A stretch of 64,000 bases of DNA from Phormidesmis sp. (GTDB lineage Bacteria > Cyanobacteriota > Cyanobacteriia > Leptolyngbyales > Leptolyngbyaceae), in contig CBDFJR010000002.1 in NCBI GenBank assembly GCA_965248535.1, forward strand, positions 1,472,001 through 1,536,000, in the 5' to 3' direction. Made by a program: the position numbers and the translations under genes. The notes below the pieces were generated by a model. The model had not been told where the DNA came from. It ran no database searches and worked only from the letters and a program-made list of their open reading frames with translations. Positions 1 to 64,000 of the stretch are shown here, one piece after another. Position 1 is the first letter of the stretch. Every line of letters starts with the position of its first letter.

Positions 1-1
1 G

Positions 2-394
2 TTGACGATTTACGCCCTTTATCTGGGTGTGCAAATTCGTCGAACTCGCGCCGCAGAAGGCGATCTTAAGAAAGAGCTAATCAAAGGCAAGTTCAATCTT
101 AAGCACTATCAGATCGGGTCGTTGGTGTTGGCATTGATGGTGGTAGGCTCGATCGCGGGCATGGTGATCACCTATATCAACAATGGCAAACTGTTTGTCG
201 GGTCGCATTTGCTGGCCGGGTTGGGCATGACGGCACTGATTGCGCTGTCTGCCTCTCTGTCGCCGTTTATGCAAAAGGGGCAAGACTGGGCCCGCTATAC
301 CCACATTTTTTTGAATGTGACGATCGTGGGTTTATTTAGCTGGCAAGCCCTAACAGGGGTGCAAATCGTCCAGCGAATTATTAGCAAACTGTAG
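2..394 (+). CDS. DUF4079-like membrane protein (5'-truncated by window edge)
   Basis: Three hydrophobic helices with HYQIGS, NNGKLFVGSHLLAGL and ARYTHI motifs typical of this cyanobacterial cytochrome b561-like family. Confidence 0.75.
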   Translation: MTIYALYLGVQIRRTRAAEGDLKKELIKGKFNLKHYQIGSLVLALMVVGSIAGMVITYINNGKLFVGSHLLAGLGMTALIALSASLSPFMQKGQDWARYTHIFLNVTIVGLFSWQALTGVQIVQRIISKL

Positions 395-421
395 CGATCG
401 GGCTTCCATTTCGCGATGTTT

Positions 422-454
422 AACCCCTGAACAATCAATAGTTCAGGGGTTTTT
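422..454 (+). terminator. Rho-independent terminator
   Basis: AACCCCTGAAC / GTTCAGGGGTT inverted repeat followed by a T-run, about 30 nt after the stop codon. Confidence 0.7.
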
Positions 455-534
455 ATTTCCTAAGGATCGTGAATTAGATAACTTCGGCAATTGCCAGATT
501 CACGCAAACTTGATTATCCGGTTTTAGAAAATCC

Positions 535-681
535 GGCGTTGCTGAATGAGAGTATGAATTCGCCTCCCAACCCCCCATTCTGGGGGACTTCCGAACGTTC
601 AAAATCCCTCACTTGTGGGGGATTTAGGGGGCTTTCAGAAATGCTGATACCCAACGATTCATACTTTAATTCAGCAACGCC
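535..681. mobile_element. MITE-like miniature inverted-repeat element (147 bp)
   Basis: 25-bp terminal inverted repeats GGCGTTGCTGAATGAGAGTATGAAT / ATTCATACTTTAATTCAGCAACGCC (2 mismatches), internal CCCCC/GGGGG hairpins, flanks GAAAATCC and GAAAATTA resembling a decayed target duplication. Confidence 0.75.
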
Positions 682-706
682 GAAAATTAACTCTAGAGCG
701 ATCGCT

Positions 707-3700
707 CTAATCTCCTCGATCGCGCTCCACCCACCTCGGCAACTCGACTCGAAATGTTGAACCTGCCGCCAACTGGCTCTCAACGTCAATTGTGCCACCC
801 ATCATTTGCACCAGCCACTTAGTGATCGCCAGCCCTAGCCCCGTGCCTGCATGACGACGAGTGCTCGATTGGTCAAGCTGATGAAACTCTTCAAAAATCC
901 GAACTAGATCATCAGGCGCAATGCCGATGCCCGTATCACGGACTGAGATCACCAAGCGACCTGTTGCCAACCCCCAGACCTCGATCGCGATCACCCCGAC
1001 ATCTGTAAACTTGATCGCGTTTGACAACAAGTTGACCAAAATCTGGCGCAGACGAGCTTTATCATTGACCACCCAGGGATCTTTGAGATGAGAATTGACC
1101 GTTAAACATAACTGCTTTTGATCGGCCAGCGATCGTAGATCTGAAGTCGTTGCAGTCAACAAGTCGCAGAGATTAAATCGTTCAAGCTTTAGCTCTAACC
1201 GTCCGGCTTCGATTTTTGAGAGATCAAGAATATCGTTGATCAGCACCAACAGATTTTTAGCATTGTTGAGAATGCGATCGACCATTTCTGACTGGCCGGG
1301 GCGGAGTTGACTCTGCCGCAGCAAAAGTTGAGAAAACCCCATAATGGCGTTCATCGGAGTCCGCAATTCGTGCGACATGGTAGCTACAAACTGTGACTTG
1401 AGTTGGGCAGCTTCAATCAGTCTGAGGTTTTGAGATTGAATCTGCTGCCGCTGGGTTTCTAAGTCCTGATTTTGCTGCGCCAGAATTGCATTTTGCGTCT
1501 CTAGCCGTCCTTCTCGTTCTTCTAAAGCGTTGATTAATTGGGCATTGTTGAGAGCGATCGCTGCTTGCTCTCCAAAAGCGACCAGCATTCGTGAGTCGTC
1601 TTCATCAAAGGCGGTGGTTCCCTCCCAGTTGCCGATCGCCAGCACGCCTAAACGGCCTGCCTGAGCCGACTCGATCGCTACAGCGCAGAGCGATGCAGGC
1701 AGATGATCTAGTGAAGCGTGAGGAGTTAAGCGCGAAGGATGATCAGACGCGATCGGGCGCGAACTTTGGCGATCAGGTCGAATTAAGTGCGTCTTCCCCG
1801 TCACAAATACATGGCCTAACAGTCCTTCTCCCGGTGCAAACGTTTCATCGATCAAGAAGGCAGCCCGATCGAGTCCGGCGGTTGCTGTTAACTCTAACTG
1901 CTGAGTTTGAGCATTTTGCAGCACAATCAAGCCAAACTCAGCGCTAGGAATGGCCTCACAAATGGCATCGATCATTGCTTGCAGCAAGCCCGGTAGGTCA
2001 GTCAAACGCTGATTGAGGAGATCTGTCAGACGTTGCAGGGTTCTTAACTGCTGCTGTTGTTCACCGAGAATGACGATCGCTTTACGGAGATTTTGTTCGG
2101 CTCTTTGAGTGGCTTGATAGAGACGAGCATTGTCAACAGCAAGGGCGGCACGACGGGCTAGATCTTCAGCGAGCGATAAATCGGCTGGGGTATAGTGTCG
2201 ATTTGACTCGGTTAACGCCAAGGTAATGGTTCCCAAAACTCGCTCTCTAGACCGCAGCGGCACCACCATCGCAGACCGAAATCCAAAGGCTTTTAATTGT
2301 TCATATTGGTCAGAGCTTCCCTGGGTTTGTTGGGCTAATAGCTCATCTGAGATTTGAGCATAGAACTGTGACTGTCCAGTTTTTAACACGGCTGAGAGGC
2401 TGCCCGCAGCTTTGAGATCGAGAGGATAGCGCCGTCGATAATCCTGAAAAGCAGCTAGTTTTTGAGGGTCTGAGTGAAACAAAGCCACTAGCTGAGCCTG
2501 CTCATCTTGCAGGGTGTGAATTATGCACCAGTCAGCCAAATAAGGAACTGAGAGTTGCGCTAGATTTTCTAAAATCGTTGACGCATCTAGGGAAGACGTG
2601 AGCAGCGTGCTGGCATTGGCCAAAAAGCGCTGAGAGTCTTCGGTGCGTTTACGATCGGTGATATCTAAAAAGGCACCTACACAGCCCCGTGGGTTAGCCA
2701 ATTCATCAAACAGAGGGGCAACCTCTGATAACAGGGTGACCACTGTCCCGTTTTGCTGCATCACGTCAAGCTCAACCCCAGAGATGGCTAGGCCCAGGTT
2801 TGCCGATCGCTGCATCGGTAGCTCATCGGCTGCAAGTTCTCTGCCGTTTTGATAAATCTTATAGGCAAGCTGGTCGGCATCAACACGGCTTTTGGACGCA
2901 TTTTCTCCGATCGCAAGTCCTAACTGAGCGCTCATGCTAGCGTTAATTTTGATGTATTGACAGGCAGCGTCTTCTGCGATGCCAATGCCGATCGGAATTA
3001 AATCTAATAGGGTTTGCAGTTCTGCAACTCGGTGTTCTAGATCGCGGTTCAGTTGAACAATCTTTTCCTGAGCCTGCTTGCGTTGCGTAATGTCGCTCAC
3101 AATGCCTGACATTCTGAAAATTTGACCTTGCTGATTGCGTTGAGCTTTGCCCCGCGATGTGCAGTCAATATAATTGCCAGACCCGTGTTGCAGCCTAAAC
3201 TCAACATCAAAGGGGGTCTCTTGATGGAGATGGGCCCGCATGGCTTCTAAAACTCGACGCTGGTCATCTGGGTGAATTAGCTGAAAGAAAGCGCGTTGAG
3301 CCGTGCCGAGGGCTGCCCGCGATCGTCCCACAATTTCCAACATCCGATCGTTGCAAAACACCTCATCATCATAGATATACCAATCCCAAATACCATCATT
3401 TGAGCCTTCTAGCACTAATCGATAGCGCTCTTCGCTCTCCCGAAGTTTTTGGGTCGCTTCGGCAGTCTGCTGCTCTGCGCGATTGACCCGCACAGCACTC
3501 CACAGGCTGCGAGATAGGTTTTCTGGCAGCAGCTTGCTATTAGATAGATAATCGTTTGCGCCTGCCTTCATGAGTTCTACAGCTAGCTGCTCGTCGCCTT
3601 GCTCGGTGATCACAATCAGAGCGATCGCAAACCCGCGATCGCGAATCTGCCTCACCAGACTCAGCCCATTGCCATCTGGCAACTGATAGGTGATCAACGC

Positions 3701-3865
3701 GCAATCAAAAACGGTTTGTTCTAAAAGGGCGATCGCCGAAGCGCTGTTTTGGGCCTCGATCGTCTCTCGAATTCTGACATCTGCGGCCAACAGCGATCGA
3801 CAGAGTGCCATTCGGGTTACGGCATCATCGTCAACCACTAGAATTTTGAGAGAGTCTTCTATCAC
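707..3865 (-). CDS. Hybrid sensor histidine kinase (REC-PAS-PAS-GAF-GAF-HisKA-HATPase_c)
   Basis: N-terminal receiver fold; GIWDW...HPDD PAS; two GAF regions; MSHELRTPMNAI H-box; NLLSNAIKFT, DTGIGI and GTGLGLAI boxes. Confidence 0.92.
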   Translation of the reverse strand: MIEDSLKILVVDDDAVTRMALCRSLLAADVRIRETIEAQNSASAIALLEQTVFDCALITYQLPDGNGLSLVRQIRDRGFAIALIVITEQGDEQLAVELMKAGANDYLSNSKLLPENLSRSLWSAVRVNRAEQQTAEATQKLRESEERYRLVLEGSNDGIWDWYIYDDEVFCNDRMLEIVGRSRAALGTAQRAFFQLIHPDDQRRVLEAMRAHLHQETPFDVEFRLQHGSGNYIDCTSRGKAQRNQQGQIFRMSGIVSDITQRKQAQEKIVQLNRDLEHRVAELQTLLDLIPIGIGIAEDAACQYIKINASMSAQLGLAIGENASKSRVDADQLAYKIYQNGRELAADELPMQRSANLGLAISGVELDVMQQNGTVVTLLSEVAPLFDELANPRGCVGAFLDITDRKRTEDSQRFLANASTLLTSSLDASTILENLAQLSVPYLADWCIIHTLQDEQAQLVALFHSDPQKLAAFQDYRRRYPLDLKAAGSLSAVLKTGQSQFYAQISDELLAQQTQGSSDQYEQLKAFGFRSAMVVPLRSRERVLGTITLALTESNRHYTPADLSLAEDLARRAALAVDNARLYQATQRAEQNLRKAIVILGEQQQQLRTLQRLTDLLNQRLTDLPGLLQAMIDAICEAIPSAEFGLIVLQNAQTQQLELTATAGLDRAAFLIDETFAPGEGLLGHVFVTGKTHLIRPDRQSSRPIASDHPSRLTPHASLDHLPASLCAVAIESAQAGRLGVLAIGNWEGTTAFDEDDSRMLVAFGEQAAIALNNAQLINALEEREGRLETQNAILAQQNQDLETQRQQIQSQNLRLIEAAQLKSQFVATMSHELRTPMNAIMGFSQLLLRQSQLRPGQSEMVDRILNNAKNLLVLINDILDLSKIEAGRLELKLERFNLCDLLTATTSDLRSLADQKQLCLTVNSHLKDPWVVNDKARLRQILVNLLSNAIKFTDVGVIAIEVWGLATGRLVISVRDTGIGIAPDDLVRIFEEFHQLDQSSTRRHAGTGLGLAITKWLVQMMGGTIDVESQLAAGSTFRVELPRWVERDRGD

Positions 3866-4244
3866 GGCAGTTTACACAACGTCTAAATTGGATTGCTTAA
3901 ATGGGTTTTAATTGGTTGTCAACCCTCGTCTCAGACAAGTTTTTCTTTTCGATGGCTGTAAATATTTATTATCTCTAGCTTGACACTCCAGATTTAAGAA
4001 TTCATCGACCCTGAGGAGAGTCGAGCCATCTGTAGAGAGGCAGACTCTTTAAAGGCTTTGACTTCGGGTGATTCGCTTCTAGATCGAGATTAAAGTACAC
4101 CCGTATCATCTGAGACGGAAAGATTCTTGGTAAGGTAGAATCACCCCCAACTCAATCTGTTACCTTCCTCCTGTTAGTGTCCTAAAGAGATAAATTTCCC
4201 TCAATTCCGCCTTTAAAATCCACGTATACCCACGCTCATTTTGT

Positions 4245-4796
4245 GTGATTGCTATTTATCCCGGCAGCTTTGACCCCATCACCTTTGGTCACCTCGACAT
4301 TATCAAGCGAGGCAGTCATCTTTTTGATCGGGTGATTGTGGCCGTGCTTCGCAACCCCAATAAGACTCCTCTATTTACCATTCAAGACCGCATGGCTCAG
4401 ATCCGTCAGGCCACTCAACAGTTGACCAACGTCGAAGTTGACAGCTTTGAAGGGTTGACGGTGACCTATGCCAAAGTTCGGGGTGCTAGTGCTCTGCTGC
4501 GAGGGTTGCGGGCTATCTCTGACTTTGAAATGGAGTTGCAGATGGCCCACATCAACAAAACTCTGTTCGATCAGATCGAGACGGTTTTTCTCACCACTTC
4601 CAACGAGTATAGTTTTCTCAGCAGCAGTGTGGTCAAAGAAGTCGCCAGATTTGGCGGTGCGATCGATCATCTCGTCCCACAACACGTCGCCTTAGATATC
4701 TACAAATGCTACGCCAAGACTCATCCCCTAGCATCAGCCCCGACGGACTCCATCCCGGTCATGGAGCCGCCCCCTATCGAGAAGATGGGCGAGTAG
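4245..4796 (+). CDS. coaD: Phosphopantetheine adenylyltransferase
   Basis: [35 protein letters not shown] and [16 protein letters not shown] motifs. Confidence 0.96.
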
Positions 4797-5425
4797 GCAC
4801 CCCCGACATCCAGCAAGAACTCAATCGCATTGAGGAAATGATTCTCGACAGCCCGCGAGTGCTCTGGAGTCGGCGCACCCTGATCGATGAGGAACAGTTT
4901 CTCGACCAGCTTGACCTGGTGCGGTTGAGCCTGCCCGAAGCGTTTCACGAAGCCGAAGAGATCGTGCGCCAAAAAGACGATATCTTGATGCAGGCCGAGC
5001 AATATGCCCGCGAGATGATCGAAGAGGCTGAACGCCGCGCCGCTCAGATCATGAATGAAACGGGGATCATTCACCAGGCCGAGCTAGAGGCCCAGCAGAT
5101 TCGCCTTCAGCTACAGCAAGAGTGTGACGCGGTGCAAGAGCAAACGATCGCTGAAATCGAGCGCACTCGCCGCCAGGCCGAGCAAGATCTTGAAGAAATG
5201 CGGCGATCGGCGATCGAAGAATGTGAAGACATTCAAAACGGGGCCGATGGCTATGCCGATCGGGTGCTCCGCGATATGGAGGCGCAAATGGCAGAAATGC
5301 TGCGAATCGTTCGCAATGGTCGGCAGCAGCTACAGATCAATCAGCCCGATGTGCAAGCGGCCCGCACCAAAGAAAGTGTGGGACGGGCTAACCAAGCTGG
5401 GAAGAGTGGGGAGCGAAAAAATTGA
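4706..5425 (+). CDS. cdv3: DivIVA-like coiled-coil cell division protein (Cdv3-like)
   Basis: Long acidic coiled coil ([15 protein letters not shown]...[10 protein letters not shown]) directly after coaD, the usual cyanobacterial position. Confidence 0.75.
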
Positions 5426-5434
5426 GACCGCAGG

Positions 5435-6040
5435 TCAGGGTTCCTCGCTTTTGAGGCGCTCAATCTCTTGATAAGCCCGCTGACAGCGATCGAACAGATC
5501 GGCTGAAATCGCCCCATCGCTAAAACATAGCTGCTCATGAGTGCGAATCAACGTCTGATAGGCCTGAGATTGAGGAAGCGGCTGCACCACCTGCCAATAT
5601 TCGCCATCGGTGCGACTCGATTGATGAGGCACTAGCTTGGTGTCGTTCAATCGTTGCAGCATGGCCAGATAGAGGGCGCGACAGGCTTCTCGATAGTTGC
5701 CCTGACGCTGAAACTCCTGCATCTGACGCATCCAGCCTGCAACCGTTTGTTCTTCTTTTGGAGCGGTCTTGCGGCGCGGCCATTGGGCAGATTGGGACTG
5801 CGATCGCGTCCAATAGGGCGCAAGCAGCCGAATGAGTTGCCAACCTAGCCAGAGGCCTGCTGAGAGCACGATCGCCCAAAACATCACCTCCAAAATCCAG
5901 GTCGGAAATGACCACTCTGGAACCTGAGGCAGATGGGGAGAGTTTTTAGGAAATCTCGCCTCAAACCATTCGCCGACACGCTGCCCTAACTGCTGAAGTT
6001 GCCAGCCCAGGCTATTTTTGTCAAAACTGTCTGCCGCCAT
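5435..6040 (-). CDS. DUF4129 domain membrane protein
   Basis: One TM helix, then YREACRALYLAMLQRL...SRTDGEY...HEQLCF. Confidence 0.8.
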   Translation of the reverse strand: MAADSFDKNSLGWQLQQLGQRVGEWFEARFPKNSPHLPQVPEWSFPTWILEVMFWAIVLSAGLWLGWQLIRLLAPYWTRSQSQSAQWPRRKTAPKEEQTVAGWMRQMQEFQRQGNYREACRALYLAMLQRLNDTKLVPHQSSRTDGEYWQVVQPLPQSQAYQTLIRTHEQLCFSDGAISADLFDRCQRAYQEIERLKSEEP

Positions 6041-6132
6041 TGAGTGCCCTTCAACGCTGAAAAAGTCTCTGCCAAAATAGCGGTAACCCTGGGATAACGC
6101 ATCTCCTGAGAAGACTCTTAATTGTAGTCTGA

Positions 6133-6750
6133 CTACTTCAAAAAGCTGCTAACGAGCCACAAAACCACAAACGTCACTAGGCTGACAAAAACCTCTGCCC
6201 CTAGCTGAACGGGGAGATAGACGCTTAGAAGGCTCTCTAGGGCCGCACCGATCGCAAACCCTAACAGCAGCCCGCCCAACCCTATTAAGACCGCCTTGCC
6301 TAACTTTCGCTCTTTTCGGTAGAGAAAATACAGCGTAGACCCCACACTGACCGACATGGCCAGTTGCAGGACGGCATCGGTTGGGGAAAGCACCACCAAC
6401 CCACCCAACAAAAATTGAACCCCCGCCGGGAGGGCTATGTCTACCCTACCCGGAGTATCAACTAGATTAGTCAACCACTCAGGTGAGCTTTTAGGCAGGG
6501 CCGGGAGGGCAGACGGAGATGCTTGAGCCAGTTTCTCAGGAAAACGAATCCGATCGGGGACGGGAATTTTCCCTTCCTGACGCATCTTGAGCCGCTCCAT
6601 TAACACCGAATCATAGGCAGCTTCTACTTCGAGTCGCTGCTTTTCATCACCCGCAGACGCTTCTAATAGCTGACTGCGGGCACTTTGAATCTCCTCAAAG
6701 GTTGCCCCTTCAGGGACTCCAAGCTTTTCGTAGGGATTTCGATCGCTCAT
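6133..6750 (-). CDS. CPP1-like (DUF3353) J-like chaperone membrane protein
   Basis: NPYEKLGV...ATFEEIQ J-like start, EAAYDSVLMERLKMRQEGKI motif, C-terminal TM helices. Confidence 0.85.
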   Translation of the reverse strand: MSDRNPYEKLGVPEGATFEEIQSARSQLLEASAGDEKQRLEVEAAYDSVLMERLKMRQEGKIPVPDRIRFPEKLAQASPSALPALPKSSPEWLTNLVDTPGRVDIALPAGVQFLLGGLVVLSPTDAVLQLAMSVSVGSTLYFLYRKERKLGKAVLIGLGGLLLGFAIGAALESLLSVYLPVQLGAEVFVSLVTFVVLWLVSSFLK

Positions 6751-6969
6751 CTGCTATTACTCCACCTTCTCTCTAAGGTAACTTAGGGCGACGCGGGTCA
6801 CAAGCTTTTTTGAGGAAACCGCAGCTTATCAGGATATTCTAGTCAAAACCTGAGGCATACTTAATGCTGATGGCAAACTTATCCTGTGTAATACAGATCT
6901 AGGTATCATTTTATCTAGCTCTGCAAGTCACCTTTAGTTTCCACCACTACCCTCTCTCAACGCAAGGTT

Positions 6970-7674
6970 ATGGTCATGGCTCCAGCCAAGATTCTCGTAG
7001 TAGACGATGATCCCGCAATTCGGAAGTTGATCCATCGCTATCTCACTCAGCAAAGCTACCAAATGGAGTCTGCTGAAGACGGTAAAACTGCCTTGACGAT
7101 GTTTGAGCAGTTCAACCCCGATCTCGTCATTCTAGATGTAAATCTGCCTGATGCCAATGGCTACAATCTCTGTCAAGAGATGCAGAGCCGCACCGGGGTG
7201 TTTGTGCTGATGTTAACCAGTCGCACTGACGAAGCAGACAAGATTCGCGGGTTTAGCCAGGGTGCCGATGACTACATCACCAAGCCCTTTAGCCTAGGCG
7301 AGTTGGGCGTGCGGGTTGGCGCAATTCTCAAACGTCAGAGAATCGTCACAACCGCCGAGCAGCAGTGTCTCAGCTTTGACAAGTTGGTGATCGACCCTGT
7401 GCGCCGTGAGGTTAAGCTCAACGAAGACTTTGTGCCCCTGACGGCCCTAGAGTTTGATTTGCTGCATTTTTTGGCGAGTCATCCGGGTCGGGTGTGGCGA
7501 CGAGCCGAGTTGATTCAAGAAGTCTGGGACTACGAATATGTAGGAGACCAGCGGGTAGTGGATGTCCACATTGGTCAAATTCGCAAAAAGATTGAGATTG
7601 ACACTAGTCAACCTGCCTTGATTCAAACCGTTCGGGGAGTTGGCTATAAGTTTGAGTCACCCGCTGCCGTCTAG
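6970..7674 (+). CDS. OmpR/PhoB-family response regulator
   Basis: Intact receiver (VVDDD, ILDVNLP, GADDYITKPF) plus winged helix (VDVHIGQIRKKIE...IQTVRGVGYKF). Confidence 0.93.
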   Translation: MVMAPAKILVVDDDPAIRKLIHRYLTQQSYQMESAEDGKTALTMFEQFNPDLVILDVNLPDANGYNLCQEMQSRTGVFVLMLTSRTDEADKIRGFSQGADDYITKPFSLGELGVRVGAILKRQRIVTTAEQQCLSFDKLVIDPVRREVKLNEDFVPLTALEFDLLHFLASHPGRVWRRAELIQEVWDYEYVGDQRVVDVHIGQIRKKIEIDTSQPALIQTVRGVGYKFESPAAV

Positions 7675-7678
7675 AGAT

Positions 7679-7704
7679 TAGGGCGAACTAAGGTTCGCCC
7701 CTAC
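7679..7704. repeat. REP-like GTAG hairpin / bidirectional terminator
   Basis: GGGCGAAC-TAAG-GTTCGCCC stem ending in CTAC, between two convergent stop codons. Confidence 0.55.
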
Positions 7705-7712
7705 GAACGTGA

Positions 7713-8390
7713 TTAACTCAGCCCTGATTCCTGCGTTTCACTGATCTCTCCCGCAGGAAAGCAAACCTTGGTGCCGCCTAACCCGCAGTAACCACCAGGG
7801 TTTTTAGCGAGATATTGCTGGTGATAGGCTTCTGCGTAGTAGAACTCAGGCGCATCTAGAATCTCAGTCGAAATTGTCCCAAGCCCTTCTTGTTTGAGGG
7901 CTTGCTGGTAGACATCACGAGACGCTTCTGCCAGTCGGCGCTGCTCGTCAGAATAGACGTAGATGCCCGATCGATACTGGGTTCCAACGTCGTTGCCTTG
8001 GCGCATCCCCTGGGTAGGGTTGTGGCTCTCCCAAAAGACTTTTAGCAGGTTTTCATAGCTGACCACAGTCGGGTCAAAGACCACGAGCACGACTTCGTTA
8101 TGACCTGTTCTGCCTGAGCAGACTTCTTGATAGGTGGGGTTTGGGGTGGCTCCTGCGGCGTAGCCAACGGCGGTGGTGAAGACCCCGTTTTGCTGCCAAA
8201 ATTTGCGCTCTGCGCCCCAAAAGCATCCAAAGCCAAACACAGCCGTCTGCATCCCTGCTGGAAATGGTGGCTGGAGCGGGTTGCCGTTGACATAGTGGCT
8301 TGAAGGCACTGACATCGTTTCTGCCCGCCCTGGCAAGGCTTCTTCAGGGGTGGGCAAGCTCTGCTTTTTGCCAAGTCCGAATAACACCAT
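7713..8390 (-). CDS. msrA: Peptide-methionine (S)-S-oxide reductase
   Basis: GCFWGAE active site, [24 protein letters not shown]; start moved to the ATG of MVLFGLGKK. Confidence 0.95.
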
Positions 8391-8590
8391 TGGTTTAACT
8401 CTATTTTTGGAATGAATCTTTACAGGCTTTGATTTTAACGTATCTGTTTGTCGGCTCAAGTGGTGGGAACCGCCCGATCGTCCCACTTCTTTTGCCAACG
8501 GGTGCGTCTCTAAATTCTCTCTCCGCGTATACCATGCTTTAAATGGGTCGTCTGTCATTTCCATTACGGCAATTTTCGTTTCTCTAAAGC

Positions 8591-10021
8591 ATGAAACTCT
8601 CGTCAATATCCAGGGCGTTTTTTCAAATCAAATGGGGGACGGTGGGCGCAATTGGGCTGTTGTCAGGGGCGGCGGCACTGCTGATTACGGGGGCGTGGCT
8701 CAGTGTGGAATTCATTCTCGATCCGCGATCGGTGATTTGGCTCAATTCCTATCTGCCAGATGGGTCAAAAATTCTCGTTGCGGGATCAGAGGATCTGAGA
8801 ACACTGGCCGAATTGCAAGAAGCCATGAAGAAAACGGGACGGGCGATCGGCGACCCTATTTTATTAGACAGCAATTCAAAGACATCCAAAAAATCTTCAG
8901 ATCTTCTTCTGCCTGTTCTGACTCACCCAGAAGCCTGCGATCGGGAGTGTGATCGGGTCACAGAGCTAAGAGTTTATCGTCCGATCCCCGACTCTCATCG
9001 GAGCAAGCCAGAAGAGCTTCAGCTAATCAGTCAGCTTACGATCGCGGGAGTAGACGAATCTTTTGTGCTGGCTCCGTTTGCGGCCGCCGGAGGCGACGAT
9101 CAAGGCACAACCCGCACCTTGCCTTTAACGACACTGCAACGGTTTGAAGATAAGGCTCCGGCCCAGGGCATTTGGTTTAACCTGAGCGGGCAGCGATCGC
9201 AAGGAGACGACTCAGTAGCCTATGGAGAGATTGTTCACTACAACCCTGGACAGACTTATCTCAGCGTTTTGTTGCGATGGACAAGCCCGATCGGAGAAGC
9301 CCCCGTCTGGCAAAAACGAGCTAAGGGAATGCTGTCTACGCTGGTGGTCAATCAATCGATCGGGCTAGAACCCCATTTTGAGTTTTACCAGGTGAGGGCC
9401 CGCAAATTTATTCCTGATCCCCTGCAAATGCTGCCCGTGTCGCTAACAGAACCTGCGTTGGACACTGGGGCGTTTGTCGATGGGCTTTTTTTAGCGCGAA
9501 ACGGCTTGTGGTCAACCGCCCTAGAGTTTTTGCAGTCGGTTAAAAGTCGCTCGACTTCGGCTGAGTGGTCAACCAATGCCCAAGCGCAACTGGATCTGAT
9601 CGAGCGCCACGCTCAAGTCACCCGATTGCAAGCCGAAAAACCGTGGGCCAATGCCAGCCAACAAGTCTTGGTCAATCTCATTGATGGGCGTTGGGCAAAA
9701 GCCACGCAGGTGCTGCAAGCCTCTCCTAACGATCGAGATGAGATCACCAATCTGTTAAAAAGCGATCCGGGGCGTTTGTGGAAGCGGGTGAGTGCCCTGC
9801 TGCGGGTGAACCCAACTCGGCAGGATGTGCAGACCTGGGGAGCGCTGATTGTGATGGCACAGCAAGATAAGCTGAGGGCGATCGCGTGGCTTAAAAAGCA
9901 GCCTCAAGAGTCTTCGGCAAGCCGCGCTCAAATCATCCGATTGTTAAACCAACTAGACGGCACCTTAGACACCCCCTTAAACGATAAGTTGGGTCAGCCC
10001 CAAACGCCGCTGCCTCACTAA
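8591..10021 (+). CDS. Conserved hypothetical membrane-anchored protein with helical C-terminus
   Basis: 476-aa ORF with one N-terminal TM helix and host-like HIP1 content; no catalytic motif recognised. Confidence 0.75.
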
Positions 10022-10179
10022 AAAGACGAGACGGTTTTATAGAAATCTCTCAACAAGTCATCATTCTAAGCAGTAATGCAATAGACCAATGCCTACTCTA
10101 GATGCCCTAGGGGGGCATAAGAAGCAGTATTTAGCGTTCAATCACCCAAGCTTTGTTGAGAATTAATAGCAAAAAGCTC

Positions 10180-10265
10180 TTGACAAAGTTCCCTCAAACA
10201 TCACCATAATAGGACGGTTAATAATTATCGTCTAAACCATAAATAAGAACGATAATAATTATCGC
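10180..10265 (+). promoter_or_regulatory. Porin promoter with two Fur/Zur-type 7-1-7 boxes
   Basis: TTGACA (10180) and CATAAT (10205), followed by GGTTAATAATTATCG and the palindrome CGATAATAATTATCG (10250-10264). Confidence 0.7.
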
Positions 10266-10346
10266 TTGTGACCTTGCTTGACTTCCATTCAGTCACGCAA
10301 AGCCACTGAGACAAGCCATTTCATTTACCTGGGTGTGAGACGACCT

Positions 10347-11981
10347 ATGACGAACCTTCTTTTCAAACCTGTCTGGCTAACCCTAGGGATCGTGGCCGCC
10401 AGTTTGCCCCTTTCATCAGTGTCTGCTGCGGCTGGCGTTCCGGTGAGGGTGCCTGCTCAAGCAGCCGAGGCAGTCTCTTTAGAATCTGGAGACAACGAGA
10501 CCAGCGAGACTGCCTTATCTCAAGTCACCTCGGTTTCTCAATTGACCGATGTGCGCCCGACCGATTGGGCCTTTCAAGCCCTGCAATCTTTGGTTGAGCG
10601 GTATGGCTGCATTGCGGGCTATCCTGACAAAACCTATCGCGGCAACCGGGCCCTGACTCGCTATGAGTTTGCGGCGGGGCTAAATGCGTGTCTCGATCGC
10701 GTCAACGAACTGATCGCGGCGGCCACCACTGATCTCGTCAAAAAAGAAGATCTGGCAACGCTGCAAAAACTCCAAGAAGAATTTGCCGCAGAACTGGCCA
10801 CCCTGCGCGGTCGCGTTGATGCCCTAGAAGCGCGCACCACAACTTTAGAAAAGCAGCAATTTTCAACCACCACCAAGCTCAATGGCGAAGTGGTAGTGGG
10901 CATTGCGGGAGTGGCAGCAGGTAGAAGGATTAGCGGTCGAGAAGTCTCGAAAAATACGATCGTCGGCGATCGGGTTCGTCTCAATCTAGACACCAGCTTT
11001 ACGGGTAAAGACTTACTGCGGACTCGGCTGCAAGCCTCAAACTTAACCCCGCTGCCTGCGGCTAGCGACAATGGCGACTTTCTGACCCACGAAGGAAACT
11101 TTAGGTTTGCAGGCGCGGGCAACAACACCCTCGGACTAGATGCCCTGCTCTATCAGTTTCCGTTAGGGGAGAAAACGACGGTCACGATCGAGGCAAACGC
11201 GGGCGCGATCGACGACTTTACCGATACTCTAAATCCCTTTTTAGACGGGGATGGTGCAGTCGGTGCCCTGACCCACTTTGGCACTCGCAACTCTATTTAC
11301 TATCTCGTCAATGGCACAGGTCTGGGGTTGCGTCACTCGTTTGGCGATGCGCTAGAGTTGAGCCTCGGCTATTTGGCAAACGATGCCGCCAGCCCAGTGA
11401 ATGGGTCAGGCTTGTTGAATGGCCCCTATGGCGCGATCGCTCAGTTGACTTTCAAGCCCAGCAAAGCCCTGGCATTAGGACTGACCTACATCCACTCTTA
11501 CAACACCGACTTTACGGCAAACGGCAGCGTCGGCAGTGACCTGGCTAACTTTCGTGAAAGCACAGGGTTGGCCACCTCTGCCAATGCTTATGGGGTAGAA
11601 GCATCCTTTAAGCTGAGTCCTAAGATCAACCTCAATGGCTCGGTGGGCTACACCAACGCTCAAACGCTGACAGGTGCTAAAGGCAATTTTGAGATCTGGA
11701 ACTGGTCAGTCGGTCTAGCCCTGCCTGATCTAGGCAAAAAAGGCAACTTGGGGGGGATCATCGTTGGCATGGAGCCGAAGGTCACAGGCAGCAGCGGCAC
11801 CTTGGGGCAAACCTTTGGGCGCGATCGCGACACCTCGCTGCACGTCGAAGGCTTTTATCAATATCAGTTGACCGACAACATCGCCCTCACGCCGGGCATT
11901 GTCTGGCTCACGGCTCCGAACCATAACGATCGTAACGACGATGTGGTGATTGGCACCGTTCGGGCAACTTTCACGTTCTAA
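10347..11981 (+). CDS. SLH-domain OprB-type (iron uptake) porin
   Basis: QVTSVSQLTDVRPTDWAFQALQSLVERYGC SLH, QFSTTTKLNGE, C-terminal VRATFTF; start set at MTNLLF with signal peptide. Confidence 0.93.
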   Translation: MTNLLFKPVWLTLGIVAASLPLSSVSAAAGVPVRVPAQAAEAVSLESGDNETSETALSQVTSVSQLTDVRPTDWAFQALQSLVERYGCIAGYPDKTYRGNRALTRYEFAAGLNACLDRVNELIAAATTDLVKKEDLATLQKLQEEFAAELATLRGRVDALEARTTTLEKQQFSTTTKLNGEVVVGIAGVAAGRRISGREVSKNTIVGDRVRLNLDTSFTGKDLLRTRLQASNLTPLPAASDNGDFLTHEGNFRFAGAGNNTLGLDALLYQFPLGEKTTVTIEANAGAIDDFTDTLNPFLDGDGAVGALTHFGTRNSIYYLVNGTGLGLRHSFGDALELSLGYLANDAASPVNGSGLLNGPYGAIAQLTFKPSKALALGLTYIHSYNTDFTANGSVGSDLANFRESTGLATSANAYGVEASFKLSPKINLNGSVGYTNAQTLTGAKGNFEIWNWSVGLALPDLGKKGNLGGIIVGMEPKVTGSSGTLGQTFGRDRDTSLHVEGFYQYQLTDNIALTPGIVWLTAPNHNDRNDDVVIGTVRATFTF

Positions 11982-11992
11982 AATAGCCAAAC

Positions 11993-12030
11993 AAAAAGTC
12001 CCCAACTGATCAAACCATTGGGGACTCTTT
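11993..12030. terminator. Bidirectional terminator
   Basis: AAAAGTCCCCAA...TTGGGGACTCTTT hairpin between convergent genes. Confidence 0.7.
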
Positions 12031-12059
12031 ACTACAAGTGACTATAAGAACGCAATGCC

Positions 12060-12710
12060 TTAAGCCATGCTGTTTTCGATTGCCCAGCGTGCCAACTCAG
12101 TGCGGTTGTGCAAGCCAGTTTTGCCGAGCATATTGCTGACGTGACTCTCGATCGTGCGCTGGCTGACGTTTAACTCTTCAGCGATCTCTCGGTTTGCCAT
12201 CCCCCGCGCCACAAACTGCACCACCCGCAACTCAGTCGGCGTTAGCTCAACATCAAACGGCACCTGGATCTTGGGCGCGTTGTCTCCCCCTTTAGAGTCT
12301 TTGTGCTGAATCAGTCGCGAAGCCTGCTTAAGAGAAGACTCAACCTGAGCCACCAATTCTTCTGGCTCAAATGGTTTGACCATGTAGACATCTGCGCCAA
12401 TATTCAGCCCTTTCACGCGGTCTTGGCTCTGCCCTTTGGCAGATAGAAACAGAACGGGAACCCAACTGGTTTTGGGGTCTTGGCGAATAGCGCTGACTAG
12501 AGAATAGCCATCCATCTCTGGCATCATGACATCACAGATAATCATGTCCGGCGTTTCTTGTTCTAAAACTTCTAGAGCCTCGCGACCGTTTTCAGCCGTG
12601 ATGACTTCATAGCCGCGAAACTCAAGATAATCTTTGACTAGCAAAATCAAGTTAGGGTCATCATCAATCAACAGCAATCGCCTGTGATTCCCTGCGCTGG
12701 TTTCCTTCAT
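12060..12710 (-). CDS. NarL/LuxR-family response regulator (Rre1/OrrA-like)
   Basis: LLLIDDDPNLILLVKDYLEFRGY receiver and LTPTELRVVQFVARGMANREIAEEL LuxR HTH. Confidence 0.9.
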   Translation of the reverse strand: MKETSAGNHRRLLLIDDDPNLILLVKDYLEFRGYEVITAENGREALEVLEQETPDMIICDVMMPEMDGYSLVSAIRQDPKTSWVPVLFLSAKGQSQDRVKGLNIGADVYMVKPFEPEELVAQVESSLKQASRLIQHKDSKGGDNAPKIQVPFDVELTPTELRVVQFVARGMANREIAEELNVSQRTIESHVSNMLGKTGLHNRTELARWAIENSMA

Positions 12711-13085
12711 GCTGTGACACTCGCTCTGCCTGAATCGGGATTAACGGTTAAAAACTGAGTTCCATCAACTGACATATTTTACAAAACTAGCCGTTTAAGT
12801 GAACGGAAATCTTGTGAAAACCTGTTTTCTTATGAAAAGCCTCGAAGTAGCCATCGAAAAGTTGTTTATTTCTAATCGTTGACTAAAGCGTAGATTAATT
12901 ACCCCTTGTTTCTCGTGTCATTATATACGACTGCTCAGAAAATTTAACATTATTCAGCCAATGATCTGACGGCAACCTGAGCAGGCAGAGGGTTTTTCGC
13001 ATCGTTAAGGAGCGATACATAAACAAGCCAAAAGGTGTTTAAAGAATGCGCCAAGTGACTGAAGACAATAGGTTTAGACGATCGT

Positions 13086-13574
13086 CTATTGACAATTTTC
13101 GTCGAGGTTAGGTTCGCTGACTTTCATAGAATCTGCCTTCAGGTTTGGTACGGAATGTAACTGATGAGGCTGAGTTGAGTCGGTGTTTGCTGGTGTTGGA
13201 AGCGGATGCGTCAGAAATGCATATTCTTGGACAACGTTGTTTTCAATTAAGTGTTCTTGGATGATGCGATCGATGATTTCTGGGCTAGCGGCTCGATACC
13301 AAACTCCGTCGGGGTAGACCACCATAATCGGCCCTTGATCACAAACGCGCAGGCAGTTAACTTTAGTGCGGAAGATGCAATCAGGGCGCTCGATCGTGGG
13401 GGTGTCGAGTTTGAGTTCTTTTAACCGAGTTTTGAGATGGTTCCAGGCAGCTAACCCTGCTTCTTTAGAACAGCACAGGGGTTTTGTTTGGTCAGCACAG
13501 ATCAAAACGTGACGTTGAATGCGATCGAGTCCTAAAGTTTCAACACACGCGGCTAAGTTGGGTTGCAAAGTCAT
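13086..13574 (-). CDS. Thioredoxin-like [2Fe-2S] ferredoxin
   Basis: HVLICADQTKPLCC...RTKVNCLRVCDQGPIMVVYPDGVWY. Confidence 0.88.
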   Translation of the reverse strand: MTLQPNLAACVETLGLDRIQRHVLICADQTKPLCCSKEAGLAAWNHLKTRLKELKLDTPTIERPDCIFRTKVNCLRVCDQGPIMVVYPDGVWYRAASPEIIDRIIQEHLIENNVVQEYAFLTHPLPTPANTDSTQPHQLHSVPNLKADSMKVSEPNLDENCQ

Positions 13575-13697
13575 TGATTAGAAGATTTATCTGGCGATCG
13601 CTAGGTTTTTTGCAAGATAGAGCACTTAGAGCAGCAGTCCACTACTTTAGAGAGGGCTAGTCAGACAAACTACCACCTAAAGATAGATTGACTGATC

Positions 13698-13725
13698 AAA
13701 AAAGGCAGGGATTGATTTCCCTACC
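13698..13725 (-). terminator. Terminator of creD
   Basis: Minus strand reads GGTAGGGA-AATCAA-TCCCTGCC-TTTTTT. Confidence 0.65.
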
Positions 13726-13762
13726 CTGCGAGTTTAACGCGGTTGCCCTGAGTTTCTAACGG

Positions 13763-15118
13763 TCAAAAGGTTTCTGGTGCAGGCGGCTCAGGCTGCGGTT
13801 CCACTCGTTTGGGGCTGATGGTTGGTTCCAGCGACTCCATGCGGCGGGTGAAATACATAATAATCGCCAAGAAAACAAATAGCCCAATTGACCCCATTAA
13901 CAGCGAATAGTCTTGATTGGCTAGCACCACGTAAAGATAGCTGTAGAGGGCAGCTTGCATGACTCCCACGATCGCGCCCCGTTTTTTAGCGCGCAGCACT
14001 GAGACTGAATAGGCCGTAATTAAAACGACAACTGCACCCGTAGCGGTCAAATAGCCAATTTTGAACCCCAGATGCTCAGAGACGGCCAATTGCAGGAGAT
14101 AGAACATCGACATCGCTACCCCAACTAGCAGATATTGCAGAGGGTGAACGCGCAGCCGAGTCGCCGTCTCAAACAGCCAAAACACTGCAAACGTCAGAAT
14201 CAAGAAGAGATAGTTGTATTTAATGCTGCGATCGCTCATGCGATAGTTATCAACGGGCGAAATTAAATCAACTCCAAACAGTGAAGCCTGAATCAGTTCG
14301 GGACTAACGGGCGATTCACTATTCCACTGTTGGGGATAGTTGCGACCCAGAGACGGAATATCCCAGGTAGACTCGAAGCCCTTAGAAGTCACCGATCGCT
14401 GGTCAGGCAGCCACACCCCCTGAAAGCTAGGATTTGTCCAGTCAGAGTTAAGGCTGACTTTGGTCACTTTGCCAAAGGGCGCAAAGGCGATTTTTTCACT
14501 GCCATTCACCGTTAAAGGAATCGCAAAATCGAAGCTGTCGCCCTTGATCTGATCTTTTAAATTGGCGTGAATGCCCTGTTCAGCGCCACCATATTTGCCT
14601 TGCCCGGCGGTAAATGGGATTGATTTTTGATTCCAGTCTAGGGTTGCCTGGGTTTGAATGGCGTGAGCATCAGAGATTTGCAGACTCAGTTCGGCGCGAT
14701 CCCACAAAACATCTTCGGGTCTCACTCCCCAACTCACGACATCCGGGCGAACAAACCGACCGCGAATATCCAGCTTAGTTTGATAGATCGGCACTTCAAA
14801 AATGCCGCGATAGCGCACTTCTGTCTTGAGATTGCCCTTCACCTGCAAGTCATCGGGCAAAAAGGTGCCGTATTTGACTTCGGCTTTTTCATCTTTGCCA
14901 GACTGCGATCGCCGAATATAAGGCACATAGAGCCGAGGCCCCAAAATAGTCTGCTCACGCCCCCAATTAGACGTGATGCTGCTGATTGCTTCTTGCCTTA
15001 GGTTTTGGCGATCGCTCACCAACCCTTGCAGCATGGCCGTCGGAATTTGCAAAACGAGAATCAGAAACGTGATCAAAAAAAGGCGGGCGAATTGAGAGTT
15101 TTTTAGCTGCTCATACAT
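13763..15118 (-). CDS. creD: Inner membrane protein CreD
   Basis: RYRGIFEVPIY, PSFQGVWLP, RSIKY, VHPLQYLLVG, MYFTR; six C-terminal TM helices. Confidence 0.92.
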   Translation of the reverse strand: MYEQLKNSQFARLFLITFLILVLQIPTAMLQGLVSDRQNLRQEAISSITSNWGREQTILGPRLYVPYIRRSQSGKDEKAEVKYGTFLPDDLQVKGNLKTEVRYRGIFEVPIYQTKLDIRGRFVRPDVVSWGVRPEDVLWDRAELSLQISDAHAIQTQATLDWNQKSIPFTAGQGKYGGAEQGIHANLKDQIKGDSFDFAIPLTVNGSEKIAFAPFGKVTKVSLNSDWTNPSFQGVWLPDQRSVTSKGFESTWDIPSLGRNYPQQWNSESPVSPELIQASLFGVDLISPVDNYRMSDRSIKYNYLFLILTFAVFWLFETATRLRVHPLQYLLVGVAMSMFYLLQLAVSEHLGFKIGYLTATGAVVVLITAYSVSVLRAKKRGAIVGVMQAALYSYLYVVLANQDYSLLMGSIGLFVFLAIIMYFTRRMESLEPTISPKRVEPQPEPPAPETF

Positions 15119-15489
15119 AGCGGGTGACGATTAAGAAGACTGACGGCTTTGATTGATTTCTCAAGGCTTCAGCTTTGCGGTCAGACGTTTCGGACGCGAG
15201 AATTTAAGAAATGTGAAGCAGATGCCTGAGGAGGTTAGGTCTTTTCTAACAACGCAGGTTGCGAGTTACAGATTCTAGAGAGATTGCGTCCTGCCTTCAC
15301 GTTTGCTGATGGCTAGAAGCCTAAGTTAGTTAAAACCTGATATATCTCAAATGACAAAACTCCTAAGATGCGTTTGAACTGGTTTAGAGCATTTTTAGAA
15401 TAGTTTTGATGTGAATAGTTACCTTAAATAGAGTTAGAAAGTTCATATTCAGCTAAAAAATCAATTTAAGGCTCAACTAATTGCCCTCA

Positions 15490-15730
15490 TTATTTATATA
15501 TAAATATTCCTTAAAGAGCTAGTAAAGATTTAGCTATTTGTACGAATAAAGTATTTGAATATGTGTATTTTGAATCGGGAATTTGAGAATTCTAGAAATT
15601 CTCTTGATTTCACTGCTTATTTATAAATCTCCTTTGAAGGGCTAGTGAAGATTCAACTATTTGCAGGGATAAAGCATTTGCGTGAGTGTAATTTGAATTG
15701 AGGAGCTTGATTTCTCTGGAACTTATCTCG
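15490..15730. repeat. Diverged tandem duplication, period about 123 bp
   Basis: GCTAGTAAAGATTTAGCTATTTGTACGAATAAAGTATTTG at 15518 versus GCTAGTGAAGATTCAACTATTTGCAGGGATAAAGCATTTG at 15641. Confidence 0.7.
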
Positions 15731-15819
15731 TTCAAATTACTTTAGCTTTGTCTCATTTAGAGCTTAACTAAAGCTAGCTTTTCAGTCCTTTTGAAATCAC
15801 CAAGGTTATAGGAGTATTA

Positions 15820-16965
15820 ATGGTTAATTCTCATCCAGAAGAAACTAATAAAGCGGTTTCTTCTGAGTCTTTACCCAAAGAGAAGCGACCAAGGTTGATT
15901 GGAATTGACTTATTTCGAGTCATTGCTATTTACGCCGTTGTCATTCTTCATAGCGATGGGGTGGTCAAAGTTTTGCCCCCTGTTTGGTTAAAGATTAGAG
16001 AGTTTTCTCTGTTTGCAGTTCCTTTTTTTTTGGCTGCTGCGTTTTATTTTGCAGTCAATCAAATCTATGCCTCTCGGAGTTCATATCCATTACGTTCAAG
16101 ACTGACTCGCCTCCTAATTCCCTATGCGTGTTGGTCTGGGGTTTACGTGCTTTATAAGGTTGCTAGATACACGATCGTAGGTGAGCCAGCCAAAATTCTA
16201 GAGATAGTTCATGATCCCCTCAATCTCCTCTTTTTTGGAGGTGCTGCTATTCATCTTTACTTTCTTTCCCTATTAGCGTTGGGAACCTTGTTATTGAAAC
16301 TAGCAGAGGTTTTAATTAATAAAAACGTTTCTTTTAGAGCTTTAGGATGGATGACGTTGGCAAGTCTTCTATTTTATGAAGGGGCTATCATTTTAATAAA
16401 TATTCTGCAAAATGAACCCTATTATTCAAACACTTTAGTAAGATTTCCTGTGCCTCATTTGGCAGATTTTAACCCGTTTCTTCGACTAGCCTTAGTGATT
16501 GGGTTTTGGCTAGTAAAATGCTTGCCTTATATAGCATTAAGCATGTTCTTAAGTCATCCTAAGCATCGTATCTTTTTCTCGAAACTCATAGAGCGATATT
16601 CATTTCTGTGGCTAGTTATTTTTCTAGATTGTAATATTTTTGGGTCTTTTATACTATCAAATTCTGTTTATGAGATTGCTAGAGGTTATACAGCTTTGCT
16701 GGCTGCGATCGCACTCTCTAAATATCTTCAAAACAATTCTTTTTTACAAAGTTTAGGACAGTGCACATTTGGGATCTATCTGATTCATCCGCTGTTTGTT
16801 GAGGTGCTTCAGCCTGTTGCTATTCGTCTGTATCCTGATTTTGTCCATCACACTTCTACAGCAGCATTAGTAGTTGCATCTTCCGTCGTTTTTCTACTCA
16901 GTTGGATTGCGACAATAAAACTAACAGAGAACAAGACGCTCTCGTTTTTCTTTGGCTATCGTTGA
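15820..16965 (+). CDS. Acyltransferase family 3 (membrane O-acyltransferase)
   Basis: RLIGIDLFRVIAIYAVVILH, FAVPFF, RLTRLLIPY, HLYFL, LGQCTFGIYLIHP; multi-TM, AT-rich. Confidence 0.88.
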   Translation: MVNSHPEETNKAVSSESLPKEKRPRLIGIDLFRVIAIYAVVILHSDGVVKVLPPVWLKIREFSLFAVPFFLAAAFYFAVNQIYASRSSYPLRSRLTRLLIPYACWSGVYVLYKVARYTIVGEPAKILEIVHDPLNLLFFGGAAIHLYFLSLLALGTLLLKLAEVLINKNVSFRALGWMTLASLLFYEGAIILINILQNEPYYSNTLVRFPVPHLADFNPFLRLALVIGFWLVKCLPYIALSMFLSHPKHRIFFSKLIERYSFLWLVIFLDCNIFGSFILSNSVYEIARGYTALLAAIALSKYLQNNSFLQSLGQCTFGIYLIHPLFVEVLQPVAIRLYPDFVHHTSTAALVVASSVVFLLSWIATIKLTENKTLSFFFGYR

Positions 16966-17014
16966 GTTTGTGCAATAGGTTTGGCGACTTGGCAAGCAAG
17001 TTTAAATAGGTCAG

Positions 17015-18724
17015 TTAGAACAGAAAATAGCGTTGCGCCATGGGCAAGACCGTTGCAGGTTCACAGGTGATCAATTGCCCGTCAGCACGCACCTCGTAGG
17101 TTTCGGGGTCTACTTCAACGTGGGGCAAGGCATCATTGAGCTTCATATCGCGTTTGGTGAGGTTGCGCGTGTTGGCGATCGCGACCGCCGTTTTTTGAAG
17201 ATTTAGCTTATCAGGGATGCCTTTTTTGAGGGCGACTTGAGAGAGAAAGGTCAGAGACGTGGCGGCGATCGCGCCGCCAAAACTGCCAAACATCGGCCGC
17301 ATATGCACAGGCTGTGGCGTAGGAATGCTGGCATTAGCATCGCCCATTTGTGCCCAGGCAATCATGCCGCCTTTAATCACCATTTCGGGCTTTACGCCAA
17401 ACATGGCCGGTCGCCATAGGCATAGGTCTGCCAATTTACCGACTTCGATCGAACCGACGTGGTTAGCGATGCCGTGAGTGATCGCTGGATTGATCGTATA
17501 TTTTGCGATGTAGCGTTTGGCTCGGTGATTATCGTTGCGAGATGAATCTTCTGGTAGCGGGCCGCGCTGGACTTTCATCTTGTGTCCGGTTTGCCAAGTG
17601 CGAATGATCACTTCACCAATGCGACCCATGGCCTGAGAGTCGGACGACAACATACTAAACGCCCCCAAGTCGTGCAGAATATCCTCGGCGGCGATCGTTT
17701 CTCGGCGAATTCGCGACTCGGCAAAGGCCACATCTTCAGGAATGCTGGGATCGAGGTGGTGGCAGACCATCAGCATATCCAAGTGTTCGTCTAGGGTGTT
17801 GAGCGTGTATGGGCGAGTCGGATTGGTCGAGGACGGCAACACATTCGCTTCGCCGCAGACTTTGATGATGTCGGGGGCGTGCCCGCCGCCTGCGCCTTCG
17901 GTGTGGTAGGTGTGAATGACGCGATTTTTAAAAGCGGCGATCGTGTCTTCCACAAACCCGGCTTCATTCAGCGTGTCGCTGTGGATGGCAACCTGCACCT
18001 CGTATTCGTCAGCAACGGTCAGACAGGTATCGATCGCCGCCGGAGTGGTGCCCCAATCTTCGTGGAGTTTGAGTCCAATTACGCCTGCTTTGATCTGTTC
18101 CTCAAGGGCTGCGGGCTGCGAACTGTTGCCTTTGCCAAGAAATCCGATGTTCATCGGAAACGCGTCGGCGGCTTGCAGCATCCGGTAGATATTCCAAGGC
18201 CCAGGCGTGCAGGTGGTGGCGCTCGTTCCGGCGGCTGGGCCAGTGCCTCCGCCGATCATGGTCGTGATGCCAGAAGCGATCGCTACCTCAATCTGCTGCG
18301 GACAAATGAAGTGAATGTGAGTATCAATGCCGCCCGCCGTCAGGATCATGCCTTCGCCCGCGATCGCTTCGGTGCCAGGCCCAATAATAATGGTTACGTT
18401 GTCTTGAATATAGGGATTTCCGGCTTTCCCGATCGCTGCAATTTTGCCGTCTTTAATTCCAATATCTGCTTTGACAATGCCCCACCAGTCTAGAATTAAC
18501 GCATTGGTAATTACGGCATCAACTGCGCCATCTTCGTTGGTGATCGGCGATTGCCCCATGCCGTCACGAATCACTTTGCCGCCGCCAAACTTCACTTCAT
18601 CGCCGTAGGTAGTGTAGTCTTGTTCGACTTCGATAATCAGTTCGGTGTCTGCCAAACGCACCCGATCGCCCACCGTGGGGCCAAAGGTTTCAGCGTAGGC
18701 GCGGCGATTCATGCGGTAGCTCAT
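17015..18724 (-). CDS. ureC: Urease subunit alpha
   Basis: [49 protein letters not shown]. Confidence 0.99.
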
Positions 18725-18778
18725 GCAGTTTTCCTCAGAGATAAAAGGTCAAGTTTTTTATAAAACTAACGGGTGAAA

Positions 18779-19204
18779 TTAAGGACGAAAGATCCGATCA
18801 AAGGGCTGTTTTCGATAGCGACGATAAATATCAAAATCTTTATCTAACGTTGCAATAGCTGCAATATTTAAACGTTCGGAAATCACAATTAAAGAGAGAT
18901 CGGCAAAATCACCCGGTAGGTCAGCATATTGAGCATTGAGTTCAGCAATTCGCGTAAAGTCGCTTGCTATGAGCGGTTCACAGGTGTAGATGCCTTCAGC
19001 AAGATCTGTCAAAAAATCATTCTGCACAAGCAAATTAGAAGAAAGCAACCACATTGTTTCGGTGACACACCCTAAGCTTGTGATCAATTGACTTGTGCAA
19101 CTCGCAAAAAAATTACGCACTTGAGAATGACTATTGTCGGCTGAATTGTAAAAAGCAACAAAAATGGAGGTGTCTACTAAAACCGTTGGGGGATAGTTGG
19201 TCAT
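18779..19204 (-). CDS. vapC: PIN-domain toxin (VapC-like)
   Basis: VLVDTSIFVAF...TE...DFADLSL...TLDKDFDIYR acidic PIN residues. Confidence 0.88.
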   Translation of the reverse strand: MTNYPPTVLVDTSIFVAFYNSADNSHSQVRNFFASCTSQLITSLGCVTETMWLLSSNLLVQNDFLTDLAEGIYTCEPLIASDFTRIAELNAQYADLPGDFADLSLIVISERLNIAAIATLDKDFDIYRRYRKQPFDRIFRP

Positions 19205-19470
19205 TCCTGGGTTTGCTCTCGTTCATGGCGTTTTTGAACGTGTTCGGCAATCAACGTCTTACGCACATCTCGATCGGATAGATTTCCGGGGCCCGATAGA
19301 AAGTGGCGAGGACGATCGCCCATGCGCTCTAGCACAGTTTTTTGAGGCTGTAAGGTTTGCCAATGTTGATGAAGCAGTCGTTGAAAGAGTTCGCTGCTGG
19401 TTGTTTTTTCTTGGGCTAAGATTTCGACCAGATATTTTTCTGCTTCGTCGTTAAGAGTGATCGTAATCAT
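19201..19470 (-). CDS. Putative antitoxin of the adjacent PIN toxin
   Basis: 89 aa, ATGA overlap with the toxin gene, RHH-like N-terminus, GPGNLSDR motif. Confidence 0.75.
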   Translation of the reverse strand: MITITLNDEAEKYLVEILAQEKTTSSELFQRLLHQHWQTLQPQKTVLERMGDRPRHFLSGPGNLSDRDVRKTLIAEHVQKRHEREQTQE

Positions 19471-19497
19471 GAGGTTATTTCCAGTTTGAACGCTAAT

Positions 19498-20121
19498 TTA
19501 AGCTAACAAAAGGGGAGAATCTTGGTCAATTTTGATGTGATTAGGCTGAGAGGCGACCCGATCGCACCACGCTTGAATCTTGGGAAACTTGTTCAAGTCA
19601 TAGCCACCTTCGTAGGCAACGTGAGTGTAGGAGTAGAGGGCAATATCAGCGATCGTGTAGCGGTTCCCCACAAAAAACGAATGGGTTGTTAGATGTTTTT
19701 CCATCACATCAAATCCCGCATTTCCTAATCTTTGATGGTAAGAAATTAGTGGCGCGAACTGCTCAGGTTGTTTAATAATCGAAATCCAAAATCTGGGACG
19801 AGATAGATTTGCGCCTAAACTGAACTGCTCAAAAAATAGCCATTTTAGAATTTGATTTCGTTCTGAGCGATCGCTGGCAAAGAAATCAGTTTCTTCAGCC
19901 AAATAGATCAAAATCGAATTTGATTCGGTCAAAAAGACATCGGATTCTACTTCTAAGACAGGCACCTTCCCATTCGGATTTTTTTGCAAAAACTCTGGCA
20001 AATGAGTTTCTTGATTGAGCAGATTTACTGAGATCAGTTCAAAGGGAATCTGAAGCTGGGTTAAGAACAATCGCAGTTTGTAACAGTTACCCGAAGGCGG
20101 AAAGCTATAAAGCCGATACAT
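19498..20121 (-). CDS. Glutathione S-transferase
   Basis: SGNCYKLR, KNPNGKVPVL, ESNSILIYLA, YTIADIALYSYT. Confidence 0.93.
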   Translation of the reverse strand: MYRLYSFPPSGNCYKLRLFLTQLQIPFELISVNLLNQETHLPEFLQKNPNGKVPVLEVESDVFLTESNSILIYLAEETDFFASDRSERNQILKWLFFEQFSLGANLSRPRFWISIIKQPEQFAPLISYHQRLGNAGFDVMEKHLTTHSFFVGNRYTIADIALYSYTHVAYEGGYDLNKFPKIQAWCDRVASQPNHIKIDQDSPLLLA

Positions 20122-20141
20122 AAAATTTGTTGCCCTTGAAA

Positions 20142-20489
20142 CTATGAATGTTTGGATTTTTTCTTTGCTTTTTTGGTTTTTCCGTCTAACGCCCCCTCAA
20201 TTTTGGCGTTAAATCCATAGACTTCACGGGTGCCCGCGAAAGGGACTAGCGTGATCTCTCGATCGTCCCCCGGCTCAAACCTAACGGCCGTCCCTGCCGG
20301 GATGTCTAGCCGCATTCCTCGCGCTTGTTCTCGATCAAAATCCAGCGCCGAGTTAACCTCATAAAAGTGAAAATGAGAGCCAACTTGAATCGGGCGATCG
20401 CCCTGATTGGCTACCTTCAGTTTGACGGTTTCACGACCTGCATTCAGTTCGATTTCTCCGTCGTCAATCAACAGTTCTCCAGGAATCAT
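20142..20489 (-). CDS. ureB: Urease subunit beta
   Basis: [37 protein letters not shown]. Confidence 0.98.
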
Positions 20490-20497
20490 GACACACC

Positions 20498-20800
20498 TCA
20501 ACGAATGGGATTGTGAACCGTGACTAACTTAGTTCCGTCAGGAAACGTAGCTTCGACCTGCACTTCGTGAATCATCTCAGAAATGCCCTCCATCACATCA
20601 GTTTGAGTCAGCAATGTGGTGCCATAACTCATCAGATCTGAAACCGTTCGCCCGTCTCGTGCTCCTTCTAAAATCGCTGCCGAAATGTAAGCGATCGCTT
20701 CGGGATAGTTGAGTTTTAAGCCCCGATCCTTTCGTCGTTCAGCCAGCAGTGCCGCCGTAAAAATTAACAGTTTGTCTTTTTCTTGAGGAGTTAATTGCAT
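20498..20800 (-). CDS. ureA: Urease subunit gamma
   Basis: [11 protein letters not shown]...LKLNYPEA...[19 protein letters not shown]. Confidence 0.99.
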
Positions 20801-20808
20801 TTCTATTT

Positions 20809-21153
20809 TTAGGGTTCTTGATCATCAACAATAGCTTCAAGCTCAGCTAATAAAATGGGAAGATCTTCAGTGACTGTGCTCCAAACAATATCTAAATTAA
20901 TATCAAAATAGGCATGAGTGAGCCGATTTCTCATACTAATCATCTGTGCCCAAGGAATATTCGGCAGCTCACTTTGACGGTTTTTGCTCATTCGAGAAGC
21001 TGCCTCTCCAATAATTTCGACACACTTGACTATAGATAGCGTAAGCATCCGATTATGATCCAGATCATTTCTATTAGAATTTTTAACAAAGGAAAGAGCT
21101 TCTCTTGCTGCTTCCTTCATGTGAAATAAACGGACTGAATCATCAATGAACAT
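20809..21153 (-). CDS. hepT: HEPN/DUF86 RNase toxin (HepT-like)
   Basis: EIIGEAA...IPW...[12 protein letters not shown]4H motif. Confidence 0.9.
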
Positions 21154-21448
21154 ACTGTACTAAAGCTAAGTCAAGCACTTTTTGGCGAAACCGACGGCTC
21201 AGATCTTCAGGAGTTCTCAAATCGACTTTGCGACCTAAGATTTCTGTTAATTTGATTTCCATATCTGCTAGTTTAATGAATCCTGGAACATGATTTGGTT
21301 CAAACTCAACCAGAACATCGATATCACTTTCGGCGTTAAAATCTTCTCGTAAAACAGAGCCAAATAGAGACAGTTTTAGAATGTGATTTTGAGTGCAGAA
21401 ATCAGCGATCTCGTCTGGAGAGAGGTTAATTGGAAGTTTTCGATTCAT
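21143..21448 (-). CDS. mntA: Minimal nucleotidyltransferase antitoxin (MntA-like)
   Basis: LFGSVLREDFNAESDIDVLV (GSX10DXD), GRKVDL; GGAGG RBS before the ATG at 21448; overlaps hepT. Confidence 0.9.
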   Translation of the reverse strand: MNRKLPINLSPDEIADFCTQNHILKLSLFGSVLREDFNAESDIDVLVEFEPNHVPGFIKLADMEIKLTEILGRKVDLRTPEDLSRRFRQKVLDLALVQYVH

Positions 21449-21459
21449 GATGCCCTCCG

Positions 21460-22314
21460 CTATTGTTGCCAAACTCTAGGAATGCAGATAGATCGATCGT
21501 AGTTTAGTCTTCGCACGAGTCGCCAAACCTCAATAAACCATTGTCGCGCCTCCATTGTAGAGTGACCTCGATAGCGGCACAGTAGCCCAGACATCAAGCG
21601 GGTCACGCCGACTTCTCCATTACCTGCCCAGGCAGAGCGCGCTGCTGCGACCAATTCTGGCTCGACCGATCGCCCAATCCAGGCAAAACTCCCAACTACT
21701 GGGCAGTTTGCCAACCCGTGAGGACTGGTGAATAATTCCTCGCTGCCCGGAAGCCACTGGCGATCGACCCAAATTGGACGATCGTGCTGCCAAACTTCGG
21801 TGTGCGATCGCCACTCACCTTCAACAAACCGCTCACCCCTGGCACTGCGACCAAACCGGGTCATCTCCCAGCCCAGCCAAGTGGCATCAGGGGCAAGATT
21901 GACCCGCATTTCTTGACGATAAACGGCTTGATTAAACACGATCGCTTCTTGGGGCAACCACTCTAAGCAAGCGCCGCTAGCCACGTCTACGTGAATAATT
22001 TGTTTGGCTTCTCGTCCGTTAGTCTTATAAATTTTGCTCGCGGCGGCTGTCGTGACGAGGGCTTGAGCGTCGGGCTGGAGGCGAATATTGATGGAAAGCC
22101 GATCGCCCCCCACCATTCCGCCTGCGGTGTGCATAATCACGCTGTGACAAATCTCGTGCCCCTCTGGATAAAAGGGTCGTTGGGTCTTGAGAGGGGCTTT
22201 TGCCTGACTGTGGATTAGCTGAGTTGCACCTTGACGGGGCGCAAACTCTAGAGCCAGACTGCCGTGCCAATCGGTAGAAATTGTCTCAGTTGAAGTGGCG
22301 AGAGGGTGATTCAC
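21460..22314 (-). CDS. ureD: Urease accessory protein UreD
   Basis: PLKTQRPFYPEG, HTAGGMVGGDRL, LEWLPQEAIVF, FGRSARGERF, PRVW. Confidence 0.95.
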   Translation of the reverse strand: MNHPLATSTETISTDWHGSLALEFAPRQGATQLIHSQAKAPLKTQRPFYPEGHEICHSVIMHTAGGMVGGDRLSINIRLQPDAQALVTTAAASKIYKTNGREAKQIIHVDVASGACLEWLPQEAIVFNQAVYRQEMRVNLAPDATWLGWEMTRFGRSARGERFVEGEWRSHTEVWQHDRPIWVDRQWLPGSEELFTSPHGLANCPVVGSFAWIGRSVEPELVAAARSAWAGNGEVGVTRLMSGLLCRYRGHSTMEARQWFIEVWRLVRRLNYDRSICIPRVWQQ

Positions 22315-22390
22315 AAACAGAGCGAACTAACAGCAGGTTGGGATTAGCTTCTCGTAAACCCCACCATTTTTGTGAGAATTTGGGAATCTC

Positions 22391-22612
22391 TTAAACTTTC
22401 TTCCTTTGAAACGAGATCGAACCCAGGTCATTAGCTAGACCTCGATTGAGCAACAACAGGTCTGGAATTATGATCCGAAGTTTTTGCATGAGAACCTCAA
22501 TCGTCTCAGCTTCCGTTACTAATCCGGGCACATCTTCACTCGTTGCAACCCAGACAGCAGCTTCTGCATCCCAGAACGCTTCGACCTCATAGACGATTTG
22601 TGCCATTGCCAA
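22391..22612 (-). CDS. DUF1902 / HicB-like small protein
   Basis: AFWDAEAAVWVATSEDVPGLVTEAETIEVL signature. Confidence 0.8.
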   Translation of the reverse strand: MAMAQIVYEVEAFWDAEAAVWVATSEDVPGLVTEAETIEVLMQKLRIIIPDLLLLNRGLANDLGSISFQRKKV

Positions 22613-22744
22613 ATTCCGATTGGATATTGATAGCTCCAGGTTAAGTTAGACGAAGAGAGATGTTGAGCCTGCTTTGGGAAGGTGGGTTGCTTTTCCGCAA
22701 CGACCCATATGATGTTCGGCTGGTTATTCTTGCGATCGCGATCG

Positions 22745-23359
22745 TCATTTCTGCGCCAATACTCCATTTAAGAAAATATCGGCTAACCCTTCTGCCATTT
22801 CTTTCATCTCACCCGGAGAGCTATTGGGCCCCATGATGGTGTCTTGACTAAAGCCCGCGACCGCAAACATCCCCAAAAACACTCGCGCTATTAACTTTGG
22901 ATTCATCTGACGATAAACGCCCCGATCCATCGCGGTTTGAAAAAAAGCTTCTGCCACATCCGTCATCTTGTTGATCACTTCTAGCTGGATGTGTTCTCGC
23001 AGATCGGGGTGAAACTGCGCTTCCATAAAACAGACTTTGAGCATATCTGCATTTTGGTGTAGGTGCAGCATTCGTCGCCGCATCACCTGAGCCACGGCTT
23101 TATAGCTGCCCATTTCGCTCAACTCAGTCAGCAGATCGGTGAGAATCTCGATCCATCCCTGGGTGGCAATCTCGATCAAAATCGCCTTCTTGTTAGAAAA
23201 GTGGCGAAACAGCGTTCCTTCTGCAACTCCAGCGTGTTCGGCTAGGTCGCGGGTTGTGGTGCCGTCGTAGCCATTGCGCGCAAACAGTTTGAGCGCAGAC
23301 TTGAGAATGCGAGTTCGCGTTTCGGTCTCGGTTTGGGGGGGGCGATTCAGGATTGACAT
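22745..23359 (-). CDS. TetR/AcrR-family regulator
   Basis: RILKSALKLFARNGYDGTTTRDLAEHAGVAEGTLFRHFSNK HTH. Confidence 0.93.
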   Translation of the reverse strand: MSILNRPPQTETETRTRILKSALKLFARNGYDGTTTRDLAEHAGVAEGTLFRHFSNKKAILIEIATQGWIEILTDLLTELSEMGSYKAVAQVMRRRMLHLHQNADMLKVCFMEAQFHPDLREHIQLEVINKMTDVAEAFFQTAMDRGVYRQMNPKLIARVFLGMFAVAGFSQDTIMGPNSSPGEMKEMAEGLADIFLNGVLAQK

Positions 23360-23456
23360 AGATAATTAGCGGGCACGATCGCACTAAAAAAGCCTGTGAT
23401 TTTATTTTGCGGGTTAAATCCCACGATCGGGCTGAGTGTTATGGAGTCTATAGATT

Positions 23457-25157
23457 CTATCGTCGCTTCCACCAAACGATGCCTGCGCTAGTCAATCCTA
23501 AAAGCGGAACGGCCACCAGTGCAATGAATCCTAAAACGCTAGCTTGCTCGTTGGTGAGGGTGATGCGGCGATTCTTTAAATCTTTGGGTCGAATCGATAG
23601 GGGTTGCTGATCTTGCTGGCTCAGCCAGCTAACTGAGTTGACAAACACATCGCCGTTTAGATATTGGCCAAACAATCCATCAGTGGCAAAGGTGGAGTTG
23701 CCGAAGACGACGAGCCGAGATTCTTTAGCGCCTGCAACCAAGGGCGGAGCAGAGGGCGTTGGACTTGGGGATCTGGCGATCGTCGGATTGGCAGAAGGCG
23801 TAACCGAGGCTTGAGGAGACGGGCTAACCGACGGTGATGGACTCGGAGCCGAAGGCGTGACTTGGCGGCTAAAGGCTGCCCCGATGGCGATCGGTCCGGG
23901 GCGATCGCCGCCATCCAATTTGAGCGGCTGCTCTTTGAGGTTGCTTTCTGCCCAGCTATTGGGGTCGGTCAGAAGTAGCGGCGTAGACTGCACTCCCGGC
24001 ACTGGCGTGATTTCTAAGGGTCGCGCTAAGGGATAGATAGAATTGCTGTTGCGAAAATCTTTGGTGATGGGATGGTCGCCATATTGCGCGATCACAACGG
24101 CGGTCGGCCCCTTGCCGCGCACCTGACGATCGGAGGCGTTAATCACCACACGATCATCCAATTTAACGCCCCAGAGATTGAGCAAGTTATCAAATCCCGA
24201 TTTAATCGTGGGGTCAACGGCGACAAGCAGATTTCCGCCTTGATTGAGATAGTCTTGCAGCACTTTGGTTTCTGCTTCTGGCACGGGGCGAACCGGGCCG
24301 ACGATGATTATTGCCACTGCATCGGCCGGGACTTTTCCGGTCAGCCCCAAATTGAGCGGCTCATCGACAAAATTCTTATCTTTGAGAGCTTGGGCAGCTT
24401 GGGAGATAGCCCCTTGACCTGCGTCGAGCGATCGCTCTCCGTGCCCTTGCAGAAAATAGAGTTTAGAACGGCGATCGCTGGTGAGTTGCAGAATCCCGCT
24501 CGTGATCCGGTTTTCAGATAAGCGAGTTTGGGGGCTGATGCTCTGCACAAATTGTCTGCGCTTGCTTGACTGTAACTCTAGATAGACATCGCGGTTCTCG
24601 CCACTGTTTTTAATGCCAAAAGAATTTGCTAAACCGGGATTTGCTTCGGGGTCAATAAATTCAAATAAGAACTTGGGATTTTGTCGCTGATAGTTCTCTA
24701 ACAAATCGCGATCTTGAGAATTTTGTTGACTGTCAAAAATCCACACTTTTACCGCTTGGGGCAACTCGCGCACCACTTGCTGCGACTCTGGCGAAAGCGT
24801 AAATAGCTGCCCTTCGGTTAAATCAATTCTCGTCGGGTGACGGCTGACTAAAAAGTTGAGTAGCCCCAAAATCACGAAAACGGCGATCGTGCTAACCAAT
24901 GCATTCGTGCTGACCTGCGTCGATCGACGGTTCCAAAATTGTGGCTGCTGAGAGTTGCTGCCGCGTCCTAAAAACACCACCCATAGCCCGATAATGACGA
25001 TGCCACTGATGATCAGCGCTAGCGGAATCGAAGTCCAGCCGCCCGAAACGACTCCGGCTGAGATGCCCATAATCGTCAGCAGCGGCCCTGACCAAAACAG
25101 ATATCTCCAGTAGTGCAAAAGGTTTAGACGGGGCGGCGAGGTCTTCATAAAAATCAC
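23457..25157 (-). CDS. GldG-family ABC transporter auxiliary component
   Basis: RIDLTEGQLFTLSPES, LYFLQGHGE, HPITKDF, RLVVFGNSTF, N- and C-terminal TM helices, Pro/Ser linker. Confidence 0.88.
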   Translation of the reverse strand: MIFMKTSPPRLNLLHYWRYLFWSGPLLTIMGISAGVVSGGWTSIPLALIISGIVIIGLWVVFLGRGSNSQQPQFWNRRSTQVSTNALVSTIAVFVILGLLNFLVSRHPTRIDLTEGQLFTLSPESQQVVRELPQAVKVWIFDSQQNSQDRDLLENYQRQNPKFLFEFIDPEANPGLANSFGIKNSGENRDVYLELQSSKRRQFVQSISPQTRLSENRITSGILQLTSDRRSKLYFLQGHGERSLDAGQGAISQAAQALKDKNFVDEPLNLGLTGKVPADAVAIIIVGPVRPVPEAETKVLQDYLNQGGNLLVAVDPTIKSGFDNLLNLWGVKLDDRVVINASDRQVRGKGPTAVVIAQYGDHPITKDFRNSNSIYPLARPLEITPVPGVQSTPLLLTDPNSWAESNLKEQPLKLDGGDRPGPIAIGAAFSRQVTPSAPSPSPSVSPSPQASVTPSANPTIARSPSPTPSAPPLVAGAKESRLVVFGNSTFATDGLFGQYLNGDVFVNSVSWLSQQDQQPLSIRPKDLKNRRITLTNEQASVLGFIALVAVPLLGLTSAGIVWWKRR

Positions 25158-25957
25158 TAAGAACGTTGAAATCGCAATGCGTCGATCGATTGGGCTGTAA
25201 GAAAAATTCCTAGAAAAATATAGCTAGCAAACAACACTAAACTACTGGTGTCAACTACGCCTTGGACTAAGTTAGTGTAATGCTTGAGCAACGATAAATT
25301 GAATAGCGCATCTCCAACAATGCCGCCGAAGTTTTTGGCTAATTCACTCACAATCCATAAACACAGCACTAATGCAAAGGTGAGAATTGCTGCCAAGATT
25401 GTGCTATCAGTTAGCGAAGAAATGAACATTCCAAGCGAGAGCACTGAAGCCGCTAACAAAATTAATCCTGCATGACCTAAAAGAATCACGCTGAGTTGAA
25501 CGGGAGGGCTTACGCCATTGAGCGCGATCGCTTCATATAACAGCAATGGCAGCGACATGGTGATGAAAAAAGTTAGAACTCCTAAGAGTTTCCCGATCGC
25601 GACCGCCCAATTTGTGATCGGAGACGTAGCTAATAATTCTAAAGTGCCACGTTTGCGTTCGTCGGCGTAAAGCCCCATTGATAAAATCGGCAACACAAAC
25701 AGCGACAGCGACCCCATCACGCCTAAATATGTGCGGAGTAACTCATAGGGCACATCGATCGGCGGAATCGGAACCCCCGATTGAGCTTGCACATCCACAA
25801 AGTTGCCCTGATCGATTACTCCATCAAAGGCAGCTTTAAAGAGAATGCCTGCCAAAATCCAGTAGACGGTGGCGATCGCGTAGGCCAACGGGGAAGCAAA
25901 ATAGCTTTGCAGTTCTCGTCGATAGATCGCTAAAAAGTTATACGCCAGTAGTTTCAT
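25157..25957 (-). CDS. ABC-2 permease (GldF-like)
   Basis: RRELQSYFASPLAY, EERK-like ERKRGTLELLATSP, six TM helices. Confidence 0.9.
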   Translation of the reverse strand: MKLLAYNFLAIYRRELQSYFASPLAYAIATVYWILAGILFKAAFDGVIDQGNFVDVQAQSGVPIPPIDVPYELLRTYLGVMGSLSLFVLPILSMGLYADERKRGTLELLATSPITNWAVAIGKLLGVLTFFITMSLPLLLYEAIALNGVSPPVQLSVILLGHAGLILLAASVLSLGMFISSLTDSTILAAILTFALVLCLWIVSELAKNFGGIVGDALFNLSLLKHYTNLVQGVVDTSSLVLFASYIFLGIFLTAQSIDALRFQRS

Positions 25958-26958
25958 TCAGGAGTCTCCTCAATTGCGGCATCAGACGGTTCGATCGGGT
26001 CGGCAGTCTCGATCGGCGTTTCTTCGGTCGTAAGCTGCAAAAATACGGTTTCTAAACTTGCCTGCACTCGCCGCATCTCATAGAGCTTTAAATGATGACT
26101 CACCAAAGCCGTCACCAGCTCTGAGCCTAGCTCGGTCTCAGCCTCGGAAACGACCTTAATTTTGAGACGATTTTGAGGCAATAAATCCGTCGGCATTGGC
26201 TCGATCGCGTTCACTCCCACCACAGATTGCAAGCACTGCTGCACGGCCGCCAACTCTCCCTCGATTTCTAGCTCATAGCCTGACCCGCCCATCAACTGCG
26301 TCATCAACCGTTCGGGTGTGTTAGTGGCGACCACCTGACCGTGATTGATAATCGCGACGCGGCTGCACGTCATGCTGACTTCGGGCAAAATGTGGGTCGA
26401 GAGAATCACCGTGTGATCGCCCGCCAAGTTTTTAATTAAATTTCGGACTTCGATAATTTGTCGGGGATCAAGGCCGACGGTCGGCTCGTCGAGAATAATC
26501 ACCGGGGGATCGTGCACGATCGCTTGAGCAATGCCGACTCGTTGCCGAAACCCTTTAGACAGTTTGCGAATAATGGTTTTGCGTTTTTCAAGCAGATTGC
26601 ATCGAGTTAAAGCTGACTGAATTCGCTGGGGACGATCGCCCGCATTCACGCCTTTAATCTGAGCCACAAAGCTGAGATAGCCTTCAACCGTCATGTCAGG
26701 ATAGAGCGGCGGCGATTCGGGCAGATAGCCAATGCGTTGCCGCACTGCCATCGAGTTTTCGTGCACCTCAAATCCCGCAACTTTTGCCGTTCCGCTCGTC
26801 GCAGGCAGATAGCCCGACAAAATTCGCATCGTCGTCGTTTTTCCGGCTCCATTTGGCCCCAAAAAGCCGAGAATTTCTCCTGGCTCAACCGAAAACGTGA
26901 CATCGGCGATCGCGGAGGTAGACCCGTAGAGTTTGCTGAGATGTTCGACTTCGATCAT
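25954..26958 (-). CDS. ABC transporter ATP-binding protein (GldA-like)
   Basis: GPNGAGKTT, LSKGFRQRV, ILDEPTVGLDP; start set at MIEVEHL. Confidence 0.93.
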   Translation of the reverse strand: MIEVEHLSKLYGSTSAIADVTFSVEPGEILGFLGPNGAGKTTTMRILSGYLPATSGTAKVAGFEVHENSMAVRQRIGYLPESPPLYPDMTVEGYLSFVAQIKGVNAGDRPQRIQSALTRCNLLEKRKTIIRKLSKGFRQRVGIAQAIVHDPPVIILDEPTVGLDPRQIIEVRNLIKNLAGDHTVILSTHILPEVSMTCSRVAIINHGQVVATNTPERLMTQLMGGSGYELEIEGELAAVQQCLQSVVGVNAIEPMPTDLLPQNRLKIKVVSEAETELGSELVTALVSHHLKLYEMRRVQASLETVFLQLTTEETPIETADPIEPSDAAIEETPE

Positions 26959-27079
26959 GAGGGTGCGCCTTGGGGAGATTGCCCGTGCAGTCTGGCAGAA
27001 TAGCAGACTTTGGCGGTCACTGGGCAAAAAGTTAACATCCCGATCACGACGTTGAGCAAAACTGAGTTGTTGCCAAGCT

Positions 27080-27787
27080 CTAGCGCTTTCTGTAGGTTGC
27101 TGCTTGAATAAATGCCCGAAATAATCGCTGATGAGCGGGGTCTTGAGCCGACATTTCGGGGTGCCACTGGAGGGCAAACATCCACGGATGATATTGGTGC
27201 TCGATCGCTTCGATCAGTCCGTCGGGCGCTTTGGCCGCAATCTTCCATTCGATGGGCAAATTTCGCACAGATTGGTGATGCCAGGTGACGATCGTGGCGT
27301 GAGCAGTCCCCAAAATCTCCGCCAATCGGCTTTCGGGCAGAATGTCAACCTCGTGCTGAGTCGGGCGACGGGGATGATCGAGCCGATGGGCGATCGCCGT
27401 TCCATAAATCTCTGGCACATGGGCGACCAAATCGCCGCCACTCGCCACATTCAGCATTTGCATTCCCCGACAGATGCCCAGAGTTGGGATCGAAGTCGCG
27501 ATCGCCAGTTTTGCCAGGGCAAACTCAAACTCGTCACGATCGGGGTCAACCGAATAGATCGTTGGGTGAGGCAAGCCGCCATAGAGCGTCGGACTGATGT
27601 CACCGCCGCCGGGCAAGATCAAGCCATCTAGTAGTCTGAGAATCTGGCTGGGGTCGGTTTGATTAGGCGGCAGCAAAATCGGAGTACCGCCCGCCGCTTG
27701 CACGGCATCGACATAGGTTCCGGGCAAGCAAAGTTCGCCTGCCTCATTGCGGCTGTGGTTAGGGATTCCAATAATCGGCGAAGCCAT
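27080..27787 (-). CDS. Gamma-glutamyl-gamma-aminobutyrate hydrolase-like protein (peptidase C26)
   Basis: LILPGGGDI, LGICRGMQMLNV, HHQSV, LQWHPE. Confidence 0.9.
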   Translation of the reverse strand: MASPIIGIPNHSRNEAGELCLPGTYVDAVQAAGGTPILLPPNQTDPSQILRLLDGLILPGGGDISPTLYGGLPHPTIYSVDPDRDEFEFALAKLAIATSIPTLGICRGMQMLNVASGGDLVAHVPEIYGTAIAHRLDHPRRPTQHEVDILPESRLAEILGTAHATIVTWHHQSVRNLPIEWKIAAKAPDGLIEAIEHQYHPWMFALQWHPEMSAQDPAHQRLFRAFIQAATYRKR

Positions 27788-27827
27788 GATTGCAGGGTGA
27801 AGAGTCTGATTTCTATTGTGCCCTTAG

Positions 27828-28610
27828 CTAGCTCGATGCGCTTGTGTAAAAACGCAGCGCAAACCGCCAGAAGAATCGGGAGGCTAAGAGGAGGGCGATC
27901 GCTAAGAGAGCGGCCCCGATCGTCCATCCTAAATGGGTTCGTCCTAGCATAACTTCTGAAGGAATCGTGGTCAAAAATGCTACAGGCACCACAAACGTAA
28001 AAAAGAATTGATAGGTCGTTGGATAGGCAGCCATCGGAAATCGCCCCGCTTCGAGCAATCCTCTTAAAACTTCGGTGACGTTATAGATTTTCACAAACCA
28101 GATGCTCGTCGCCCCTAGCATAAACCACAGACTGTAGAGAATCGCCAACCCAAATGCTAGCGGTATCAAACTTAGGAAATAGCTTTGCAGCCCCACTCCT
28201 AGATGAGTGCCCCCATAGATCACCACAATCAGCCCAAAGATTAGATTAGGAAAGCCCCACGGAGACAGGGTATGGGTTGAGAGCCAAAACTGTGAGCTAA
28301 TCGGCTTGAGCAGCACAAAATCTAGCGTTCCGGTTTGCACATGGCGCACAATGCGGTTGAGATTAGGAGCTAAAAACGTCGCCGAAAAGCCCTCTAGCAG
28401 CGTGAACACGCCGACCACAATCAGGGCTTCTTCCCAGCGCCAACCCGCAAAGGTGTAGCCCGTTCGATAGAACAAAAACAATCCAAACAGGCTCCCGGCC
28501 AGTCCGCCTAGACTGGTGAAGGCTGCTACTAAAAAGTTAGTGCGATACTCCAGTTCGGCGGCGATCGAGGTGCCCCAAAACAGCGTTAACAAGTTCCAAT
28601 ATCGCTGCAT
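27828..28610 (-). CDS. ABC-2 family permease (DUF990-type)
   Basis: ELEYRTNF, GTLDFVLLKPISSQF, RFYTSASS terminus. Confidence 0.88.
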   Translation of the reverse strand: MQRYWNLLTLFWGTSIAAELEYRTNFLVAAFTSLGGLAGSLFGLFLFYRTGYTFAGWRWEEALIVVGVFTLLEGFSATFLAPNLNRIVRHVQTGTLDFVLLKPISSQFWLSTHTLSPWGFPNLIFGLIVVIYGGTHLGVGLQSYFLSLIPLAFGLAILYSLWFMLGATSIWFVKIYNVTEVLRGLLEAGRFPMAAYPTTYQFFFTFVVPVAFLTTIPSEVMLGRTHLGWTIGAALLAIALLLASRFFWRFALRFYTSASS

Positions 28611-28612
28611 AT

Positions 28613-29401
28613 TTAAGCTCCCATTCCTGAATATTGCTTGAGTCCTTTGCGCCACAGCCACCGATTTAAGCCAAAAAACACCCCGCCCCAAACCAGCATC
28701 ACGAGAAACCCTTGCCCGATATTAGTGGGCAAGCCAACTAAGATGCTGGCCGGAAAATTAACCAAATAGGGAAACGGAGTCCAGAGCGCGATCGTTCTCA
28801 CCACAGGCGGAAATACTTCTAACGGGGCAATCACGCCTGATAAGAATAGATAGAACAAAAACCAAAAATCTTGCAATGAGCTTGCCCGCTCTGTCCAAAA
28901 CGACAGCATCGCAAACGTGTATTGAATCACGAATTGCAGCGCAAACGCTAAAACAGTCGCGATCGAGAACAGCACTAGATTAGTAGAACTCGGCAACCAG
29001 AATGCAGCCGGATATAGTCCAAAGAATAGCCCGATTAATAGAAAAGCAAACGGCAATCGCGCAAACTTTTCGGAAATGTGAGAGATGACGTGATAGAAAG
29101 CAGGGTCGATCGGCTGCATCAATCGAAACGACAATTTGCCCTCGACGACTTCTCGCTCAAACTCCCAAATCACCCACACTACGGTTAATTGTCTGACCAA
29201 AAACACTGCCAAAAAATAGCGGGCAAAGTCCGTGGGAGACAGCCCAAAATTGCCTTGCTGGGCTGCCTGTGTCCACACGCCCATGAGAATGATCGGCAGC
29301 GAGCCAGACAACACCCACAAAATCAGTTCTGCTCGATACTCCACCATATAGGCGTAGTAAACGAGCAGCATTGTTTTGACCACTCTAAAAAGTCGTTTCA
29401 T
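28613..29401 (-). CDS. ABC-2 family permease (DUF990-type)
   Basis: MVEYRAEL, GKLSFRLMQPID, LSGVIAPLEVFP, YSGMGA terminus. Confidence 0.88.
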   Translation of the reverse strand: MKRLFRVVKTMLLVYYAYMVEYRAELILWVLSGSLPIILMGVWTQAAQQGNFGLSPTDFARYFLAVFLVRQLTVVWVIWEFEREVVEGKLSFRLMQPIDPAFYHVISHISEKFARLPFAFLLIGLFFGLYPAAFWLPSSTNLVLFSIATVLAFALQFVIQYTFAMLSFWTERASSLQDFWFLFYLFLSGVIAPLEVFPPVVRTIALWTPFPYLVNFPASILVGLPTNIGQGFLVMLVWGGVFFGLNRWLWRKGLKQYSGMGA

Positions 29402-29611
29402 ACTACGTCTGCGCTTAAAGTATTGATGCGCCCCCAGTCTCAATTTTGAAGGACTTTTCTTGAATAGTGGCAGATCTGGGCAGACTAAAACGAGTCATCA
29501 AGATTCTTGAACCGCAAATATCAGGAGTTCTTGAGATGCTGTTCAGATTCAGATTTAAATCACTCTCATGATAAGTTTTTGATGAAGAGAAGTCTGCTAT
29601 CGTTTAGGGCG

Positions 29612-30719
29612 ATGCTAACCAAAAAAACCATTCTCACGGCGCTGTTGGTCTTTGTGCCCATCTCGATCGCTGCCCATTTCCTAGGGTGGGGAGAGCTTAC
29701 TGTTTTTATCACGTCAGGGTTAGCGATCGTGCCGCTTGCCGCCTGGATGGGCACGGCAACCGAAGAACTTTCGGTCGTGTTGGGGGCCTCGATCGGGGGT
29801 CTCTTAAACGCCACCTTTGGCAATGCGACGGAGCTAATTATCGCGCTTATTGCCCTCAAAGCCGGGTTAGTAGATGTCGTGCAAGCCACGATCACTGGCT
29901 CGATCATCGGCAACTTATTGCTCGTGTTGGGCTTTTCGATGCTGCTGGGGGGGCTGCGATACCCAGAACAAGTGTTTCATCAAACGGCGGCCCGGGTTAA
30001 CGCTTCGTCACTAAACCTTGCCGTGATTGCTATTTTGCTACCCACGGCGGCAAATCTGCTGTCAAAGGGCATCTCTCAGCCCACCATGCAGCGTCTTTCA
30101 TGCGCTGTCTCGATCGTGCTGATTTTGGTCTATGGGCTGATGCTGCTGTTTTCAATGCGGACGCACACTCATCTTTATAATCTAGAACTGGCGGCGATCG
30201 AGTGCGTCGAGACTCCAGCCAGTGACAGACTCTCAGCCCGTAGACCACAAGCAGCCCAAAAAGCTGGGATTTTGGATCGGGGTGCTGTTGGGAATCACCG
30301 TTTTGGTGGCGATCGAGTCAGAACTGCTCGTCGGCGCTCTAGAAACTGCCACCGCCCAATTAGGCTTGACCCCTCTCTTTACCGGAGTGGTGTTGCTGCC
30401 GATTATTGGCAACGCCGCCGAGCACGCCACGGCTGTCACCGTTGCCATGAAAAACAAGATGGAGCTTTCGATGGCCGTCGCGGTTGGGTCGAGCTTGCAG
30501 ATCGCGCTGTTTGTGGCCCCGATTTTAGTGTTGGCAGGCCCCGTTTTGGGGCAGCCGATGGATCTGAGTTTCAATCCGTTTGAGTTGGTGGCTGTTGGCG
30601 TTGCCGTGTTGCTGAGTAACTCAACCATCTCAGACGGAAAATCAAACTGGCTCGAAGGAGTCTTGCTTTTGGCAACCTATCTTGTTTTAGGCATCACGTT
30701 TTATTTCTATCCTGCCTGA
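29612..30719 (+). pseudogene. cax: Ca2+/H+ antiporter (CAX/ChaA family), frameshifted at about 30186-30265
   Basis: LLNATFGNATELI (alpha-1 repeat) lies in one frame and IIGNAAEHATAV...GSSLQIA (alpha-2 repeat) in the +1 frame; may be an assembly error. Confidence 0.85.
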
Positions 30720-30744
30720 CCTACAAAAGGAGTCTTGCCGTCTG

Positions 30745-31326
30745 CTAGACCCCACCGGGAATTTCGTGAATCGACAGATGAGCGCCATTGAGGGCAGAAT
30801 CGGCTCGTGTTTGCCATTTGACAAATTGCCCTCGCGTCAAATTGTCAGCAAAAATGCCGACCCGCAGGCTGACTTTTGTGCCCGCAGGCAGCATGAGCGT
30901 GGTGCCTCCTGAAAAGCTAAAGCCTGAATCTTGCAGGTTGCCTTCAGATGAAAGCGGCACTACATATTGTCCGATTCGCAACTCATGGGTGCGAATGCCT
31001 GGGTTTGGGGTTGGCTCTGGTGGAATGCGAATGACAATCGCGCCCATCACGTCGATGGTGAAATTAGGATTGCCGCCGACGATCGAGCCTTGCACATAGG
31101 TCGAGGCAAAAATAATAAACCGTCCGGGTCGCTGAATTACCACTTCTCCAGTTTCAGGGATCAGCGTTAAGACCTGATCGCCAGTCTGATTGCTGGCAAT
31201 TTTGCTCAACCCCAAAATGTTGTAGCGGGTGACTTTGCCCGCGATCGGGTTGAACCATTGGGGCACTTGCACGATCGCATATTCACTCCAGGCTGGCACG
31301 GGCCAGGCTGCACTTTGTTCAACCAA
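30745..31326 (-). CDS. Hypothetical beta-rich protein, C1q/BclA C-terminal-like fold
   Basis: GEVVIQRPGRFIIFAS...FSGGTTLMLPAGTKVSLRV...AHLSIHEI pattern; TTG start. Confidence 0.55.
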   Translation of the reverse strand: MVEQSAAWPVPAWSEYAIVQVPQWFNPIAGKVTRYNILGLSKIASNQTGDQVLTLIPETGEVVIQRPGRFIIFASTYVQGSIVGGNPNFTIDVMGAIVIRIPPEPTPNPGIRTHELRIGQYVVPLSSEGNLQDSGFSFSGGTTLMLPAGTKVSLRVGIFADNLTRGQFVKWQTRADSALNGAHLSIHEIPGGV

Positions 31327-31460
31327 ATCAGGTTTCTCGCAATAACTCTGACTTAGATTTTAGTAGCATTTTGCCCGATCGCTGAAGACAAACCCCGTCA
31401 AGGCCTTTCTGAGCCGATTAGAAGATAAGCTGAGTTGATCCCGTTTCTCAACGCTAAAGA

Positions 31461-32372
31461 ATGGCTGCTTTTTGGCGAAATACTCGATTTTGGCGCTTTG
31501 CCGGACAAGCGATCGCGGTCGTCTTGATCGTCTTCTCTCTGGCATTTTTAGGAAACAATCTGATTCGCAATCTGCAACAACTGGGCATTCAGTTTGGGTT
31601 TAATTTTCTCAAATCTCAGGCTGGGTTCACGATCGGAGATATTCCGTTTGCCTACAAACCGTCTGACAGCTATATTTTGGCGCTGTTGGTGGGGTTGCTC
31701 AACACCTTGAGGGTGATTAGTGTGGGAATGGCGATCGCAACGGCGATCGGAGTCACCGCAGGAATGGCTCGGTTATCGACGAATTGGCTCGTGCAAAAAC
31801 TGGCGCTGATCTATGTCGAAGGGCTGCGAAATATCCCTTTGCTATTGCAGCTTTTTTTCTGGTATTTTGCCGTGTTTTTGAGTTTGCCTAAACCAGAAGA
31901 TGCCATTTCGCTGGGATTTCTCAACGTGAGCAATCGCGGAGTCGGGCTGCTGGGCTTACAGCTTTCACCGGAATTTTCGGCACTGCTAGCGGGGTTGGCT
32001 CTTTATACGGGGACGTTTATCGCAGAAATTGTGCGCGGTGGCATTCAGTCAGTGCCCAAGGGACAGTGGGAGGCGGCGCGATCGCTGGGGCTAAAACCCA
32101 CGTTAATGATGCGATTGGTGATCTTTCCTCAAGCTCTAAAAGCAATCATTCCACCGTTGTCAAATCAATATTTGAACTTAGCAAAAAATTCTAGTTTAGC
32201 AGTTGCGGTTGGTTATCCTGATCTGTATGCAATTGCGTCTACAACGTTTAATCAAACGGGTCGTGCGGTCGAAGTGATGATTTTGATCTGTGCCACTTAT
32301 CTCACGATCAGTCTAGTGATTTCTCTAGTGATGAATTTATATAACCGCTCTGTGCAGGTGATAGAACGATGA
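31461..32372 (+). CDS. Polar amino-acid ABC permease (AapQ/NatG-like)
   Basis: YVEGLRNIPLLLQL, AEIVRGGIQSVPKGQWEAA, NQTGRAVE. Confidence 0.9.
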   Translation: MAAFWRNTRFWRFAGQAIAVVLIVFSLAFLGNNLIRNLQQLGIQFGFNFLKSQAGFTIGDIPFAYKPSDSYILALLVGLLNTLRVISVGMAIATAIGVTAGMARLSTNWLVQKLALIYVEGLRNIPLLLQLFFWYFAVFLSLPKPEDAISLGFLNVSNRGVGLLGLQLSPEFSALLAGLALYTGTFIAEIVRGGIQSVPKGQWEAARSLGLKPTLMMRLVIFPQALKAIIPPLSNQYLNLAKNSSLAVAVGYPDLYAIASTTFNQTGRAVEVMILICATYLTISLVISLVMNLYNRSVQVIER

Positions 32373-33364
32373 ACTCACCTAAAAAATCCCCGATCGCTTG
32401 GCTGCAAAGCAATCTTTTTAACACTTGGTATAACAGTCTGCTGACGATCGTCTGTCTCACTCTCCTGATTTGGATTTTCTATGGAGTCGTCAATTGGGCA
32501 TTCACAAAAGCGCAATGGGAAGTCGTCACCTCTAATTTGCCGTTATTTTTTGTGGGGCGATATCCTGCCGATCAGGTGTGGCGATTGTGGTTAGGGTTGG
32601 TGTTGATTGGGGGCACGATCGCCAATGGAATTCTTAACGCTAAACAAAGACGGTTTTTAGTGATTTTAATTCCTGTTGCTCTGTTGCTTGTCTTGTGGCT
32701 GATCGGCGGTGGATTCATTCTCACTCCGATTGGTACTAATTTGTGGAATGGATTATTACTCACGTTACTAGCAGCAAGTGTCAGCATCGCGCTAGCGTTT
32801 CCGTTGGGAATCTTATTAGCGTTGGGGCGACAAAGCACTCTTCCAGTTTTACGAGGGTTTTGTACCCTCTATGTTGAACTCATTCGTGGACTGCCACTGA
32901 TCGGAATTTTGTTTATGGCCCAGGTAATGCTGCCTCTGGTGTTGCCGGGTCAGGTGCAACTCGATCGGGTGGTGAGAGCGATCGCGGGGTTAGTTCTTTT
33001 CAACGCTGCCTATCTCGCAGAAAATGTGCGCGGTGGGTTGCAGTCCATTCCACGGGGGCAGATCGAAGCCGCTAAAGCCTTGGGATTAAATACACCATTA
33101 TCGCTATTATTAATTGTGTTACCGCAGGCGTTGAGAACAGTGATTCCTGCGATCGTCGGTCAATTCATTTCGCTATTCAAAGATACGTCACTGCTCTCAT
33201 TGTTTGCGCTGGTTGAGTTGACGGGCATTACCCGTTCTATTTTGGCGCAACCTCAGTTTTTGGGGCGTTATGCAGAAGTCTATTTATTTATTGGGTTAAT
33301 CTATTGGGTGTTTTGTTACACCATGTCGCAACTGAGCCGTAAATTAGAGCAAAAGAATACTTAG
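32369..33364 (+). CDS. Polar amino-acid ABC permease (AapM/NatH-like)
   Basis: NLFNTWYNSLLT, RGLPLIGILF, AENVRGGLQSIPRGQ, FKDTSL. Confidence 0.9.
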   Translation: MNSPKKSPIAWLQSNLFNTWYNSLLTIVCLTLLIWIFYGVVNWAFTKAQWEVVTSNLPLFFVGRYPADQVWRLWLGLVLIGGTIANGILNAKQRRFLVILIPVALLLVLWLIGGGFILTPIGTNLWNGLLLTLLAASVSIALAFPLGILLALGRQSTLPVLRGFCTLYVELIRGLPLIGILFMAQVMLPLVLPGQVQLDRVVRAIAGLVLFNAAYLAENVRGGLQSIPRGQIEAAKALGLNTPLSLLLIVLPQALRTVIPAIVGQFISLFKDTSLLSLFALVELTGITRSILAQPQFLGRYAEVYLFIGLIYWVFCYTMSQLSRKLEQKNT

Positions 33365-33447
33365 GATTCTGGATAAAGCGAAAAAGCCGTCTCGATTGCC
33401 TAAGTCAGAGAATATGCTTAAACCGCGAGTTCTCGGAGTTATTTAAC

Positions 33448-33933
33448 TCAATCTTCAGAAAAGACTTGATTAAACAAAGATCGCTTGACTCTGAAGTCAA
33501 CTTCAATAATTTGTTGATAAAGATCATCCAAGCTTCTAATGTTGATTTTACCATCTTTTCTCAACTTGCTAATAATGGCTAGCGTCCCCTTGATGTTTAG
33601 ACCAAGTTTTCTGGCTTCTCTCCTAGCTGTTGAGTCATCTAGCAAAATGTAGTCTGCGGTTAGTTCAATTCCTAAAGCAATGGCTTCTGATTCTCCTTTT
33701 CCTAATCGCTGATTCAATCTACTGACAAGGGTTGTGAAGTTGGATGCCCGAACTTGAAGATTGCCGGAGTTAATCAAATCTTGGACAGTTTGGCTAGCCG
33801 GGTCTGGTTTAGCTCCAATTTCATCAGCAACAGATTGAGGAATATAGAAACTATCAGAAGATTCAACCAACTGATTTAGGTAGTTCAACTTTGACAGAAA
33901 AATCAGTGGTGAAGAATTGAAAACAATGTGCAT
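33448..33933 (-). CDS. PIN-like DUF3368 toxin
   Basis: VFNSSPLIFLSK, LGKGESEAIAL, ILLDDSTARREARKLGL..GTL. Confidence 0.88.
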   Translation of the reverse strand: MHIVFNSSPLIFLSKLNYLNQLVESSDSFYIPQSVADEIGAKPDPASQTVQDLINSGNLQVRASNFTTLVSRLNQRLGKGESEAIALGIELTADYILLDDSTARREARKLGLNIKGTLAIISKLRKDGKINIRSLDDLYQQIIEVDFRVKRSLFNQVFSED

Positions 33934-33940
33934 TTATTCA

Positions 33941-34174
33941 TTAGCTTCTTTCCAAGACGACATCCTCTTCAGAGAGGTAAGAAAATTCAATTCCCATCAG
34001 GTCTAGAATTTTGAGAAGTTCTGCTGGCTCTAGCTGCATGACCTCTGCGGCTTTTTTTAGACTGATTACTCTGGCAAATAAAGCGCCGAGTAAAAAGAGA
34101 AAGTCTTCTTTTTGTTCAACGCTCTGAAATATCTGAACTTCTGAGGCGATCGATTGAGTTAGCGACCTGTTCAT
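33941..34174 (-). CDS. UPF0175-like antitoxin
   Basis: ISLKKAAEVMQL...GIEFSYLSEED, directly upstream of DUF3368. Confidence 0.78.
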   Translation of the reverse strand: MNRSLTQSIASEVQIFQSVEQKEDFLFLLGALFARVISLKKAAEVMQLEPAELLKILDLMGIEFSYLSEEDVVLERS

Positions 34175-34346
34175 AACTCTACATACCTCGGTTCATAAAA
34201 CTGGGATTTATATAACCTAACCGGATTTATGTCCTGCCGCAAATCCTATTTTCGATTCCGTTCCAAACTTCCAGACGAAGCAGCAGAACAAGGGTATTCT
34301 TAAGGATGAACGCCCGATCGCCAAACTCTTTTCTCCCTCACTTGCT

Positions 34347-35075
34347 ATGTCAATGCTGATCGCTGAAAATGTTCACAAATGGTATGGTAAATTTCAGGTG
34401 TTGCGGGGCGTGAGTTTGACGGTCAGCCCTGGCGAAGTCGTTGTGATTATGGGCCCTTCTGGCTCTGGAAAATCCACATTTATTCGCACGTTTAACGCGC
34501 TCGAAGAGTATCAGCAAGGACGCATTATCATTGATGGCACCGAGCTATCTGACGACCTGCGAAACATTGACACCATTCGGCGAGAAGTGGGCATGGTGTT
34601 TCAGCAGTTTAATTTATTTCCCCATTTGACCGTGTTGCAAAACGTCACCCTTGCCCCAACTTGGGTGCGCAAGTGGAGTAAAGCAAAAGCCGAAGAAGTG
34701 GCTTTGCAACTACTAGAGCGAGTCGGCATTCTTGAACAGGCGCAAAAATATCCGGGTCAGCTATCGGGTGGGCAGCAGCAGCGAGTCGCGATCGCTCGTG
34801 CCCTAGCCATGCAGCCCAAAATTATGCTGTTTGATGAACCTACTTCTGCTCTCGACCCCGAAATGGTGCGCGAAGTGTTAGACGTGATGCGATCGCTGGC
34901 TGAGTCAGGCATGACCATGATTGTGGTCACTCACGAAGTCGGGTTTGCGCGAGAAGTCGCCGATCGGATCGTTCTGATGGACGAAGGTTTGTTAGTTGAA
35001 TCGGCCAGCCCAATCGAGTTTTTTCAACATCCCAAAGAAGAGCGGACTCGAAAATTTCTGGCTCAAATCCTTTGA
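34347..35075 (+). CDS. Amino-acid ABC ATP-binding protein (AapP/GlnQ-like)
   Basis: [37 protein letters not shown]. Confidence 0.94.
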
Positions 35076-35169
35076 CTACACGCAGATACGATTGTGATTT
35101 ATCACGTTTTAGTATAGGCTTTACCAGGCATTACAGAAGTTCACATTTCGTAAACTGGATTTAGATACT

Positions 35170-35793
35170 ATGAACATGAAAGCTTCCGCTCTACTGAAAA
35201 CCCTGGGATTTGCTGGCTTTTTGAGCGTAGGGGCCTTTGTGCTTCCGGCTGCGATTCAAGCGGCTGATATGCCCATGTCGGCTCCCATGACAAAGCCAAC
35301 CCTCAAGCCCGTTTCCCCTAAACCCACCTACAGCCCTCCCCCGATGTCGGCTCCGGGGTCGATGATGGGGTCTGAAAAGACGATCGTTCAAATCGCCTCT
35401 ACCAATGGGTCGTTTAAAACCCTGACGGCGGCTCTCAAGGCGGCTGGCTTGATCGAAACCTTGTCAAGCCCTGGGCCCTTCACCGTTTTTGCTCCTACGG
35501 ATGCTGCCTTTGCTGCGCTCCCTAAGGGCACCGTTGAAAAGCTTCTCAAGCCTGAAAATAAAGCAATGCTAGTCAAAATCCTAACCTACCACGTTGTTTC
35601 GGGTGAGGTGCTCTCTAGCAGCCTGAAGACCGGAAACGTCAAAACAGTTGAAGGCAGCCCAGTCATGGTTAAAGTGGGCACCCGTGGCGTAATGGTCAAC
35701 AACGCTAGAGTGCTCAAAGCGGACATCAAAGCCAGCAATGGGGTCATTCACGTCATCGATAAAGTGATCATGCCAGCCGCTAAAATTAGATAG
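35170..35793 (+). CDS. Fasciclin (FAS1) domain secreted protein
   Basis: Signal peptide, Pro/Met-rich linker, [32 protein letters not shown]. Confidence 0.93.
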
Positions 35794-35877
35794 TCTTCCG
35801 TAAAACCTCAATCGCCCGTAGAGACGCTAGATGAAACGTTCCTGCGGGCGATCGCTATAATCTGCCAGAATCAGACA

Positions 35878-36018
35878 TTAGCCTTGAGTGCGACGAACAT
35901 GATCCATAATGCGCTGTTTGCGCTCTAGCGATCGGGCAGGCAAAGGCTTGCTAAAGTCTCCAACACTGCGGGAGATATGCTCCATGATTCTTTTCTTACG
36001 ATCGTCTGCGTTAGCCAT
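35878..36018 (-). CDS. 46-aa microprotein with two RKxRIMxHxxR repeats (absent from ORF track)
   Basis: Own translation: MANADDRKKRIMEHISRSVGDFSKPLPARSLERKQRIMDHVRRTQG*. Confidence 0.7.
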   Translation of the reverse strand: MANADDRKKRIMEHISRSVGDFSKPLPARSLERKQRIMDHVRRTQG

Positions 36019-36117
36019 AGTGAACCTGAATCAAGCGAAGTATTTGTACTAGCTCAATTCTAGGGTGATTCCCTCGTTAGGGTGGCTCTGAGACCGCCAG
36101 AATTCAGCAGCTTGTCG

Positions 36118-37206
36118 TTATCTAAACGGCGGTGACAGCAGAAACCCACCTTTGGTGGAGAGATTATTTTGTCCGCGAGGCAGATTGAGCTTGGTTTTAG
36201 CACCGAGATTGCGATCGTAGATCTCGCCATAGTTGCCCACTTTCTGAATAATTCGCGCCGCAAAGTCGTTAGAGACTCCCATGCCTTTGCCCAAGTCGCC
36301 TTCTGCACCCAAAAATCGCTTCACCGTCGGATCGGGGCTGCTTACCTGCTGAGTTACATTTTGCGAAGTCACGCCCAACTCTTCAGCTTTGATCAGGGTA
36401 AACACCGTCCATCTCACCAGATTGCTCCAAGCTGCGTCCCCCTCGGCAACGGCTGGGGCTAGCGGCTCTTCAGACAAGGGTTCTTCTAAAATGACGTGAT
36501 CATCGGGTTGGGGCAGCGTTGTGCGTCGAGACACTAGCTGAGAGCGATCGGCGGTGACTCCTTCACAGCGCCCCTGGGCATACGTTCCAAAAGTGGTGTT
36601 GACATCCTCAAACACAACCGGGGTATAGGGAAGGCTGCGTTTCCGCATCTGATCGGTCAGGTTTTGCTCAGTGGTGGTGCCCGTCTGAATGCAGATCGAT
36701 TTGCCCTTGAGATCGGCTAGGGTTTTGATGCCGCTTGCCTTTCGCACCATAATGCCCTGACCGTCATAAAAGACGACGGGGGCAAATTCTAACCCGACGG
36801 AGGTGTCTCGGCTCATCGTCCACGTTGTGTTGCGGCTGAGAATATCGACTTCGCCCGTTTGCACGGCGGTGAAACGCTCTTTGGCGTTGAGGTTGCGATA
36901 TTCGACCGCATCAGCGTTGTTGAAAAGGGCAGCGGCGATCGCGCGACATACGTCTACGTCTAGCCCCGAATATTTGCCATCTTTGCCGACAAAACTAAAT
37001 CCAGGAAGTTCTCCACTGACCCCACACAGGAGTTTTCCTCGACTGAGAACGGTGGCTAGCCGTCCTTTGGGCGCGGTGGTGCCTGTGCTTTGACCTGTGG
37101 GCGTGTCACTGCAAGCCGCCAACGATAAACCTAGCAAAGCGATGAGCAACCGGGAACGCATTTGCATGATAGTAGGAGGGTTTGGGGAGACAATTAGCGG
37201 AGCCAT
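36118..37206 (-). CDS. Amino-acid ABC substrate-binding lipoprotein (AapJ/NatF-like)
   Basis: LAAC lipobox, GLDVDVCRAIAAA, RNTTWTMSRD, VGNYGEIYDRNLG, SPPFR; true start probably MQMRSR or MRSR. Confidence 0.92.
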   Translation of the reverse strand: MAPLIVSPNPPTIMQMRSRLLIALLGLSLAACSDTPTGQSTGTTAPKGRLATVLSRGKLLCGVSGELPGFSFVGKDGKYSGLDVDVCRAIAAALFNNADAVEYRNLNAKERFTAVQTGEVDILSRNTTWTMSRDTSVGLEFAPVVFYDGQGIMVRKASGIKTLADLKGKSICIQTGTTTEQNLTDQMRKRSLPYTPVVFEDVNTTFGTYAQGRCEGVTADRSQLVSRRTTLPQPDDHVILEEPLSEEPLAPAVAEGDAAWSNLVRWTVFTLIKAEELGVTSQNVTQQVSSPDPTVKRFLGAEGDLGKGMGVSNDFAARIIQKVGNYGEIYDRNLGAKTKLNLPRGQNNLSTKGGFLLSPPFR

Positions 37207-37236
37207 TGTAGTCCTTTCTCAGGGCTTGTGGTGGGT

Positions 37237-38199
37237 TTAGCGCGATCGGCTCGTTTCTGGCTGACGCTCAAAGCCTGCGACTTCGCCCAGGGTATAGAGC
37301 GGACGATTTTTTACCTCTTCATAAATTCGCCCGATGTATTCTCCCAGAATGCCAATGCTGACTAGCTGCACGGCTCCTAAAAAGAAAATCGCGACAATGA
37401 TCGTGGCCAACCCGGTTAGGGGTGAATGGGGCACAAAAATTCGCCAATAGAGCACCAAGACTGCCATCGCCATCGCCACCACGGCTGAGAACAGTCCAAC
37501 ATAGGTCGAGATCCGAAGCGGCACTTTAGAAAACGAGACTAACCCATTTACGGCTAGCGCAAAGGATTTGCTGAACGTGTATTTGACCTCACCCGCAAAT
37601 CGCGGATCGCGATCGAACTTCACCGAGGTTTGCGAAAACCCGACCCACGATCGTAGCCCTCGCAGATAGCGATTTCGTTCTGGCATGGCGTTGAGCAGGT
37701 TGACGACTTGGCGATCGAGCAAACAAAAATCACCCGTGTCGGTGGGGATATCTACATCTGCCAGGTTCTTTAACAATCGGTAAAACACATAGGCGGTCAA
37801 GCGCTTAAACCAGCCTTCTCGCAGGCGCTGAATGCGTTGGGCATAGACCACCTGATAGCCCTGCTGCCACTGTTCCACCATTTGAGGAATCAGTTCTGGG
37901 GGGTCTTGCAGATCGGCATCTAAAATCACAATCACTTGACCTCGTGCGAAGTTTAGCCCTGCCGTCACCGCAATTTGATGACCAAAATTGCGAGCTAAAC
38001 TCAGATAACAAACCCGTGAATCTTGCAGATGTAGCTCACGAATCAGGGGCAGCGATCGGTCTCGACTCCCATCGTTGATCAGCACTAATTCGGCCGCGGC
38101 ATCCAATCGATCCATTACAGAACTGACTCGATGATATAGCTCGTGGATCGTGGCTTCTTCGTTATAGATAGGGATGATCAGCGAGTAGGTTGGCAACAT
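37237..38199 (-). CDS. GT2 polyprenol-phosphate glycosyltransferase (GtrB/ArnC-like)
   Basis: [38 protein letters not shown], two C-terminal TM helices, [17 protein letters not shown]. Confidence 0.92.
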
Positions 38200-38267
38200 A
38201 TTAGGTGCACCACAGTGAGACAAAAAGCAGCGATCGCGAGAGATGTCACCCCTTAACGATCGTCAAA

Positions 38268-38300
38268 AGATCTCCGAATTCTTCAAGAATTCGGAGATCT
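38268..38300. terminator. Perfect 16-bp inverted repeat after the phosphoketolase stop codon
   Basis: AGATCTCCGAATTCTT-C-AAGAATTCGGAGATCT. Confidence 0.6.
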
Positions 38301-38309
38301 GTTATTAGG

Positions 38310-40538
38310 TTATTGGGTCAATGCTAGGGCCCGTTTTGCCAAGGCCTCGGCCGTGATGCCGTTGACGGCCATCAGTTCACCCGCGCTGGCCGTGGTTTCG
38401 CCCCGCTTCCAGCAGAAGGTATCTCGCTTGGCCGTGCTTCGCAGCATGATCGGCTCCAGCATTCCCCCGGCTCCGCCTGTCACCCCGATCAGCACGTCGC
38501 CGCCAAACATCGCTTCAAACTTGGCATCGTCTAGAAACTCACCGTCTGGCTCTGAGCAAAGATCCCAGGCGACATCGTGCGATCGATAGAGCCGACGCGG
38601 ATTGACCACTGACACGACTCGCACCGATAGCCCCGCAGCTTCGAGATGGGTGGCCGCTTCGAGCACCGGAATCAAAATCATGTCACCGACGACAGCAAAC
38701 ACCACTGTTTTAGCCGCCGCACTCTCTGCGCTGGGCATTTCTTTGAGCACGATCGCGCCCTCTTTTAAAGCCTGACGGGTTTGCTCAAGGGTCGTGTGAA
38801 TCGGAAGCGGCGACTTGCTTGACGTAATCACAATGCCCTTATTTTTGGTCGTCAGCCCCCACTCATAGCAAGCCTGAATGCTATTCGCATCGGGCGGAAA
38901 TAAAGGAAAGACGTTGCCATTTCGCATCATGGCGGCAAAGTAGGCTTCGATTTCAGGCCGCTGGTGAGTCCAGCCGTTGCGTCCCTGTTCTAATGCCCCG
39001 GCGGTAAACAGCGTCATCGTCGATGGAGTCGGGCGGCGTAACTCTGCCATGGCTTGGGTGACGGTTTGCCAAATCGGTAAGCCGTTGATCGCAAAGGATT
39101 CATAAGAGCACCAGAGCGATCGTGACCCCATCAGCGCCAAACCTGCCGCTAACCCTGCACAGGCATCTTCGCTCAATGGCTCATAGACCTGCCCTTTAGG
39201 AGCTTGATAATAGAGCGTGTCTTCAACCGGGTGAATGATTCGCAGGGCCTGGTTAATGTTGGCGATTCCAGAGGCTTCGTTGCCGTCTGCATTGGTGACG
39301 ACAAAGGCCCGATCGCTCGTACCCACATAGCCGACCAGTTTGCCCATTGCGGTGGTCGAGACTTTAGGATCGCCGCCCACGGTGAATTCTTCGAGGGGCA
39401 ACTGACCTAGATCGGGCAAAGGCAAAACTGATTCGGTCACGGCCGTTTTGCTAGCCGGGCCGCCACCTGCCCTTTCGCAGTTGGTTCGCACCAGTTCCCA
39501 CGCGGCGGGAGTTAGAGCACGAGCTTTGAGCGTAGCGATCACATCGGCATTATCTAAGGTGTGTTGAGCATAGAGGTTGTGAGATTTTGCGCCTCTGGCG
39601 TGCATTCCGGCCCCTTTAAGCTGCTTGATGATGAAGACCGTCAGCTTGCCGCCCAAGGCAGAACGGGCCGCGCCATCCATCGCCTTTAACCCCGCTCCCG
39701 TAAATTTCAGCCGTTGCTCTAACGAGAATGCCGTGCTGTCTACATAATCTCCGGGCTGATTTTGGTCGTCAAAGTCTTTGGCATCGACCATGACCACTTC
39801 TTCAAAGCCGTTGCCCTTCCAGTAGGCGATCATTTCGGCGTTGGTTTTGGTTGACACCATGCTGTGATGCTCTTGTGAAAAGCCGTTCCACACCAGCACG
39901 GGCAAAAAGTTGGTCACCTCTGGGTAAGCCGTGTGGAAGTGGGCGATCGCGCTCACGATATACGGCTCTCCTAACCCGCCATCGCCAACGGTGAAGGGGA
40001 ATAGTTTGTCGCGGTGCAGGGTGGCGGCGGCCATCGCGAAGTGTTGCCCCTGACCCAAGGGCCCCGCCGGAGCCAAAATTCCTGGAATAAAGCCAGACAG
40101 ATGTCCGAGTAACCCGTGTTTTTCGCGGAAGCGATCGCGCAACTGCTGCACGGTTTGAATGCCCATATCTTCGAGCGATCGGTCTAAAAACATGGCGCTA
40201 TAAAAACCGGGCGCGTGGTGTCCCACTTCGGTCAAAATATTTTTGTGACCCAACATCACCAGCGCGGCATAGGCTTCGGCTTGACTAGCAAACCCGCCGG
40301 GGTGCCCAGAGGCTTTACTCGCGGTCACTTGCAGGATCAAATAGCGCAGCGCATCCGCCGTGAGAAGGGTTTGATAGGCCGCCGTCACATCGTTGGGGTC
40401 AGCGATCGCGGTTTTGTCGGGCGCGATCGCAGGGGTTTGCCCATAGTGATCAAAACCGGGAAGCGAGTCACCAAAGTATTGAATGCCTTCACAGAAAGCA
40501 GGGGCGGCGGAGGGGGGATGGGGGGTTACTGCGGTCAT
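38310..40538 (-). CDS. Phosphoketolase / transketolase-like TPP enzyme (cyanobacterial short type)
   Basis: SGHPGG, EVGHHAPG, GPLGQG, TVGDGGLGE...WNGFSQ TPP motif, YESFA, RNGWTHQRP. Confidence 0.85.
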   Translation of the reverse strand: MTAVTPHPPSAAPAFCEGIQYFGDSLPGFDHYGQTPAIAPDKTAIADPNDVTAAYQTLLTADALRYLILQVTASKASGHPGGFASQAEAYAALVMLGHKNILTEVGHHAPGFYSAMFLDRSLEDMGIQTVQQLRDRFREKHGLLGHLSGFIPGILAPAGPLGQGQHFAMAAATLHRDKLFPFTVGDGGLGEPYIVSAIAHFHTAYPEVTNFLPVLVWNGFSQEHHSMVSTKTNAEMIAYWKGNGFEEVVMVDAKDFDDQNQPGDYVDSTAFSLEQRLKFTGAGLKAMDGAARSALGGKLTVFIIKQLKGAGMHARGAKSHNLYAQHTLDNADVIATLKARALTPAAWELVRTNCERAGGGPASKTAVTESVLPLPDLGQLPLEEFTVGGDPKVSTTAMGKLVGYVGTSDRAFVVTNADGNEASGIANINQALRIIHPVEDTLYYQAPKGQVYEPLSEDACAGLAAGLALMGSRSLWCSYESFAINGLPIWQTVTQAMAELRRPTPSTMTLFTAGALEQGRNGWTHQRPEIEAYFAAMMRNGNVFPLFPPDANSIQACYEWGLTTKNKGIVITSSKSPLPIHTTLEQTRQALKEGAIVLKEMPSAESAAAKTVVFAVVGDMILIPVLEAATHLEAAGLSVRVVSVVNPRRLYRSHDVAWDLCSEPDGEFLDDAKFEAMFGGDVLIGVTGGAGGMLEPIMLRSTAKRDTFCWKRGETTASAGELMAVNGITAEALAKRALALTQ

Positions 40539-40766
40539 GCTGATGATTCCTACTGCGATGAGCGAGTGCTTAAACTCTTACCCATAGTACACAGCCGCCT
40601 GTGCAAAACGAAAATGAACTGCTTATGACAGCGATTAATGAGATAAAATCTCCTCTCTGCAAAATTTAATCAATCGATCAAATACTGCTAATTTGATGAG
40701 AGCTAATGAGCATCAGAGATCTAAAAAGCGGAGAATAGTTCAACCCGTTCAGCGATCGGTTCCCCT

Positions 40767-41966
40767 ATGAATCTGAGCTTTTGCATCATTGTTAAAAATG
40801 AAGAGGCAGCGTTGCCCCAATGTCTCGCCAGCGTGCGCGATGTCGTGGATGAAATCGTCGTTTTGGATACGGGATCGACGGATGGCACGATCGCGATCGC
40901 TCATTCTTTTAACGCTCGCGTCCACTCGTTTGACTGGTGTAATGATTTCTCAGCCGCCCGCAATGAATCGCTTAAATATGTCCGGGGTGACTGGGTTTTG
41001 GTGTTAGATGCCGACGAGGTGTTAGTGCCCGAAATCGTTCCGGCGCTGCGGCAAGCCATTCGCAGTCCGCGTCATCTTTTGATCAGTTTGGTGCGTCGAG
41101 AAATGGGGGCTGCTCAGTCACCTTACTCAATGGTGTCGCGGTTGTTTCGTCGCCATGCAGAGATTCAGTTTACTCGCCCCTATCACGCGATGGTAGACGA
41201 CAGCGTTGAGGCCCTTTTGCGGCGCGAACCCGATTGGCAGATTGGATGTTTGCCCGATGTGGCGATTTTGCACGACGGCTATCAGGCAAGCACGATCGCG
41301 GCCCGTGATAAATTCACCAAAGCTCGCACGATTATGGAAGGCTTTTTGGCAAATCATCCCGCCGATCCCTATGTGTGCAGCAAGCTAGGCGCACTGTATG
41401 TTGAAATGGGAGCGATAACGCGAGGATTACGATTATTAGAATGGGGACTGCAATCAATTCAACGTCAGTCTCAGATCGATGCTCCGACTCTTTATGAATT
41501 GCATTATCACCTGGGTTGTGTTTACGCCGAACAAAATTCACTTCAGGCAGAACATCACTATCAAGCCGCGCTCCAGCAAGCGATTTTTCCTAAACTTAAA
41601 CTAGGTGCCATCAACAACTGGGGAAATTTGCTCAAAGAAAAAGGCGATCTAGCCGGGGCAAAAACCCTGTATGAGCAAGCGTTAGACATCGATCCGACGT
41701 TGGCGATCGCGCACAACAATCTTGGCATCACTTTAAAAGCTTTGGGACAAATTGGAGACGCGATCGCGCACTACAAAACCGCTATTGAACTGCAACCCGA
41801 CTACGCCGAAGCGCATCAAAACCTAGGAGTTGTTCTCTTAAAAACGGGTCAGGTTGAAGAGAGTTTGGCGGCGTTTAGAGACGCGATCGCGCTGCATGAA
41901 CAAGCAGGATCACCCGAAGGCGATCGCCTCCGCCAAGGACTCAGAGACATGGGATTTGTGACATGA
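40767..41966 (+). CDS. GT2 glycosyltransferase with TPR repeats
   Basis: IVKNEE, DTGSTDGT, DFSAARN, LDADE, followed by AHNNLG and AHQNLG TPRs. Confidence 0.9.
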   Translation: MNLSFCIIVKNEEAALPQCLASVRDVVDEIVVLDTGSTDGTIAIAHSFNARVHSFDWCNDFSAARNESLKYVRGDWVLVLDADEVLVPEIVPALRQAIRSPRHLLISLVRREMGAAQSPYSMVSRLFRRHAEIQFTRPYHAMVDDSVEALLRREPDWQIGCLPDVAILHDGYQASTIAARDKFTKARTIMEGFLANHPADPYVCSKLGALYVEMGAITRGLRLLEWGLQSIQRQSQIDAPTLYELHYHLGCVYAEQNSLQAEHHYQAALQQAIFPKLKLGAINNWGNLLKEKGDLAGAKTLYEQALDIDPTLAIAHNNLGITLKALGQIGDAIAHYKTAIELQPDYAEAHQNLGVVLLKTGQVEESLAAFRDAIALHEQAGSPEGDRLRQGLRDMGFVT

Positions 41967-42014
41967 GACTTCCAATATTCCAATCCAGATCGCGCCCTGT
42001 TAGATTTTGGTAGC

Positions 42015-42434
42015 TCAAGTTTGAAGTTGCTGCATCAAACTCGCCCCATCGGAGACAGACCAATGTTCAGCAATCTTGCCATCTTGGATAAGATCGATGC
42101 GAATTGCGGCGAGCGAGATACTTTTGCCTGTTGGCGGCATTCCATAAAACGTTCCGCTATGGGTGCCTTGAGTCGTGATATAACTAACCACTCGATCGCC
42201 CTCCGCCACCTGCTGCACGATTTCAATTTTGATGTCAGAAAACGCGGAGAAATCAGCAAAAAACGCCTCGTGATAGCTCCGAAGCGCGTCAAAACCGAAA
42301 TTGTCTGTCCCCGGCATCGCATGATTGGTACAATCCTCTGTCCAGAAGTCCTTCAAAGCAGCAAGATTTCGATCTCTCCAAACCACTTGGACAAAATTCT
42401 GAATCAATTGCTTTATTTCATCTGCATCGATCAT
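42015..42434 (-). CDS. SnoaL-like ester cyclase (NTF2 fold)
   Basis: VAEGDRVV...GTHSGTFYGMPPTGK...DGKIAEHW. Confidence 0.88.
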   Translation of the reverse strand: MIDADEIKQLIQNFVQVVWRDRNLAALKDFWTEDCTNHAMPGTDNFGFDALRSYHEAFFADFSAFSDIKIEIVQQVAEGDRVVSYITTQGTHSGTFYGMPPTGKSISLAAIRIDLIQDGKIAEHWSVSDGASLMQQLQT

Positions 42435-42502
42435 CCGCTTTCCTCCATCGAATAGTTCTTCATCGGACAGTATAAATCTTGGTCAATGGCTGTGAAACTC
42501 TG

Positions 42503-43303
42503 ATGAAAAAATTCGCATTTTGGTATGACGGAAATTTAATTGACGGCAGAAAGCTGGAACTGGCGATCGACGATCCCGCCCTGATTTACGGAGCCACTGT
42601 TTTCACGACTCTGCGCGTTTATCAATCGCTTGATCATCCGCTTACAAACTGGACAGAGCATTTAAATCGACTGCGATCGAGTCTAGAAGCCTTTCAGTGG
42701 TCACCGCCAGATTGGGCACGAACTCGGCAAGGAGCAGACTTATTAGCCGAGCAATTTCCCGTGCTCAGAATCGTGATTTTCCCCGATGGGCGCGAGTGGA
42801 TCACTGGGCGTTTTTTGCCATCCGATCTAGCCCAACGTCAGCAAACCGGAATTATTGCCTGGGTTGCCGATGCTCAGGGGCAGCGATCGCTCCCTAATCA
42901 CAAAACCGGAAACTATCTCGCTCCGTGGTTGGCCCTTCAGCAAGCACAGCGATCGGGCGCACAAGAAGCCATTCTCACTGACAAAACAGGCAACTGGCTC
43001 GAAACCAGCACCGGAAACCTCTGGGGTTGGCGAAACGGATCTTGGCACACGCCGCCCCTCGCAGCAGGAATTCTCCCTGGAATTTTGAGAAATCAACTCA
43101 TCCACAAACTGAAGTGGCAGAATGAAGAAGTCATCGAAAAACCCTGGAACGCTGAATTAATCGAGACGTTTGCGGCGATCGCTTACACCAATTGCGTGAT
43201 AGAAGTCATTCCCATTCACACAATTCTGAGAGATGCCGACTCACGACTCTATGACCCAGCCCATCAGAGTTTTCAGAAACTGAAGAGGCTTTTCTTCACC
43301 TAA
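42503..43303 (+). CDS. Class IV aminotransferase (4-amino-4-deoxychorismate lyase-like)
   Basis: YGATVFTTLR, HLNRL, HKTGNY PLP lysine, ETSTGNL, ILPGILR. Confidence 0.88.
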   Translation: MKKFAFWYDGNLIDGRKLELAIDDPALIYGATVFTTLRVYQSLDHPLTNWTEHLNRLRSSLEAFQWSPPDWARTRQGADLLAEQFPVLRIVIFPDGREWITGRFLPSDLAQRQQTGIIAWVADAQGQRSLPNHKTGNYLAPWLALQQAQRSGAQEAILTDKTGNWLETSTGNLWGWRNGSWHTPPLAAGILPGILRNQLIHKLKWQNEEVIEKPWNAELIETFAAIAYTNCVIEVIPIHTILRDADSRLYDPAHQSFQKLKRLFFT

Positions 43304-43393
43304 TGCCTCAGAGGATTCTCAGAGTGAGTTAATATTAATTAACATAAAAAACTGAGATTCTCTTCATCCCTAACGCTAGGAGGACTATCGCTG

Positions 43394-45232
43394 GTGAACA
43401 AACGCTGGAGAAACGCAGGACTGTACGCGCTCCTGGCAATCGTTGTCATTGCATTGGCAACCGCATTTTTTGACAAACAGCCCGCCCCAGGCACCACCTG
43501 GCGCTATAGCCAATTTGTCCAAGAAGTTCAAAGTAATAAAGTCGAGAAGGTCAGCATTAGCGCCGATCGCAGCATCGCACGGGCGCAGCTTCAAGATGGC
43601 ACCTATGTTCGGGTTAATCTCCCCAGTGACCCCGACCTAATCAATATCTTGATTAAGAATAATGTTGATATCTCAGTGCTGCCTCAACAAGATGAGAGTT
43701 TTTGGCTGAGAGCGCTGAGTAGCCTGTTTTTCCCCGTTTTGCTGCTGGTGGGTTTATTCTTCCTGCTGCGTCGTGCCCAAAATGGGCCGGGCAACCAAGC
43801 GATGAACTTTGGCAAATCAAAAGCCAGAGTGCAAATGGAGCCACAAACTCAGGTGACCTTTGGCGATGTCGCTGGCATTGACCAAGCCAAACTAGAGCTT
43901 AATGAAGTCGTGGACTTTTTGAAAAACGCCGATCGCTTCACCGCAGTCGGTGCCAAGATTCCTAAAGGTGTGCTGCTCGTTGGCCCTCCTGGAACGGGTA
44001 AAACCCTTCTAGCCAGAGCCGTTGCGGGTGAGGCGGGCGTTCCCTTCTTCTCGATCTCTGGGTCTGAGTTTGTTGAAATGTTTGTGGGTGTGGGTGCGTC
44101 CCGCGTCCGTGACTTGTTTGAGCAAGCTAAAACCAACGCACCTTGCATCGTCTTTATTGACGAGATTGATGCGGTCGGTCGCCAACGGGGGGCTGGTTTA
44201 GGCGGCGGCAACGATGAGCGAGAGCAGACTCTCAACCAGTTGCTGACCGAGATGGATGGTTTTGAAGGCAACACTGGAATCATCATCATCGCAGCCACCA
44301 ACCGTCCTGATGTGTTGGATGCGGCGCTGCTGCGTCCGGGTCGGTTTGACCGTCAAGTGGTCGTCGATCGCCCCGATTATGCGGGTCGCCTCGAAATTCT
44401 CAACGTCCACTCTCGCGGCAAAACCTTGTCAAAAGACGTTGACCTTGAGAAAATCGCCCGTCGGACTCCTGGCTTCACGGGTGCCGATTTGTCTAACTTG
44501 TTGAACGAAGCGGCCATTCTTGCTGCTCGTCGCAACCTAACCGAAATCTCAATGGATGAAGTCAACGACGCAATCGATCGCGTCTTGGCGGGCCCTGAGA
44601 AGAAAGATCGCGTTATGAGCGAGAAGCGCAAAGAGCTAGTCGCTTATCACGAAGCGGGTCACGCCTTGGTCGGTGCTTTGATGCCCGATTACGATCCGGT
44701 GCAGAAAATCAGCATTATTCCTCGCGGTCGTGCGGGTGGCTTAACTTGGTTCACACCCAGCGAAGATCGGATGGATTCTGGTCTATACTCCCGATCGTAT
44801 CTGCAAAACCAGATGGCGGTTGCTCTGGGTGGTCGTCTGGCTGAAGAGCTTGTCTACGGCGAAGAAGAAGTGACGACTGGCGCTTCTAATGACCTTCAGC
44901 AAGTGGCACGGGTTGCCCGTCAGATGGTGACTCGGTTTGGCATGAGCGATCGTCTCGGCCCGGTGGCGCTAGGTCGTCAGCAAGGCAATATGTTTATGGG
45001 GCGCGATATCGCCTCTGAGCGTGACTTTTCTGATGAAACGGCTGCCACGATCGACGACGAGGTGCGGAGCTTGGTTGAGCAGGCTTACCGTCGCTGTAAG
45101 CAAGTGCTCGTCGAGAACCGTCACATTTTGAATCAGCTCGCTGAACTGCTGGTTGAAAAAGAAACCGTTGACGCTGAAGAACTGCAAGAACTGCTGGCGA
45201 ACAACGATGTCAAAATGGCCTCGATCGCTTAA
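43394..45232 (+). CDS. ftsH3: ATP-dependent zinc metalloprotease FtsH3
   Basis: [12 protein letters not shown]-terminus typical of cyanobacterial FtsH3, [23 protein letters not shown]. Confidence 0.95.
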
Positions 45233-45255
45233 CCACCTTCTTGTCTAATCATCGT

Positions 45256-45292
45256 AAGAGCAGTCCAGAATTTAACTCTGGGCTGCTTTTTT
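45256..45292 (+). terminator. Terminator of ftsH3
   Basis: GAGCAGTCCAGA...TCTGGGCTGCTT stem followed by a T-run. Confidence 0.75.
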
Positions 45293-45307
45293 AATTCTGT
45301 ATTTTCG

Positions 45308-45708
45308 TCAGCCGATAAACTGACTCACGAAGGTCAGATAGCCTTGTCGTCCGCCTTTTTGTGTCCAGAGTTTGATTGAGGATTGAATGCGCTTCAGGCA
45401 AGCCACGATCGTATCAGCTTCCACGATCGGGGTGTCTGGGCAGATTTGCCAGGAAGGGTGCCAACGGTCGCCCGACCTAAGCGCCACTCACACATCTGCT
45501 GCACTGACTCCATGACTTTTTTGCTAACGCCTCGAATGGGCCGAGAACTGATCGATTTTCCTTGAGCTTCGGCACCATAGATGCGGATTAGGGCTTCGAG
45601 AGCCGTGGCTACTTCTGCATCGATTAGATCAGGGGTTTCTTTATAAACTTGAATGATGCCGAATTCGATGTTTTGCAGTACGTCTTCGTGTTCTTCTTCG
45701 ATCGCCAT
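45308..45708 (-). pseudogene. Conserved hypothetical protein split by a frameshift near 45430
   Basis: MAIEEEHEDVLQNIEF...MCEWRLGR continues in another frame as PIVEADTIVACLKRIQSSIKLWTQKGGRQGYLTFVSQFIG*. Confidence 0.7.
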
Positions 45709-45763
45709 AAAATCTCACCCCAACTGATTTTGTGAGAATTTTAATCTCTACAGATCTCTCTTA

Positions 45764-45976
45764 TTACTCTTCAATGACTTCGATTAAGGCTTCGATCGTC
45801 ACCTCAAACACCTTCGCTAGCTTAATCAGTGCTGTTGGATCAACTACAGCCATTCCTGGAGAGCGGGCATAGGTTCTAAGAGTGCTGTAAACCACTCCTG
45901 AGCGCTCAGAAACTTCTTTGATCGTCCAACCTCGTTCCTTCGCAAATTCTCGGATTCGCAATCTAACCAAACCCAT
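45764..45976 (-). CDS. XRE/Cro-like HTH regulator
   Basis: LRIREFAKERGWTIKEVSERSGVVYSTL...KLAKVFEVTIEAL. Confidence 0.88.
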   Translation of the reverse strand: MGLVRLRIREFAKERGWTIKEVSERSGVVYSTLRTYARSPGMAVVDPTALIKLAKVFEVTIEALIEVIEE

Positions 45977-46053
45977 CTTGACAATGATTTTCTCAACATA
46001 AAAATCAAAGCCTACCTCCTAGTGTAAATTATGGATGTCTGAAAATCAGTGGT

Positions 46054-46442
46054 GTGTTGGAGGAAGGCAGTATTTCTAGGCTATTGGCAGGGGAAGGAAG
46101 CGTAGGGCGTTGTGGAGAGTTACTAAAGCTGGGGCGTAGAGGCGATAATTTGACTCCCCATCATGTCCCGTCTAATGCGTACATGGTGGCTAAAGTATCA
46201 GGCTATACGCGCAATATGGGAATTGCTATTATGATGGAGCATCCCATACCAGGGGCGGGCAGTCTCCAGATTTGAGCCTTTTGTCTAGACAAGTCCTTGC
46301 TAAAGAAATTTAGGATCTGCGATCGCTCTATCGACAGGAAGGTGTTTACACAGAAACAATCAGGTGCGGGTTATGGGCAATCATTCAATTAAACCAATCG
46401 GCTTGGACTGGTGTTTTTGAAAAGGAGAAAAACCCTGTATGA
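46054..46442 (+). pseudogene. Decayed polymorphic-toxin C-terminal domain (His-rich nuclease-like)
   Basis: GDNLTPHHVPS...MEHPIPG, then a frame change to SPDLSLLSRQVLAKEI*DLRSLYRQEGVYT...VFEKEKNPV*; its TGA overlaps the ATG of the immunity gene. Confidence 0.65.
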
Positions 46443-46873
46443 GTCAAAATCCACTGATTGAGGTGCTAGCTGCGAATCGATTGCTGCGATCGCCCGATGA
46501 AGTTGCCCGATTTGAGCAAACTCTAGAAAAGCTGGCTCAAAATCCCGACCCTAAGGATTTACCTAGTCTTCACCTAATTCTGGATGATGCCTGTGAGCAA
46601 CCGGAAGTGATGTTTAGCCTGGTGCATTTTTTAGGATCTTTTGAAGTGCAGGAACAGGTGCGATCGTTTATTCAAGTGATGCCTGATTTGGTCAAACGAG
46701 CAGCAGAATGGACTGCGATTTTGCATTCTCGGATGATGAATGATGAGGTTGCGCGATCGGTGTTTGAGGAAGAGATGCAGGCTATAAATAATCAGAAACA
46801 AAGTGAAATCCACCAGTTGCTTTCGCTAGCTTCAACAAAGATTTCTTCAGGGCTGAGAACAAAAGTAGCTTGA
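46439..46873 (+). CDS. Imm30-like immunity protein
   Basis: NRLLRSPDEV..FE..L...LDDACEQPEVMFSLVHFL...AAEWTAILHSRMMN helical pattern. Confidence 0.75.
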   Translation: MSQNPLIEVLAANRLLRSPDEVARFEQTLEKLAQNPDPKDLPSLHLILDDACEQPEVMFSLVHFLGSFEVQEQVRSFIQVMPDLVKRAAEWTAILHSRMMNDEVARSVFEEEMQAINNQKQSEIHQLLSLASTKISSGLRTKVA

Positions 46874-46902
46874 TTTAATTATTACGATTGAGTTTGGAAT
46901 GG

Positions 46903-48957
46903 ATGAAAGCTCAAGAGTTACTACTACACTATATTGCTGGAGAGCGCAACTTTCGCTACGCTAACCTGCGTGGACAAAATTTTAAGGGAAGAGATTTATC
47001 TAACATCGATCTCAGCTACGCTGACATTCGAGGAACAAATTTTAATTTCGCAATCTTAAGAGGTGCAAACTTTGCACAAGTAAAGGCAGGACGACAACTT
47101 CATACCAACCTCATTTTACTCGTTATCTCTTTTTTTATAGCAATTATATTGGGAAGTATCTTAGAGCTTTCTGGAAATTCAATTATTTCAAAATATTTAA
47201 CGTATTATGCTCCTTTAAGCATAATAACACTGGTTATTCTAACAGCCCTCTCTATTTTTCTGGTTATTGTACGTCAACCATTATTTACTGTTTTACTCGC
47301 AACAATTATAACAACAGCAATTAGCGGATTCGGCTACATTTCGTCAGGGTTGGCTTCAGCAATCGCTTTAACTTTGATCCTGTCAATTGCAGGAACTTTA
47401 GGACAGGTTGCTGCAATTTCATCTGCTCTTATCGCAGAAATTGGAGCGATTGCTTTTTCAATTACTCTCCATAAATCGAGTGTCATGTCAACGATCTTAG
47501 TGACGCTTCCAATCATTAGTCTATCGCTTTATGTTAGTCATCAAGTCTTAGATGGAAATACAAATTATCCTTTCATTCGATGGGCCGCTCTTGTTTTATC
47601 TTGTGACGAGGGTAGTAAGTTTCGTCGAGCAGATTTAACAAATGCGAACTTCACCTCCGCAACACTTAAAGGAACCGATTTCAGAGGAGCAACTCTGGCA
47701 GGTGTTTCTTGGGTTGCTGCAAACTGCCTACAGGTCACTTGTATTGAAAGAGGGTACCTCACAAATCCAATAATCCGCAAGTTGGTTGTCACACTCAATG
47801 GAACAGAACAAAATTTTGACCATTTCAATTTAGAGAATGTGAACTTAAAGGAAGCCAATTTACAAGATGTCAGCCTTGTTGGCACCAATCTTAATCATGC
47901 CAACTTACAGAATGCAGATTTGTCGAGAGCAATTCTGAAGCAAACGCAACTGGAAGGGGCTGATCTGACTGGGGCGATTCTTACTGGAGCGTACATCGAA
48001 GATTGGGGCATTACTAGCACGACCAACTTGGAAAATGTGCAGTGCGAGTATATTTATATGCGAGTTCCTACCAAGGAGAACCCAAATCCCTTGCGGAAGC
48101 CGGATAATTTGCGGGAAACTTTTGCTGAGGGCGAGTTTGCTGATTTCATTCAGCCTTTCTTCGATACCCTTGACTTGTACCACAGCCAGAATGTTGACCC
48201 ACGCGCTATCTCCATCGCCTTGAGGAACCTCTCCACCAGCCATCCAGACGATAATCTGCAATTTGTGGCGATCGAGCGGCGAGGCAACAATGGCATTAAC
48301 CTCCGTTTTACCACCGCACCCAGAGCCAATAAATCTGAATTGAGCCACGAGTATTTTGCCAACTATACTCAGATCAAAAAAGAATTGCCCATCGCGGTTC
48401 AAATGCAATTAGCAGAACAGGATGCCGAAATTCGCACACTCAAGGGCACGATCGAGCAGTTTATTCAAACCGGAACTCATCAATCCACCATCCAAGCCGA
48501 AACCATTCAGGTGATTCAAGGAGAATTAGTCGTGACAGAAAACAGAGGCATCCACATCAACGCGGGCGACAATGCCAACGTTAGCGGACTAAGCAGCGGC
48601 GATGGCATCGTTAACTTGGGCACCATTAGCGGCAATGTCACGAATGCCATTAACCAGTTGCCTGAAGCCCCCGAATCGGATCAACTAAACCTCAAAGAAC
48701 TTCTCACCCAATTGCAACAGGCGATTCAAGCCGATGTTGATTTACCTGATCCAGACAAATCAGACTTACTAGAGCAGGTGCAAGCCCTAGCGGAAGTTAA
48801 GCAGACTGAAGAACCCGCAAAACGAGAAGGATTAACGCGAAAAGCGATGAAAATGTTTGATGCGACACTGAAGGGTCTTCCCGATACTGCCAAATTAGCC
48901 GAAGCTTGCAGTAAGATTTTGCCGCTGATTCTAAAAGCCCTAGGGTTTCCCGCATGA
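46903..48957 (+). CDS. Pentapeptide-repeat protein with central TM region and helical C-terminus
   Basis: ANLRG/ADLTN/ANLQN pentapeptide tracts, hydrophobic segments, LTGAYIEDWGI, RKPDN; start set at MKAQELL. Confidence 0.88.
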   Translation: MKAQELLLHYIAGERNFRYANLRGQNFKGRDLSNIDLSYADIRGTNFNFAILRGANFAQVKAGRQLHTNLILLVISFFIAIILGSILELSGNSIISKYLTYYAPLSIITLVILTALSIFLVIVRQPLFTVLLATIITTAISGFGYISSGLASAIALTLILSIAGTLGQVAAISSALIAEIGAIAFSITLHKSSVMSTILVTLPIISLSLYVSHQVLDGNTNYPFIRWAALVLSCDEGSKFRRADLTNANFTSATLKGTDFRGATLAGVSWVAANCLQVTCIERGYLTNPIIRKLVVTLNGTEQNFDHFNLENVNLKEANLQDVSLVGTNLNHANLQNADLSRAILKQTQLEGADLTGAILTGAYIEDWGITSTTNLENVQCEYIYMRVPTKENPNPLRKPDNLRETFAEGEFADFIQPFFDTLDLYHSQNVDPRAISIALRNLSTSHPDDNLQFVAIERRGNNGINLRFTTAPRANKSELSHEYFANYTQIKKELPIAVQMQLAEQDAEIRTLKGTIEQFIQTGTHQSTIQAETIQVIQGELVVTENRGIHINAGDNANVSGLSSGDGIVNLGTISGNVTNAINQLPEAPESDQLNLKELLTQLQQAIQADVDLPDPDKSDLLEQVQALAEVKQTEEPAKREGLTRKAMKMFDATLKGLPDTAKLAEACSKILPLILKALGFPA

Positions 48958-48974
48958 CAAGCAACTGCGACGGC

Positions 48975-49056
48975 AGGATAACAAATCGTTGCGGCGGCGG
49001 GATAGATATGGTTGGTGGGATGCAAAGGTTGTTTACCGCCGCTGAACTCAATCGAT
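48975..49056. repeat. Degenerate attC-like imperfect hairpin
   Basis: GATAAC-AAATCGTTGCGGCGG...CCGCCGCTGAACTCAATCG just after the gene stop; no terminal GTTRRRY. Confidence 0.4.
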
Positions 49057-49298
49057 CTTGTTCTAACTCAATGTTGGGACGGGATTGAGCATTGAAATCA
49101 CCGTGGGATTTAGGAGAAAGATACATCGAAGCACTTAACGGTTGATTCCACCTGACAGATGAGATGTGTCAAAGTGGAAATACATAAATCGTAAAATGTC
49201 GTCGCCGCTTCCTCAGCCAAGATTCACCATTTAAACTACAAAGGATCAGGGTTTGGTTAGTGCGCGATCTGAGTTCTCTCCTAGTTGCCAATTGCCTT

Positions 49299-52200
49299 AT
49301 GAACAGTCTTTTTCTCGCTCGTCTTCACAGCCCCGATCGTCCTGTGCTCGTTTTTGATGGGGCAATGGGCACCAATCTACAAGTGCAAAATCTCACCGCC
49401 GACGACTTTGGCGGAGCCGACTATGAAGGCTGTAACGAATATCTGGTGCACACCAAACCCGAAGCGGTCGAGAAAGTGCATCGAGATTTTCTGGCGGCCG
49501 GGGCAGATGTGATCGAGACGGACACCTTTGGCAGCAGTTCTTTTGTGTTGGCTGAATATGACTTAGCTGATCAAGCTTACTATCTGACCAAAACGGCCGC
49601 GGAGTTGGCGAGACGAGTGGCCGATGAGTTTTCGACCGTTGAGAAACCGCGTTTTGTGGCAGGCTCGATCGGGCCCGGCACCAAGCTCCCAACTCTAGGA
49701 AACATTGACTATGACACCCTCAAAGCCGCCTTTGCAGAACAGGCAGAAGGGCTGTATGACGGGGGCGTAGACCTGTTTTTGGTCGAGACTTGTCAAGATG
49801 TGCTGCAAATCAAAGCGGCGCTGAACGGCATTGAGCAGGTGTTTCAGAAAAAGGGCGATCGCCGTCCTCTCATGGTGTCGGTGACGATGGAGATTCAGGG
49901 CACGATGTTGGTCGGCTCAGATATCAGCGCGGTGCTGTCGATTTTGGAGCCGTACCCGATCGATATTTTGGGGTTGAACTGCGCGACGGGGCCCGATCGC
50001 ATGGCAGAACACATTAAATATCTGTCGGAGCATTCGCCCTTTATTGTCTCTTGCATTCCTAACGCGGGCTTGCCCGAAAACGTCGGCGGCCACGCTCACT
50101 ACAAGCTTACGCCGATGGAATTGAGGCTGGCGTTGGGTCGGTTTGTTGAAGATTTGGGCGTGCAGGTGATTGGGGGCTGCTGTGGCACTCGACCCGATCA
50201 TATTCAACAACTGTCCGAGGTCGCGTCAACACTAAAACCCAAAGAGCGTCCGGTTCGTAGCAATGGGCAGATAGCGGCGCGTCCGGCTTTGCATTACGTG
50301 CCGTCGGCGGCTTCGATCTATAGCGCTCAACCCTATGAGCAAGATAATTCGTTTTTGATTATTGGCGAACGGCTGAATGCCAGTGGCTCTAAAAAGTGTC
50401 GCGATTTGCTGAATGCAGAAGATTGGGATGGACTGGTGGCGTTAGCCCGATCGCAGGTCAAAGAAGGCGCACATATTCTCGATGTCAACGTCGATTATGT
50501 CGGGCGCGATGGCGTGAAAGATATGCACGAGTTGGTGTCTCGGCTCGTGACGAATGTGAATTTGCCGCTGATGCTCGACTCGACCGAGTGGGAAAAAATG
50601 GAAGCCGGACTGAAGGTGGCCGGGGGCAAATGTTTGCTCAACTCCACAAATTACGAGGATGGAGAAGAACGGTTTCTGAAAGTGTTAGAACTCGCTAAAG
50701 AATATGGAGCGGGGGTGGTGATTGGCACGATCGATGAAGATGGTATGGCGCGAACGGCGGAAAAGAAGTTCGCGATCGCGCAGCGGGCCTATCGTCAAGC
50801 CGTTGAGTTTGGCATTCCGCCCTATGAGATCTTTTTTGACACCTTAGCGTTGCCGATCTCAACCGGAATTGAGGAGGATCGTGAGAATGGCAAGGCCACG
50901 ATCGAGTCTATTCGCCTGATTCGTGACCATCTGCCGGGATGTCACATCACCCTAGGCGTTTCTAACATCTCGTTTGGCTTAAATGCGGCGGCGCGGCAAG
51001 TGTTGAATTCGACCTTTTTGCACGAAGCGACTCAGGTGGGAATGGATAGCGCCATTATCAGCGCTGCCAAGATTTTGCCGATGGCAAAGATCGCCCCAGA
51101 GCATCAAGAAATCTGTCGCAAACTGATCTACGACGAGCGGCAATTTGACGGGGATATCTGCGTCTACGATCCGCTTGGAGAGTTGACGACGATCTTTGAA
51201 GGCGCAACGACCAAGCGCGATCGGGCTGAAGACGCTAAACTCCCGATCGAGGAACGTCTCAAGCGTCACATCATCGACGGCGAACGCATCGGACTCGATG
51301 ACGCACTTAAAGTTGCGTTAGACAAATATCCACCTTTGGAGATCATCAACGTCTATCTGCTAGACGGCATGAAAACGGTCGGCGAATTATTTGGGTCAGG
51401 TCAGATGCAACTGCCGTTTGTGCTGCAATCTGCTGAAACTATGAAGTCTGCGGTCGCATTTCTAGAGCCACTGATGGAGAAGAAAGAAGCCGGACAGTCG
51501 AAGGGCGTAATGCTAATCGCAACGGTGAAAGGAGACGTTCACGACATTGGTAAGAACTTGGTAGATATCATTCTCACCAACAATGGCTATAAAGTGATCA
51601 ATCTGGGAATTAAACAGTCTGTAGACAAGATTATTGATGCTTATATGGAACACAACGCTGATTGCATTGCGATGAGCGGCTTATTGGTGAAGTCAACGGC
51701 TTTCATGAAAGAAAATCTGGCTATCTTTTAACGAAAAAGGGATCACAGTGCCAGTGATTTTAGGCGGTGCAGCACTAACGCCAAAGTTTGTCTCTGAAGA
51801 TTGTCAAAAAACCTACAACGGCCGAGTGATCTACGGCAAAGATGCATTCTCTGATCTCCACTTTATGGATAAGTTTATGCCTGCTAAGCATAATGGCGAG
51901 TGGAGTGATCTGAAAGGTTTCTTGAATGAAGAATCTACAACCGAGTTAATCGAACCTGCTACGAATGAAAAAACGGTAGATTTAACGGAGACTAGCTCTG
52001 AACTGTTGCCGGAGGACTTGGCCCGATCGGAGTCGATCGATCCCAATATTTCTCGCCCTACGCCGCCTTTCTGGGGCACCCAGATCCTGCAACCGTCTGA
52101 TCTCCCGTGGGATGAACTGTTTTGGCATTTAGACTTGCAGGCATTGATTGCGGGACAGTGGCAGTTTCGTAAACCACGAGAGCAGTCTCGCGAAGATTAT

Positions 52201-52857
52201 GACCAATTTCTAGCCGAAAAAGTCTACCCAATTCTCGAAACCTGGAAGCGTCGCATTGTTGAGGAAAATTTGCTGCATCCTCAAGCAATTTATGGCTATT
52301 TTCCCTGTCAGTCAGAAGGCAACTCGCTATATCTCTATGATCCAGAGAATACGAAGGAGCAAGTGGCGGAATTTAAGTTTCCCCGTCAGCGATCGCTGCG
52401 TCGCTATTGCATTGCTGACTTCTTTGCATCGAAAGAATCGGGGCAATTTGATGTCTTCCCGATGCAGGCGGTGACAATGGGCGAAGTCGCCACCCAGTTT
52501 GCAAAAACGCTGTTTGAGGCGAATAATTACACCGATTATCTCTACTTTCACGGCATGGCGGTTTCGATGGCAGAAGCCCTTGCTGAGTGGATTCACGCTC
52601 GAATTCGCCGCGAGTTGGGTTTTGGTGACGCAGACCCCGACAACATCCGCGATATTTTGGCACAACGCTATCAGGGTTCTCGCTATAGCTTTGGCTATCC
52701 GGCGTGTCCCAACATTCACGATCAATATAAACTGCTGGAATTGTTGGGGAGCGATCGCTTAAATCTGCACATGGATGAGAGTGAACAACTCTATCCCGAA
52801 CAGTCAACAACGGCGATCATCGCCTATCACCCGGCAGCGAAATATTTCAGCGCGTAG
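49299..52857 (+). CDS. metH: B12-dependent methionine synthase with a one-base frameshift at 51726-51729
   Basis: [42 protein letters not shown], then VILGGAAL and [10 protein letters not shown] in the +1 frame; removing one T gives [19 protein letters not shown]. Confidence 0.93.
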
Positions 52858-52931
52858 GAATTTAAGTTACAGAATTAATTAGGCGAGGTGTGAGCAATTG
52901 CATCTCGCTTATTATTTAGGGAGTCTCGATC

Positions 52932-53534
52932 GTGATTGCCATGCAAGCCACAGAAGTCAAAAAACGCTACACCCCAGAAGAGTACCTGGCTCTCGAAGAA
53001 AAAACTGAGTTCAAAAGTGAATTCCATGATGGAGAAATCATTCCGATGACAGGCGGATCGTTCAATCACAACGAGATTCTTACCAATCTGTGGCTCCTGA
53101 AGTCTAGGCTGCGTGGTAAAGGGTATCGATTTTACTCTAGTGACGTTCGCTTGTGGATTCCTAAGTATCGCAAGTTCACCTATCCCGATGTGATGGTGAT
53201 TCAAGGTGAACCTGCGCCCTACAACAATCGGACTGATACATTGACGAACCCTCTATCTATTATCGAAGTCCTATCTAAATCCACGGAAGATTACGATAAG
53301 AGGGACAAGTTCAAATACTACCGATCGATTCCTGAACTTCAAGAATATGTATTGATCAATCAATATGACTTAGAGATTCAGCAATACACTAAATCAGATG
53401 GTGGCTTCTGGATTTATCGTGTGTACGAATCGACTGAGGATATTGTGAAGTTTGTCTTGATCGAGGTCGAGATGACCGTCGCCGAGATCTACGAAGGCAT
53501 CTCGTTTGAAGAAGTTAGTCCACCAGAGTCGTAA
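52932..53534 (+). CDS. Uma2 (DUF820) family endonuclease
   Basis: YTPEEYL, MTGGSFNHN, YPDVMV, IIEVLSKST...DKF. Confidence 0.92.
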   Translation: MIAMQATEVKKRYTPEEYLALEEKTEFKSEFHDGEIIPMTGGSFNHNEILTNLWLLKSRLRGKGYRFYSSDVRLWIPKYRKFTYPDVMVIQGEPAPYNNRTDTLTNPLSIIEVLSKSTEDYDKRDKFKYYRSIPELQEYVLINQYDLEIQQYTKSDGGFWIYRVYESTEDIVKFVLIEVEMTVAEIYEGISFEEVSPPES

Positions 53535-53555
53535 CATTTTTGGCCATTAATCTTT

Positions 53556-54173
53556 ATGACTTCAGTCATTGTTCATCAGTCGGAGTTGAGTTTTGAGGCT
53601 TTTGTCGATCGCTACCTAGACCACGATCGCTATGAGTTAATCGATGGAGAATTAATTGATTTGGAACCTACGGGACTTCATGAACAAGTAGCGGGATTTG
53701 CGAATCGTAAACTCAATGTTGAGATCGATCGTCTAAATCTACCGTGGCTAATTCCCATGAAGTGCCTGATCAAGCCACTGAGTCTAGCTTCAGCGTTTCG
53801 CCCAGATGTTGTGATTCTAGATCAATCTGTGTTGAGGAATGAACCGTTGTGGCAGCGTGAGCCTGTGATCACGATGGGACGCTCTATAAAGCTAGTAATC
53901 GAGGTGGTCAGCACCAATTGGCAAAATGACTATGCCCGAAAAGTAGAAGACTATGAGGCGTTAGAAATTCCAGAATACTGGATCTTGGATTATTTGGGTC
54001 TGGGTGGTAAGCGTTATATTGGTCTACCAAAGCAGCCTGTAGTTACGATTCATCAATTAGTCAGTGGGGAATATCAGAGTCAGCAGTTTCGAGGAAGCGA
54101 TCAATTAGTTTCTCCAACATTTCCAGAATTGCAAATAACAGCCGCACAAGTTTTTGCAGCAGGAGACTCTTGA
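53556..54173 (+). CDS. Uma2 (DUF820) family endonuclease
   Basis: RYELIDG, RPDVVIL, VIEVVSTNWQNDY, IPEYWI, SPTFPEL. Confidence 0.92.
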   Translation: MTSVIVHQSELSFEAFVDRYLDHDRYELIDGELIDLEPTGLHEQVAGFANRKLNVEIDRLNLPWLIPMKCLIKPLSLASAFRPDVVILDQSVLRNEPLWQREPVITMGRSIKLVIEVVSTNWQNDYARKVEDYEALEIPEYWILDYLGLGGKRYIGLPKQPVVTIHQLVSGEYQSQQFRGSDQLVSPTFPELQITAAQVFAAGDS

Positions 54174-54272
54174 CGAGTAAATAACTCCTCAGTTACAAAA
54201 ACATCAGTTCGATAGAAGGGGTTCGCTCTGATTGCGAATTTGAGAAGCAAGACTACTTGTTAGACTGACGTT

Positions 54273-54294
54273 AAAAAAGGGCACGATCGTGCCC
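54273..54294 (-). terminator. Terminator after the ParB-like gene
   Basis: Minus strand reads GGGCACGATCGTGCCC followed by TTTTTT. Confidence 0.65.
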
Positions 54295-54320
54295 CATCAC
54301 AACTCCTAAATTTGTAGAGA

Positions 54321-54872
54321 CTATGCAATGATCAATGTCTCTGCAAGAGCAGGTAACTTTGCTTTACCGATCCCACATTTTAGTTTTGTTAAGAAGACGA
54401 GGCTTGTGATTTTGTTTTTCTCGCGATAATCTACGATCGCTTGAGCGACTTTCTGAAGATTCAACTTGCTGAACTCTGCTTTTCTTGATTGAACGAACTT
54501 CAGTGCGTTTACAAGCTCTTGATCAGAAGCGGTCAAAATGTTGATCCGAACGATTTCTCCAGTTTCAACTTCTACCTGAGATTGCATTGCGGCATCTACA
54601 ACAATACAACGAACAAAATCTAGCCCAGCTTGTTTGGCAGCCTCAAGAATATGAGTATTCAAGGTTGCTTGATAGTCGTCTTCACCAAGTTCTCGCACAA
54701 TCACAGGAAGGACATTTTTCCCTTGAACTTTTAGTTCTTGTGCAATGGTTTGAATCACAATTTCTTGAGTATCTGCTTTTCCTCGAACATATTTACAAGC
54801 AATGCGTAGCACTTTACCAAGTTGAGTGTCGATCGACAAATTTTTAGAGTGAGCTTCATGGCAGTTAATCAA
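54321..54872 (-). CDS. ParB-like N-terminal domain plus HhH/ComEA-like C-terminal protein
   Basis: GKNVLPVIVRELGEDDYQ...AAKQAGLDFVRCIV (ParB/Srx-like), RINILTASDQEL...CGIGKAKL (HhH-like); start uncertain. Confidence 0.6.
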   Translation of the reverse strand: MINCHEAHSKNLSIDTQLGKVLRIACKYVRGKADTQEIVIQTIAQELKVQGKNVLPVIVRELGEDDYQATLNTHILEAAKQAGLDFVRCIVVDAAMQSQVEVETGEIVRINILTASDQELVNALKFVQSRKAEFSKLNLQKVAQAIVDYREKNKITSLVFLTKLKCGIGKAKLPALAETLIIA

Positions 54873-56280
54873 TGAAATTGTGATTGAGAAAAACTTCGTT
54901 GGTTAGTTCGGCATAGCGCTTGGCAATGGAAGAACTTTGCCAAGAGATGACAGGGACTCCCTTGAACTCAGCAATTTTTGTCTGGACATAGGTATTTAGC
55001 CTTGCTTTGTACTGCTTCCCAGAAAAATTATGTTCGGTGAGTTTTTCATCAATTGCTTTTTTGAGAACTAGGCTGGCTTCCTCAGTTGGGCAGTTACTAA
55101 AAACAAGTCCTAAACTCCAAGGTGAATAGCCTAGAGATTTTGATGCTCTCAGTTTACGGAATGCTGGAATGTGATTTTGATGCACATTCATGGCATGATG
55201 TAGGGCTTTACCTCCCAGATCAACGGGAATTAAATTCACATCACAGGTCATGAAAGCACATCCCGCAAGTTCATCGTAGGCCGGTGCGAATATCAATGAA
55301 AATGTAGTCGTAATCCGACTTTAGCAACCCAACCAATTTTCTGAAGATAGAATTGGCTCAAATGCTAGATCGTCTTCATCATCACGAAATCTCAGCAAGA
55401 AATCCCGCTCACACGGTAGTACAGAAACAGAATATCTGTGTCTGATAAACCCAAATGTTGAAAACGGACAATCTCGAATAGCATTTTTGAGAATTTAGAA
55501 GCCTGCTCTAAATCACCTCGTTGAATGAAATCAGCGCAAGGAGTTAGATAGTCAACAATTTGTTCACTTTTGATTCCTAATCCTCGTGATAAATCACCTT
55601 GAGGATCTAAATCAATCAGCAAAACTCGCTTACCTTTTAGCGCGAGAGTTGCGCCAATATTAATTGCATTGGTTGTTTTAGCAACACCGCCTGCCTGATT
55701 CCAGATGTTGCTGAGACTAGTGCAGATGGTTTGCTGTGCAAGCAGTCTGCTAACTGTCTCATTAGTTTTGGCAAGCTTTCTTCTGTCACTTTTTGAATTG
55801 GAGTTAGTGGAAAAATTAAACCATCAACTCGTCGCCAAATTTGAAAGAAATCGCCATTAAAAACCCAACCGTAGGAAGCTAAGAACCTTTGAGGGACGAC
55901 ACCGTTGTCAAGATACTGTTGAATTCCATTCTGCTGAGGGGCGTTATACCCAACTGCATCTCTTAGTGGCGCGGGGTGAATGGCACACATCTTCAAAGAA
56001 GTAACCTGAGAAAGTTTTGGGTTTCCACCTCGGCTTTTGCTTTCAATTACTAAGATGGGTGGCTCTAGATCACAGTAAACAAGCAAGTCAGGAATGCGCC
56101 CAGGCGAGATTGCTTGAGCCATTTTTTAACGGGAAGCTGAAACCACAGGCTGCTAACATTGGTAAGTTAGCATCTAATGTTGCTGAAGCTATCATTCGCT
56201 TCCAAATATCAATGACAGCTTGAATTTGGTTCTTGGAAGGCTTGATTGCTCAAACTAGAAAGTTCGGCGGCAGCTACCAT
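54865..56280 (-). pseudogene. PD-(D/E)xK (HsdR_N-like) nuclease-ParA ATPase fusion, multiply frameshifted
   Basis: IPDLLVY...[18 protein letters not shown] (55671-55703); [19 protein letters not shown] (55292-55312); C-terminal GVPVI...AKRYAELTNEV; segments lie in different frames. Confidence 0.75.
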
Positions 56281-56486
56281 GCGATATTCTTTACTTTAAC
56301 TTTGCTTCAGAGTTCCCGAAAATACTTTGAGGGATCGACTGAGTTGAAAAATTAAAGTAAAAACGTGTCGATCGCTTCCCCGCTGCATAGAGAAGCTGTT
56401 GTTGTTCAGTTTGGCAACAATCAAATGACGACCTTGGGGTGGCGATCGTCAGCAATCCATCTATGTCAAAATCATGAGGTAATCCC

Positions 56487-56737
56487 ATTTCTCTAACCAC
56501 TGTGCAGGCTTTTAAGGCCGTAGAACTCTGCCAAAGTCTCTCCAACCTGTTTCGGAACATATATCTTTTCCGATTTGATTCCCTAACCGGAGAGATTTAT
56601 ATCCTTGCCGAGGAAACCATCACTGTCATTAGGCAAAATGGAAGCGACTATTTAGACAAAACCAAACTTTGAGGCAATGAGTAAAGAAGAACTGAGAGCT
56701 TATGTTCTTCATCGAGACGATGATGAGGCTATCAGAG
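56487..56737 (+). pseudogene. First, degraded DUF6888/DUF6887 copy
   Basis: TTATGAC has become TTAGAC, removing the stop/start overlap; the DUF6887 part is cut off after DDDEAIRA. Confidence 0.7.
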
Positions 56738-56840
56738 CGTGTCGATCGCTTCCCCTCTGCATAGAGAAGCCAACTCAAATGATGACCTTGGGGTGGCGAT
56801 CGTGGGCAATCTATCTATGTCAGAATCATGAGGTAGACCC

Positions 56841-57017
56841 ATTACTCTAACCACTGCACAGGCTTTCAAAGCCGTTGAGCTTTGCCAAAGCCTCTCCGAC
56901 CTGTTTCGGGACATCTATCTTTTTCGATTTGATTCCCTAACCGGAGAAATTTATATCCTTGCCGCAGAAACCATCGAAATTGTCATCCAACAAAACGGAA
57001 GCTGGGACTATTTATGA
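56841..57017 (+). CDS. DUF6888-like small protein, probable ATT start (absent from ORF track)
   Basis: ITLTTAQAFKAVELCQSLSDLFRDIYLFRFDSLTGEIYILAAETIEIVIQQNGSWDYL*; GAGGT lies 6 nt before the ATT; ATGA overlap with the next gene. Confidence 0.65.
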   Translation: MTLTTAQAFKAVELCQSLSDLFRDIYLFRFDSLTGEIYILAAETIEIVIQQNGSWDYL

Positions 57018-57205
57018 CAAAACCAAACTTTGAGGCAATGAGTAAGGAAGATCTGAGAGCTTATGTTCTTGCTCATCGGGAGGACGACGAGGCAATCAGA
57101 GCGCTCTTTAGTCGTCGCGATCCTAATAAACCGTTCTATAGCTATGACCTGAGTCCTGAGGAGACGCAAGAGATTATCAGGCGCAAAATTGCAGGGGAAC
57201 TTTGA
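57014..57205 (+). CDS. DUF6887-like small protein (putative antitoxin)
   Basis: MTKPNFEAMSKEDLRAYVLAHREDDEA signature. Confidence 0.8.
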   Translation: MTKPNFEAMSKEDLRAYVLAHREDDEAIRALFSRRDPNKPFYSYDLSPEETQEIIRRKIAGEL

Positions 57206-57292
57206 ACAAAAATAGAGGCAGTGAACACAGAAATTCTGCAAACTGCCTCTAAAAAAGACGTTAGCGTTTTGTCAGAACGCCGATCGCTGAGT

Positions 57293-57619
57293 CTAGTTGT
57301 GGCGATCGCGATAGATCGAGTTAGACAGGTGATTGAGACGCTGATTGAGTTGAGCGCGTTCGCGAGGAGTCAAAGAGCCGCCGTCTCTCGCGTCTCGTCT
57401 TTGCTGAAGTTCGATCGAGAGCGATCGCCGTTCTAGATTTCGATATTCTTGGCGATTGAGTTGATGGTCTTGCACTCCGTTAAAAATGCGCTGTTGTTGT
57501 TCAGTTTGGCGATTGTTAATGGTGTGGGGAAAGTCTTCGCTGGCTTGAGCCGCGAGCGGTGCAATCAGCGTTGCAGCACACGCAATAGGCGCAGCAAAAC
57601 GGATGATGGAATGCATCAT
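57293..57619 (-). CDS. Secreted Arg/Gln-rich helical repeat protein
   Basis: Signal peptide ending AQA; QQRIFNGVQDHQLNRQE and DGGSLTPRERAQLNQRLNHLSNSIYRDRHN repeats. Confidence 0.75.
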   Translation of the reverse strand: MMHSIIRFAAPIACAATLIAPLAAQASEDFPHTINNRQTEQQQRIFNGVQDHQLNRQEYRNLERRSLSIELQQRRDARDGGSLTPRERAQLNQRLNHLSNSIYRDRHN

Positions 57620-57701
57620 AAAATATCCTAAGGGGTAAAAGTGGTCACGAAGTCTGATGAGTTGCCCGATCGAGCGCTCCGAATGGCTCAATCTCGATCA
57701 G

Positions 57702-57730
57702 TTAGACCCAGGTAAGAGAAAAAAGGTTCA
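57702..57730 (-). promoter_or_regulatory. Candidate ECF (RpoE/SigG-type) promoter
   Basis: Minus strand reads GAACCT-N17-TCTAA, upstream of the secreted protein gene. Confidence 0.45.
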
Positions 57731-57827
57731 GTGATGGGCGCGATCGGTCTTACTTCAAGATTCAGGAGATTCCCAAGTCAACCTTCAACCCAGTAGTCTA
57801 GAATTCATCTTTTGTCGCAGGGCGTTT

Positions 57828-58055
57828 ATGACTTCAGGGGTTGCCCTTCTCGCGATCGTGATTATTTTGGGTTCTCTCTTGGTTCTAGCCCCGATCGTGG
57901 CTGACTATTACTACGCTTGCCGTAAATTAGAGTCATCGTCAAGCCCGGCAGAGATCAGCAAGACGATCGCTGGAGGCTATCGCTATGTCTGTTGGGTGAC
58001 GGGCACCGCCATGATTGCCGCCGCGATCGTCCTATTGTTTCGGCTCGAATGGTAA
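57828..58055 (+). CDS. Small two-TM membrane protein
   Basis: 75-aa ATG ORF with two hydrophobic helices filling an intergenic gap. Confidence 0.55.
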   Translation: MTSGVALLAIVIILGSLLVLAPIVADYYYACRKLESSSSPAEISKTIAGGYRYVCWVTGTAMIAAAIVLLFRLEW

Positions 58056-58162
58056 ACCGTTCCCTCAAAGAAAATCAATTGAGTAACGACCCCTTCTGTA
58101 TGAGCCAATTTCCTCAGTTGGGCTAATCTATACAGTGAGTGGCGTAGAAGAGTGAGAAATTT

Positions 58163-59416
58163 ATGTTGAGTTGGGATCAAAGTTCCAGCATTGCCCTGAT
58201 GCAGCGAGAGCGAGCCTGGGTAGAAATTGATTTGACCGCGCTAGCACACAACATTCATCAAATTCGGAGGTTGCTGTTGCCCCACACCGATTTGATGGCC
58301 GTCGTCAAAGCTGATGCTTATGGGCACGGAGCCGTCACGGTTGCCCAGACCGTTTTGCAGGCTGGCGCAACCTGGCTAGGAGTGGCCACTATTCCTGAAG
58401 GCATTGAGCTTCGAGAAGCGGGCATTGAGGCTCCGATCTTGGTCATGGGTGCAACTCACACCGCCGAACAAATTCGGGCGATCGCTGACTGGAATCTTCA
58501 ACCCACCCTCTGCACTCCTAAACAAGCGCTTGTGTTTTCGGAAGCGATCGGTCAATCTTTACCGCGTCAGCCCCTGCCCGTTCACATCAAACTCGATACT
58601 GGAATGTCGCGACTGGGAACATCTTGGCAAAACGCCGTTGAGTTTGTTCAACTCGTTCAAGGGTTGCCGGGGTTAGCGATCGCCAGCATCTATTCTCACC
58701 TAGCCACGGCTGACGACCCCGATCCCACTATCATGCGCCAACAGCAGCAGCGCTATGAACACGCGATTCAAACCTGCGGATTTTCTCCGGCTCTCAACGC
58801 TGCCAGGCAAATGCCTTCCCCTCGGTTTCACCTCGCCAACTCAGCCGCCACGCTCACCGATGCCAGTCTGCACTACGACATGGTGCGAACCGGACTGGTG
58901 ATTTATGGGCTACATCCCGCCAAGCATTTGACCAATCAGATTGACCTAAAACCCGTAATGCAGGTAAAAGCGCGAGTCAGTCAGGTCAAAACTCTGCAAC
59001 CCGGAACCGGAGTCAGCTACGGTCACAAATTTATTGCCGATCGAGAAACCCAAATCGCTGTTGTAGGAATTGGCTATGCAGACGGCATTCCTCGCAATCT
59101 CTCCGATCGGCTAACTGTTTTAGTCAGAGGTCAGCGAGTTCCTCAAATCGGCGCAATCACAATGGATCAAATCATGCTGGATGTCAGCACCATTCCCGCT
59201 TTGCAAGAAGGCGAAGTCGTTACACTTTTAGGACAAGACGGCAATCAGCAGATCTTAGCCGACGATTGGGCACAGACTCTAGGCACGATCTCCTGGGAAA
59301 TTCTCTGTGGCTTTAAGCATCGCCTGCCTCGTGTTGCTGTTGGCAAGCCCTACGGCTCTCGTCAACCCTTATCTGGAGTTCGGCAGTCTCCCTTGCAGCA
59401 GAGTGACCTAGACTAA
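58163..59416 (+). CDS. alr: Alanine racemase
   Basis: AVVKADAYGHG, HIKLDTGMSRLG, HLANSAA, GVSYG, IGYADG, TMDQIM. Confidence 0.97.
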   Translation: MLSWDQSSSIALMQRERAWVEIDLTALAHNIHQIRRLLLPHTDLMAVVKADAYGHGAVTVAQTVLQAGATWLGVATIPEGIELREAGIEAPILVMGATHTAEQIRAIADWNLQPTLCTPKQALVFSEAIGQSLPRQPLPVHIKLDTGMSRLGTSWQNAVEFVQLVQGLPGLAIASIYSHLATADDPDPTIMRQQQQRYEHAIQTCGFSPALNAARQMPSPRFHLANSAATLTDASLHYDMVRTGLVIYGLHPAKHLTNQIDLKPVMQVKARVSQVKTLQPGTGVSYGHKFIADRETQIAVVGIGYADGIPRNLSDRLTVLVRGQRVPQIGAITMDQIMLDVSTIPALQEGEVVTLLGQDGNQQILADDWAQTLGTISWEILCGFKHRLPRVAVGKPYGSRQPLSGVRQSPLQQSDLD

Positions 59417-59504
59417 CCAACTATTCTCAATACCAATTGCTCCAACCCGATAAACGCATCCTCTTGTCAGCGCCATTTTTGACACGATCGCCACAAGGTA
59501 GACC

Positions 59505-60314
59505 ATGAATATGTTTGTAATCGAGACCACCTATTTAGGACAAACTCTCCCCCACCTAGCGTTTCAGCAAAACGCGATAAACTTGGCGTTTCAAATTGTC
59601 CCAAAAGTGCTGTGGGCGATCGCCATTTTGATGCTGACTCGTTGGGCTTCCAATCTCGGCAAACACGTCGCTCATCGCGTGCTCAAACGCACTGAACCCA
59701 CCATTCAAAAATTCTTACTGCAAGCGGCAGTGATTTTAATCTGGGTCGTTGGCATTGTCGCTGCCCTTCGCGCTGTTGGCATCGAAACCACAACCGTAGT
59801 GGCAGTGGTAGGCGCGGCTGGGTTAGCGATCGGTCTAGCCCTCCAAAGCAGTCTGTCTCACATCGCCGCCGGAGTCATGCTAGTCAGCTTCCGTCCGTTT
59901 GAGGTGGGCGACACGATCGAAGGGGCCGGAGTCATTGGCACCGTGGACAGCATTGGGTTATTTTCAACCACCGTAATCACTTCCGATAATGTTCGCATCA
60001 CCGTTCCCAACAGCAATCTGTTTAGCGGCACCTTAAAAAATCAAACCATCATGGGCACTCGTCGCCTAGATCTAGAAGTGGACATTGGCGATCGGGCGAT
60101 CGAGCCTACCATCACTCATCTGCTATCGCTTGTGCAGCCCCACCCTTTGGTCTTAACCAACCCCAAAGCGACCTGTCACGTTGCATCCATCACTCCCACC
60201 AGCACCCTGCTCTATCTGCGTCCGTGGTGCTTGGCGCAATGCTATGAGCAAGTCAAATCAGAGATTTTGCAACTCGTCAAAGAAGCGTTGGTCGAACAAA
60301 ACAGCGCGCCATAA
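59505..60314 (+). CDS. mscS: Small-conductance mechanosensitive channel
   Basis: GAAGLAIGLALQSSLS, RPFEVGD, GTVDSIGLFST, VPNS. Confidence 0.9.
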   Translation: MNMFVIETTYLGQTLPHLAFQQNAINLAFQIVPKVLWAIAILMLTRWASNLGKHVAHRVLKRTEPTIQKFLLQAAVILIWVVGIVAALRAVGIETTTVVAVVGAAGLAIGLALQSSLSHIAAGVMLVSFRPFEVGDTIEGAGVIGTVDSIGLFSTTVITSDNVRITVPNSNLFSGTLKNQTIMGTRRLDLEVDIGDRAIEPTITHLLSLVQPHPLVLTNPKATCHVASITPTSTLLYLRPWCLAQCYEQVKSEILQLVKEALVEQNSAP

Positions 60315-60326
60315 TTCTGCCGACCT

Positions 60327-60827
60327 TCACGTTCTCGGCGATCGCGGCAACACTTGCCTTTCCTGCTCTAACTTGACCTTGAGATTGACCAATTCATTGT
60401 CTTTAGCATTGAGTTTAAAGTTAAGGTCTCGAATGCGACGGGAGAGAATGCGAATAATATTGAGGGCAATTTCTGGGGTTTCGTCGATCGCTTCATAGAG
60501 TTGCTGCTGCGTTAAAACCAGACAATCACAAGCTTCTAAAGCAGTCACCGTTGCCGATCGTGGCTCTGAGTCAAACAGCGACATCTCCCCAAAAAATTCA
60601 CCCTTTTTGAGAATCACTAAATCCTGGTCGCCAATGTGCACCCGCACCCGCCCGCCTGCCACCACATAGACCGATCGCCCTTCTTGCCCCTGAGTAAAAA
60701 CGACTTCTTTAGGGTTAAACGCGTGTTCCTCCATGATCGAAGCCAGTCTCACCAAAAAGTCATCCCGAAGTTCTTGAAAAATCGGGACTCCGCGAACCAG
60801 TAATAATCGATCGAAACTGTTTAACAT
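60327..60827 (-). CDS. Stand-alone cyclic nucleotide-binding domain protein
   Basis: DRLLLVRGVPIF, FFGEMSLFDSEPRSATV; C-terminal coiled coil instead of an HTH. Confidence 0.9.
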   Translation of the reverse strand: MLNSFDRLLLVRGVPIFQELRDDFLVRLASIMEEHAFNPKEVVFTQGQEGRSVYVVAGGRVRVHIGDQDLVILKKGEFFGEMSLFDSEPRSATVTALEACDCLVLTQQQLYEAIDETPEIALNIIRILSRRIRDLNFKLNAKDNELVNLKVKLEQERQVLPRSPRT

Positions 60828-60926
60828 GGCAGATTATAGACGGGCTTCTCAGGTGAGAATCTAGTGAAGGATCAAAGGCGCGATCAAGAAGGCACTTCCA
60901 AATTTTACGGGCTGTTGCGGCGATCG

Positions 60927-63900
60927 CTACATCGGTCTTAGCTCTCCAGTGCTGGGCATATCATCTTCTTCAAGCGCCGGGCGCACAAACGGAATCTGAT
61001 CAAGACCCAAGCCTTTGAGCATTTGCTTAACTTGCACCAAAACTAGCCGATCGGGATCATTTTGCAGCCTGGGCAAAATTCTAGCCAGCGCACTGGGCGA
61101 AGCAAGCTCCAAGTAAGATAACACTGCTTCTCTGACAAACCCTCTCGGATGGTTGAGACTCGACAAAATTTGATCACTGGTCAGCCGACAGCGAGAACGC
61201 CGGGCCACATGAAAACAACACGCCAGCGACCAATCTGACAAAAAGTGCCGCAGATCTAGCAGGTGCCGAATCCGATCGTCAGGGTTCATCGGCTCATAGT
61301 CAACCAGACCCGACAGATTTTGCAGTTTTTCGCTATCCAGATTGCGATCCAGCAGCGCCAGCAGGGCCTGCTTTGAAGGAATATCCAGCGTGTTGTCTAA
61401 AATTTCTAAACCTTGGGCTTGATTGGCGAGCGATTCCGACTGCAAGTTAAACGAGGCCACCTGAATCGTTCCTAGATCATAGAGGAACTTCATCAGCAGA
61501 AATAAACGCTCGATCGCATCGGTGGGCATATCGCGCAAGGCGCGTCGCAGCAGGTCTGCTTCTTGTCCTTGCAGGCTCTCTGGAGCGAGATCGACCAGCG
61601 CGGCATAGACTTGACCAATCAACATAATCTCTTGGTCAATCAGTTGCTCGACTCCTCGCCGACCCAGCCGATCGAGAACAATATCGATGCCGCGCTCTTG
61701 AGGAATTTTGAGCAAAATTCGCAAAATATTGCGGCGAGTCTCTCCCCAGGCGGTTTTGAGCCGAGAAATCAGCAGATCAATAGCTTCTAGTGTGCCAATT
61801 TGCCCGATCGCGCTCCAAGCATAGCAGCGCACTAAATCTGACTGGTGAAAGTCTTCTGCCAGCCTCACCAACATAGGCAGCGCTTCATTTTCTAGCTTGA
61901 CCAGCGCTCTCTGGGCCGCATCTCGCGTCGATTTATAGCTCAACCCTCGCAGCAGTGCAGGATAGTATTCTTCGAGTCGGGTGGCCCCGATCGCTTCCAG
62001 CACAGCACATCTGACTTGCAGTGATTTATCCTGCAAAAGACTGGGAATATAGAGCCGCAGCGCTTGCAGATAGAGGGCTTCTCCTAAGGCTCGACAGCCC
62101 ATTACCCGTTCGCGCCGATCTTTGTGGGTCAACATCAGCCTGAGAGAATTGGTCGCCTCGGCCTTTTGATTGGGGGTGCCGCGTCGCAACATCAAAGAAG
62201 CGGCTGTGCCGCGAATAATCGGGTCGATCGTGGGCGGCAGATAAGATTGTAGTTGACTCATATCGGGGTTAGGGTCGGTCAGCCAGACATAGCGCAGGGC
62301 AACCGCCATCACTTCAGCAGTCGGCTTTTGAGCAATCAACGCTCGCACATCACCCAGATAAACCAGGTTGGGATAGTTGAGCATCACGTCCAAACTTTTT
62401 TCCTGCAAACTGGGCGAAAGCTTGTCCAATAAGGGAGACAGCACTTCGCCCACGTTGCCGGGATCAATTTGGCTGAGTAGCTCAATGCACGATCGCTTAT
62501 CGGCTTCGGCTCCGGGCTTCTCTAGTGACTCGATCACAGCCCGCTTTAGCTCTCGCAGATCCACATCAGAGCCGCTGAGTTTTCCACGCCCAGCATCAAA
62601 CACGAGCAAGTTTAAATAATCCTTCTTCAGTCGTCGAATCGTCCACAGCCAAAATAGCGCCAAGGCAATCACGATCGTAAAGATGGTCAAGTTTTGCACC
62701 TGAACTCCGGTGCCTTTTTGAGCATAAACCATCAGCAGCAAGGCGACCCCAGTGCCTCCGGTCGCGAGTGGCTCTGCAACGCCGCGCACTTTTGCCTGCA
62801 ACCCGCCCCTCAGCATTTCTGGGATCGGCTGAAACAAAACCGGACTCACACTCGCAAATAGCGTGTAGTGCAGCAGTTCGTATAAAAATTTGCGGGTGAC
62901 TAAGCCCCAAAACAGCAAAACCCAGCCCTGAGTGACCACACTGCTGATAACGATCCCGATCGTCAGCAAAATAATCACCACAGGCAGCGCCATCAGCGCA
63001 TTAAAAACCCCCACCCGCTCAATGACTCGACTCGAAAACATCCACTGCCCGGCAAGCTCACAGATGCCCAGAGTGCCGTTGAGAACCGCGAGAAAACTGG
63101 CAATTTTATCGCCTTGGGACGCAAACCCTGGCTGTTGTTCTAACAGGCTGAGGAACTGAAAATCAACTAACAGCAGCAACACCTGTGCCATCACAAAGAA
63201 GATGATCAGCAGTCTCACATAGCCCTTCATTTCTCCGCGCACTCGGCTGAGAGTGGCTTCTGACTGCCATTCTTGACGACGACGATCGGGAAACGACTGT
63301 TGATAAGTTTGGCTCAAATACGAGAGCACCACCGCGCCCAGCACCATCATGCCAAACGAGAACAAAACCACCGTGGGCAACCCCTGCGATCGGGGGAAAA
63401 ACGTCAGCACGATCGGCAGCGAAAACCCACTAATAATATCTGCCAGCAGCACGCCACTGCTAATTAAGGGATAGGTTCGCTTAATTTCGCGGATATTAAA
63501 TAACTGGTTAGCCGTAATCGAGGTGTTGATGTCGTTGAGCACATAAATCGCCTCTAACCAGAGCCGCAGCAGCAGCACCGTCGTCTTGAAAATAGTCACC
63601 CCACCGATCACCGCGACTTCCGAGAAGCTGAGTCCAAAATAAAAGAGCAGTAGCGGCAGTGCCATCAGCAGCGCGATCAGCACGATCACTCGTCGCAGGG
63701 GCAAAAAGCGCTGCATCCAAGAATAGAGCACTCCTAAGCCAACGCTGATCCCCGAACTGGCAATATAAATTTTGGGCAGGGCATCTGCGCCATATTGCTC
63801 CAGAAATAGCCCCACTGCGCTTGCTTCTAGCCACAGCAGCCCGATCGAGGTGAGCGTATAAAACGTAAACATGACCAGCGTGCGCTTACTTTCTTCTGGT

Positions 63901-63971
63901 CGGAGGTTGATCCCCCGCAGAATTTTCCGTCCAATTCGGTTTCTGACTGTTGACGGCTCTATCGATTGCAT
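60927..63971 (-). CDS. NTT/Npt (MFS-like) membrane domain fused to HEAT repeats
   Basis: About 12 TM helices with ANQLFNIREIKRTYPLI, then HEAT-like repeats (LLQDKSLQVRCAVLEAIG, LNHPRGFVREA). Confidence 0.82.
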   Translation of the reverse strand: MQSIEPSTVRNRIGRKILRGINLRPEESKRTLVMFTFYTLTSIGLLWLEASAVGLFLEQYGADALPKIYIASSGISVGLGVLYSWMQRFLPLRRVIVLIALLMALPLLLFYFGLSFSEVAVIGGVTIFKTTVLLLRLWLEAIYVLNDINTSITANQLFNIREIKRTYPLISSGVLLADIISGFSLPIVLTFFPRSQGLPTVVLFSFGMMVLGAVVLSYLSQTYQQSFPDRRRQEWQSEATLSRVRGEMKGYVRLLIIFFVMAQVLLLLVDFQFLSLLEQQPGFASQGDKIASFLAVLNGTLGICELAGQWMFSSRVIERVGVFNALMALPVVIILLTIGIVISSVVTQGWVLLFWGLVTRKFLYELLHYTLFASVSPVLFQPIPEMLRGGLQAKVRGVAEPLATGGTGVALLLMVYAQKGTGVQVQNLTIFTIVIALALFWLWTIRRLKKDYLNLLVFDAGRGKLSGSDVDLRELKRAVIESLEKPGAEADKRSCIELLSQIDPGNVGEVLSPLLDKLSPSLQEKSLDVMLNYPNLVYLGDVRALIAQKPTAEVMAVALRYVWLTDPNPDMSQLQSYLPPTIDPIIRGTAASLMLRRGTPNQKAEATNSLRLMLTHKDRRERVMGCRALGEALYLQALRLYIPSLLQDKSLQVRCAVLEAIGATRLEEYYPALLRGLSYKSTRDAAQRALVKLENEALPMLVRLAEDFHQSDLVRCYAWSAIGQIGTLEAIDLLISRLKTAWGETRRNILRILLKIPQERGIDIVLDRLGRRGVEQLIDQEIMLIGQVYAALVDLAPESLQGQEADLLRRALRDMPTDAIERLFLLMKFLYDLGTIQVASFNLQSESLANQAQGLEILDNTLDIPSKQALLALLDRNLDSEKLQNLSGLVDYEPMNPDDRIRHLLDLRHFLSDWSLACCFHVARRSRCRLTSDQILSSLNHPRGFVREAVLSYLELASPSALARILPRLQNDPDRLVLVQVKQMLKGLGLDQIPFVRPALEEDDMPSTGELRPM

Positions 63972-64000
63972 GAAGCGTTGTTTCCTGTCTCGTAAGGTTG

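Follow-up and report, generated by a model that had tools for sequence, protein, structure and literature searches.

What does a ParA ATPase do when it is fused to a domain resembling a restriction nuclease, and is such a gene still a gene when its reading frame is repeatedly interrupted? ParA ATPases are textbook positioning machines, and a locus in the cyanobacterium Phormidesmis sp. raises both questions at once. It lies in a 64,000-nucleotide stretch of DNA (assembly GCA_965248535.1, contig CBDFJR010000002.1, positions 1,472,001 to 1,536,000 of the forward strand), hereafter the window, and comprises a nuclease-ParA fusion and a ParB-like partner gene. The original prediction, made from the sequence alone, proposed an undescribed system in which a ParA-gated nuclease acts with a DNA-binding partner, plausibly in defence against plasmids or phages.

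Architecture of the fusion gene

The nuclease-ParA fusion is one gene stitched from minus-strand fragments, running from an ATG at 56280 to a stop at 54866-54868 (Table 1). The start codon is present as originally described, and tblastn with P0001, the closest intact relative (503 aa), traces one gene over the entire stretch, changing frame near 56250, 56115, 55712, 55494, 55340 and 55285 (six or more changes) and showing small in-frame losses, with a few residues absent. Intact fusion homologues are 460-505 aa long. The motifs quoted in the prediction for the N-terminal domain and ParA were all located, spread across three minus-strand frames. An in-frame stop (LV*AIK) was considered as a mutation and rejected, as it sits in a frame that is non-coding at that point. 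Pfam recognised ParA in the middle and C-terminal pieces (AAA_31, E 9.9e-17; CbiA, 3e-13), confirming the ATPase placed after the N-terminal region, and no family in the first ~185 residues.

Table 1. Positions of the features of the locus within the window.
Feature	Position	Strand	Remarks
Fusion gene, PD-(D/E)xK (REase-fold) domain and ParA ATPase	54866..56280	-	six or more frame pieces; motifs, Pfam, tblastn
N-terminal nuclease-fold domain	55725..56280	-	PD..ExK (IPD ... VIESK) at ~56036-56089; AF2 model, fold searches
Deviant Walker A, Ala in place of the family's signature Lys	55671..55703	-	family form KGGV[AGS]KTT in 36/36 loci
Partner gene, 183 aa, ParB/Srx fold and ComEA-like (HhH)2	54321..54872	-	TTG start overlapping the fusion stop
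Terminator-like hairpin and T run, 3' of partner gene	54269..54295	-	
Direct repeat copy 1, GTGTCGATCG, 10 bp	54826..54835	+	left edge of deletion allele in public runs
Direct repeat copy 2, GTGTCGATCG, 10 bp	56739..56748	+	right edge of deletion allele

The identity of the N-terminal domain comes from its predicted structure. No family in Pfam, NCBIfam, PHROGs or PADLOC scored above its cut-off, and a sequence profile of the domain found no relative among PDB chains (best E 0.93). An AF2 model built from 28 homologues, with a Leptolyngbya locus as first sequence (alignment A2), reached a pLDDT of 93.9 and a pTM of 0.90, and its closest structural neighbours were the nuclease domain of DrdV (7lo5_A; Z 11.7, rmsd 3.0, 136 aligned), BpuSI (3s1s; Z 11.3), a Vibrio HsdR fragment (3h1t; Z 9.9) and EcoR124I HsdR (2w00; Z 8.6). 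Lower-ranked matches were other restriction-fold proteins, and Foldseek returned the same DrdV/BpuSI/HsdR group at the top. The residues D59, E75 and K77, forming the D..ExK motif, are invariant in 28/28 homologues and fall, in the model, on the strands where the PD-(D/E)xK fold puts its catalytic residues; a GDFFQ..R.VDG block is also invariant in the fusion alignments. As modelled, the domain is a PD-(D/E)xK fold of the HsdR/type IIG kind, in line with the HsdR_N-like region first suggested. Among divergent members of ~456 aa, the three residues are kept in 5/6 inspected, with D and K absent from the sixth (L064).

In the ParA part of the family, both Walker A lysines, the DxD..Q motif and Walker B are invariant. 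The original prediction noted that the signature lysine of Walker A was missing, and this is correct for the window and P0001, the only two sequences with alanine at this position, but not as a trait of the family. Run X1 (see below) covers the alanine codon with no difference listed from the window. Because all 36 fusion loci described below keep the lysine, only the window and P0001 have alanine, and X1 agrees, the sequences compared mark the Lys-to-Ala change as a trait of the window's lineage.

The partner protein

A model of the partner in which the window's sequence stood first (pLDDT 89) has a disordered segment at residues 1-14 and two domains. Residues 20-107 adopt a ParB/Srx fold in this model (KorB, Z 11.2; sulfiredoxin, 10.4; PadC, 10.2), and residues 108-183 a ComEA-like (HhH)2 (ComEA 8dss; Z 7.8, rmsd 2.0, 27% identity). 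The position of the GERR box of ParB reads N-x-Q/H-I-L in 27/27 partner homologues, and the nucleotide site is predicted to be degenerate and inactive. This agrees with the description of a ParB-like N-terminus without its GxxR motif, joined to an HhH-like C-terminus and followed by a terminator, for which a hairpin and T run were found at 54295-54278. Sequence families capture the protein poorly: Pfam ParB_N (E 0.0059) and NCBIfam TIGR00426 (E 2.7e-5) both fall below cut-off, and nothing scored above it in Pfam, NCBIfam, PHROGs or PADLOC. A second HhH copy occurs in some relatives (L013, L034 and L023), and the C-terminal end of a divergent relative from the window's genus is a Rho_N domain scoring above its cut-off (28.2 bits).

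The partner open reading frame departs from the family at 2/29 highly conserved columns, within a family range of 0-7, and shows no sign of decay. ParB stimulates ParA through a basic residue of its N-terminal tail. The family alignment has no conserved basic residue in the partner's disordered tail, and this counts, at the level of sequence, against the ParB-like regulation of ParA that the preferred model (below) envisages. A complex prediction with the full fusion (alignment A4) and partner (A5), run without controls, scored 0.01 and speaks neither for nor against an interaction.

Origin of the frame breaks

Two public sequencing runs from one study, X1 and X2, contain contigs that hold the window's stretch. 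Between positions 54806 and 56300, the X1 contig (X1#6, 1,556 letters) differs from the window by 8 substitutions and by 55 gap letters (almost all of them letters missing from the window), whereas run contigs over 54300-54835 have 0 gaps. The insertions in X1 of +5 at 56233 and +2 at 56126 are the modulo-3 residues needed at the first two frame changes, and its other insertion clusters sum to 9, 6, 3 and 12. Gap counts in X2 over later frame changes (2, 1 and 4 letters) fit restoration of the frame, while the change at ~55340 is covered by the X1 contig only. Since the protein collection holds no near-identical long intact protein, the best being P0001 at 87%, the uninterrupted allele is inferred from gap sizes only.

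The same runs reveal a second allele. Depth is 21-25 in contigs over the partner gene but 4.9 in the one that carries the fusion gene, and contigs at depth 16-21 leave the window at 54835 to resume with the sequence at 56749, the join lying inside a 10-bp direct repeat, GTGTCGATCG. This deletion allele is without the fusion gene, the first 12 partner codons and one DUF6887 unit. A presence/absence polymorphism in the population underlies the locus, with the fusion segment in the minority and an outright deletion between 10-bp repeats as its alternative. The stretch rich in indels starts at the border of the segment that the deeper allele lacks (depth 16-21 vs 4.9).

The frame breaks are probably consensus errors in the segment carried by this population minority, because the differences are many small deletions with few substitutions and are confined to that segment. 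The alternative is that the window's copy is a true pseudogene, its frame breaks being real mutations of the strain, which we consider rather unlikely, although it accounts for several observations. Relative to P0001, the frame changes at least six times and small in-frame losses occur; most indels lie outside long homopolymers, and several are 4-6 nt long, which counts against an artefact; other genomes have broken or truncated members; and the fusion gene has been cleanly deleted in the same population. However, substitutions outnumber indels in bacterial pseudogenes, while here 23 indel events accompany 8 substitutions in 1.5 kb, and there are 0 in the adjacent 535 nt, a pattern unlike neutral decay. 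The indels are also nearly all letters absent from the window, restricted to the minority-allele segment, and the assembly shows a homopolymer frameshift in metH, where a T run with one T too many splits the gene in the window.

Distribution of the family

With the 161-aa N-terminal fragment as query, 120 matches in longer proteins were obtained, mostly of 460-490 aa, and those bearing names were labelled as ParA or AAA ATPases of cyanobacteria. A locus scan using one genome per species yielded 51 loci. These comprised 36 (L002-L037) that match along the fusion (33 with cyanobacterial titles, 3 labelled as uncultured bacteria), and 15 that match the ParA part only, from haloarchaea, one Sulfurovaceae genome and one Erysipelotrichaceae genome. 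A partner homologue lies directly downstream in 36/36 fusion loci and in 0/15 ParA-only loci, so the co-location of the two genes on which the prediction depended extends to its homologues.

The N-domain family is very small: a library of 1.84 billion representatives contains only 52 members at E<=1e-3, nearly all of them N-terminal in proteins of 430-500 aa or else short fragments. In a sample of the cyanobacterial phylum, its profile matched 8/401 genomes at E<=1e-10 and 33/401 at 1e-3, the weaker matches being a divergent subfamily of ~456 aa with the same layout. These counts are lower bounds, because the profile misses some divergent members, as on contig C117 of genome G407, where a divergent pair was detected via its partner only. 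Within the window's own genus, the N-domain is absent from 7/7 genomes of other species (65-100% complete), and DNA comparison finds the metH-Uma2 and DUF6887-alr sides conserved with the pair unmatched between them. Broken or truncated members occur elsewhere in L022, which has a transposase ORF directly upstream, L026 and G131. The search of 50,697 phage records found no copy of the system, and PADLOC gave a weak match of the P-loop to the candidate PDC-M28B and matched no other model. The patchy spread is consistent with an accessory or conflict role.

Genomic neighbourhood and plasmid-borne copies

The open reading frames between 38 and 64 kb of the window are mostly housekeeping genes by Pfam, including phosphoketolase, FtsH, metH, alr and an MscS channel, with two Uma2 genes and two DUF6887 copies adjoining the pair. 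Neither a rep gene nor a methylase was found among them, and there are no iterated repeats flanking the pair apart from GCGATCGC-type words, as the prediction had observed when it argued against a segregation system on the lack of parS repeats, rep gene and methylase nearby. Extending the repeat search to a k-mer count over 400 nt upstream and 600 nt downstream of 28 loci plus the window revealed no shared centromere-like repeat and nothing beyond HIP1-type words and a few repeats specific to individual loci. Flanks vary between genera in the 15 loci compared and are mostly housekeeping genes; toxin-antitoxin genes are scattered within 5 kb in 7/15, and no defence genes are consistently adjacent.

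Some copies are carried by plasmids. The N-domain occurs on 5 cyanobacterial plasmid records, two of which are the same plasmid in two strains of one species. Six-frame searches found the system to be the sole ParA/ParB-like pair on both a 12.6-kb Pseudanabaena plasmid, which has a CyRepA1 replication gene, and the 77.8-kb pLBA. A canonical ParA and ParB are also present on a 30.7-kb Nostoc plasmid and a 225.6-kb Pseudanabaena plasmid carrying the fusion pair, and in genome G059 each of three small contigs (of 55, 36 and 31 kb) combines a fusion with a canonical pair. Counting the 31-kb contig and the Nostoc plasmid once, as they may be the same replicon, the system stands alone on 2/6 distinct small replicons and beside a canonical ParAB on 4/6. 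Just past the partner gene on the 12.6-kb plasmid are 11 GTAACAG iterons, an array not shared by the other loci.

Relationship to known systems

The "effector-ParAB system" was defined by Li, Burroughs and Aravind on 22 October 2026 (bioRxiv 10.64898/2026.10.19.760177). In the available part of that preprint, it consists of a ParA from the ConB1 clade, to whose N-terminus an effector (most often an REase) is joined, and an operonic ParB, predicted to be inactive, in which an HhH or Rho-N HeH replaces the HTH. These systems are described there as over-represented in multicellular bacteria such as cyanobacteria, and their immune role is a computational prediction, modelled as a static coat on invader DNA that the effector backs up.

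The pair studied here has the corresponding parts: a ParA and ParB-fold operon, with the stop and start overlapping in the window and the order kept in 36/36 loci; a REase-type effector N-terminal to ParA, judged by the AF2 model, fold searches and the 28/28 D..ExK; a ParB/Srx fold whose nucleotide site appears degenerate, GERR being replaced in 27/27; and a ComEA-like (HhH)2 in place of the HTH, with Rho_N in a divergent relative. Three sequence marks given for ConB1, namely a Val in Walker A, the PriB1 Asn before it and a Gln after DxD (bioRxiv 10.64898/2026.10.19.760177), occur in the family (WN.KGGV.K; DLDPQ), which makes its ParA a candidate for that clade. The window's locus is very probably a member of the cyanobacterial effector-ParAB system. 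It differs in that its lineage has alanine for the signature lysine and its copy is frame-broken, and the plasmid copies in which the system is the sole ParAB seen here are undiscussed in the available part of the preprint.

The claim that the pair matches no described system is overturned, as far as the available part of the preprint extends, as it describes this architecture. The broader statement that no such system has been characterised fares differently in its two halves, as no experiment on any member was found in the literature, yet the architecture had been named (bioRxiv 10.64898/2026.10.19.760177). The searched portions of four further articles contained no ParA (PMC10899382), only 'parameter' and 'parallel' as matches to it (PMC12839542), or no mention of a nuclease-ParA fusion (PMC3424549 and PMC12704722). 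Thus the effector-ParAB architecture, named computationally in the preprint, was already known, and the window contributes one more member, together with a Walker A change specific to its lineage and a polymorphism of the population, rather than a new kind of system. What is new here are frame breaks, probably consensus errors, that overlie a deletion polymorphism, the lineage-confined Walker A alanine and the plasmid-borne pairs.

The nearest comparisons beyond this system are each partial. Like the type Ia ParABS systems (P1 ParA/ParB and F SopA/SopB), the pair has an extra N-terminal domain on ParA and a ParB-fold partner downstream; alignments to the RepA and SopA models of NCBIfam start near profile position 105, leaving an N-terminal extension in both. 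Type Ia systems have an HTH as this extension, a centromere, and a ParB with both the GERR CTP box and an HTH. The pair here, unlike these, has no HTH extension and no GERR box or parS-reading HTH in its ParB, and centromere repeats are found neither in the window nor shared among the 28 loci. The signature lysine, replaced in the window and P0001, is present in 36/36 other loci. Like DrdV, BpuSI and HsdR, it has an N-terminal nuclease fold that precedes an enzyme module, but unlike type IIG/IIL and type I restriction enzymes it has no detectable sequence relation to them and no helicase, methyltransferase or specificity part: where HsdR has an SF2 helicase motor and HsdM/HsdS partners, here a ParA ATPase follows and no methylase is nearby. 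The ParA-HeH system, of the same ConB1 clade, has a HEPN-effector subtype that the available text cites as experimentally antiphage in Salmonella (bioRxiv 10.64898/2026.10.19.760177). It resembles the present pair, whose ParA is a candidate ConB1 member, in combining a ParA with a small DNA-binding partner and differs, on the same text, in that its partner is an HeH rather than a ParB-fold protein and its effector a separate gene.

Possible functions

In the preferred model, the partner would bind DNA non-specifically through its (HhH)2, in place of the parS-reading HTH, and would, like ParB acting on ParA, control the place and time at which the ParA ATPase assembles on DNA into its ATP-sandwich dimer. 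This ATP-driven dimerisation on DNA would unite two nuclease domains, and the target DNA of an invading or competing replicon might then be cut or held. The mechanism itself, a dimerised nuclease set against foreign or competing DNA, is advanced tentatively, with slightly less than an even chance of being right, while the whole statement, joining effector-ParAB membership to the conflict model and to the account of a minority segment and its deletion, is finely balanced between right and wrong. An accessory or conflict role is consistent with the patchy spread, the variable flanks, the broken copies, the co-residence with canonical ParAB and the polymorphism.

Maintenance is the chief rival, since the 12.6-kb and 77.8-kb plasmids, which carry the system as their sole ParAB-like module, would suit it too. 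The pair could be a partition module, a type Ia-like ParAB variant positioning plasmids or the copies of a polyploid chromosome, in which the nuclease-fold head would bind DNA or regulate and the HhH partner would act as an adaptor independent of sequence. The ParAB operon order, the two ParAB-type core folds, the 5 plasmid records and the eleven GTAACAG iterons just downstream of the partner on the CyRepA1 plasmid would all then find an explanation. Yet a mere binding head would need no catalytic triad, and this one is invariant in 28/28 homologues; the partner is without a site-reading HTH or GERR box, no shared repeat array adjoins the pair across the 28 loci, canonical ParAB is on the same replicon in 4/6 cases, and only 8 to 33 of the 401 sampled genomes carry the system, making partition by such a variant unlikely.

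Stabilisation of the carrier plasmid or island could instead come from an addiction pair, similar to a toxin-antitoxin system, in which the ParB-like partner restrains a nuclease-ParA toxin. Such a pair would be expected to resemble the tight two-gene operon with its stop/start overlap, and would suit the plasmid-borne copies and the toxin-antitoxin genes within 5 kb of 7/15 loci; the deletion allele similarly loses the nuclease gene, although it loses the partner start too. It is nonetheless improbable, as the effector gene comes first, both proteins are large for such pairs, and toxicity is an assumption. That the window's partner is open while its nuclease gene is broken is compatible with either reading.

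Implications

A more specific version of the preferred model, which we regard as a long shot, is that the system is a weapon of replicon against replicon: a nuclease dimerised by ATP and licensed by a degenerate ParB, which would read the structure of DNA rather than its sequence. The Lys-to-Ala variant of this weapon would be impaired in hydrolysis, costly and in the process of being shed, with the intact allele in the minority and the deletion in the majority. If true, plasmids and chromosomes would keep the pair in addition to a ParAB of their own and use it to cut or immobilise competing replicons. Experiments on this family could start from culturable strains in which intact copies lie on small plasmids, namely Leptolyngbya boryana pLBA and the 12.6-kb Pseudanabaena plasmid. 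The combination of a conserved restriction-type nuclease with a ParB that has no CTP box would show a partition switch rewired to act on DNA chemically.

Surroundings of the pair in the window

Two Uma2 (DUF820) restriction-fold genes, adjacent to each other, adjoin the pair formed by the nuclease-ParA fusion gene and its ParB-like/HhH partner, and a Uma2 gene also lies immediately upstream of the pair on the 77.8-kb plasmid pLBA. Cyanobacteria very commonly carry Uma2 genes, and hence their position beside the pair, in both the window and pLBA, may be due to chance. The deletion allele, the public-run allele that lacks the fusion gene, has its right edge within a tandem duplication that contains two small DUF6887 ORFs, and whose 201-nt core has 89% identity.

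Elsewhere in the window, metH is split into ORFs of 823 aa and 369 aa, with a single surplus T within a TTTT run as the apparent cause; this T is either an assembly error in the homopolymer or a frameshift of recent origin. The Imm30 family ORF is immediately followed downstream by a gene for a 689-aa pentapeptide-repeat protein.

Coordinates of features in the window and at loci (L) or in genomes (G) carrying relatives of the pair
Feature	Location	Strand	Detail
Imm30 (polymorphic-toxin immunity) family ORF	window 46439-46870	+	
metH (B12-dependent methionine synthase)	window 49260-52857	+	break at ~51724-51731
Uma2 genes (2)	window 52932-53534; 53556-54173	+	
Tandem duplication	window 56364-57205		unit ~360 bp
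DUF6887 ORF	window 56677-56850		matches family's first third only
DUF6887 ORF	window 57014-57205		complete
Uma2 gene	L067 (pLBA) 9590-10117		
GTAACAG copies (11)	L065 (12.6-kb Pseudanabaena plasmid) 411-880		all same-strand, in clusters
Long partners	L013 7398-8192; L017 7392-8186; L034 7413-8204; L023 7487-8293		
Divergent-subfamily fusion and partner	L070 (G407:C117) 288-2308		
Broken fusion copy	G131:C1:1734206-1735976		interruption ~1.2 kb
Reduced copy	L022 5195-7224		without N-domain
Split copy	L026 5971-7424		360 + 115 aa
ParA without nuclease domain	L037 (Waterburya) 6127-7511		282 aa; partner retained
Top AAA_31 match in G059	G059:C1:5783552-5784088		within 469-aa open frame

Variation among relatives of the pair

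Immediately upstream of the reduced copy that lacks the N-terminal domain is an IS4/5-type transposase ORF. The four long partners are 264-269 aa in length and contain the HhH domain twice, the second time after a proline-rich linker. The divergent-subfamily pair at L070, which belongs to a species of the same genus as the window's source and occupies a different genomic place from the window's locus, combines a 446-aa fusion, bearing the motifs IIDYAVRK ... LLLELKGR, with a 227-aa partner that has a C-terminal Rho_N domain.

On the Pseudanabaena plasmid, the GTAACAG clusters are positioned just past the partner gene and are accompanied by related 8-bp units. Chance alone would give approximately 1.5 copies over the entire plasmid, against the 11 observed. 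These clusters may represent a centromere or the iterons of an origin. The open frame in G059, which has a second ParA-like ORF approximately 2 kb away, gave no match to the N-domain profile, and may represent an effector-ParA carrying another head.
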